Shown piece after piece: positions 1 to 33,328 of a stretch of DNA of 33,328 nt (position 1 is its first letter; every line of letters starts with the position of its first letter). The DNA comes from Candidatus Woesearchaeota archaeon (GTDB taxonomy: Archaea; Nanobdellota; Nanobdellia; Woesearchaeales; GW2011-AR15), in assembly GCA_038874655.1 (NCBI GenBank), contig JAVZBY010000010.1:1-33328 (forward strand), in the 5' to 3' direction. Position numbers and translations under genes: made by a program. The notes under the pieces are model-generated. The model was given only the letters and a program-made list of their open reading frames with translations. It made no database searches and was not told the DNA's origin.

Positions 1-2
1 AT

Positions 3-3000
3 TTTGAATGTAATCAAACTGCTTATCTAAAAAATTACATGATTAAAGCTGGTTATGCTACTTTGCTTTTTGAGTTTGAAAATGATTTAGCTTATGTAAG
101 TGATTATGCTTATGATCCTAGTGCTCCTACTCATGATAATCCTTATATTACGCCTGATCCTGCTTATCCTTTTAATAATTTAACTTGCAATGCTAATAAT
201 GTTTTTGATGCTGATGGAGATCAAGTTGTAAATATAACAACTTGGTATAAGAATAATCGAAGTATTTATTTGTTGTATTTGACATTTGCAAATGATAATG
301 AAAGTGTATTGAAAGATTATTCTTTCCATAATTATGATATTGTAAATAATAGTGCAAAATATAATAAAACTATTGGTAGAATAGGTGGTTCATTTTATTT
401 TGATGGAAATTCTTATATTGATTTAGGTCAAAATATTGCTTTAGGTGAAAATTTTACTATAGAATTGTGGTATAAAGGAAGTGAATCTGAATATTATAAA
501 GGTTTAACAGGTGCTGTATCAACAAATGGTTATGCATTACAAATAGATCAAGGATTAGTAAGAGCTTGGATTAATGGGAATCAACATTATGGAACTAGTT
601 ATGTTAATGATAATATATGGCACCACATTGTTTTACAAAGGGAAAATGGACTTGCTAGAATATATGTTGATGGGATACTAGAAAAAGAAGAATTAACAAG
701 TTCAGCTAGTGTTGTTTCTAATCAAAATACTTGGATTGGAGGTTGGGGAAATACTGATTATTTAATTAATGGATTTATAGATGAAATAAGATATTATAAT
801 TACTCTTTATCTAATAATCAAATAAGAAAAAATTTTTTTAGTGAAAATTCATCAAACTATAACAACATATTATTAACTGATGAAATAAAAATTAATGATG
901 AAATAAAGTGTGGTGTAATTCCTAATGATGGTAATGTAAGCGGACTTTTAAAAAATTCTAGCTTTGTCAAAATCAATGAAAATTTAAAACCAAATTTAAC
1001 AAATGTTTATTTACTACCTCAACCTGCTTTTAATGATAGTAATTTAAGTTGTTATGGTCTTATCAACAATATAGAAGGAGATTATATAGTTAATATTACA
1101 AATTGGTATAGGAATAACAAAAGTATTTATTTAGCATATTTTAGTTTTACAAATAATAATGAAAGTTTATTAAAAGATTATTCTTATAATATTAATAGTG
1201 CTTTTAATAATGGTGCTACATACTACAAAGATTTAGGCAAAATTGGTGGTTCATTTTATTTTGATGGAAATTCTTATATTGATTTAGGTCAAAATATTGC
1301 TTTAGGTGAAAATTTTACTATAGAATTGTGGTATAAAGGAACTGATGATCAAGAATATCATGGTTTAACAGGTGCTATATCAACAAATGGTTATGGTATA
1401 CAATTGTATTATGGTTTAGTTAGAGTATGGATTAATGGTAATGTTCATTTAGGAAATATACTAGTTAATGATGATAAATGGCATCACATAGTAGTACAAA
1501 GAGAAAAAGGCCAATTAAAAAGTTATATAGATTCTGTTTTGGATATAAATGAAACTACTGATACAGGCTCTGTTGCATCAAACCAAAATACTTGGATTGG
1601 AGGTTGGGGAAATAATGAATTATTAATTTATGGCCTTATAGATGAAGTTAAATATTATAATTATTCTTTAACATATAACCAAATTAGAAGAAATTTTCTA
1701 AGCGAAAATCAATCATTATATAATAATTTTTTAGATTACAAAGAAACTAATTTAAATGAGGAATGGAAATGTTCTATAACTCCAAATGATGGTTATTTAG
1801 ATGGAATAACTAAAAACAGCTCAAGTGTAAAAATAAAACTTAATAATGTACCAAGAGTTTCAAACCTACAAATTTTACCAATTACCCCTAATACAACATC
1901 AAATTTAAGTTGCTATGCAACTGTTATGGATAACTTTAATTTTACAATTAATGTTGAATATTTTTGGTATAATGGAACTAATTTATTTTCATCAGGAAAT
2001 GTTAGTGTGAATAATAACACAAATACTTTAATATCAACAATTTCTAATTCAAATACAAAAAAGAATGAAATATGGAACTGCACTATTAAAGCTTATGTAG
2101 ATCTTGAAAATTCTATTTTTAGCTTAAATTCTACTAATGTTAAAATAAATAATAATCCCCCTACCAAAATAAGAGATATAGAAAATAGAAATTGGTTAAA
2201 CGATAGTAGTTATTATTTAAATTTAAGTATATATTTCATTGATGAAGATGAAGAAAATTTAAGCTATAATGTAATTAATTCTAATAATTATATTATTTCT
2301 TTTAAAGATAATGTTGCTAATATTACACCTATTAATGGTTTTGTTGGAAGAAATATCATCAATTTCACAGCTAATGATGGTGAAAATATAACTCATTCAA
2401 ACCCTATTATTATAGAAACACACAATGATTTAATAATAAATTCTAATCAAACTTGGAATGCAAGTGATTTCTATAAAGGTATATATTATTTTAGAAATTT
2501 ATATATTATAAATAATAGTACTTTATTTTTAAGAGGGAATTATACTAATAATTCTGATGGTTATGGTGTTGAATTAAATATTAAAGAAAATTTAACCATT
2601 GAAAAAGGGAGTAAAATCTCTGCTGATGAATTAGGTTATCCTGGAGGAAGTATAACTTTAAATGGAATGGGTCCTGGTGCTGGAATTGCAAATGATTGGG
2701 CAACTGGTGTTTCTGGAGCTGGTCATGGTGGATATGGTGGAGGTATAAACCCTGGCTCTGCTTATGATTCTTTAGTTTATCCTATACAATTAGGAAGCGG
2801 TGGTGCTGGTGCTAAAGGGAGTGATGCTAGAATTGGCGGCAATGGTGGTGGTGCTATCATAATAAACAGTAGTCAAATAAAAATAGATGGAATTCTATCT
2901 GCTAATGGTGGCTCAACACCTTGTAATGGTTGTTTGAATCCAGGTGGTGGTGGATCCGGAGGATCTATTTTAATTTTATGCAATAATATCTCTGGAGAGG

Positions 3001-6000
3001 GTAATATAACTACTAATGGTGGTTCTGGAGATATTGGATCTCAAACTAGTTCTGGTGCCGGTGCAGGTGGAAGAATTAGTATTCATTTTAAAAACTTTTC
3101 ATTTGTCGGTGTAATCAGTTCTTTTAATGGAAATAAAGGTAGAACTGCTGAAAATGGTACTATTTATTTGTACGATTATTTAAATAATGATTTATATATA
3201 ATAAGAACGCAGTTATGGCGCACAAATTTAGAAGGAGACTTATTTAATCATAATAATATTTACATTTTGAATAGATCAACATTGTATTTAAAAAGTTATC
3301 ATACTAATGATACAAATGGAATAGGATTTAAATTTTATGTTAAAAACTTTTATTTATTAGATAATGCTTCTATTAATTTAAATGGATTAGGTTATTCTGG
3401 TGGAGATCCGGGATATAATGGTTATGGCCCTGGAAAAGGAATTTCTAATTCTTGGCCTATAGGCGTTTCTGGAGCTGGACATGGTGGTTTAGGAGGTGGT
3501 GTTAATGGTGGCTTTGTATATGATTCATATGATCTACCTTTAGAATTAGGAAGTGGTGGAGCAGGTGGAAAAGGTAGTGGTTCTATGTATGGAGGTAATG
3601 GTGGCGGTGCTATTTTAATTAATGCAACCAATAACATAATAATTAATGGCTCTATTAATGCTGATGGAGGCAATACATATAATACTAATTCTGAAATAGA
3701 TAATCCCGGTGGTGGTGGCTCAGGTGGTTCAATATTATTAATTTGTAATAATTTTTTCAGTAATGGTTTTTTAACAGCCAGAGGAGGAAATGGTGGTTCT
3801 AGTCAAACTACTTCTGGAAATGGTGGTGGAGGAAGAATTTCTGTTATATATCTTAATAATTTTGATTTCAATTTAAATAATAATATAACTACTCCTGGTG
3901 TTGGTGGTTCAGGCGGAGAATCAGGAACTAGTTTTATTTTACATTATTTTTTAGATATTAATTTTAATGTAAGTCATTTAGCACAATTTCCTAATGATAC
4001 AATAATAATATATGGAAAAGCAAATTTAAGTGAAGGAACAAATGTTTCTAATAGAAATTTAATAATAAGACTGAATGAAACTATTTACTATTTAAATACC
4101 TCAAATAACCAATTAACAAAAACAAATACTGGAATATTACCAACTACTAATTTAACAGGTGGATTTTATTATATTTTAGAAACGCCATCTGAAGTTGGAA
4201 GCTATTTATTAAGAATAAACACTAGTGAATTTGGAAAATATGGATATTTAGAGAGAACTAAAAATTTAACTATAAATATAACAAGAAGTTTTGTACCTCA
4301 AATAATTTATCATAATACTTACCCAAATAAAAAATTCTTTGATTCAAATAAAGGTGCTGATTATTATTACATTTATGCTAATGTTAGTGATTATGATAAT
4401 AATGTTGTAAGTGTTAATTTCACTTTAATTGCCCCAAATGGAACTGTTGTTATTGATAATAAAAATGCTTCTGCTTATTCCAATAATCTTTGGAATTCTA
4501 CTTCATTTAAATTAGATCAATATGGACAATGGAATTATACTGTATTTGCTTTAGACAATGACGGAAATAATGATACTAACTATGGGAATATTAGATTTTT
4601 GGAAATAACTGGAAACATACAACCAAGTTATATTTTAATAAATCAAAGTTTTATTTTATACGGTGTAGTTAAGGATAGTTTAAGAAACCCTGTTAGTGAA
4701 AAAGAAATTTTTATTTATGTAAATAATTCTTTGATAAACAAAGATGATTGGTGGAACTCTTCTTGGATATATAGAAAGAAAATATATGTTGAACCAAATG
4801 TCCAAACAAATTTAACTAATACTATTACTTTGGTTAATTTCTCAACTTCTGAATTCATTGCTCAAAATAAAATGAGAAGTGATTGTGGTGATGTTAGATT
4901 TACTGATTCTAATAATAGTGAACTTCAATATACTATGGAAACATCTAGTTGTAATTCTAATAATACTATATTTTGGATTTGGACTAACTTAACTGCCAAT
5001 TCTAATAACACTATATATGCTTATTTCGGCAATCCTAATGCAAATTTCAAAAAAGATTATTTTAATCCAGATAATTCCTTAATAGTTTATTATCACTTTG
5101 ACAATCCTTCTATATATTCTTCAGATATATCAAAAAGTTTTGATTTTAGCAGAAATTACAACGGAAGTTTATATAATGGAGCTTATGTTATTAGTGATGG
5201 AAAATTTGAAAAAGGAGTATATTTAGATGGTGTAGATGACAACTTTGCAACAGATAATATGATTCCTATAACTGGAACAGCAAATAGAACGGTCATGCTA
5301 TGGTTAAAAGTTTTTTCAGACTCTAATGGGGGTATTTTTCAATTAGGTAATAATGGAGCACCTAGCGGTGTTTTCTCATTATTTTTAGAAAACTACAATA
5401 TAAAATATTGGGGACATTTCCAAGACTATACAACTAATGCTTATATTTATCCTGGAAGTTTTACACATTTAGCTATTACCTTTAATGGTAGTAATGTTGT
5501 TATCTATTTAAATGGCACTATTGTAGATAATAGAATTATTAGTGTTATTACTAGGCAAGACATCGCAAGGTTTGGTTATACTACTTTAACAGGATATTTA
5601 CAAACTATTATTGATGAGGTTAGAATATATAATAGATCTTTATCTCAAGATGAAATTTCTACAATTTATAATTCTACAAAAATATTTTATGTGAAAAATG
5701 AAATAATGACTTCTACAAATTTTTCTGGGGAGTATAGTTATATTATTAGTGCACCTTCTAATGTAGGAAAATACTTTATTAAAATAAACACAACTTACAA
5801 TAATTATAATAATGAGTATGGTGAACAAACTTTAGAATTAGATTTAAAGAAAATACCAAAAATTTTATCAAATAATACTTTTCCATTAAAAGTTTATTTT
5901 GACAATAATAATCCTATTAGTATGTATCTACAAGCTAATGTTGAAGATGAAAATCTTTATTCTGTTAATTTCACTTTGATTGCTCCTAACGGAACTGTTG

Positions 6001-9000
6001 TTATTGATAATAAAAATGCTTCTGCTTATTCCAATAATCTTTGGAATTCTACTTCATTTAAATTAGATCAATATGGTCAATGGAATTATTCTGTATTTGC
6101 TTTAGACAATGACGGAAACAATGATACTAGCTATGGAAATATTAGGTTCTTGCAAATAACAGAAACTTTAGAACCTAACTATGTTAATGTTAATCAAACA
6201 GTTGCTGTATTTGGTAATGTGAAAGATACCAACGAAAACTTTATTTCCAATAATTCTATTTATGTTTATTTAAATAATGAAAGTGTTACATGTAAAGATA
6301 CTAATTGGTGGAATTATTCGTTTTATAATGTAAAACAATTCACAATAAGTAATCCTAGTTCCTACACGTTAACAAATGCTCCAGTATATATTAATTTTTC
6401 AACTTTAGATTTAATTTATCAAAATAAGTTAAAAACAAATTGTCAAGATATTAGATTTGTAGATGAAACAAATAATGAGATTGATTACATTTTAGATATT
6501 CCTACATGTAATAGTTCTAAAACTAGCTTTTTATTATGGTTAAATTTATCAGGCAATGAAAATAAAACTTTATATGCTTATTATGGAAATAATGAGGCTT
6601 ATTTAAATAAAAATTATAATATACCAGATAAAAGCTTAATATTATATTATAATTTTGACAATAATACTGTTTATCACTCAAATGCTAATAAGATTTATGA
6701 TTTAAGTAAAAATAATTATAATAGTTCTTTTATAAATGGTGCAACCGTTTCTAGCGAAGGAAAAAATGGATATGCCTTATATTTAGATGGTTATGATGAT
6801 TTCATTCATTCTGATACAACCTTACCATTAGAAGGTAATAAAGAAAGAACTATTATGATGTGGATAAAAACTTTTAATGATGATAGAGGTGGTATTTTTC
6901 AAATTGGTAAAGAATCTTGGCCACATAGTGTATTTACTATTTACCTTAATGGTGGCTATAGAATAGCTTATTGGGGACATTATGTTGATTACAATACAAA
7001 TGCTTATTTATATCCGGGTGGTTGGTCACATCTTGCAGTAACATTTAATCAAACAAATATAAAAATATATATTAACGGTACTTTATCGGATAATAATATT
7101 GTTAGCGTAAATACTTATAATCCCTATTTAAGAATAGGTCATGCAGAGGGTTTAATAAATAATTACTTGAATTGTATGATTGACGAAATATTTATATTTA
7201 ATAGAAGTTTAGAATATCCTGAAATTTTATCCTATTATAACTTAACTAAAATTTATTTTATATCAAACAATACAAATTTAAAAACTAATTCTAGTGGACA
7301 TTATTTATGTAATATTACTTCTCCTTTAATTCCTGGACAATATGTTGTAAAAGTCAACACAACTTACAATGATGAATATGGTGAACAAACTCAAATTTTA
7401 ACTGTAAAGCAATTTCCTAAACTTCTAGAAAATTATACCTCACCTAGAAAAGTTTATTTTGATTCTAATTCTCAACCTTTAAATGTTTCTATTATTGCGA
7501 ATATATCTGATGATAATTTAAAAAGTGTCAATTTCACTTTAATTGCCCCAAATGGAACTGTTGTTATTGATAATAAAAATGCTTCTGCTTATTCTGGTAG
7601 TATTTGGAACTCTACATCATTTAAATTAGATCAATATGGTCAATGGAATTATTCTGTATTTGCTTTAGACAATGACGGAAATAATGACAGTAGCTATGGA
7701 AATATTAGGTTCTTGCAAATATCAGAAACTTTAGAACCTAACTATGTTAATGTTAATCAAACAGTTGCTGTATTTGGTAATGTGAAAAATAGTAGTAGAT
7801 ATAATATAAATGATAAACTTGTATTTATTTACTTAAATAACTCATTATTAACAACATTAGACTGGTGGAATAATAGTTGGTATTATAAAAAAATAATTTT
7901 TATTGAATCAAATGTTCAATCAAATTTAACTAATACTATTACTTTAGTTAATTTCTCAACTTCTGAATTCATTGCTCAAAATAAAATGAGAAGTGATTGC
8001 GGTGATGTTAGATTTACTGATTCTAATAATAATGAACTTCAATATACTATGGAAACTTCTACCTGTAATTCCAGCAACACTATATTTTGGGTTTGGACTA
8101 ACTTAACTGCCAATTCTAATAACACTATATATGCTTATTTCGGCAATCCTAATGCAACTTTAAAAACTGATTACACTAATCCTGATGACTCTCTTGTATT
8201 ATATCTACATTTTGATAACTCTAGTTATTATGGTGAAAATAATTCAAAAATGTTTGATTTCTCTAAAAAAGGTAATAATGGAACATGTATAAATTGTCCT
8301 TCTCTTGCTAAAGGAATTTATGGAAATTATTATGATTTTGATGAGACAAATAAATATATAACTATAAATGCAGACCTAAAAACACAAAATAACAAAGTTA
8401 CTGTTATGGCATGGGTTAATTTAGATTCAACATCTGAAAGTGGTAATTTTATTAAAATAGGTGGCGGAAACAATGGTTTTGGTATTGGCGTTGGACAAAC
8501 TACTACAGAAGACAATGGTAATAATTTGATATTTATATATGAATATGTAAGATGGATAAATACTGGTTATAGTATTGGAACAGGTTGGCATCATGTAGCT
8601 ATGACTATTGATGCTAATGGTATCCCCTCTGCATATATTGATGGAAGATTTAAAAATAGTTTTCCAGGAAACGCACCTATTAGTCCAGATTCAAATATTG
8701 TAATTGGTGGTAATGATATAAGGAATGTAGATGCTGGAATTGATGAAATTAGAGTTTATAATAAAACCTTATCTGAAGATGAAATCTCTGCAATTTATAA
8801 TACTACAAAAAATTATTATATATCAAACGAAACATTTGCACAAACAAACTCATCTGGAGATTATTATTACACTTTCAATGCTCCTTTAATTCCTGGACAA
8901 TATGTTGTAAAAGTCAACGCTACTTACAATGATGAATATGGAGAGCAAAGTAGAATTCTTAATGTTGTTGAAAGTTATAATCCTAAAATTGTCAATATTA

Positions 9001-10007
9001 ATATATCTCCTTTTAATGCAAAAACAAATGATGATTTAATATGTATTGCAACAATTAATTCATTTACAAATATAACTGTTGAATACTATTGGTATAATGG
9101 ATCTAATTTAATTTTCTCTGGTAATAATACTAATGTATTAAATAATGTTCCACAAGTTATTACAACTTTAAATAATGACTATACAAAAAAAGGTGAAAAT
9201 TGGACATGCACAATAAGAGCTTATAATGGAATAGAATATAGTTCATATAATTCAAGTTCTGTTATTATTCAAAACACTCCTCCAAGCACACCAAATTTAA
9301 TAAGTCCGACAAACAATAATAATACTGTTTGGACAAATCCACCTGAGTTTATTTGGAGTTCTTTTGATGAGGATAATGATTTATTAAATTTCACATTAAA
9401 TATTACATCAGAGATATGCCCTGATATTTTAATTGAAAATATAACATCATTTAATTATAATCCTCTTATCTATCTCCCAGAAATAGAATTTGTGTTAAAT
9501 TGCCCTTATAAATGGCAAGTTAGAGTTAGTGATGGAACTAACTATAGTGAGTGGAGTGAAAAATGGAACTTTACAATCGAACCAATTTTAATCTTAACAT
9601 TAATAAATAATAGTATTGATTTTGGGAATTTGAATATAAACGATGTAAAAGATACTGATAATAATGTTAGCCAAATGATTATTAGAAACGATGGAAATCT
9701 TATTGCAAATATAACTTATATCAGTATAAATAATTCATTATGGGAAAGTGTTTCGGACAATACAGAATATTTCCAATTCAAGATAGATAATGTTTCATAT
9801 GAACCAAATTCATTTAATTGGACTTTATCCACAACTAACTGGACAAATCTAACATTTATATTTAATACAAACAAAACAGCTGTTGCTTATTTATTATATC
9901 AAGACAAAAATGATGAAGCTGAAATAGATTACAGAATAAAAGTGCCCCCTGGAGAAAGAGCAGGTGAAAAAAGAACAACAATCCTAATAATCGGAGAGGA
10001 CACATGA
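3..10007 (+). CDS. Giant modular cell-surface/adhesin-like protein (Cys-containing Ig-like repeats, 5 LamG/ConA-like domains, 3 DUF2341-like domains, 2 Gly-rich domains, Fn3-like and C-terminal beta domain); 5' end outside window
   Basis: Frame is open from base 3 (FECNQTAYLKNYM...) and no signal peptide follows Met39, so the true start is upstream. LamG signatures (FDG..YIDLG, FTIELW, WHHIV, IDEIRYYN.SLS); DUF2341-like 'WW..SW.YRK.I...MRSDCGDVRFTD...IYAYFGNP'; Gly-rich 'GAGHGG.GG...P..LGSGG...GG.GGGAI...GGGGSGGSI'; very dense NxS/T sequons; no C-terminal TM helix. Confidence 0.9.
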   Translation, partial: FECNQTAYLKNYMIKAGYATLLFEFENDLAYVSDYAYDPSAPTHDNPYITPDPAYPFNNLTCNANNVFDADGDQVVNITTWYKNNRSIYLLYLTFANDNESVLKDYSFHNYDIVNNSAKYNKTIGRIGGSFYFDGNSYIDLGQNIALGENFTIELWYKGSESEYYKGLTGAVSTNGYALQIDQGLVRAWINGNQHYGTSYVNDNIWHHIVLQRENGLARIYVDGILEKEELTSSASVVSNQNTWIGGWGNTDYLINGFIDEIRYYNYSLSNNQIRKNFFSENSSNYNNILLTDEIKINDEIKCGVIPNDGNVSGLLKNSSFVKINENLKPNLTNVYLLPQPAFNDSNLSCYGLINNIEGDYIVNITNWYRNNKSIYLAYFSFTNNNESLLKDYSYNINSAFNNGATYYKDLGKIGGSFYFDGNSYIDLGQNIALGENFTIELWYKGTDDQEYHGLTGAISTNGYGIQLYYGLVRVWINGNVHLGNILVNDDKWHHIVVQREKGQLKSYIDSVLDINETTDTGSVASNQNTWIGGWGNNELLIYGLIDEVKYYNYSLTYNQIRRNFLSENQSLYNNFLDYKETNLNEEWKCSITPNDGYLDGITKNSSSVKIKLNNVPRVSNLQILPITPNTTSNLSCYATVMDNFNFTINVEYFWYNGTNLFSSGNVSVNNNTNTLISTISNSNTKKNEIWNCTIKAYVDLENSIFSLNSTNVKINNNPPTKIRDIENRNWLNDSSYYLNLSIYFIDEDEENLSYNVINSNNYIISFKDNVANITPINGFVGRNIINFTANDGENITHSNPIIIETHNDLIINSNQTWNASDFYKGIYYFRNLYIINNSTLFLRGNYTNNSDGYGVELNIKENLTIEKGSKISADELGYPGGSITLNGMGPGAGIANDWATGVSGAGHGGYGGGINPGSAYDSLVYPIQLGSGGAGAKGSDARIGGNGGGAIIINSSQIKIDGILSANGGSTPCNGCLNPGGGGSGGSILILCNNISGEGNITTNGGSGDIGSQTSSGAGAGGRISIHFKNFSFVGVISSFNGNKGRTAENGTIYLYDYLNNDLYIIRTQLWRTNLEGDLFNHNNIYILNRSTLYLKSYHTNDTNGIGFKFYVKNFYLLDNASINLNGLGYSGGDPGYNGYGPGKGISNSWPIGVSGAGHGGLGGGVNGGFVYDSYDLPLELGSGGAGGKGSGSMYGGNGGGAILINATNNIIINGSINADGGNTYNTNSEIDNPGGGGSGGSILLICNNFFSNGFLTARGGNGGSSQTTSGNGGGGRISVIYLNNFDFNLNNNITTPGVGGSGGESGTSFILHYFLDINFNVSHLAQFPNDTIIIYGKANLSEGTNVSNRNLIIRLNETIYYLNTSNNQLTKTNTGILPTTNLTGGFYYILETPSEVGSYLLRINTSEFGKYGYLERTKNLTINITRSFVPQIIYHNTYPNKKFFDSNKGADYYYIYANVSDYDNNVVSVNFTLIAPNGTVVIDNKNASAYSNNLWNSTSFKLDQYGQWNYTVFALDNDGNNDTNYGNIRFLEITGNIQPSYILINQSFILYGVVKDSLRNPVSEKEIFIYVNNSLINKDDWWNSSWIYRKKIYVEPNVQTNLTNTITLVNFSTSEFIAQNKMRSDCGDVRFTDSNNSELQYTMETSSCNSNNTIFWIWTNLTANSNNTIYAYFGNPNANFKKDYFNPDNSLIVYYHFDNPSIYSSDISKSFDFSRNYNGSLYNGAYVISDGKFEKGVYLDGVDDNFATDNMIPITGTANRTVMLWLKVFSDSNGGIFQLGNNGAPSGVFSLFLENYNIKYWGHFQDYTTNAYIYPGSFTHLAITFNGSNVVIYLNGTIVDNRIISVITRQDIARFGYTTLTGYLQTIIDEVRIYNRSLSQDEISTIYNSTKIFYVKNEIMTSTNFSGEYSYIISAPSNVGKYFIKINTTYNNYNNEYGEQTLELDLKKIPKILSNNTFPLKVYFDNNNPISMYLQANVEDENLYSVNFTLIAPNGTVVIDNKNASAYSNNLWNSTSFKLDQYGQWNYSVFALDNDGNNDTSYGNIRFLQITETLEPNYVNVNQTVAVFGNVKDTNENFISNNSIYVYLNNESVTCKDTNWWNYSFYNVKQFTISNPSSYTLTNAPVYINFSTLDLIYQNKLKTNCQDIRFVDETNNEIDYILDIPTCNSSKTSFLLWLNLSGNENKTLYAYYGNNEAYLNKNYNIPDKSLILYYNFDNNTVYHSNANKIYDLSKNNYNSSFINGATVSSEGKNGYALYLDGYDDFIHSDTTLPLEGNKERTIMMWIKTFNDDRGGIFQIGKESWPHSVFTIYLNGGYRIAYWGHYVDYNTNAYLYPGGWSHLAVTFNQTNIKIYINGTLSDNNIVSVNTYNPYLRIGHAEGLINNYLNCMIDEIFIFNRSLEYPEILSYYNLTKIYFISNNTNLKTNSSGHYLCNITSPLIPGQYVVKVNTTYNDEYGEQTQILTVKQFPKLLENYTSPRKVYFDSNSQPLNVSIIANISDDNLKSVNFTLIAPNGTVVIDNKNASAYSGSIWNSTSFKLDQYGQWNYSVFALDNDGNNDSSYGNIRFLQISETLEPNYVNVNQTVAVFGNVKNSSRYNINDKLVFIYLNNSLLTTLDWWNNSWYYKKIIFIESNVQSNLTNTITLVNFSTSEFIAQNKMRSDCGDVRFTDSNNNELQYTMETSTCNSSNTIFWVWTNLTANSNNTIYAYFGNPNATLKTDYTNPDDSLVLYLHFDNSSYYGENNSKMFDFSKKGNNGTCINCPSLAKGIYGNYYDFDETNKYITINADLKTQNNKVTVMAWVNLDSTSESGNFIKIGGGNNGFGIGVGQTTTEDNGNNLIFIYEYVRWINTGYSIGTGWHHVAMTIDANGIPSAYIDGRFKNSFPGNAPISPDSNIVIGGNDIRNVDAGIDEIRVYNKTLSEDEISAIYNTTKNYYISNETFAQTNSSGDYYYTFNAPLIPGQYVVKVNATYNDEYGEQSRILNVVESYNPKIVNINISPFNAKTNDDLICIATINSFTNITVEYYWYNGSNLIFSGNNTNVLNNVPQVITTLNNDYTKKGENWTCTIRAYNGIEYSSYNSSSVIIQNTPPSTPNLISPTNNNNTVWTNPPEFIWSSFDEDNDLLNFTLNITSEICPDILIENITSFNYNPLIYLPEIEFVLNCPYKWQVRVSDGTNYSEWSEKWNFTIEPILILTLINNSIDFGNLNINDVKDTDNNVSQMIIRNDGNLIANITYISINNSLWESVSDNTEYFQFKIDNVSYEPNSFNWTLSTTNWTNLTFIFNTNKTAVAYLLYQDKNDEAEIDYRIKVPPGERAGEKRTTILIIGEDT
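384..1341 (+). repeat. Intragenic direct repeat of the Ig+LamG unit (period 861 bp); 384-480 identical to 1245-1341
   Basis: The 97-bp block ggtggttcattttattttgatgg...tataaaggaa occurs twice exactly; the rest of the two units is similar at protein level. Confidence 0.9.
2590..3850 (+). repeat. Two Gly-rich domain repeats (about 2590-3085 and 3370-3850)
   Basis: Protein repeats W..GVSGAGHGG.GGG.N.G..YDS...P..LGSGGAG.KGS....GGNGGGAI...NPGGGGSGGSI...GGRIS. Confidence 0.85.
4412..8945 (+). repeat. Three tandem ~1.55-kb units (Ig-like + Ig-like with inserted DUF2341-like/LamG), containing near-identical nucleotide blocks
   Basis: gaactgttgttattgataataaaaatgcttctgcttatt at 4441, 5992 and 7555 (periods 1551 and 1563 bp); DUF2341-like block ~4808-5045 nearly identical to ~7921-8156; ctcctttaattcctggacaatatgttgtaaaagtcaac at 7321 and 8881. 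Confidence 0.9.
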
Positions 10008-11425
10008 AAAAAAAAGAGATTTTTTTAATTAAATTTTTTTTAATATTTTGTCTATTCTTAGTTTTAAATAGAGATGTTCTTAGTATTGGTGTTGCTCCTT
10101 CAAAAATTGATTTATTTTTTGAGCCAAATACAGAAACAGAAGTAAATCTAAGAATTATTAATAATGAAAAAAAAGACACTGAATTAATTATTTTTGCAAA
10201 GGGAGATTTAAAAAATTATATTAGTTTTGAAAATGAAAAAATTTTCATAAGCGAAAATGAATATGAAAAAAATATAAAATATAGAATAAAATTTCCACAA
10301 AAATTAAATCCTGGGAAAATAATTGGGGAAATATGGATAATAGAGAGTTCGGATAAGGAAAAAGAAGCTAACCTAATTGCAAATTTAGGTGTTATTCATA
10401 AAATATATGTACATGTACCTTATCCAGATGAATTTTTAGAAGGTATTTTATATGTTAGTGAGTCAAAACCAGGAGAAAAAGTAATTTTCACAATTTCTTT
10501 AACTAATCTTGGAAGTAGTGATTTAAATAAAATTGAAGGACAAATTATTATTAAAGAAAATGAAAAACCAATTGGTAAGGTTATTACAGATAAGATCTCT
10601 TTGAAAAAAAAAGAAAAAGGTAAAATAACTGGAACATGGGCATATGCTAACTCTGCTGGAAAATACCATGCTGAAGCAATTATAGAATATGATAATGGAA
10701 AAATTTTGATGTTAGAAAAAGAATTCATTGTTGGTGAACCTTTAATAAACATTGAAGATATAAAAATTGGTAAATTTACTCTGGGTAGTATTGCTAAATT
10801 TGATATTACTTTAAAAAATAATTGGAATAACAAAATTGAAAAAATCTATACAACTACAGAAATAAGAGATGTATATGGTAGATTAATTAATACTTATAAT
10901 GCTCCATCTATTGATATTGAAAGTTATTCTTCTAAGGAAGTTAGTTCCTATTGGGATACTAAAGGAATTAATGAAGGTGATTTTAGTATTGGCATCACAA
11001 CAAATTATTTAGATAAAAAAACAGAAAAAGTTTATGAATTAAAATTAGGAAAAAATGAAATAAAAATAAAAGATACTTTAACTGGAAAGGTTATTGAAGA
11101 AAATAATGAAGAAAATAATTTAATACCCTTTTTAATAGGAATTATAATTATTTTAATTTTTGTTTTAATTATTATAATATTAGGTTTGAAGAAAAATAAA
11201 GAAATAAAAACCAAAGAAATTTCAAATAGAGATAGAATAACTGAAAAAATAGAAACCAAAAAAGAAACAAAATCAGATGTCATGGAATATATTAGATATA
11301 ATTTAAAAGAGGGTATTAGTATAAGTGCAATTAAGAAAAAATTATTAGAAAAGGGTTATGATGAAAAAACAATTGATTCTTTAATATTGGAAATTGAAGA
11401 CGAAATAAGAGAAGAAAAAATTTAG
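10004..11425 (+). CDS. Membrane-anchored hypothetical protein (signal peptide, Ig-like/CARDB-like beta domains, one TM helix, small cytoplasmic helical domain)
   Basis: ATGA overlap with the giant gene; N-terminal MKKK + hydrophobic stretch; TM LIPFLIGIIIILIFVLIIIILGL followed by KKNK; C-terminal YIRYNLKEGISISAIKKKLLEKGYDEKTID. Confidence 0.8.
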   Translation: MKKKEIFLIKFFLIFCLFLVLNRDVLSIGVAPSKIDLFFEPNTETEVNLRIINNEKKDTELIIFAKGDLKNYISFENEKIFISENEYEKNIKYRIKFPQKLNPGKIIGEIWIIESSDKEKEANLIANLGVIHKIYVHVPYPDEFLEGILYVSESKPGEKVIFTISLTNLGSSDLNKIEGQIIIKENEKPIGKVITDKISLKKKEKGKITGTWAYANSAGKYHAEAIIEYDNGKILMLEKEFIVGEPLINIEDIKIGKFTLGSIAKFDITLKNNWNNKIEKIYTTTEIRDVYGRLINTYNAPSIDIESYSSKEVSSYWDTKGINEGDFSIGITTNYLDKKTEKVYELKLGKNEIKIKDTLTGKVIEENNEENNLIPFLIGIIIILIFVLIIIILGLKKNKEIKTKEISNRDRITEKIETKKETKSDVMEYIRYNLKEGISISAIKKKLLEKGYDEKTIDSLILEIEDEIREEKI

Positions 11426-11459
11426 CTTTTTTATTAATTTTTTTTATTAATTTACTTTT

Positions 11460-12659
11460 TTATTTATTATGTACTATTTCAATTACATCTCTATGCTTTA
11501 ATAATTCGTCTTTTTTCATTGACATTTTTGTTTTTACATTAATTGCTCTTATGAAATTTTCACCCAAGTCAGTATGCAAATGATATGCAAAACTTAAAGC
11601 AGTTGTGTTAGGTGGCATTAAAAAACAATCTGGTAATCTTCTTCCTTGGGAATCTTCTAATTTATTTACACCACCTGGAAAAACAGCTATATACTTTAAT
11701 AAATCAAAAACAGCACTATTTAATACATCTTGAACACCTGTTGAGCCATATTTTTTTAAAATATTTTCTTTAATAAAGAAGAGTGCATTTTTTTGTTTTT
11801 CATTAAGTTTTTTTTCATCTATAATTGTAAAATCATTTTCTCCTGGAATGTATTTAATTAAACCATGTTTATTTGCTTCTTTTAATGCTAATTCTGCTTC
11901 TGCTGAACAAGGGATTATTTTATAATCTTGAAAATCTTGTTTTACTTTAAGATATTTTTCATATGCACCTGGCACATCAATTTTGTTTGCTGCAATTATT
12001 ATTGGTTTTGTTTGTTTTCTTAATTCTGTTGTTAATTTTTTTAAGTCATCTTCTGTCCAATTTAAAATGGGTTTTTCCAATAGGTTTAATTTTCTTAATT
12101 TTTCATTGACAATATCTTCATTTACTTTTAAACCAGAAAATTGTTTTGCAATTGCTTTAACAACATTTTCCTTTGTTTGATTTATTGCATAAGAAAATTT
12201 ACGCCAAACTCTTTGAAAGATTTGATAATACCACATATCTAGTTCATGTTCTAAAAATTTTATATCATTAGCTGGATCATAAGATAATTTTTCAATTGGC
12301 TCGCCTTTTTCATTTAAACTGCCAGAAATGTCTACCACATGGATTAATGCATCTGCTTGACTTAAATCATTTAAAAATTCCAAACCTAAACCTTTACCTT
12401 CATGAGCGCCTGGAACTAAGCCAGCTACATCCACAACTTGAACAGGAACAAATCTTTTATGCTCAATACAATAACCCTCTCTTGGATTACATTGTGTATT
12501 AAATTCCTTATCAACACAATCTATTTTTACAAAGCCAGTTCCAGAATTTGGTTTTATTGTTGTAAAAGGATAATTTGCAATTCCAACATCCATTAGTGTA
12601 AGTGCTTTAAAAAAAGTGCTTTTTCCTGCACTTGGTTTTCCTACTAAGCCGATAAACAT
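11460..12659 (-). CDS. ychF: Archaeal Obg-family YchF-like GTPase/ATPase with C-terminal TGS domain
   Basis: GLVGKPSAGKST (G1), NYPFTTIKPN (G2), DVAGLVPGAHEGKGLG..FL (G3), NKID (G4), TGS-like AYHLHTDLGENFIRAI. Confidence 0.9.
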   Translation of the reverse strand: MFIGLVGKPSAGKSTFFKALTLMDVGIANYPFTTIKPNSGTGFVKIDCVDKEFNTQCNPREGYCIEHKRFVPVQVVDVAGLVPGAHEGKGLGLEFLNDLSQADALIHVVDISGSLNEKGEPIEKLSYDPANDIKFLEHELDMWYYQIFQRVWRKFSYAINQTKENVVKAIAKQFSGLKVNEDIVNEKLRKLNLLEKPILNWTEDDLKKLTTELRKQTKPIIIAANKIDVPGAYEKYLKVKQDFQDYKIIPCSAEAELALKEANKHGLIKYIPGENDFTIIDEKKLNEKQKNALFFIKENILKKYGSTGVQDVLNSAVFDLLKYIAVFPGGVNKLEDSQGRRLPDCFLMPPNTTALSFAYHLHTDLGENFIRAINVKTKMSMKKDELLKHRDVIEIVHNK

Positions 12660-12714
12660 TTTAGTTGGAAGTTTTTTTGTAGTTATAAAGGTTTTTGTGA
12701 AAAATAAAGAAATA

Positions 12715-13815
12715 TTAGTAATCCATCAACCTAGTTTGTCTTTTTCCATCAATTTTTATAAAAGGCATTGCTTTTTCAATTCTACAACCGATTTTTTTTA
12801 ATTGCTCTTTTTTTGTTATTTTTTCTTTTTTTGTTTTATTGATTATTGCTTTTGCAGATTTTATTCCAATTCCGGGAATCCTTATCAATTCATCATATTC
12901 AGCTTCATTTATTTCAATGGGTTTGTCAAAATATTTTTTTGCCAATGCTATTTTTGGATCTTCATTTGGAAGCATTTCATTATCCATTATTTCATAAAAT
13001 TCTTTTAATTTAAAATTATATTCTCTCATTAGAAAATCAACATTATATAATCTGTTTTGTCTCTCTATTTTTTCAGGTTTATTGTTTTCCATTGGTGTTC
13101 CTTTTACTGGTTGAAATGCAGAATAATAAACTCTTTTTAATTTTAGATTTTCATATTCCCAGTTTGCCATTTTTAAAATTTCTTTATCTGTTGAAAGTTC
13201 ATTAATTATCATTTGTGTTGATTGTCCTGATTTTAGGTTTATTTTTGAGATATATGCTTGTTTTTTCAATAAATCATTATGATAATCTTTACAAGATGAA
13301 AGCTCAGATAAAACATTTTTATTTGGTGCTTCAATGTTAATACTCATTCTATTGCTTAATTCTGATGCTTGCTTTATTAAATAATTAGATGTTCCTGGCA
13401 AAACTTTAAAATGAATATAGCCCTTAAAATCATATTTATTTCTTATTATAGAAACAGACTCAATCATTTGTTCTGTTATTTTATCTGGGTTTCCTGCAAC
13501 AGCTGAGCTAATGAATAAACCTTTTACATCAAGATTTTTATGCAAATAATTAAATAATTTTGCTAATTCTTCTGGCTCATATTTTGCTTTTATTTTTGTG
13601 CATTTATTAGAGTTAATGCAATATTTACAATCAAAAGAGCAATTATTAGACATCAATGTCTTAAAAATTCTACATGTTTCATGTTCTGCTTTTGCATAAT
13701 ATATACCACCTAAACCTTTATTAACATTAACCTCACACATTTTAGGGCCGCAAGAATCATAATTAGCTGTTTTGCTAAGAATTTGCGCTTTTTCAAAAGT
13801 AGTTGAAACCTCCAT
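12715..13815 (-). CDS. Putative DNA modification/repair radical SAM protein with helix-hairpin-helix motif
   Basis: FKTLMSNNCSFDCKYC (CxxxCxxC); GLFISSAV, GYIHFKV.PG, RMSINIEAP, RVYYSAFQP, RQNRLY..DFLMREY family motifs; HhH INEA.YDELIRIPGIG.KSA; C-terminal QTRLMDY. Confidence 0.85.
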   Translation of the reverse strand: MEVSTTFEKAQILSKTANYDSCGPKMCEVNVNKGLGGIYYAKAEHETCRIFKTLMSNNCSFDCKYCINSNKCTKIKAKYEPEELAKLFNYLHKNLDVKGLFISSAVAGNPDKITEQMIESVSIIRNKYDFKGYIHFKVLPGTSNYLIKQASELSNRMSINIEAPNKNVLSELSSCKDYHNDLLKKQAYISKINLKSGQSTQMIINELSTDKEILKMANWEYENLKLKRVYYSAFQPVKGTPMENNKPEKIERQNRLYNVDFLMREYNFKLKEFYEIMDNEMLPNEDPKIALAKKYFDKPIEINEAEYDELIRIPGIGIKSAKAIINKTKKEKITKKEQLKKIGCRIEKAMPFIKIDGKRQTRLMDY

Positions 13816-13837
13816 AAAAAAATCAAGAAAAAAAGAA

Positions 13838-13885
13838 TTTAAATAGTTTATAAAAAAATGTCCAGTGGACTTTTGTCTAGTGGAT
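13838..13885 (-). promoter_or_regulatory. TATA box of the radical SAM-HhH gene plus two tandem palindromic operator-like sites
   Basis: Minus-strand AAACTATTTAAA about 28 bp before the ATG; GTCCA-G-TGGAC (13860-13870) and GTCTA-G-TGGAT (13875-13885) just upstream. Confidence 0.55.
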
Positions 13886-13896
13886 TAAAAATTTTG

Positions 13897-15051
13897 TTAA
13901 ACCTTATATTGCCTTAATTTTTCTCTAAATTCATATATTTCTGATAAATGCGGATTATTAGAGATTTCTGCTGCTCTAACCATCTCATCTGCGCCAAATT
14001 TTGATAAATGCGGATTTCCTAAAGGAATTTGCCACCATGTGCAAGAGTTAATTGCTTTTGCTAAAGCAAGCTCTGCTTCTTTATTACCTATAACATAGGG
14101 CTCAGTTAAATTATAAATTTGCCATAATAGATTATGTGGTTCTTTAAAAAAACCAGTGTCTTTCCATAATGGATAAAAATTGCCTTGTTTATATTGTTCT
14201 TGACTTGTGGACCAGCTTCCTTTTGGAATGTCTTCAACTTTTTTTTCAAATAAAAAATACAATTCTGATAAAGTTAATAATTTAATTTCTGGATGTTGTT
14301 TTAAAGCATCTAAAAAGTTTAACATAAAGAATTGCCAATAACCTTTTTTATGATGATTGAAGGTTTCTAAATCCATTGCTATAACTAAATAAGCATCATT
14401 ACCATTAGTCCAATTTTTTATTTGTTCCTTTAATTCTTTTGCAATTTCAAAACCATTTGAAAAAGGATTTGCTATTCTATCAAAACTCCAATATTTAGAT
14501 CTTAAAAAAACAACAAAAGGATTTTCTTGTTTATCTTGTAAAGGAGAAAAAGGAGAAATTAAATAATTATAAGGCGGATTTTTATTATGATGTGCAATAA
14601 AAGGAGGGTCATCTGTAATTGTCCAAAGATAACCTCTATTAATTAATAAAGGTATTAACTCTTGAGAAAAACCCATTTCAGGGAGAAAAAAACCATTTGG
14701 ATTATAGCTAGGAAAAACATCTTTCATATTTTTCTCTTGTAAATCTATTTGAAGATTTCTCATCCAATCGCTTATTAAAGGCATAAATGCATGATAAGCA
14801 GAGGTTCCTGTAAATTCTATTCTTTTTGTTTTTGTTAATTGCTCCAATAAAGCAATTAAATCATTATAATTGTAATGTTGAAATAATTCAACTAAAGACC
14901 AATTTACATTTAATGTTAATTTAAACCTTTCATCATTAAGTAAATCAGAAAATATAGGATTATAACTTTCTTGTGTAATTTGCTCTAAAACAGAAGGAAA
15001 TTGCCACCAAGGTTGATATGCATGTAACAAAAAAGCAATATTTAATTGCAT
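13897..15051 (-). CDS. Glycoside hydrolase family 57 protein
   Basis: HAYQP (CSR1), IEFTGTSAYHAFMPL, GFFLPEMGF (nucleophile Glu), AMDLETFNHH (acid/base Asp), SWS motif. Confidence 0.85.
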   Translation of the reverse strand: MQLNIAFLLHAYQPWWQFPSVLEQITQESYNPIFSDLLNDERFKLTLNVNWSLVELFQHYNYNDLIALLEQLTKTKRIEFTGTSAYHAFMPLISDWMRNLQIDLQEKNMKDVFPSYNPNGFFLPEMGFSQELIPLLINRGYLWTITDDPPFIAHHNKNPPYNYLISPFSPLQDKQENPFVVFLRSKYWSFDRIANPFSNGFEIAKELKEQIKNWTNGNDAYLVIAMDLETFNHHKKGYWQFFMLNFLDALKQHPEIKLLTLSELYFLFEKKVEDIPKGSWSTSQEQYKQGNFYPLWKDTGFFKEPHNLLWQIYNLTEPYVIGNKEAELALAKAINSCTWWQIPLGNPHLSKFGADEMVRAAEISNNPHLSEIYEFREKLRQYKV

Positions 15052-15092
15052 ATATAATATATAAAAAAATTTTTTTTTATATTTTTTTCTAA

Positions 15093-16571
15093 TTAATTAT
15101 ATAATAAATTATTCAATTTTTGTTTTAATTCATTAATTTTAACTCTTTCTTGTTTTGTGGTGTTTCTATCTCTTATTGTTATTGATTTATCTTCTAATGT
15201 TTCAAAGTCAATGGTAATACAATAAGGAATTCCAATTTCATCTGCCCTAGCATATCTTCTTCCAATTGAGCCAGATCTATCATAGATAGAAACAAAGTCC
15301 TTTTTTAGCATAAGATAAATTTCTAATGCTTGTTCTTCTAGTTTATTTACTAAAGGAAAAACAGCAATTTTTATTGGACTTAATTTAGGTTTAATTTTTA
15401 AAACCACATTACCCCTATCTTTATCTTCATTATATGCATCATACATTAAAGCTAAAAATGCTCTATCTACACCAAAAGAGGGTTCTATTACTTTAGGAAG
15501 GACTTTTTGTTTTGATTCTTCATCAAAGATTTCTAATGACTTTCCAGAATATTTCATATGCTGTGTTAAATCAAATTGGCCTCTGTCAGCATTTCCATGT
15601 ATTTCTTTCCAGCCAAACGGGAATTTATATTCAATGTCAAAAGTTGCAGTAGAATAATGCGATAATTCTTTTTTTAGGTGTTCCCTTATTCTAAGGTTTT
15701 CTTCTCTTATTCCTAAATCTATAAACCAAAGATAGGATTCAATTAACCAATATGCATGCCATTCTGATAATAATTTTTGTTTTATTAAATCTTTTAAAAT
15801 AACTTTTTTTTCTTCTTGTTTTTGTTCTTGGTCTTTTTCAGATAGAAATAAAAATTCTAATTCAAGATGTTTTTTAGATAATAAAGGGCATTTCTTTTCA
15901 TCTGGTTTAATAAAATATTCTAATTCCATTTGTTCAAATTCTCTTTGTCTAAATAAAAAGTTTCTTGGTGCAATTTCATTTCTAAATGCCTTTCCAATTT
16001 GTGCAATACCAAAAGGTAATTTAACTCTTGATGTTTCAATAACATTTTTAAATGCTGTAAAAATGACTTGTGCTGTTTCTCCTCTTAAATATGCTGTAGA
16101 ATCTTTATTAATATCTGCTCCAATTTGTAAAGGAAACATCAAATTAAAGGATTTGATTTCACTTAATTCTGAATTACATTCAGGGCATTTTAAATTATTG
16201 TCTTTTATTAATTTAGAGAGGGATTCTGCATTTAGTCCATCTACATTTATTTTTAATTTTTCTTCTACTAAATGATCTGCTCTAAAATGTTTATGGCATT
16301 TTTTACATTCAACTAATAAATCAGAAAAGCTTGATAAATGTCCTGAAGCTTCCCAAACTTTCTTATTTGTAATTAAAGAACCATCTATTCCTACAACATC
16401 ATCCCTATCTTGGACAAATGTTTTCCACCAATGGTTTTTTATGTTATTTTTTAGCTCAACACCTAAAGGACCATAATCATAAAAACCAGCTAAAGAACCA
16501 TAGATTTCTCCACTAGGATAAACAAAACCTTTTTTCTTGCAAAAAACTGCAAAATCATCTATTGATAACAT
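15093..16571 (-). CDS. glyS: Glycine--tRNA ligase (alpha2, archaeal/eukaryotic type)
   Basis: GFYDYGPLGVELKNNIK, VWEASGH, YLRGETAQ, QIGKAFRNEIAPR, REFEQMELEYF, VIEPSFGVDR, GSIGRRYARADEIG; RBS AAGGTGG upstream. Confidence 0.97.
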   Translation of the reverse strand: MLSIDDFAVFCKKKGFVYPSGEIYGSLAGFYDYGPLGVELKNNIKNHWWKTFVQDRDDVVGIDGSLITNKKVWEASGHLSSFSDLLVECKKCHKHFRADHLVEEKLKINVDGLNAESLSKLIKDNNLKCPECNSELSEIKSFNLMFPLQIGADINKDSTAYLRGETAQVIFTAFKNVIETSRVKLPFGIAQIGKAFRNEIAPRNFLFRQREFEQMELEYFIKPDEKKCPLLSKKHLELEFLFLSEKDQEQKQEEKKVILKDLIKQKLLSEWHAYWLIESYLWFIDLGIREENLRIREHLKKELSHYSTATFDIEYKFPFGWKEIHGNADRGQFDLTQHMKYSGKSLEIFDEESKQKVLPKVIEPSFGVDRAFLALMYDAYNEDKDRGNVVLKIKPKLSPIKIAVFPLVNKLEEQALEIYLMLKKDFVSIYDRSGSIGRRYARADEIGIPYCITIDFETLEDKSITIRDRNTTKQERVKINELKQKLNNLLYN

Positions 16572-16693
16572 AAAACCACCTTTAATTTAGTTTTAATTAT
16601 TATTAGATTCAAAGTATAGAATAAGTTTAAAGTAATAAATATTTATAAAAGTTTATATGAAATAAATCTGTTTTTACAAGTTAGTAATAAAAA

Positions 16694-16738
16694 CCGAAAG
16701 ATTTATATAGTAGTAATTATATACTACTTATTAGTAGT
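16694..16738 (+). promoter_or_regulatory. Consensus archaeal BRE-TATA promoter with overlapping inverted-repeat operator
   Basis: CCGAAA (16694-16699) + TTTATATA (16702-16709), followed by AGTAGTA-attata-TACTACT-tatt-AGTAGT. Confidence 0.7.
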
Positions 16739-16782
16739 TAAAATAAAAAAATTATAAAAATAAAGAAAAAAAGTGATGAAAA

Positions 16783-16875
16783 ATGAATTTGACTGAATTA
16801 TTAATTAATGAAAAACCTTCAGAAGAAGCAATTAAAAAAGCCAAAGAACTAGAAACTAAAGAATATTATTCATAA
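16783..16875 (+). CDS. Small ORF, 30 aa (MNLTELLINEKPSEEAIKKAKELETKEYYS), not in the ORF track
   Basis: Own consensus promoter, RBS-like GTGAT at 16773-16777, charged helix-like composition, downstream hairpin + T-tract. Confidence 0.55.
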   Translation: MNLTELLINEKPSEEAIKKAKELETKEYYS

Positions 16876-16911
16876 TCATCTTTTTCTAAAATCACCCACC
16901 CCCTCCGTGTT

Positions 16912-16940
16912 GGAGAGCTTAATGCTCTCCTAATTTTTTT
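16912..16940 (+). terminator. Hairpin + T-tract terminator between the small ORF and convergent rfcL
   Basis: GGAGAGC-ttaat-GCTCTCC followed by taa and T7. Confidence 0.6.
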
Positions 16941-16963
16941 AGGTTATTTTTATTCTTAGATGA

Positions 16964-18253
16964 TTATTTCATCAAGTATGCTATTTCTTCATTGTCTAAT
17001 TCTAAAAACTCTGCTAGTTTTTCACCTTTACCTTTTTTAAAGATTAATTTTATGTATGGGAATATTGTTTTTAATGCTTCTTTTGTTGAAGTATGTGTTT
17101 TTAGAGCTATTTTTTCTGCAATTGACTTTTTCTTAGCATTTTTTTGATTATAAATCCACTGATTTAAAATCCTAGAAGTTCTAGTATATTTAGTGAAACC
17201 AGAGTATTTTTCTTTTTTTGATAATGCAATTCCTACTGTAAGCAGATAATTTACATAAACTAAGAAATGCCAGTGTTGCCATCTAATAATTCTGCCTCTA
17301 AATACATCTGCATAACTTAAATTACTATAGGCTTTTGATAAATCTTCTATTTTTATATATTCTTTTGGTAGGTTTTCATCAACCCATAAAAATATTTCAT
17401 CTATATCCTCATCTACTTCTTCTATAGAGTTTAAAGCTATTTCTGGATCACTTGTTTTAAAGATTCTCATCAATGCATTTATCATTGATTCTGTTTGTTT
17501 TCTATCAGAAAGCACATCTAAATCTTGTTTTTTTAATTTTCGTGTATGCTCTGTTAATACTTGTAAATCTGTTATAGCGCCTCTCAAATCTCCACCAGAT
17601 CTTCTTGCAAGAGAAGACAAAACACTTTCTTCATAATCTATTTTTTCTTCATATGCTATTTTTTTTAAAATTGTCAAAATTGAGAGATAATTTAAAGAAT
17701 GAAATTCTATTAATTCTGATTTTTGTCTTAAAGTTGAGAATTTTTGATCAAATATTTCATTTGCAGTCAGTATTATTGGAAATGTGGATTTTTCAATTAA
17801 TTTCATAATTTCTGATAAGCCACCTCTATCTGATGTTCCAGAGATGCCATCTATTTCGTCAATTAGAATTATTTTTTTATTTCCAAATAAAGAAATTTGG
17901 TTTATTGCATTCCCTAACTTTTCTTTTATGGATTCTGCATCTCTAACATCAGAAGCATTTACTTCAATTAGTTCATAATTAAATTCATTTGCTATTGCAT
18001 AAACTGAACTTGTTTTTCCAGAACCAGTTGGCCCATATAATAATGCTGATTTACCTTTTTTAAAATTTTTTATAAAATTGACTAGTTTTTCTAATGCTAA
18101 ATTTTGTCCTTGAATGTCTCTAATTGATTTAGGATAATATTTTATTGTCCAAGGCAAATTCTCTATATTTTTATCATCAGATTTTTTTTTATCAACTTGT
18201 TGTGTTTTATTTTCTGTTTTATATTCTATTGCTTCTGTTTTATATTGATGCAT
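16964..18253 (-). CDS. rfcL: Replication factor C large subunit
   Basis: LPWTIKYYPKS, Walker A GPTGSGKT, IEVNASDVR, Walker B ILIDEID, GDLRGAITDLQ, WVDENLP, LSYADVFRGRI, HTS motif. Confidence 0.93.
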   Translation of the reverse strand: MHQYKTEAIEYKTENKTQQVDKKKSDDKNIENLPWTIKYYPKSIRDIQGQNLALEKLVNFIKNFKKGKSALLYGPTGSGKTSSVYAIANEFNYELIEVNASDVRDAESIKEKLGNAINQISLFGNKKIILIDEIDGISGTSDRGGLSEIMKLIEKSTFPIILTANEIFDQKFSTLRQKSELIEFHSLNYLSILTILKKIAYEEKIDYEESVLSSLARRSGGDLRGAITDLQVLTEHTRKLKKQDLDVLSDRKQTESMINALMRIFKTSDPEIALNSIEEVDEDIDEIFLWVDENLPKEYIKIEDLSKAYSNLSYADVFRGRIIRWQHWHFLVYVNYLLTVGIALSKKEKYSGFTKYTRTSRILNQWIYNQKNAKKKSIAEKIALKTHTSTKEALKTIFPYIKLIFKKGKGEKLAEFLELDNEEIAYLMK

Positions 18254-18370
18254 AATTATAAAAAAAAAGAATAGATTTATAAGAATTTTTAATTTAAATG
18301 CTTAATTTTAATCTGATGTTTTTTATTAAAAAAAGAGATAATAAAATATTAGAAATATCTATTCATATTT

Positions 18371-19060
18371 TTAAATTTTTGATGTTTTTTTACATACAAA
18401 GAAAGCATGATCAGCTTCAAAAGGATCCAATGTTCTATAATCTACAACATTAAGCTTTTTTTCTAATTCTTGCCTAATTAATGAATAAATTTCCTTTGGT
18501 TTTTTTGTAATGTCTATACTTCTAGATTTTACAGCCAATAACGCAAAACCATTTTCTTTTAAAAATAAATCACAATTTTTTAAAAAGATCTCTGCTTGAT
18601 TTCTCTGCGCAACATCCATATAAACAATATCTACTTTTGTTATTCTATGTTTGTATGTTTCTGGTTGATTTGCATCTGCTAAAATAGGAGTTATATTTTT
18701 TCTTTTTTCACATAAAAAAACTAAATCTCTAACAACTCTTGGAGCAAAGTCCAATGCAAAAATAAAACCATTTTCACCTATGATATCAGACAAAAAACTA
18801 GGAGTATATCCGTGTGAAGCACCTAAATAAAGTATTTTATTACCTTCCTTAATACCAATTTGAGAAATTTCTTTCATAAGAGCAGCTGCTAATTTACTTC
18901 TTTTTGGATCCCAATATCTATATTCATTTTGTGCTTCTCTCTCTATATTTTCATCAAAGAATTTCAACCCTGGTGTTAAATTTTTTGTAAATAATTTAAT
19001 TCTGCCTTTATTATCTTTTTTGTAATAAATGTTAGGAAATTTAGGATTGAATAATTGCAT
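18371..19060 (-). CDS. flpA: Fibrillarin-like rRNA/tRNA 2'-O-methyltransferase
   Basis: YRYWDPKRSKLAAA, ILYLGASHGYTPS.LSDI, NITPILADA, DVAQRNQ, KSRSID, LDPFEADH; RBS GGTGAT. Confidence 0.96.
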   Translation of the reverse strand: MQLFNPKFPNIYYKKDNKGRIKLFTKNLTPGLKFFDENIEREAQNEYRYWDPKRSKLAAALMKEISQIGIKEGNKILYLGASHGYTPSFLSDIIGENGFIFALDFAPRVVRDLVFLCEKRKNITPILADANQPETYKHRITKVDIVYMDVAQRNQAEIFLKNCDLFLKENGFALLAVKSRSIDITKKPKEIYSLIRQELEKKLNVVDYRTLDPFEADHAFFVCKKTSKI

Positions 19061-19117
19061 TTTATCACCATTTTATAGGATTATAAAAAGATTTTATCAT
19101 TTTTATTTTATTCTTTT

Positions 19118-20092
19118 TTAATTATTTGAAAATTTTTCTTCTAGTTCTTTTCTTAATTTATCTCCAATAAAGTTTCCTTTAAAATAATCTACTTTTGCTG
19201 CTAATAAGATTTTATCTGCTAAAGCCCTTGCTGCTTTTCCTTTTTCTTCTTTTGGTGCTTTTTGCAAGATTGGGTGTTCATGAATTATGCCATGCTTAGG
19301 TGGTTTTATGTTTTTGTTTAGCATGTGCCTAAAAAGAGCTTTTTCTGCACCTAATAATTGAACTGTTGATGAAGGCATAAATGCTAAATTTTTTAAAGAG
19401 CCTGCTAATGAAATTAATTTTGAACCAATTAAAAAACCAGCAACTTCATTTAAATTTGGGCAATTTTCTTTCATTAATTTTTGTAAATATTGTTCCTTAT
19501 TTTCTTTTTCTTCAATTAAAAGGGAAATTGTTTTTGCAAAATTAATTATTTCTGATAAATCTTCTCTTTTAAGTTCTTTACCCATTGAATTGTTTATTTT
19601 AAATTCTTCAATAAGTTCCTGCCTAGATTTTTTTAGAATTAAAGCAATAAAATCAGTATGTTCTTTTATTGTTTCTTCTATTTCTGGTAAACTATAAGAA
19701 TACCATTCACGCAATCTTTTGATTAAGATATTTATAGTTTTTGTTAATTCATCTATACTTGAAATTGTTTGAATTATAAGATTATCTGTTGAAATAGATT
19801 CCCTTATTTGTAGTTTTGTTAATTTTAAATTTAGATTGTAATAATCTTCATAAAAGTTTAATTTTTCTTTTATTTTTTCTATCGCTTTTCCATCATTTTC
19901 AAATCTTAAGCTTTTTATGTTTTTAAATTTTTCAAGAAATATTTTTTCAGATTCTAGAACCTCATTTTTTAAAAATTTTTCATTTAGTTTAAGTAATTCA
20001 TCATTCTTTAAATTAGTAAATAAGATTTTTTCTCTTATCTCAAAATTTTGATTAAAAACATATGTTCCAGTAATGTCCGAATAAAGATACAT
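19118..20092 (-). CDS. nop5: Nop5 (Nop56/58) C/D-box sRNP core protein
   Basis: LIIQ.I..IDEL.KTIN....RLREWY...PE, PNL....G..IG.KLI.LAGSL..LA.MPSSTVQLLGAEKALFRH, PPKHGII, GK.ARALA.KI..AA.VD. Start moved to ATG 20092, which has a TTTATTAA box about 30 bp upstream. Confidence 0.93.
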   Translation of the reverse strand: MYLYSDITGTYVFNQNFEIREKILFTNLKNDELLKLNEKFLKNEVLESEKIFLEKFKNIKSLRFENDGKAIEKIKEKLNFYEDYYNLNLKLTKLQIRESISTDNLIIQTISSIDELTKTINILIKRLREWYSYSLPEIEETIKEHTDFIALILKKSRQELIEEFKINNSMGKELKREDLSEIINFAKTISLLIEEKENKEQYLQKLMKENCPNLNEVAGFLIGSKLISLAGSLKNLAFMPSSTVQLLGAEKALFRHMLNKNIKPPKHGIIHEHPILQKAPKEEKGKAARALADKILLAAKVDYFKGNFIGDKLRKELEEKFSNN

Positions 20093-20233
20093 AGAGAAAT
20101 AGAAATTTAATTTTTTAATAAAGTTTTTTAATTTTTGTTTAGATTTTTTTGGAAACATGTTTTATTACAAAAATTTAAAAAATACCATAAATTATAAATA
20201 GGTGAATTTACTTTTAATTTATAGGTGATTTTT

Positions 20234-21562
20234 TTGTCAAAAAAAGAGGAAAAGAAAAATATTAATCGTAGAAATACTAATAATCTTAAAAAAAACAAAA
20301 AAGAGAATTCTAAAATAAAAATATCTAATTTAAAAAATAGTTTTAAAAAAAATATTGAAAGTAAAAAAGATCAAATTAAAAATCAAATTGTATCTAAAAA
20401 AATTAAAGCAAATACTAATATTTTAGAAGAGAAAATTTTAGAAGATAATAAATCAAATGATAAAGATCTTAACCAACAAAATCTTGAAAATAATAATAAT
20501 AATTCTAATTTTGATAATGAAGAAAATGTGGATAGTGGCAAAAATATTAATCTATTAAATAGTCAACAAGATAACTTTAATGAACAAAAACTTAAAGATG
20601 ATATATTATATTATCAAAAAAAGTTTCAAGAATTAAGGTATGAAGTTTCTAAAATTGTTGTCGGGCAAAAAGAAGTTATGGATTATTTGATAGAAGCAAT
20701 TTTGGCTAATGGTCATTGTTTAGTTGAAGGTATTCCAGGAATTGCTAAAACATTGCTTTTAAGAACTTTAGCTGTGGCAATGGGTTGTGAGTTTAAAAGA
20801 ATTCAATTTACACCTGATTTATTACCAAGTGATATTGTAGGTGTAACTGCTTATGATGAAAAAAAAGGTTTTTACACTGTTAAAGGTCCTGTTTTTGCAA
20901 ACATTGTTTTAGGTGATGAAATAAATAGAGCGCCACCAAAAGTTCAATCTGCTTTATTGGAAGCAATGCAAGAAAAACAAGTAACAATTGGAAAAAATTC
21001 TTTTCCATTGCCAAATCCTTTTTTTGTAATGGCAACTCAAAACCCTATAGAACAAATGGGTACTTATCCCTTGCCAGAAGCACAAATTGACAGATTTATT
21101 TATAAAATTATTATGAAATACCCACCAATGGAAGATGAAGAAAAAATATTAAAACAAAATATTAGCTTAAAAAGATTTGAAGACTATAATATTGTTCCTA
21201 TTTTAAAACCTGAGGAAATTGTAAAAGCTCAAGAGGATGTTAAAAAAATATATTCTGATCCAAAAATAGAGAAATATATTGTTAGAATAGTAGATGCTAC
21301 CAGAAATCCACATAAATATAATTTAGAGTTGGGTAAATATATAGAGTTTGGTAGCTCACCAAGAGCAAGCATTTCATTATATATTGCATCTAAAGCCCAT
21401 GCATTATTGAATGGAAAAATTTATGTGACACCACAAGATATTAAAGAAGTTGCGTTAAATATTTTCAGACATAGAATAATTTTAAATTATGAGGGACAAG
21501 CTGAGGATATAAAGACAGAAGATATTATAAAAGAAATCTTAGCTAAAGTGCCTGTTGTTTAA
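20234..21562 (+). CDS. moxR: MoxR-family AAA+ ATPase with long K/N-rich N-terminal extension
   Basis: GHCLVEGIPGIAKT, RIQFTPDLLPSDI.G, DEINRAPPKVQSALLEAMQE, MATQNPIEQ.GTYPLPEAQ.DRF, GSSPRAS. The GTG at 20225 lies within the RBS AGGTGAT, so TTG 20234 is the more likely start. Confidence 0.93.
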   Translation: MSKKEEKKNINRRNTNNLKKNKKENSKIKISNLKNSFKKNIESKKDQIKNQIVSKKIKANTNILEEKILEDNKSNDKDLNQQNLENNNNNSNFDNEENVDSGKNINLLNSQQDNFNEQKLKDDILYYQKKFQELRYEVSKIVVGQKEVMDYLIEAILANGHCLVEGIPGIAKTLLLRTLAVAMGCEFKRIQFTPDLLPSDIVGVTAYDEKKGFYTVKGPVFANIVLGDEINRAPPKVQSALLEAMQEKQVTIGKNSFPLPNPFFVMATQNPIEQMGTYPLPEAQIDRFIYKIIMKYPPMEDEEKILKQNISLKRFEDYNIVPILKPEEIVKAQEDVKKIYSDPKIEKYIVRIVDATRNPHKYNLELGKYIEFGSSPRASISLYIASKAHALLNGKIYVTPQDIKEVALNIFRHRIILNYEGQAEDIKTEDIIKEILAKVPVV

Positions 21563-21642
21563 ATAAAAAGAGAGATTCATAACTTTTTTACTGAATTCAT
21601 ATAAAATTGTTTCTTTATTATTCTACTAAAGAAAATGAATAT

Positions 21643-21669
21643 AAAGGGCAGTTTTACTGCCCTTTTTTT
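21643..21669. terminator. Perfect hairpin flanked by A/T tracts; probable bidirectional terminator
   Basis: AAAGGGCAGT-ttt-ACTGCCCTTT then further T's, lying between convergent genes. Confidence 0.7.
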
Positions 21670-21684
21670 CTTTTAATTTTTTGT

Positions 21685-21870
21685 CATGTGTGATGCGGTG
21701 AGCTGTTAATTAGAAAGGCTCCCTTTTTTTTCTTTGTGTGGGGAGGGGTCTTCAAGAAAAGCTTGGGAGCCTTTGAGCATGAATCCTTAAAGATTGCTAA
21801 TCTTTAAGGTTCTTGGCTCCCCTTTATGAGGGGGTGGGGTCAGAATTAGAAGGGGAGCCATGTTATCATG
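21685..21870 (-). ncRNA. Candidate structured ncRNA / 3'-UTR element with three hairpins, two bearing C-rich apical loops (strand inferred from upstream gene)
   Basis: GC-rich island with no ORF; stems 21714-21723/21765-21774, 21785-21795/21799-21809 and 21814-21824/21850-21860. No resemblance recognised to tRNA, SRP or RNase P. Confidence 0.55.
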
Positions 21871-21873
21871 AGT

Positions 21874-22281
21874 TTATTTTTTGTAATCTAAAGGTGGCTC
21901 TCTTAACTCTTGAAGCCACATTAATCCAATTTTCATCATGTTTTTGTTAAATTTATCTGATAATTTGTAAGTTTTTTTGTAAAGGTCATAATCTATTATT
22001 CCCATGGATTTCATTGGTGTTAAGATTCTATCATAAAATTGTCTTTTGTTATAGGAAATTTTTACTTTTTTACCTCTATATTCAGGTTCATCTAATTCTG
22101 TTATTAATTCACCATCATGTAATTTTGTTGCAAAAATTGACATTTCAGTTTTTCCGATTTCACCATTATTCTCTTTTAAATGCCTAACTAGTAATTTTGC
22201 TACAATAACTTGTTGTTTTGTAGCAAAGATGACTTCATAAATGTCTTCTGGTAAGTTGTATTGGTCAAATAATATAACCAT
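21874..22281 (-). CDS. Hypothetical protein, possible winged-helix-like nucleic-acid-binding fold
   Basis: 135-aa ORF; strong promoter (CGAAA-TA-TTTATATA) about 31 bp before ATG 22281; 'YNKRQFYDRILTPMKSMGIIDYDLYKKTYKLSDKF' resembles a recognition helix plus wing. Confidence 0.7.
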   Translation of the reverse strand: MVILFDQYNLPEDIYEVIFATKQQVIVAKLLVRHLKENNGEIGKTEMSIFATKLHDGELITELDEPEYRGKKVKISYNKRQFYDRILTPMKSMGIIDYDLYKKTYKLSDKFNKNMMKIGLMWLQELREPPLDYKK

Positions 22282-22304
22282 TAAATAGATAAAATACAAA
22301 CTAA

Positions 22305-22387
22305 TATATAAATATTTCGTTTTTGTAGATTAGTATACGTTTTTGTATATTAAAAAATTAAAACAATTGAAATTAAAACAATTGTTT
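22305..22387 (-). promoter_or_regulatory. BRE-TATA promoter with two sets of direct repeats
   Basis: Minus-strand ACGAAATATTTATATA; CGTTTTTGTA at 22318-22327 and 22338-22347; AAATTAAAACAATTG at 22355-22369 and 22370-22384; palindrome AAACAATTGTTT at 22376-22387. Confidence 0.6.
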
Positions 22388-22569
22388 ATTTACAAAAATT
22401 TAAAAGAGGTATAAGTTAATATTAAATTTTTAATGAAGAGCATGATCTTTTTTAATAATATCATTTTTAATAACAAGAATATCTTTTAGAAGAACTATTT
22501 ATCTTTTTAATAGGGATTTTATATAATATATACATATATTTTAAAAAAGAAGTATGTATCTTGTGGATC

Positions 22570-23532
22570 TTAAAAAAAAGAAAATCCTCTTAATTTTTTG
22601 CTATACTCATCTAAAATTTTTTTTAGATCAGTTTTAGAATTAAAAAGATTACCTAAGTTTTCATTTGTATTTATCTTAGCTACTCTAAAATTTCCTTCTA
22701 TATCAATAAATAATTCTTTATAATTAAAAAAAGGTGATAAACTTATTCCATCTTTTATTCCACCATAGATTATAACTATTGGAAGACCTCTGGAATTTTC
22801 TTTTATTCTTTTTATTGCCTGAAAATATTCTTCCTCTGATAAATTAGTCTCATCTTCTGATTTAAATTTCATAAAAAGTATATATTTTACACCCTTTTCT
22901 AACATTAATTCAATAAATTCTCTAGAAGTTAACTCATTTAAAGTTTCTTTTCTAATAGTTACTGAAGCACTATATACTTTTCTTGCTTTTCTTAAAATGT
23001 CAAATGATCTCATGAGTTTTTGAAAAGAGCCTTTACCTCTTATTTTTTCATGATTTTTTTGCATACCATCAACACTAACACAATAAGTTAAATTATGCAA
23101 ATTTGAAAGTTCAGAAAGACCATATTTTACTAAGTAATCTGGATTAACATAGATAAAAAAACTATTAAAAGGATATTTTTGAATAACCTTTTTTAAAGTA
23201 GGAATTGTAAAATCCTGCATAGGATCTCCTCCAACAATACCAGTAAATAAAATTCCATTTTTTTGTAGTTTAAGAACAATCGTTTCTAGGTTCTCTGCTG
23301 ACATTACTTCTCTATCTTTTTTTATATTATTTTCAATATAGCAACCTTTACATCTTCTATTACAATAGTAGGTTATTTCTATTCCAACTGTTGTTGGTGA
23401 CCATTCGCCTGAAATTTCCTGATAAAGTGTTTTAAATAAATGTAATAAATAGTTTTTACCTGTTATAAGAAGATCTCTTGGGTCAATTTCAGATATATAT
23501 TTAAATGAAATTCCAAAAAATTCTAATATCAT
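22570..23532 (-). CDS. Radical SAM protein of unknown function
   Basis: IEITYYCNRRCKGCY, GGDP (GGEP-like), VSVDG....HEKIRGKGSF. Start moved to ATG 23532 (TTTATATT upstream). Confidence 0.85.
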   Translation of the reverse strand: MILEFFGISFKYISEIDPRDLLITGKNYLLHLFKTLYQEISGEWSPTTVGIEITYYCNRRCKGCYIENNIKKDREVMSAENLETIVLKLQKNGILFTGIVGGDPMQDFTIPTLKKVIQKYPFNSFFIYVNPDYLVKYGLSELSNLHNLTYCVSVDGMQKNHEKIRGKGSFQKLMRSFDILRKARKVYSASVTIRKETLNELTSREFIELMLEKGVKYILFMKFKSEDETNLSEEEYFQAIKRIKENSRGLPIVIIYGGIKDGISLSPFFNYKELFIDIEGNFRVAKINTNENLGNLFNSKTDLKKILDEYSKKLRGFSFF

Positions 23533-23596
23533 GAGATAGGGAAAAAAGTAATAATATAAAAAGTTAAGTAACATTAATAGAATATTAAAAAATAAA

Positions 23597-25509
23597 TTAA
23601 TCAAAAAAATCTTTAATTATTTTTTTATAATCTGTAGTAGTTATAATCTCCCAATCCTCAGGAAAACATCTTTTATAATTTTGCCATGCATATCTTTCAT
23701 CTAAAAAGATAATAATACCTTTGTCTGTTTCTGTTCTTATGCATCTACCTGCATTTTGCAAAGTTTTATTAAATGCAGGAAATAAATATCCATAATCCCA
23801 ACCTTTTTTGAATTTTTTTTCAAAATAGTCTATTAAAGATTTTGTTTCTAAATCTGGCTGATTTAAAGGTAATCCTACAATTATAACTGCTTTTAAATAA
23901 TCTCCTGGCAAATCAATTCCCTCGCCAAAACTACCAGAAGCAACTGCTAATAAAACAGCACCTTTATCTTTATAACTTTTAAATTCTTCTAAAAAGTCTT
24001 GTTTTTCTTGTTTTGTCATATTTTGTTTTTCCTTAATTGTTATTTTTATATTATGATCTATTTTTTCATTTATTTGTTCCATAATGAAATAACTTGGAAA
24101 AAATATCGCTATATTCCCTGGAATTATTTCAATTATTTCATTTAATATTTTTGCAATATTTTTATATTGCTCTTGATTTCTGGATTCATATTTTGTTGTT
24201 GTTTTTGGTATTATCAAATTTAAACGATTTTTTTTTGGAAATGGGTCTTTAAAAATTAGTTCATTGCAATTTTCTAATCCTAAAAGCTCTTTATACATAT
24301 ATGTTGGCAATAAAGTTCCAGACATTAAGATTGTTGAATATGTGTTATTGATAATGTCTCTTGAAACAACACTTGGATCTAGACATCTGTAAGATAATTG
24401 TGTATATGTTTCTTGATTATCTAATTCTTTATAGAAATAATTCTAACAAAACCCTCATCTTGGCCTTGCCATATTCTTAAAAAACGAGCAATTGAACCAA
24501 TGTAAGATTGTTTTTGTAATTCTCTAATTGAATCTGCAATAAATTCTAAATCTTCTATTAATTGATCATAATCATACTTCTCCAAAAGAGGTTGCATAAA
24601 TTCATTTTTAGAAACAATTTTTTCTTGATTAATTTGCATTTTTTCTGTTAAATTAGTTAAAGAAGACATAATATCATTTAAAGATTCTATTGTTGAATCA
24701 TAACCAAATCTTTTTGCTTCTTTTATAGCTCTTTTTATAGTTATACTTGATAAATACTCTGAAGCTAAATCCTTTAATCTATAAGGCAAATTATGTGCTT
24801 CATCTACAATAACAATTAATTTTTCTATTTCTCTTCCAATTTTTTGTAAGAAGTTATCTCCTATTTCTGGATTAAATAAATAATAATAATCAGCAATTAT
24901 TACTTTAGCATTTTTTGCAATTCCTAATGATATTTCATAAGGGCACATTAATTCTGTTTTTGAATAATTAATTATTTCTTCTGTTGTTAATGGATTTTTT
25001 GATAGAGTTGATATTAAAGAAGATGCTTTCATAGTAAATTGTGTTTGTGTTTTTCTTGTGTTGATATAAAAATCACACTTTTTTTCTTCTCTCATTTTTT
25101 TGCAAAATGTTATAAAATCTGAGCTATACATTTTATCTGAGCCAGAAATAAGACACATCCATTTTTTTCCAATTATTGAAGAAACTGAAAAATCTAAATT
25201 AAATTTTTCTTTAATTGATTTTAGAGTATCTATTGCAATTTTATGTTGTGTATGCCTAGATGTTAAAAATAAGATAGTCAAATCTTTTTTTAAAGCATAT
25301 GATAAAGCAGGACTTAATGTTGCTACTGTTTTTCCTAATCCTGTTGGAGCATGTATTATTAAATTTTTTTTATATAAAAGCGCATTTTCTACATTCAATA
25401 AAAGTTTATTTTGTTCTTCTCTTATATTCTTATAAGGAAAAAAGAGACGATTTTTTATTATATCTAAATCTTGTAAGCTGTTATTTTCCTCAGAAGAAAT
25501 TTTAGGCAT
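23597..25509 (-). pseudogene. xpd: XPD/Rad3-family Fe-S DNA helicase interrupted by one -1 frameshift at about 24421-24442 (true lesion, recoding or sequence error)
   Basis: N-part: Q motif REEQ, APTGLGKT, four Fe-S Cys (WMC, FC, KCDFY, MCPYE), ADYYYLF, DEAHNL. The -1 frame continues KELDNQETYTQLSYRCLDPS...STILMSGTLLP, FFPSY, GSFGEGID, IVGLP, QNAGRCIR, LDERY. The joined product is about 637 aa. Confidence 0.88.
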
Positions 25510-25691
25510 AATATATTGATTAATTGTTATTTTATAAAGATAATGGATGAAAGACGAAAAAATTGTTTCATAATTTTGGATTATAATTATATTCATTATT
25601 GAAACAAGGTGATTATAATAAAAATAATACTTAAAAGTACACTTTAAATAATAAAAAAAAGTTTATAAAGAATATAAAAAACTTTTATATT

Positions 25692-26405
25692 ATGGATTAT
25701 GAAGAATTTGAATCAGGACAAAGTAAAGAGATTTTTTGGTATAAATCTAAAAAGAATTTAGTAAAAGTTTTAATGAAAAAAACATGTGATAATAAAAAAA
25801 ATTTAAAGATATTGAATTTAGGTGTAGGCACTGGTGATGATTTAGAAATTTTGAGAAGATGGGGAGAAAATTATGTAATTGATATTAATAAAAAAGTATT
25901 ATCCTTAATTAACGATGAGCTTGTTAAAGAAAAAAAAATTGGTGATGCTTGTAATTTGCCATATAAAGATAATTTTTTTGATGTTGTTGTTTCTTTAGAT
26001 GTTTTTGAACATATAAAGGATGATAATAAAGCTGCTAATGAAGTTTATAGAGTTTTAAAAAATGATGGTGTTTTGATTTTTAGTGTGCCATCATTCCAGT
26101 TTTTATTTAGTAGCCATGATAAAGCTTTAAATCATGAAAGAAGATATAATAAAAAAACTTTATATATGCTTTTACCTAATTTTAATTTAAAAGTTTTTTA
26201 TTGGAATTCATTTTTATTTATACCCTTTGTTGTTAATAGGCTTATTAAAAGAAATTCAAAACCTAAGGTAGACAAAATGAATCTACCAGATTGGTTAAAT
26301 AATTTATTTTATCATTTATTAAATATTGAGAATTATTTAATAGAAAAAGATATGTCTATGCCAATTGGTTTAAGTCTTGTCGGTTATGGTTTTAAAAAGA
26401 AATAA
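25692..26405 (+). CDS. Class I SAM-dependent methyltransferase (type 11-like)
   Basis: ILNLGVGTG, GDACNLPYKDNFFDVVVSLDVFEHI, EVYRVLK.DG....VP, HD....H.RRY. Confidence 0.9.
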   Translation: MDYEEFESGQSKEIFWYKSKKNLVKVLMKKTCDNKKNLKILNLGVGTGDDLEILRRWGENYVIDINKKVLSLINDELVKEKKIGDACNLPYKDNFFDVVVSLDVFEHIKDDNKAANEVYRVLKNDGVLIFSVPSFQFLFSSHDKALNHERRYNKKTLYMLLPNFNLKVFYWNSFLFIPFVVNRLIKRNSKPKVDKMNLPDWLNNLFYHLLNIENYLIEKDMSMPIGLSLVGYGFKKK

Positions 26406-26444
26406 AAGAAATGATTTTTTTATTAAATATATTTTATTAAAAAA

Positions 26445-26885
26445 ATGAAAAATAATATACAAAAAGAAACATCTGCGGGTATTGTTGTTTTTTATAGTGA
26501 TTCTGAGAATGTAGAGTATTTAATTTTACATTATGAAGAAGGTCATTGGGATTTACCAAAAGGTCATGTTGAAGGTAAAGAAACTTTGGAAGAAGCAGCA
26601 ACAAGAGAAACTTTTGAAGAAACAGGGTTAAAGATTAAAATTATTAATGGCTTTAAAGAGCATATATCATATATTTTTAAAGACAAGTATAAAAATTTTA
26701 GATTAGTGAAAAAAGATGTTTATTTTTTTGTTGGAAAAACAGAAAAAAAAGAAGTAAAATTAAGTAAAGAACATATTGGCTATGAATGGCTTAGTTTTGA
26801 AAAAGCAATGAAAAAAATAACTTATGAGAATACAAAAGAGGTTTTAAAAAAAGCTGATTTATTTATAAAAAATCTTGATGAATAA
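26445..26885 (+). CDS. NUDIX hydrolase, likely asymmetric Ap4A hydrolase
   Basis: SAG.VVF, HWDLPKGHVE, Nudix box G.VE..ETLEEAATRETFEETG, LSKEHIGYEWL. Confidence 0.85.
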   Translation: MKNNIQKETSAGIVVFYSDSENVEYLILHYEEGHWDLPKGHVEGKETLEEAATRETFEETGLKIKIINGFKEHISYIFKDKYKNFRLVKKDVYFFVGKTEKKEVKLSKEHIGYEWLSFEKAMKKITYENTKEVLKKADLFIKNLDE

Positions 26886-27019
26886 AAAAATTGAATTAAA
26901 ATAGTTTAAAAAAATTAAACAATGATTGAAAAAGTTTTATAAATTAGATTTCTATTCTGATTTAAATCAACTTTTTAAAATTTAGTTTATTAAATTAAAA
27001 TAAAATCTTTGTGATAAAA

Positions 27020-30007
27020 ATGGAAAATAATCAAAAAAAGAATAATCAAAAAATTAATGAAAATAATAAAGAGAATATTGACAATTTTAGTAATAAAATA
27101 AAGAATATTGAACATAAATGGATAAAAAGATGGCAAGATTCAAAAATTTTTGAATCTAAACCTATTAAAGGAAAAAAGAAATTTTTCGGAACTTTTCCAT
27201 ATCCCTATGTTAATTCCTATTTGCATATAGGACATTTTTATTCTTCTATGAAGGTTGAGTCATTATCAAGATATAAGAGAATGCAAGGTTATAATGTTTT
27301 ATATGCCCAAGGATGGCATTGCACAGGAAGTCCTATAGTTAGTACTGCTAATAGAATAAAAGAGAAAGAACAAAAACAGATTAATATATTAAAAATGCAA
27401 GGATTTTCTGATGATGAAATTGAAAAATTTTCTGATCCTATTGAGTGGGTTAGATATTTCCCTAAAGAAGGAAAAAAAGATTTTACAGATATGGGTTATT
27501 CTATTGATTGGCGTCGTGAATTTATTACAACAGAATTAAATCCTCATTATGATAAATTTATAAGATGGCAATTCTCAAAATTAAAAGAAAAAGGATATGT
27601 TAAAAAAGGAAAATTTCCAGTGGTTTGGGATCCTAAGGAAAATGCTCCAGTTGGAGATCATGACAGAATTGAAGGTGAAGGTGAAACCCCTCAAGAATAT
27701 GTCTTAGTTAAGCATAGATTAATTGATGAAATGAATTTTGAAAAAAACAAAGAAAATAGTAAAAATAAAAAAAATAAATTCCTTGTTTCAGCAACTTTAA
27801 GACCTGACACAATCATGGGTGTTACAAATATTTATGTAAATCCTGATTCTGAATTAGTTGAAGCAAAAGTTATTAGTAGCAAACATAATAAAATAATAGA
27901 GGAGATTTGGATTATATCTGAAAAAACAGCGAATGAATTAAAATATCAAGATAAAAAAGTTGAGATTTTAAAAAAGATTAAAGGCTCAGAGTTAATTGGA
28001 AAAAAGGTTGAAGAATTTTCTGGAAATATTGTTTTAGTTTTGCCTGCTAATTTTGTTGATGTAAAAGTTGGAACAGGAATTGTGCATTCTGTGCCGAGTG
28101 ATTCTGCTGATGATTTAATTGCTTTATATGATATTCAAAAAAATAAAGAATTATGTGAAAAATTTAATTTGAATTATGATGAAGTTAAAAATATAAAACC
28201 TATTCAAGTAATTAAAATTCCGGGATATAGTGAAATTCCTGCAGAAGATATTATAAAAAAATTAGGCATAAAAAATCAAAGTGAAAGAGAAAAATTAGAA
28301 CAAGCAAAAGAAATTTTATATAAAGATGGTTTTTATAAAGGTACTTTGAATGATTTGTATTCAAAGAAAAATTCTAGATTCAGTAAAGATTATAATGAAA
28401 AAAAGGTTGAAGAGGTTAAAGAATTAATTAAAGATGAATTAATTAATTCTGATTTTGGAGATGTTTATTATCAATTAACTGGTAAGGTTATTGCAAGATC
28501 TTTGTCTGAATGTATTGTAAAGATTGTTGATGATCAATGGTTTATGGCTTATAGTAATAAAGAATGGAAAAAATTAGCTCATAAATGTTTAGATAGAATG
28601 AAGTTATATCCAGAAAAAACAAGAGCACAGTTTAATTATGTTTTAGATTGGCTTAGAGATTGGGCGTGCACAAGAGAATTTGGTTTAGGAACAAGATTGC
28701 CTTGGGATGAAAAATGGCTTATTGAATCTTTATCTGATTCTACAATATATATGGCATATTACACAATAGCGCATAAAATTAAGAATATTGAACCAGAAAA
28801 ATTAGACAATAATTTTTTTGATTATGTTTTTTTAGGAAAAGGTAATCCTGAAGAGATGAAAGTAGATAAAAAAATTGCTGATGAACTTAGAGAAGAATTT
28901 GAATATTGGTATCCTATGGATTTTAGAAACACTGGAAAAGATTTAATACAAAATCATATGAGTTTTTTAATTTTTAACCATGTAGCAATCTTTCCTGAAG
29001 ATAAATGGCCTGTTTCTTTTGGTTTAAATGGATGGGTTACAGTTGATGGCGAAAAGATGTCAAAAAGTAAAGGTAATTTCATAACAATGAGAGATGCTAA
29101 TAGAGAATATGGTGCAGATGCTTCAAGATTTACTGCTTTATCTGGTGGTGAAGGAATTGATGATGCAAATTTTGACAGAGAAATGGCTAAATCTATGAAA
29201 TTAAAATTATTTGCTTTAATTGATTTTGCGAGAGAATATTATAATAAGGGAAGAAGCTATAAATTAAAAATTGATGTGTGGTTTGAAAAAAAGATAGATT
29301 ATATTATTGATAAAACAACAAAATATTATGAAGATATTTTATTTAGAAGCGCTTTACAAACATGTTATTTTGAAATGCAAAATATTTTAAAATGGTATTT
29401 GAAAAGAACATTGAATAATCCTAATAAAGATTCAATTAATAGATACATAGAAACACAAGCATTGTTAATGACACCAATAACACCTTTTACTAGCGAGGAA
29501 ATTTGGGAATTAATCGGAAAATACAAAGAAAATGGTTTTATTTGTTTGTGTGAATGGCCTAAACCAAAAGATAAAATTATTGAAGACAATAGTGAAGAGT
29601 TTTTACAAAATGTTATAGAAGATATAAATTCTGTTTTAAAAATAGTAAACAAAAAACCTAATTTAATTAAATTATTTGTTGCTAATGAATGGAAATATGA
29701 TGTCTATAATATTCTAAAAAATGAAATAAATCAAACAAGAGATTTTGGTTTATTAATGAAAAAATTAATGACTAAAAATGAACTTAAAGATAATAGCAGC
29801 ACTATTACAAAAATAATTCAAAAGGTCTTAAAAAATGGATTTGATTTATATCTAAGTAAAGATGAAGAAAAAGAAATATTAAAAGAAAGTATTGAATTTT
29901 TACAAAAAGAGTTTAATTGCAAAATTGAGGTAATTGATGAAAATAATAGTAATATTGAAAAAGCAAAAAATGCTATGCCAGGAAAACCTGCTATTTTGGT
30001 TGAATGA
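27020..30007 (+). CDS. leuS: Leucine--tRNA ligase (archaeal/eukaryotic type)
   Basis: PYPYVNSYLHIGH, SIDWRREF.TT, ATLRPDT, GLGTRLPWD..WLIESLSDSTIYMAYYT, GKDLI.NH, KMSKSKGN, C-terminal AMPGKPAI; RBS GTGAT puts the start at ATG 27020. Confidence 0.97.
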   Translation: MENNQKKNNQKINENNKENIDNFSNKIKNIEHKWIKRWQDSKIFESKPIKGKKKFFGTFPYPYVNSYLHIGHFYSSMKVESLSRYKRMQGYNVLYAQGWHCTGSPIVSTANRIKEKEQKQINILKMQGFSDDEIEKFSDPIEWVRYFPKEGKKDFTDMGYSIDWRREFITTELNPHYDKFIRWQFSKLKEKGYVKKGKFPVVWDPKENAPVGDHDRIEGEGETPQEYVLVKHRLIDEMNFEKNKENSKNKKNKFLVSATLRPDTIMGVTNIYVNPDSELVEAKVISSKHNKIIEEIWIISEKTANELKYQDKKVEILKKIKGSELIGKKVEEFSGNIVLVLPANFVDVKVGTGIVHSVPSDSADDLIALYDIQKNKELCEKFNLNYDEVKNIKPIQVIKIPGYSEIPAEDIIKKLGIKNQSEREKLEQAKEILYKDGFYKGTLNDLYSKKNSRFSKDYNEKKVEEVKELIKDELINSDFGDVYYQLTGKVIARSLSECIVKIVDDQWFMAYSNKEWKKLAHKCLDRMKLYPEKTRAQFNYVLDWLRDWACTREFGLGTRLPWDEKWLIESLSDSTIYMAYYTIAHKIKNIEPEKLDNNFFDYVFLGKGNPEEMKVDKKIADELREEFEYWYPMDFRNTGKDLIQNHMSFLIFNHVAIFPEDKWPVSFGLNGWVTVDGEKMSKSKGNFITMRDANREYGADASRFTALSGGEGIDDANFDREMAKSMKLKLFALIDFAREYYNKGRSYKLKIDVWFEKKIDYIIDKTTKYYEDILFRSALQTCYFEMQNILKWYLKRTLNNPNKDSINRYIETQALLMTPITPFTSEEIWELIGKYKENGFICLCEWPKPKDKIIEDNSEEFLQNVIEDINSVLKIVNKKPNLIKLFVANEWKYDVYNILKNEINQTRDFGLLMKKLMTKNELKDNSSTITKIIQKVLKNGFDLYLSKDEEKEILKESIEFLQKEFNCKIEVIDENNSNIEKAKNAMPGKPAILVE

Positions 30008-30056
30008 AAATTAATATTAAAATAAAAATATTAATCAAAAAAATAAATATAAAAAA

Positions 30057-30485
30057 ATGAATCAAGAAGAGCATAGAAAATTTAGAAAAAAAATGTTTTT
30101 TGTTTTTGGATTAATGTTTATTTTATTTTTAATAGGAAGTATTTTTTATCATAATGTTGAAAAATGGTGTTGGATTGATTCATTTTATTTTTCTGCTGTC
30201 ACTATGACAACAGTTGGTTATGGAGATTTATATCCAAAAACAGATATAGGAAAAATTTTTTCTATATTTTATTTATTTACTTCTGTTGCAATTGCTTTAT
30301 ATGGATTAAGTGCATTTGCAACACATTTTATTGATATGAGAGAAGAGAAATGGCTTAATGATTTTACAGAATCTATGCAAAAAACAAAAAAGGTTAAAGA
30401 AATACTAAAAGAAATATTTGCAAAACCAGATAATTATAAATTGAGAAATAATACTGAAATTAAAAATAAATTATATAAAAAATAA
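30057..30485 (+). CDS. Two-TM potassium channel (KcsA-like, Ion_trans_2), no RCK domain
   Basis: DSFYFSAVTMTTVGYGDLYP selectivity filter flanked by two hydrophobic helices. Confidence 0.92.
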   Translation: MNQEEHRKFRKKMFFVFGLMFILFLIGSIFYHNVEKWCWIDSFYFSAVTMTTVGYGDLYPKTDIGKIFSIFYLFTSVAIALYGLSAFATHFIDMREEKWLNDFTESMQKTKKVKEILKEIFAKPDNYKLRNNTEIKNKLYKK

Positions 30486-30533
30486 TAAAAAAATTAAAAA
30501 ATTTTACTAAAGTCTAATTTTAAAGAAATAATT

Positions 30534-31553
30534 TTAAAGAAATTGAATTAAAAGATATAAAACACCAAACCCTAAAAAACATCCAAAAGATATAAAAGGC
30601 ATTGCTGGGTAAAATTTATCTTTCTCGCTTTTTAAAAATAAGGTAAATAAACCTATCCCAGAAAACAAAACTACTATTAATGTATAAAAAAAGGCTTGTG
30701 TTTTTGTAAAAGAATTTTCAATTAACCACGACATTACAGTGCCTGAAAATATCATTGGAAAAGCTATATCTCCTCCACCTAAGATTGCTGTTCTTGTGTT
30801 TTCTACACTTAATCCACTAGGTATTTTCATCTCAATTTTTGGTAGTTTTATATCAATATTTTTTCCTTTTTTTATTTTTTGATTAGGATTATTTTTATTA
30901 TTATTAATAACTTTATTTTTTTCTACTTTTTCTACATTTTTTTCATTTATATTATAGGGTATTAATAACCCAGCAAACATTTTTTGCTCTGCTTGTGCTT
31001 TTGCTAAAGTAATCATATGCTTTAATTTCCAAACTGCAATTGCATCATAAATAGAAATTGCTATAAGTAATAAAAAAGCTAATTGAATGTTAAAAATTGG
31101 AACTAAGATTAAGGTAATTGCTGAATAAATAAAAAGTTCTGTTAAGTTATGTATGATAATATTTGGTTTGTATAATTTTAAAAAAGTCAATATGAATGAG
31201 ATCATTAATGCTAAAATAACCTTATCTATAATTACTGATAATACTATAAAAAGAGATAGCATTATAGCTAAAAAAAACCATGCTTTCCATATTTTAAATA
31301 ACCTCATTTTAATTATAAATAAGAGTATTAAAGTTCCTAATATAATCATAAAAAAAACATAAGTAAAGGGTTGTATTGAGTTTTTATCTATTTCTGGTCT
31401 GCCTGTTGGTGGTTCAGTGTAATTAATTTCTATTAATCCCTGTTCATTTTTTTGAACTGAAAGAATACTTAGATTTAATAAATAGAGACCAATTATTTGT
31501 GCACCAAAAAACAATAACATTAGAAAAATAATAATTTTTAAACCATGTTTCAT
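30534..31553 (-). CDS. Presenilin/signal-peptide-peptidase-like intramembrane aspartyl protease (A22)
   Basis: Multiple TM helices; ISIYDAIAVW...HMITLA (YD), LGGGDIAFP (GxGD), PAMPF (PAL-like). Confidence 0.92.
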   Translation of the reverse strand: MKHGLKIIIFLMLLFFGAQIIGLYLLNLSILSVQKNEQGLIEINYTEPPTGRPEIDKNSIQPFTYVFFMIILGTLILLFIIKMRLFKIWKAWFFLAIMLSLFIVLSVIIDKVILALMISFILTFLKLYKPNIIIHNLTELFIYSAITLILVPIFNIQLAFLLLIAISIYDAIAVWKLKHMITLAKAQAEQKMFAGLLIPYNINEKNVEKVEKNKVINNNKNNPNQKIKKGKNIDIKLPKIEMKIPSGLSVENTRTAILGGGDIAFPMIFSGTVMSWLIENSFTKTQAFFYTLIVVLFSGIGLFTLFLKSEKDKFYPAMPFISFGCFLGFGVLYLLIQFL

Positions 31554-31623
31554 TCTTAAAAAAGATTAAATACTTGTTTTTAAGATTTTTCTTTTTTTAA
31601 ACTTAAAATAATATTTTTTAGAA

Positions 31624-32700
31624 TTAAATTTTTATTTCATTAAAAAATGCTTTTATTGAATCTTTTGTTTTTTTTGTTGTTTTAAAACCAGGGAATTTTT
31701 CTGCTATTGCTAAATCTTTTTCTAATTTTAAATCATCTAAATCTTTATAATAGAAATTTCCTTGTTTTAAATGATATTTTGCCAAATATTCTTGCTCTGG
31801 TTGGCCTTTTGTTGGAACAAGTAATGCTTTTTTGCCTAATTCTGCTAAATCCATTAATGTTGTATATCCAGATCTTGTTATTATTAGCTTAGATCTGTTC
31901 ATTATCTCTTGTTGTTTTTCTCTATTTAAATAACCGAAAATTTCAATATTTTTAATTTTTTTATAATAATTAGATTCTGGCTTTCCTAATGCTATAACTA
32001 TTTTTTTAGTTTTTAGTTTATGAATATTTGATAAGATTACTTTTTGGAAAACTGTTCTTTGTGGTTCAGGGCCTGAAATTGAAAAGAAATAATCTATGTC
32101 TTCATTTAAATTTTTCTTTCTTAACATTGATAAAATACCTAGGTATTTAACATCTTTTTTTGTTAGATAATTAAAATTATGTGTATATTCTCCTGCTAAT
32201 GAGTTTTTTTCAAAATCAGGAATAAGAATTTTTTTGAATTTAGTTTTTAATGCATAAAATGTTAATTCTGTAATTTTTTCTGTTGATTTAAGAACTCCGT
32301 TAAGTGAAACTTTTATATGATGGCATATTAAATAAGAGGGAATATTATTTGAATATATACCAAATCTGGTATCTGAGATAATCAAATCAAATTTTTCTTG
32401 ATTGTGTATTTTTATAAATTTTTTATGTTCATCTCTGAACTCTTTTATATACAAAGGTAGATACATAACAAATTTTGCTATTGAAACATTTTTTTCAGTA
32501 AATATCTTTTTTTGAAAAGAATAATCTGGGAGTTTTATATAATTTGCTTTTTCCTTGAATTCGTTTTTTAAAAATTCCAATGCTCTAAAATTACTTAATA
32601 TGTAAACTTTATGCCCTTTTTTTATAGTTTCATTTATTAAAGGATAACATCTTGTTGCATGTCCTAACCCATTTGAATTAATTGCAAATAGTATTTTCAT
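31624..32700 (-). CDS. GT-B glycosyltransferase (GT28/MurG-C-like)
   Basis: GLGHATRC, DLIISD, SGPEPQR, IITRSGYTTLMDL, LVPT.GQPEQEYLA. Confidence 0.88.
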   Translation of the reverse strand: MKILFAINSNGLGHATRCYPLINETIKKGHKVYILSNFRALEFLKNEFKEKANYIKLPDYSFQKKIFTEKNVSIAKFVMYLPLYIKEFRDEHKKFIKIHNQEKFDLIISDTRFGIYSNNIPSYLICHHIKVSLNGVLKSTEKITELTFYALKTKFKKILIPDFEKNSLAGEYTHNFNYLTKKDVKYLGILSMLRKKNLNEDIDYFFSISGPEPQRTVFQKVILSNIHKLKTKKIVIALGKPESNYYKKIKNIEIFGYLNREKQQEIMNRSKLIITRSGYTTLMDLAELGKKALLVPTKGQPEQEYLAKYHLKQGNFYYKDLDDLKLEKDLAIAEKFPGFKTTKKTKDSIKAFFNEIKI

Positions 32701-32760
32701 TTTATAAGTTATGAAAGCAAACTAAATAGATATATTTTAATTTTTTATATTTTAATTTTT

Positions 32761-33327
32761 TTAAAATTTACCAAATTCATAATCTATTTTTTTATTTGTT
32801 CCTAAAAGCATATTCATCTCTGCTTGGAAATATTTTTTTATTAAATTATATCTGCCTTCCATTGTCAATCTTCTTACACTAACATATATAAATGTTGATT
32901 TTAATATTTTAAGTTTGGAATATTTTGATGCTCTTTTAACAAAATCATGGTCTTCTGAAAGCTTTTTTTTATTATTAAATCCTTTTATTTTATTGAATAG
33001 AGATTTTTTCACTAAAATACAAAAACCTGGTGCATGTGGATATATATTTGAAGTTGTTATAACAAAAATATTAGCTATTTCATGTAATATTTTATCAATT
33101 TTTAAAGTTGATAATGGCTTAATTTTACATGTTGCTAATTTTATTTTTCTGTAATTTAATTCTGAGTAAGCATTTTTTAAAAAGTTTTTAGGTAATTTTA
33201 CATCAGCATCAAAGAAAAATAAAAATTCACCTTTTGCTATTTTAGCACCATTGTTTCTTGCAACAGAAGGAATGCCTCCTTTTGTTATTTTACAATTATG
33301 TTTTTTTGCTATTTGAATAGTTTTGTC
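32761..33327 (-). CDS. Family 2 glycosyltransferase, 5' end outside window
   Basis: Frame is open from the window edge: DKTIQIAK...ARNNGAKIAKGEFLFFFDADV...GF......SEDHDF...VSVRR. The track's 83-aa ORF is only the C-terminal part. Confidence 0.88.
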   Translation of the reverse strand, partial: DKTIQIAKKHNCKITKGGIPSVARNNGAKIAKGEFLFFFDADVKLPKNFLKNAYSELNYRKIKLATCKIKPLSTLKIDKILHEIANIFVITTSNIYPHAPGFCILVKKSLFNKIKGFNNKKKLSEDHDFVKRASKYSKLKILKSTFIYVSVRRLTMEGRYNLIKKYFQAEMNMLLGTNKKIDYEFGKF

Positions 33328-33328
33328 T

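Follow-up and report, generated by a model that had tools for sequence, protein, structure and literature searches.

Two conserved small RNAs with C-rich loops in Woesearchaeota-like archaea and their candidate ribosome-binding-site targets

The stretch of DNA analyzed here (the window; 33,328 nucleotides of a Candidatus Woesearchaeota archaeon) contains two strongly promoted transcription units, each carrying a C-rich motif at its 3' end in sense orientation, as an earlier note made from the sequence had claimed. The plus-strand unit, RNA2 (about 16735-16940), is predicted to be a short transcript (~200 nt) with a strong promoter and a 30-codon open reading frame (ORF; MNLTELLINEKPSEEAIKKAKELETKEYYS, 16783..16875) preceded by the Shine-Dalgarno (SD) sequence GUGAUGA (16774-16780). 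On the minus strand, a leaderless gene for a 135-amino-acid winged-helix protein, the type 1 paralogue (21874..22281), is followed 14 nt past its stop codon by RNA1, a structured, noncoding three-hairpin RNA (about 21714-21872). No Pfam family was found for the winged-helix protein, which is highly conserved among metagenome proteins labeled Woesearchaeota or Nanoarchaeota.

The BRE/TATA promoter of the winged-helix gene and RNA1 (CGAAATATTTATATA; 22305..22319, minus strand) has a TATA box that ends 23 nt before the ATG, a spacing kept in 14/14 family and 19/20 order-level RNA-linked orthologues. Upstream lie repeats that may serve as operators (22320..22384, minus strand): direct repeats CGTTTTTGTA[G/T]ATTA, present twice at 22318-22352 and containing GTATAC/GTATAT boxes, and two tandem copies of AAATTAAAACAATTG at 22355-22384. 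The promoter of RNA2, CCGAAAGATTTATATA, is followed by the inverted repeat GTAGTAATTATATACTAC (16695..16728, plus strand), whose arms GTAGTA..TACTAC at 16711-16728 were spotted by eye, so that operator-like repeats do accompany both promoters as proposed. Promoter and inverted repeat are identical in G001; in G002, G005, G007, G010, G011, and G014 the promoter is conserved and the inverted repeat is not. The two promoters had also been called near-identical, and the sequence match is real: CGAAA[G/T]ATTTATATA occurs three times in the genome, twice in the window (16695, plus; 22319, minus). The similarity is, however, that of the clade's consensus BRE/TATA, the relaxed form AAA..TTTATATA having 74 genomic occurrences. 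The RNA1 promoter is part of a conserved cassette that includes ATATAC-N-GTATAC boxes, found upstream of type 1 genes and of stand-alone RNA1 genes, whereas the RNA2 promoter lacks these boxes.

RNA1 folds into three hairpins: the outer two have GGCUCCC/GGGAGCC stems and C-rich loops, and a third lies between them. From its 5' end on the minus strand, a conserved single-stranded flank (CUCAUGAUAACAU; 21860..21872) is followed by hairpin A (GGCUCCCCUU, 25-nt loop CUAAUUCUGACCCCACCCCCUCAUA, AAGGGGAGCC; 21815..21859), hairpin B (CCUUAAAGAUU AGC AAUCUUUAAGG; 21785..21809), a flank-like UCAUGCUCAAA (21775-21785), and hairpin C (AAAGGCUCCC [..UUUCUU GAAGACCCCUCCCCACAC AAAGAAA..] GGGAGCCUUU; 21714..21774); among relatives, the flanks are conserved as (U)GAUAA / UCAUAYUCAA. 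Hairpin A holds the C-rich 11-mer discussed below (21828-21838) and scores 42.7 bits with our model R1, and hairpin C holds a further C-rich variant, CCCCTCCCCAC (21738-21748), which the earlier note had correctly placed near 21738, and scores 66.4 bits. The sequence ACCCCUCCCC of hairpin C is nearly invariant across the family, and RNAalifold predicts a 9-bp stem there with double changes at three pairs, while the stem of hairpin B has compensatory variants in relatives (UUAAGGA/UCCUUAA, UUGAAGA/UCUUCAA, and UUAAUGAGC/GCUCAUUAA). A possible 3' tail (AGCUCACCGCAUCA; 21640..21713, minus strand) is conserved in G001, and in relatives a U/C-rich tract lies directly 3' of hairpin C. GC hairpins had been expected at the ends of both units and are present, at 16912-16940 with a U-run and at 21646-21662 (GGGCAGT/ACTGCCC); since the latter has its U7 run on the plus strand, it is more likely the terminator of moxR.

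Several lines of evidence show that RNA1 is a real, structured RNA. Its fold is more stable on the minus strand (z = -5.27) than on the plus strand (-3.38), and its GC content is 42% versus ~25% for the genome. Across 33 aligned hairpins, 93.9% of cells pair, with double changes at 6 of 7 pairs; this level was reached by 0 of 500 shuffles, and slid controls gave 40 to 70%. Seven U.G pairs at a single stem position fit the C-rich strand only. In a cmscan of the locus against 4,227 Rfam families, no match reached the gathering score and those at E <= 10 were no better than chance, and identification of RNA1 as an Rfam family, signal recognition particle RNA, or RNase P RNA was rejected.

Model R1 found RNA1 in 18 of 20 family genomes, with exactly two adjacent matches in 14; across the order, 34 of 151 genomes were positive. 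A winged-helix ORF lies directly upstream in 14 of the 18 RNA-positive family genomes and at 19 of 28 order-level loci. RNA1 is nevertheless independent of this ORF, because G010, G019, G004, and G008 keep it behind the same promoter and boxes without a type 1 ORF; stand-alone RNA1 also occurs in G108 and G143. The linkage across so many families is among the points in favor of an alternative that we consider unlikely but would weigh seriously, namely, that the hairpins are protein-binding sites and not base-pairing RNAs. The C-rich loops with their conserved AAUUCU and the flanking UCAUAYUCAA would then be recognized either by the winged-helix protein encoded upstream, which might regulate its own gene at the 3' end or form an RNP, or by an RNA-binding protein of general function (an Sm-like protein or a poly(C) binder with KH domains, for example). 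RNA hairpins are among the ligands that winged-helix folds can bind, the winged-helix model is confident (pLDDT, 90.5), loop and flank parts that SD pairing does not require are conserved, and RNA1 and RNA2 share a module of AAUUCU and a C-tract despite different stems. Against this, the modeled fold matches a generic winged helix (Z, ~8; mostly DNA binders), palindromic GTATAC boxes at the promoters of both paralogues (types 1 and 2) suggest a DNA-binding regulator, and RNA1 persists in the four genomes that have no type 1 ORF, although these still contain a type 2 copy. Protein binding would also leave unexplained that RNA2 is complementary over 10 nt, uniquely, to an S-layer ribosome-binding site (RBS), described below.

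The effector element of RNA2 (UUUCUAAAAUCACC plus a mini-hairpin; 16884..16911, plus strand) includes the 11-mer at 16895-16905. The mini-hairpin is formed by CAC (16897-16899), the loop CCCCUCC (16900-16906), and GUG (16907-16909), and it overlaps the anti-RBS 10-mer CCUCCGUGUU (16902-16911); the terminator, GGAGAGC UUAAU GCUCUCC UAAUUUUUUU, follows at 16912..16940. The conserved order of the 3' elements is UUCU, C-rich tract, and CCUCCGUGUU, directly before the terminator, and most of the family has a homologous terminator hairpin, GUGGAGAG..CUCUCCAC, with a large loop, AAUUCUU..CAACCCACCCAUCACCCC. The RNA2 small ORF and/or the 3' elements were found in 10 genomes from 7 of 9 family genera; a conserved CCUCCGUG(U/C)U or CCUCUGUGUU likewise occurs in 10 genomes, which represent 7 genera. 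Homologous ORFs of ~30 codons, ending in EEYY(N/S) and differing by synonymous changes, occur in G001, G002, G005, G007, G010, and G014; G011, and likewise G088, keeps the RNA2 elements without the small ORF.

Both RNAs lie at the 3' ends of units with U-rich tracts after them, the C-rich tract of RNA2 is within or adjoins its terminator hairpin, and RNA1 closely follows a stop codon in the window. Such positions would suit cis-acting terminator or stabilizer hairpins of two highly expressed mRNAs that guard against 3' exonucleases or set the 3' ends, the C-rich loops being either incidental or recognized by the machinery of termination and processing. We give this explanation a slim chance: the stand-alone RNA1 genes and the ORF-less RNA2 genes have their own promoters and no mRNA to protect, the loop conservation exceeds what a terminator needs, three hairpins including a conserved middle one go beyond a terminator, and no other genes of the genome carry such elements. 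The 3'-UTR element of the earlier note stands as to its position at the ends of units but not as to its nature, since the copies at 21.7 kb are loops of an ~160-nt structured RNA that is a stand-alone gene in four relatives. A dispersed genome-wide family of 3'-UTR elements did not materialize either, the genome search having found no further copies of RNA1 or RNA2, each of which is single copy.

The 11-mer CCCACCCCCTC is indeed shared exactly by the two loci (16895-16905, plus; 21828-21838, minus), and none of 100 dinucleotide shuffles gave even one exact copy; with up to two mismatches, a weaker test, two matches were observed against an expectation of 0.54, and two were also reached in 11 of 100 shuffles. 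Only nine stretches in the 1.26-Mb genome have at least 9 C per 11 bases. Three are the window copies, and the other six are otherwise explained, as complements of ribosome-binding sites (C2:52237 and C11:27029), a tRNA (C8:23911), a site in 23S rRNA (C13:287), and an hsdS-like coding repeat present in two copies, each at a contig end (C3:279 and C6:56227). The possibility that the G-rich strand provides the RBS of real genes was rejected at the three window sites, where just 3- to 14-codon frames lie downstream. Orthologues do not keep the exact 11-mer (CACCCACCCUCC in G001; CACCCUCC in G002), and the two RNAs have unrelated stems (GGCUCCC in RNA1 versus GGAGAG in RNA2), as would be expected if two low-complexity tracts with no common function resembled each other by chance. 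The exact identity is indeed partly a coincidence of low-complexity loops. As a full account, however, chance is scarcely credible given the shuffles and the genome-wide rarity of such stretches, and what is shared and conserved, across genera at both loci, is a loop module of (A)AUUCU, a short spacer, and a C-rich tract. RNA1 and RNA2 are undescribed conserved small-RNA elements of Woesearchaeota-like archaea, which bears out the suspicion of novelty in the earlier note.

We favor, with evenly balanced confidence, the reading that RNA1 and RNA2 are a pair of trans-acting, anti-SD-like small RNAs whose C-rich loops are left unpaired. These loops might pair in trans with G-rich ribosome-binding sites and thereby block or tune translation initiation of chosen mRNAs. 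An element controlling stability or translation, or a source of anti-SD small RNAs, had been proposed; the latter is the best supported, and a plain 3'-UTR family is not. No 16S rRNA was found in the window's own assembly; in two relatives its 3' end is GGAUCACCUCCU, and against this sequence the copy at 16891 does contain both anti-SD halves. AUCACC and CCUC are kept by RNA2 in six genomes (G000, G001, G002, G005, G007, and G011), and the strong promoters suggest abundance, which might also fit decoys of the 16S 3' end that would titrate not mRNAs but a factor binding AUCACCUCC, for example, one for initiation or for maturation of the small subunit. Such a factor would be hypothetical, modeled on KH-domain proteins that bind the 16S 3' end; moreover, order-level RNA1 loops, mostly CCACCCCCCAC, lack both AUCACC and the U of CCUCC, and the RNA2 loops of G010 and G014 read CCAACCCC only. 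We therefore judge decoys to be very improbable. The SD consensus in this genome is GGAGGUGA, and the CCACCCCCCAC-type loops fit G-runs better than a canonical SD. Complementarity to SD sequences is in itself a compositional property of any C-rich loop.

The complementarity to the moxR RBS on which the earlier note drew is real but not special, as GGTGATTTT occurs 39 times in the genome, and an S-layer-like gene on another contig appears to be the better candidate target of RNA2. Outside the RNA2 site itself, the only complement of the 10-mer CCUCCGUGUU in the genome is the RBS hairpin of this gene (stem AACAC/GUGUU, loop GGAG), and AACACGGAGG occurs twice versus 0.17 expected, at this RBS (C2:209572) and antisense to RNA2. 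The RNA2 mini-hairpin mirrors the hairpin UAACAC-GGAG-GUGUUA, so the CCUCC and GGAGG loops might kiss, followed by stem exchange. For 5 of 6 genomes, the predicted duplexes have energies between -17.6 and -22.7 kcal/mol, and no more than 1 in 500 shuffled targets does as well; RNA2 changes in relatives (an extra C; C to U giving G.U) preserve the pairing. Raw duplex energies place the S-layer RBS about 254th among 207,132 overlapping windows for RNA2, which is not a top rank. Of 18 orthologue rows, 15 have AACACGGAGGUGUU as the RBS, differing sequences including AACAUGGAGG, AUACGGAGG, and GCACGGAGGUGC, and compensatory covariation between RNA2 and target is absent because the RBS hardly varies; RNA2 was not found in the two genomes with a variant RBS (G008 and G015).

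For RNA1, the candidate targets would be the rare G-rich SDs GGGAGGGG, GGGUGGGG, and GGGGGU, which are found chiefly on genes for envelope proteins and on the second, SD-led winged-helix copy. An N-terminal hydrophobic segment is encoded by 13 of 20 G-rich-SD genes, compared with 133 of the 540 remaining SD-led ORFs; this comparison is crude and post hoc (Fisher p = 2e-4). All 16 type 2 paralogues have a G5-6 SD and all 14 type 1 genes are leaderless; the leaderless copy carrying RNA1, cotranscribed behind it or made alone from the same promoter/operator in four genomes, might escape RNA1 action. By raw duplex energy, the type 2 initiation region is 914th of 4,949 for RNA1, whose best-scoring partners include 5' ends of tRNAs and sites within coding sequence. 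SD pairing leaves the conserved loop part (A)AUUCU and 5' flank UCAUAYUCAA unaccounted for, and the close linkage of RNA1 to one protein gene might instead reflect binding of RNA1 by that protein. None of the RNA runs searched contains the RNA1/RNA2 locus; its DNA is present in hot-spring metagenomes.

Small RNAs with unpaired C-rich loops are familiar from bacteria. The cuckoo RNAs (CcsR/alpha-r14) of Alphaproteobacteria have C-rich loops, and RoxS/RsaE and IsrR, among others, of Bacillota are described as pairing through C-rich regions with G-rich SD regions. These RNAs share with RNA1 and RNA2 unpaired C-rich loops directed at the SD regions of several mRNAs, the presence of more than one hairpin of similar type in each RNA, and strong promoters; there is, however, no sequence or structure homology (cmscan, 4,227 Rfam families), the host here is a DPANN-like archaeon, the loops have an extra conserved AAUUCU, RNA1 in most cases forms the 3' portion of a leaderless mRNA, and the targets are candidates. 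In CopA/CopT-type antisense control, kissing hairpins initiate pairing loop to loop, much as the RNA2 mini-hairpin, with its CAC/GUG or ACAC/GUGU stem and C(C)UCC loop, mirrors the S-layer RBS hairpin, but the candidate partners here are unlinked (trans-encoded) and complementary over just 10 to 15 nt. High-GC noncoding RNAs of AT-rich thermophilic archaea are detectable by GC contrast, and the 42 to 55% GC island in an ~25% GC genome resembles them; this is a detection principle and not a family, and no Rfam family from those screens matches. Closer in domain, sRNA41 of Methanosarcina mazei is described as a trans-acting archaeal RNA proposed to mask ribosome-binding sites, internal ones of polycistronic ACDS mRNAs, and repress translation (PMC5867862). 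Masking of ribosome-binding sites is proposed for both, but sRNA41, compared here by description and not by sequence, belongs to another phylum, and the available text mentions no link to a gene comparable to that of RNA1 in its winged-helix cassette (PMC5867862). As described for FimR2, a bacterial small RNA derived from a 3' UTR, a regulatory RNA can lie in the 3' end of a coding transcript with a terminator in common; RNA1 differs from this type in its archaeal host and in being also an independent gene in relatives.

Two conserved, single-copy RNA elements are encoded on the C-rich strand at the two loci that share the C-rich motif. Structure and unpaired anti-SD-like loops are conserved in both, and both have strong promoters. 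RNA1 is a three-hairpin element (~21714-21872, minus strand) located 3' of a leaderless gene for a 135-aa winged-helix protein ("type 1"), and RNA2 is a predicted transcript (~16735-16940, plus strand) with a 30-codon ORF and a C-rich 3' element. The assembly (1.26 Mb, 24.5% GC), of which the window is contig C10, is archaeal, and homologues of the window's proteins carry the source labels Woesearchaeota or Nanoarchaeota. The observation that an earlier note had made from the DNA alone, a C-rich 11-mer common to two loci, was confirmed: CCCACCCCCTC occurs exactly at 16895-16905 (+) and 21828-21838 (-), with 0 copies in 100 dinucleotide shuffles; the weaker test with 2 mismatches found 2 copies where 0.54 were expected, a number reached by 11 of 100 shuffles. 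The third C-rich variant, CCCCTCCCCAC, is at 21738-21748 (-). Only 9 stretches of the whole genome have at least 9 C in 11 bases, and these three are among them; of the remaining 6, two complement an RBS, one each falls in a tRNA and in 23S rRNA, and two belong to a duplicated hsdS-like coding repeat. The duplicate is an identical stretch of 112 bp containing CCCCTCCCACC at two contig ends (C3:1-700 and C6:55900-56312), and it resembles the central, conserved part of an hsdS gene (type I restriction S subunit) with internal repeats.

The promoter 15-mer CGAAA[G/T]ATTTATATA has 3 copies in the genome, 2 of them in the window; repeats adjoin both promoters, and GC hairpins are found at both 3' ends, as had been described. 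AUCACC and CCUCC are indeed the two halves of the anti-SD, because the 16S 3' end of two relatives is GGAUCACCUCCU; the Shine-Dalgarno consensus of the genome is GGAGGUGA. In the related genome G001, the sole SSU rRNA match (G001:C29:8-1222), with a low score of 420 bits, ends in GGAUGAAAAUAG rather than GGAUCACCUCCU and could represent contamination, or else a gene that is truncated or highly divergent. The inference of anti-SD sRNAs fared less evenly than the observation and is supported in part. The RBS of moxR is not distinctive as a target, since GGTGATTTT is present 39 times, and the exact 11-mer is lost in orthologues of the RNAs. A search of 301 genomes of the order for the exact 11-mer ACCCCTCCCCA gave matches in 72, mostly coding, of which only the one in G061 was informative; its control was void because the pattern is identical when read backwards. 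The G-rich strand as the RBS of small genes was rejected, just 3-14-codon frames being present downstream. The neighbours of the C-rich loci in 15093-21562 are ordinary housekeeping genes, encoding a class II aminoacyl-tRNA synthetase (15093-16571, -), an RFC-like AAA+ ATPase (16964-18253, -), fibrillarin (18371-19060, -), Nop5 (19118-20158, -), and a MoxR ATPase (20225-21562, +); a radical SAM protein is encoded at 22570-23604 (-).

The C-rich strand of 21660-21880 (-) is predicted to form three hairpins at -58.4 kcal/mol (z = -5.27, against -3.38 for the plus strand), and the RNA1 stretch has 42% GC. Hairpin A consists of GGCUCCCCUU, a 25-nt loop containing CCCCACCCCCUC, and AAGGGGAGCC; hairpin B has the stem CCUUAAAGAUU/AAUCUUUAAGG; hairpin C runs from AAAGGCUCCC to GGGAGCCUUU, with a loop in which an inner UUUCUU/AAAGAAA stem presents GACCCCUCCCCACAC. 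The C-rich tracts CCCCACCCCCUC and CCCCUCCCC fall in hairpin loops of the predicted folds, and the stems are backed by covariation: among 33 hairpins taken from 19 loci, pairing holds in 93.9% of cells and double changes occur at 6 of the 7 stem pairs (GGCACCC/GGGUGCC, GGCUCUC/GAGAGCC, and GGCCCCC/GGGGGCC), a count from a model-fitted alignment (A5) that is biased towards the model's own structure. A5 was preferred to the MAFFT alignments A3 and A7, in which the 3' stems were placed wrongly; an initial model-based alignment (A4) contained reverse-strand matches and was excluded. The pairing values were matched by 0 of 500 shuffles, and in slid controls the proportion that pairs falls to 40-70%. 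One stem position has seven U.G pairs, which are compatible with the C-rich strand only, and hairpin B shows compensated variation too. The loops conserve (A)AUUCU or UUUCUU, followed by a short spacer and ACCCC[A/U]CCCC, the usual loop at the order level being AACCACCCCCCAC; each hairpin is preceded by a single-stranded UCAU(A/G)YUCAA or (U)GAUAA flank. In G001 (G001:C60, ~1600-1690), the stretch joining hairpin B to hairpin C contains about 6 tandem copies of an 11-nt ATAAAATTAAG-like unit; this linker evidently tolerates insertions. Hairpin number varies by duplication, loci L065 (G009:C3) and L066 (G003:C275) having three or four C-rich-loop hairpins in tandem where two are usual.

BLAST matched the RNA1 region in congeners and two other genera. 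R1, a covariance model of the single hairpin, matched 18 of 20 genomes of the family (exactly two adjacent matches in 14, one in 4, none in 2) and, at E up to 0.001 with stricter filters, 34 of 151 sampled genomes of the order, the positives including G150, which is flagged as unpublished. In the genome of the window R1 finds the two RNA1 hairpins only; the 16.9-kb site is not a member. At six loci from several other families (L089, L095, L102, L107, L111, and L112), a conserved (G)GGAAAAAGAGGUGA lies ~30 nt or less 3' of the RNA1 hairpin; it is apparently the SD of the downstream gene, and the hairpin therefore stands between two genes in those lineages.

The ORF upstream of RNA1 starts at ATG 22281 and has no Pfam family; its 135-aa product has 4,185 close homologues, which fall into only 77 clusters at 50% identity, and is modeled confidently as a winged helix (pLDDT 90.5), with generic structural matches (Z ~8). 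Its identification as eS19 was rejected, there being no Pfam hit (PF01090) and only weak eS19 rows in Foldseek (E 0.05-0.3); the canonical S19e gene is elsewhere (C13:6472-6885). The mRNA of the 135-aa gene should be leaderless, because the TATA box ends 23 nt before the ATG, and this spacing recurs in the orthologues adjoining RNA1, in all 14 from the family and in 19 of 20 at the order level. All RNA1-linked orthologues with that spacing, in family and order, have ATATAC-N-GTATAC boxes upstream, and palindromic ATATAC-N6-7-GTATAC boxes are conserved 5' of the type-1 promoter across many families (22320-22384 in the window). A DNA-binding regulator, which may be the winged-helix protein itself, likely uses the boxes as its operator. 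A second paralogue ("type 2"; C1:41381-41788 in the genome of the window, 76% identity) is present in most family genomes; it has no RNA downstream, its Shine-Dalgarno is of the G5-6 kind (UUCGGGGGU) in 16 of 16 cases, and GTATAC boxes overlie its start site. In the genome of the window (C1:41300-41790), another GGGGGU is found 44 nt upstream.

RNA1 is independent of its host ORF in some genomes, as RNA2 is of its small ORF. Among 28 order-level RNA1 loci inspected, the ORF is directly upstream in 19, downstream in 1, and absent within 3 kb in 8. RNA1 stands alone in G010, G019, G004, and G008, where the type-1 promoter and boxes are kept and the only protein gene is of type 2; because these four genomes keep RNA1 and its promoter without the type-1 gene, RNA1 is probably functional without its usual ORF. 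Putative stand-alone genes with the consensus promoter are found in 4 family genomes and several order genomes.

RNA2 has a predicted start at ~16735, from the consensus promoter at 16695 (+), and its U-run ends at ~16940. The peptide of the 30-codon ORF, M.L..L...EKP.EEA.KKAEE...EEYY[NS], is kept in G001, G002, G005, G007, G010, and G014; in G011 the RNA2 elements are present and the ORF is gone. The first conserved 3' element is a mini-hairpin, CAC-C(C)UCC-GUG, with the stem variants ACAC/GUGU or GCAC/GUGC; in the predicted fold the 11-mer makes up the stem CAC and the loop CCCCUCC. The second is a terminator hairpin, GUGGAGAG..CUCUCCAC, with a large loop AAUUCUU..CAACCCACCCAUCACCCC. The order-level draw yielded this hairpin in each of the 4 other family genomes and in a single genome from a different family; a sixth match was a tRNA-like false positive. 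G006 and G009 have CUUCUAA..C-rich..CCUCCGUGUU in the loop of a GGAGAG/CUCUCC hairpin; the window and G001 have a short terminator, GGAGAGC UUAAU GCUCUCC, and UUUCUAAAAUCACC 5' of the mini-hairpin. Comparison of the conserved loops shows that RNA1 and RNA2 have a common loop module (AAUUCU/UUUCU, spacer, C-tract) but unlike stems.

At the gathering score, Rfam gave 0 matches over the whole window to RsaE/RoxS, cuckoo, or any other curated RNA, and at E up to 10 it gave sub-threshold terminator-like matches only; ARAGORN found no tRNA or tmRNA. Archaeal SRP RNA (RF01857) and RNase P RNA (RF00373) were rejected, as both are encoded elsewhere (C3:91721-91994 and C1:100659-100963). Box C/D sRNAs, which carry guide regions and a K-turn formed by a C box RUGAUGA and a D box CUGA, were rejected as well: a 5' flank resembling UGAUAA/UGAUGA is frequent here, yet the 3' D box is unconserved, with CUGA in some loops only, and Rfam snoRNA matches reach 14-19 bits against cut-offs of 35-55. 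A hairpin with a U/C-rich tract, as expected of an intrinsic terminator or 3'-UTR stabilizer, is present; the loops, however, keep their sequence across families, and elements without an mRNA exist as well. The predicted folds also have unpaired C-rich tracts in hairpin loops or beside the terminator, as in trans-acting sRNAs of the C-rich, anti-SD class. Sequencing runs containing the locus were DNA runs of hot-spring metagenomes, with no RNA run among those listed.

The RNA2 10-mer CCUCCGUGUU (16902-16911) has one genomic complement, AACACGGAGG at C2:209572 (0.17 expected), the sole other copy of AACACGGAGG being RNA2's own antisense. This complement is the RBS of a gene whose 780-aa product has a signal peptide and looks S-layer-like from its N-terminal sequence. 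The S-layer-like gene has a 5' leader of ~115 nt (region C2:209475-209620) with the SD in a hairpin loop. The RBS hairpin, UAACAC-GGAG-GUGUUA, reads AACACGGAGGUGUU in 15 of 18 orthologue rows (17 genomes) and, RNA2 aside, would itself be a candidate for translational control. The RNA2 mini-hairpin is its mirror image. In 5 of 6 genomes, the duplexes predicted between the two have energies from -17.6 to -22.7 kcal/mol, equaled by at most 1 in 500 shuffled targets; in the sixth, G007, the duplex window missed the mini-hairpin, and by eye there is a 10-bp complement. By raw energy, the site ranks ~254th of 207,132 overlapping windows in the genome of the window, and the invariant RBS offers no compensatory changes with RNA2. 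Variant RBSs occur in G008 (AUACGGAGG), G015 (AACAUGGAGG), and the second copy in G009 (GCACGGAGGUGC); RNA2 was searched for in G008 and G015 and not found. A glycosyltransferase-like gene is preceded by a 31-codon ORF (MGGFLETC...; C12:5180-5230, -) with another RNA2 complement at its start: the opening codons of the ORF, AUGGGUGGGUUUUUAGAAA, agree with the complement of UUUCUAAAAUCACCCACCC in RNA2 at 17 of 19 positions (-26.5 kcal/mol), RNA2 UUUCUAAAA..CACCCACCC being the 17-of-19 complement at C12:5205.

The RNA1 loops are predicted to complement rare G-rich SDs. RNAduplex ranking for RNA1 singled out no outstanding mRNA, the top sites being its own antisense, tRNA 5' ends, and mixed G-rich RBSs, and the initiation region of the type-2 paralogue ranked 914 of 4,949. 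Genes with GGG[A/U]GGG-type SDs encode an N-terminal hydrophobic segment in 13 of 20 cases, against 133 of 540 among the other SD-led ORFs (Fisher p = 2e-4), in a test that is crude and post hoc, with some spurious internal ORFs in both gene sets. The pattern GGRGGGG..ATG exceeds its reversed control in most genomes of the family, with too many matches for orthologous targets to be identified.

Both RNAs, we propose, pair in trans with G-rich ribosome-binding sites: RNA2 would target the S-layer-like gene by a kissing interaction with its mirror hairpin, and RNA1 would target G-rich SDs, that of the type-2 paralogue included. The two RNAs might instead bind proteins, an explanation that we keep alive: the conserved AAUUCU, the 5' flanks, and the tie of RNA1 to the winged-helix gene are unexplained by pairing, the interaction for which the RNA2 complement at the S-layer RBS speaks. 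Extended to its limit, trans pairing would yield an order-wide, DPANN-type posttranscriptional circuit, which we consider rather improbable: sibling sRNAs mimicking the anti-SD would selectively silence SD-led envelope genes and the SD-led winged-helix paralogue, the leaderless copy that carries the sRNA would be immune, and one operator would serve a switch between leaderless and SD-led genes. The S-layer gene would be hit via its mirror-image RBS hairpin, and the rare genes with G-rich SDs would also be shut down.

RNA1 and RNA2 represent two RNA families, of which one extends across many families of an order. Each is clearly structured and keeps its gene context, and RNA2 adds a candidate target, the RBS hairpin of the S-layer-like gene. 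If pairing is real, envelope synthesis, which is central to episymbiotic cells, would be tied to riboregulation. Should the proposed mechanism prove wrong, thousands of metagenomic genomes could still be annotated with the help of the covariance model and of the cassette (GTATAC boxes, consensus promoter, leaderless winged-helix gene, and RNA). The titles and partial abstracts of the literature on DPANN or Woesearchaeota regulatory RNA contained nothing relevant, and the two RNAs belong to none of the curated families of Rfam. Real pairing would make this one of few archaeal cases of RBS masking by a trans-acting sRNA, for which sRNA41 is reported as an archaeal precedent (PMC5867862). RNA1 and RNA2 would work like sRNAs with C-rich anti-SD loops, their bacterial analogues being the sRNAs with C-rich regions.

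Follow-up and report, generated by a model that had tools for sequence, protein, structure and literature searches.

What is the GC-rich stretch that follows a small hypothetical gene in the genome of Candidatus Woesearchaeota archaeon, and what might it do? The DNA analyzed, hereafter the window, is a stretch of 33,328 nt (GCA_038874655.1 JAVZBY010000010.1:1-33328) from a genome of 1.26 Mb with 24.5% GC, and between positions 21751 and 21900 its GC content rises to 0.41, versus 0.245 genome-wide. The initial annotation had described an ORF-free GC-rich island with three stems, in which hairpins 1 and 3 follow a single plan on the minus strand, all of which lies where it had been placed; the sole ORF in the element region is a mechanical 45-aa one on the plus strand (21813-21950), and with that exception the island is indeed ORF-free.

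We delimit the element to positions 21712-21872 of the minus strand, a candidate RNA of approximately 160 nt in which two paralogous hairpins with GGCUCCC...GGGAGCC stems and loops rich in C flank an 11-bp hairpin, and a U-tract follows. It had been described as beginning right at the stop codon of the 135-aa gene; the codon occupies 21876-21874 and the conserved 5' flank runs from 21872, so that the element starts 2 nt past the stop. Along the minus strand, the parts of the locus are as follows.

22305..22319, minus strand: promoter as read from the sequence, with TATA box TTTATATA (22312-22305) and a BRE-like CGAAATA upstream
21874..22281, minus strand: gene for the 135-aa protein, an order-specific family with the invariant motif SYNKRQFYDRILTPMK
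21862..21872, minus strand: conserved single-stranded 5' flank CUCAUGAUAAC before hairpin 1, family pattern UCAY-NN-UCAA
21815..21859, minus strand: hairpin 1, stem GGCUCCCC/GGGGAGCC and 29-nt loop UUCUAAUUCUGACCCCACCCCCUCAUAAA; 44.1 bits with covariance model R1; stem covaries
21785..21809, minus strand: middle hairpin CCUUAAAGAUU-AGC-AAUCUUUAAGG, 11 bp, loop AGC, core CUUAAG, from the fold and RNAalifold
21772..21783, minus strand: flank UUCAUGCUCAAA before hairpin 2, paralogous to the hairpin 1 flank; UCAURCUCAA in G013, G018, and G009
21717..21771, minus strand: hairpin 2, outer stem GGCUCCC/GGGAGCC and apical loop GAAGACCCCUCCCCACACA; 51.1 bits with R1
21760-21754 / 21734-21728, minus strand: hairpin 2 inner stem UUUUCUU/AAGAAAA
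21712..21716, minus strand: U-rich tract UUUCU after hairpin 2; U7 in G012, and nearly all relatives are U-rich here
21686..21704, minus strand: genus-level conserved tail AGCUCACCGCAUCACACAU, present in G012 and partly in G013
21646..21669, strand unassigned: hairpin GGGCAG-UUUUA-CUGCCC (21646-21662) followed by T7
20225-21562, plus strand: convergent MoxR-type AAA gene

The loop of hairpin 1 contains a UUCU box and the C-run CCCCACCCCC (21839-21830), and that of hairpin 2 the C-run CCCCUCCCC (21748-21740). The sequence GGGGNGGGG has just two copies in the 1.26 Mb, both strands counted, and both lie inside the element. The 5' flank CUCAUGAUAAC is kept in G012, G013, G018, and G009 whatever the position of the stop codon, and like flanks occur in many other loci. 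The perfect 11-bp hairpin reported between the paralogous ones is present at 21809-21785, as is the terminator-like hairpin reported beyond the element, at 21646-21662 and followed by T7. The UUUCU tract at 21712-21716 is a probable archaeal termination signal; the hairpin with T7 at 21646-21669 is more probably the terminator of the convergent MoxR-type gene and may act as a back-stop terminator for the RNA, too.

None of the known classes of RNA or repeat that we examined accounts for this arrangement. Rfam 15 gave no match at the gathering score across the whole window, and at E ≤ 10 the region 21400-22100 gave 22 matches, none of which came near its gathering score (best, 25.8 bits versus 56) and most of which, including the best one, overlap the terminator-like hairpin. 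ARAGORN found no tRNA or tmRNA gene in the window. Archaeal SRP RNA (RF01857) and RNase P RNA (RF00373) were ruled out, the genome's own copies scoring above cut-off at C3:91721-91994 (171.9 bits) and C1:100659-100963 (157.4 bits), respectively. H/ACA guide sRNAs have an ACA/ANA box directly 3', a K-turn or K-loop in the upper stem, and a two-sided pseudouridylation pocket. On inspection, the 3' flanks here read AAGAA and UUUCU in the window and are U-rich in relatives; an ACA is lacking, as is a conserved GA/AG K-turn, and what is conserved is the sequence of the apical or large loop instead of a pocket. For box C/D sRNAs, we looked for a C box (RUGAUGA) toward the 5' end and a D box (CUGA) toward the 3' end: the 5' flank contains a C-box-like AUGAUAA, but CUGA was found only in G000 and G012, within the loop of hairpin 1, and is absent from G013, G018, and G009. 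A MITE or REP repeat was rejected because the element occupies a single locus in its own genome, both by BLAST and by R1 (next-best R1 score 21 bits), and mostly one locus in relatives. The two C-run sites at C2:52235 and C4:11456 proved to be antisense to the Shine-Dalgarno (SD) regions of protein genes, and a third, at C13:299, lies within GC-rich noncoding sequence that is probably rRNA; the element is not repeated at any of them. Two other GC-rich islands of the window (2701-2850 and 3451-3600) belong to the gene for a 3322-aa protein, in which they encode glycine-rich segments. Among the papers listed by literature searches on DPANN structured RNA and Woesearchaeota noncoding RNA, none described such an RNA in its title or abstract. 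The RNA family is previously undescribed, in agreement with the initial proposal of a structured noncoding RNA or 3'-untranslated region (3'-UTR) that belongs to no known family.

The fold, the covariation of the stems, and the asymmetry between strands all bear on whether the element is an RNA at all. The minus strand of 21680-21885 folds into exactly the three hairpins at -58.4 kcal/mol (z = -7.3), a stability that none of 200 shuffles equaled; the plus-strand fold has z = -3.8. Sixty-six hairpin modules, 64 from the loci of relatives and 2 from the window, were aligned by sequence only using MAFFT. The percentage of paired cells in the 15-pair outer stem, which is biased upward because the modules were chosen for having a stem (the 64 from relatives were picked by a script needing a stem of at least 6 bp around the C-run), was 80.9% versus 68.5% after shuffling, with 0 of 500 shuffles reaching it, and sliding the partner by 1 to 3 columns left 35% to 56% paired. 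Fairer evidence than this percentage is provided by the slid and shuffled controls themselves and by model matches outside the training set. Both-sided changes were counted in 137 cells of the outer stem, and compensatory change was found at all 15 pairs. In G012, G013, G009, and G018, compensatory changes in the stems (for example, GGCACCCUAU/AUAGGGUGCC and GCUUCCCGGG/CCCGGGGAGC) leave the C-runs unchanged. The stem core GCUCCC/GGGAGC is constant in sequence in approximately 60 of the 66 hairpins, which hints at recognition beyond simple pairing.

RNAalifold, applied to 11 two-hairpin relatives (10 distinct sequences), independently predicted the two outer stems and the middle hairpin, with both-sided changes at 8 of 22 pairs overall and at 3 of 8 pairs of the middle hairpin. 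The inner stem of hairpin 2 was absent from this prediction; read directly, the sequences of relatives show both-sided changes there (UAUCUU/AAGAUA, UUCUUA/UAAGAA, UCUUCU/AGAAGA, and GAUU/AAUC). Of the two inner pairings proposed at the outset, TTTTCTT/AAGAAAA is thus kept, and TGA/TCA of hairpin 1 is not conserved in relatives. The loop is almost G-free and its motif, UUCU-N(2-8)-A(A)CC(A)CCC(U)CCCC, is constant in sequence, the columns of the C-run holding C in 45 to 63 of the 66 hairpins, so that an unpaired, conserved C-rich motif is presented. A pseudoknot between a purine-rich 5' flank and the loop sequence UUUCCUC was seen in one close clade only (L095-L112) with little covariation, and we do not claim it.

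Four observations together identify the C-rich strand, that is, the minus strand of the window, as the RNA: G-U pairs exceed A-C pairs on it in the outer stem (63 versus 35), R1 scores the forward orientation above the reverse (51.1 versus 19.1 bits here and 61.1 versus 32.2 bits in G036), the element always shares its strand with the upstream gene, and a U-rich tract follows. The first two of these also argue against a feature acting at the level of DNA, such as an inverted-repeat operator for the winged-helix protein predicted from the adjacent 135-aa gene, a G-quadruplex or i-motif site, or part of a replication origin. Such a feature would be in keeping with the four G-tracts (at least 4 G) of the plus strand, which are the genome's only such tracts, and with the DNA-binding-type fold predicted for the neighboring protein, and palindromic operators, too, can give apparent covariation. 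Against it, the arms lie 29 to 45 bp apart with variable spacing and vary in sequence while the putative recognition helix of the protein is invariant, single-hairpin relatives have two C-tracts only, and no Orc1/Cdc6 gene is adjacent. We consider a DNA-level role very improbable and are close to certain that a genuine structured RNA, conserved in relatives, is encoded here; the covariation check that had been recommended for the stems came out positive, both in the 66-hairpin alignment and with RNAalifold.

The family that emerges is widespread within one order. A DNA search within the taxonomic family recovered the element in 5 of 20 genomes (G012, G013, G009, G018, and its own), and R1, which we built here, matched 106 of 151 genomes of the same order at E ≤ 0.01, each of these 151 genomes being at least 90% complete and one of the matching ones (G150) being flagged as unpublished. 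Matching genomes mostly have one locus with 1 to 3 hairpins. In a phylum-wide sample searched at E ≤ 0.001, 82 of 151 genomes matched, 79 of them within the order, and the 3 matches outside it were weak (≤23.3 bits). Judged by these scans, the RNA family is confined to one Woesearchaeota-type DPANN order. Its unit is a hairpin with the usual outer stem GCUCCC/GGGAGC, preceded by a UCAY..UCAA flank and followed by a U-tract, and the version in the window is a tandem two-unit form with the CUUAAG hairpin in between. A simple pattern, ACCCCTCCCCA, was of little use for tracing the family: it matched 94 of 401 genomes of the order, but among 30 matching loci retrieved just 3 contained the element (L021, L031, and the own locus), the others being coding sequence in higher-GC genomes; its control was uninformative because the pattern reads identically backwards.

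Divergent forms occur directly 3' of the same protein gene in some families of the order that R1 missed (14 loci inspected). In family f47, the polarity of the stem is reversed (CUCUGGGU/ACCCAGAG) around a loop UUCUCUC...CCACUCUCC, and family f114 has a free strand, UUCU...AACCCCCUC...CCCAACCCC, followed by a terminator hairpin. Families f54 (3 loci) and f94 (5 loci) had no adjacent element in any locus inspected.

The window contains a second, related arrangement on the plus strand at approximately 16860-16945, composed of UCAUAAUCAUC, UUUUUCU, and AAAAUCACCCACCCCCUCC, then a terminator hairpin and U7. Before it lies a conserved 30-aa ORF (16782-16874) with a TATA box and an SD of its own, and an 11-nt stretch, CCCACCCCCUC, is common to this arrangement and the loop of hairpin 1. 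The arrangement is kept in G012, and in G013 the motif lies within an enclosing stem; in a DNA search with 16700-16965, only these two genomes gave real matches, most other matches being AT-rich noise. The two loci suggest a small family of candidate RNAs with C-runs resembling the anti-SD at the 3' ends of small genes.

The protein encoded upstream of the element is as lineage-specific as the RNA. It matched no Pfam or NCBIfam family and no entry in a PDB profile search, a distant-relative search and the ESM Atlas gave no family name, and only 81 matches were found among 1.8 billion representative proteins. The family was detected in 207 of 301 sampled genomes of the phylum (a count including G227 and G513, flagged as unpublished), with all matches listed falling in the same order and none in the 10 same-class genomes listed. 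Across the loci aligned, the protein is 69% to 97% identical, with the SYNKRQFYDRILTPMK segment and a basic helix, NKRQFYDRILTPMK, invariant. In its AF2 model (pLDDT 85), a winged helix into which a beta-hairpin is inserted is followed by a helix at the C terminus. VIA gave Z scores of 7 to 8.4 to cullin WHB, Rpa2 WH, and Z-alpha domains, a range that unrelated models also reach, and Foldseek gave weak matches to eS19 and PadR/LmrR (E ≥ 0.057); the winged-helix matches are generic, and the fold therefore gives no function. Identity with a divergent eS19 was rejected, the canonical eS19 being encoded at C13:6472-6885 (173 bits).

Gene and RNA are linked in most loci. In the protein-anchored set, for which 80 loci were kept from 240 relatives in public genomes, the script detected C-runs enclosed by a stem a short way 3' of the gene in 53 loci, and R1 found a same-strand match 3' of the gene in 63, 13 of which had given no hairpin to the model; the search downstream of homologs that the initial annotation had called for thus revealed conservation of the element. 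Conversely, 21 of the 29 best RNA-anchored loci (one supplied by the unpublished G150) have the protein gene directly upstream, at a distance of -14 to 125 nt, and in 4 of 5 examined genomes with gene-less RNA loci the protein gene was found elsewhere. The own genome also encodes a second, SD-led paralog (C1:41381-41788) with no RNA behind it.

This linkage is one ground for the main rival to the reading that we prefer below, namely that the RNA is a specific partner of the 135-aa winged-helix protein, as a ribonucleoprotein (RNP), a decoy or sponge, or an autoregulatory site in the 3'-UTR. The loop motif UUCU...ACCACCCUCCCC would then be the putative binding site, which the covarying stem merely presents. 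Besides the same-strand adjacency in 63/80 and 21/29 loci, the confinement of protein and RNA to the same order, the strong conservation of the protein, its basic helix, and its predicted nucleic-acid-binding-type winged helix favor such a partnership; an invariant protein surface paired with an invariant RNA loop is the pattern of a coevolving RNP, and two tandem sites would fit a dimer. We nevertheless consider it unlikely, although by no means negligible: the winged-helix matches are generic (Z ≤ 8.4) and give no function, the protein often occurs with no detectable RNA adjacent to it (families f94 and f54, the paralog at C1:41381-41788, and 17 of the 80 loci), and the RNA also occurs unlinked or in genomes in which the protein was not found (G204 and G145).

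How the RNA would be produced can be read from its surroundings. The TATA box TTTATATA lies 23 nt before the ATG of the 135-aa gene, for which reason the mRNA is probably leaderless, and transcription of the unit would start at this promoter. In relatives, either the protein gene or the stand-alone RNA is preceded by the same AAC(G)WAAYATTTATATAYTAG motif, which in the own genome also stands before a pilin gene. A specific promoter or operator defining a regulon (GTATAC, 5' of the TATA box) was considered and rejected: the genome has only 6 sites of this kind, the closest twin driving the pilin gene, which marks the promoter as strong but generic. No convincing promoter separates the stop codon from hairpin 1, and the RNA would be cotranscribed as the 3' part of the probably leaderless mRNA for the winged-helix protein. 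We infer transcription and 3'-end formation of the RNA from these features, as we do the trans action and targets considered below. Some copies are organized differently. Five of the 8 RNA-anchored loci lacking the gene (L135, L136, L139, L149, and L153) have a strong archaeal promoter (AACATTTATATAYTAG) approximately 50 to 100 nt upstream of the hairpin, and such stand-alone loci often follow an XPD-like helicase gene and have no upstream ORF. Their promoters imply that the RNA can function on its own, detached from the mRNA of the protein gene, and lend indirect support to its expression as a discrete small RNA.

These stand-alone copies weigh directly on another interpretation, in which the element would work at the 3' end exclusively in cis, the hairpin and U-tract terminating transcription and/or shielding the winged-helix mRNA from 3' exonucleases, with no role in trans. 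Such an element could be expected to sit right behind a stop codon, to have stable GC-rich stems against an AT-rich background, and to close with a U-rich tract, as this one does. However, a terminator or stabilizer could do without an order-wide loop sequence, a constant 5' flank, and units in tandem, archaeal termination is generally regarded as independent of hairpins, and 5 of the 8 gene-less loci pair their own promoter with no upstream ORF. A purely cis-acting role is accordingly quite improbable in our estimation.

The reading that we find best, and hold tentatively as a little less than evenly balanced, is that of a riboregulator, borne in a 3'-UTR or standing alone, whose C-rich loops pair with G-rich SD regions. 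The initial annotation had suggested both anti-SD-like loops and protein-binding sites, and these are still the two most favored interpretations. The unpaired C-rich runs (CCUCC and CCACC), which resemble the 16S anti-SD sequence AUCACCUCC, would serve as seeds, and their pairing with the G-rich SD regions of mRNAs would block translation initiation. SD sequences are used in this genome, in which GGAGG, AGGTG, and GGTGA are approximately 10-fold in excess upstream of starts; the own assembly lacks 16S, and the 16S 3' end of relatives is canonical (GGAUCACCUCCU). The best non-self duplex partners of the loops in silico include several G-rich SD sites 5 to 8 nt before an ATG (for example, GGGAGGGGU, located at C4:11446 and, on the minus strand, at C4:80772 and C11:27036). 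Moreover, conservation follows a seed-like pattern, the UUCU box and C-run being kept while the scaffold varies, from the hairpin loop to the reversed stem of f47 and the free strand in f114 and at 16860-16945. Action in trans is plausible given the copies that have their own promoters and the genomes in which the protein gene is located elsewhere.

Several results temper the anti-SD reading. The genome offers no long target, GGGGNGGGG being found nowhere outside the element, and 9-mers complementary to the loops are no commoner than other G-rich 9-mers. As a class, G-rich 9-mers are approximately 6-fold over-represented in the genome, and base composition therefore accounts in large part for the complementarity between the loops and SD-like sites. 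Of 783 runs of at least 4 G, only 33 occur just upstream of crudely predicted starts, and the loops depart from the anti-SD sequence by extra C residues. A pure base-pairing model also leaves unexplained the order-wide linkage to one invariant protein of nucleic-acid-binding type. The two lines could be combined if the RNA and the 135-aa winged-helix protein formed a new, order-specific RNP whose RNA mimics the 3' end of 16S rRNA, to which the AUCAY in the flank and the CCACC/CCUCC in the loops bear a likeness, and which would titrate SD-led mRNAs or a factor binding the 16S 3' end; we regard this combined model as improbable.

Known regulators offer several comparisons for the preferred anti-SD riboregulator. 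CpxQ is reportedly a bacterial sRNA derived from a 3'-UTR, and the icaR 3'-UTR is said to contain an anti-SD element with a UCCCCUG motif. The RNA described here is like both in being a candidate regulatory RNA at an mRNA 3' end, in having its promoter in common with the upstream gene, and in its C-rich anti-SD-like motif, but differs in that stand-alone copies exist; furthermore, because the upstream mRNA appears leaderless, there is no SD to pair with in cis. CsrB/RsmZ sponges likewise have repeated hairpins that each show the same short single-stranded motif, with a small conserved protein as the possible partner in the present case, whereas the motif here is C-rich instead of GGA, there are only 1 to 3 units, and the candidate partner is a winged-helix protein, not of CsrA type. 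A precedent for the proposed mechanism is given by the staphylococcal RNAs RsaE and RNAIII, whose unpaired UCCC motifs bind SD sequences (PMC2790875). RsaE/RoxS and the hairpin loops of RNAIII have a low-GC genome in common with our element, but the present host is an archaeon, there is no similarity in sequence or model (no Rfam match), the C-runs are 9 to 13 nt long as opposed to UCCC, a single type of protein gene usually stands directly 5' of the RNA, and its pairing with SD sequences is a prediction made in silico. Among archaea, sRNA41 of Methanosarcina mazei acts in trans and is proposed to repress translation by masking ribosome-binding sites (PMC5867862), a second precedent. It differs in belonging to an unrelated lineage, in being intergenic, and in having no link to a winged-helix gene. 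The design of our element is like that of C-rich-loop sRNAs, and what is new is the lineage, the sequence family, and the coupling to a lineage-specific winged-helix protein.

As far as literature searches show, almost no regulatory RNAs have been described in DPANN archaea, and we report an RNA that is order-wide, occupies a single locus, is supported by covariation, and is coupled to an equally lineage-specific, near-universal small protein. The R1 model could seed a new RNA family entry and improve the annotation of Woesearchaeota genomes. Both the RNA of approximately 160 nt and the 135-aa protein can be made in vitro, which offers a cheap test system that could serve the study of posttranscriptional control in organisms not yet culturable alone, and could show how initiation is controlled in archaea whose mRNAs are partly leaderless and partly SD-led. 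If the combined model of a 16S-mimicking RNP were true, the complex would constitute a global switch between SD-led and leaderless translation in archaea with reduced genomes.

The C-rich RNA, the conserved two-hairpin element 3' of the winged-helix gene, tolerates about 120 nt of additional spacing between its two hairpin units, because the closest relative (genome G012, locus L003, positions 1600-1690) has an inserted tandem repeat of ATAAAATTAAG units that separates the middle hairpin from hairpin 2. The RNA may also extend beyond its U-tract into a 3' tail, which is kept in G012 and, in part, in G013, another relative.

Window 21686-21704, minus strand: AGCUCACCGCAUCACACAU tail, after the U-tract and ahead of the terminator hairpin.

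C-runs recur elsewhere in the window.

Window 16700-16945, plus strand: second C-run-bearing element.

In its 5' part, this element has a conserved 30-aa ORF (16782-16874) with its own TATA box and SD, followed on the 3' side by UCAUAAUCAUC-UUUUUCU-AAAAUCACCCACCCCCUCC, a terminator hairpin (GGAGAGC/GCUCUCC), and U7, in that order. The element has 11 nt in common with the loop of hairpin 1 and is kept in G012; the G013 copy is enclosed by a stem. If the element were read from the minus strand, no other site in the genome would be a better antisense partner for hairpin 1 (-26.9 kcal/mol).

Near-identical strong promoters drive the winged-helix gene and, on contig C1 of the same genome (G000), a type IV pilin-like gene, which has a strong SD, GGGAAAGAGGUGAU, in its 5' UTR. 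The promoter motif GGGAAAAAGAGGUG was again found 3' of the RNA in several relatives (loci L057-L059, L094, L100, L109, and L116).

Window 22305-22345, minus strand, and G000:C1:~187385, minus strand: strong promoter of the ACAAAAGCGTAATATTTATATATTAG type, with GTATAC upstream.

In many genomes of the order, the winged-helix protein is encoded twice. Here, the second gene is flanked by a ThrRS-like gene and an SRP54 gene and has an SD-led 5' UTR (GGGGGU); no C-rich RNA follows it.

G000:C1:41381-41788, plus strand, outside the window: second winged-helix paralogue, 138 aa.

Two further features of the window were noticed.

Window 39-10007, plus strand: giant 3322-aa ORF.
Window 23597-25596, minus strand: XPD/Rad3-like helicase.

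The giant ORF combines repeated Gly-rich segments with LamG/ConA-like repeats, and its Gly-rich stretches explain the other GC-rich islands (2701-2850 and 3451-3600). The helicase appears to be broken into a pair of ORFs, one at 24421-25596 and the other at 23597-24325, which lie upstream of both a radical-SAM gene and the winged-helix gene. In relatives (loci L135, L139, L149, and L151), an intact XPD-like gene directly precedes a stand-alone RNA, that is, a copy of the C-rich RNA without an adjacent winged-helix gene.
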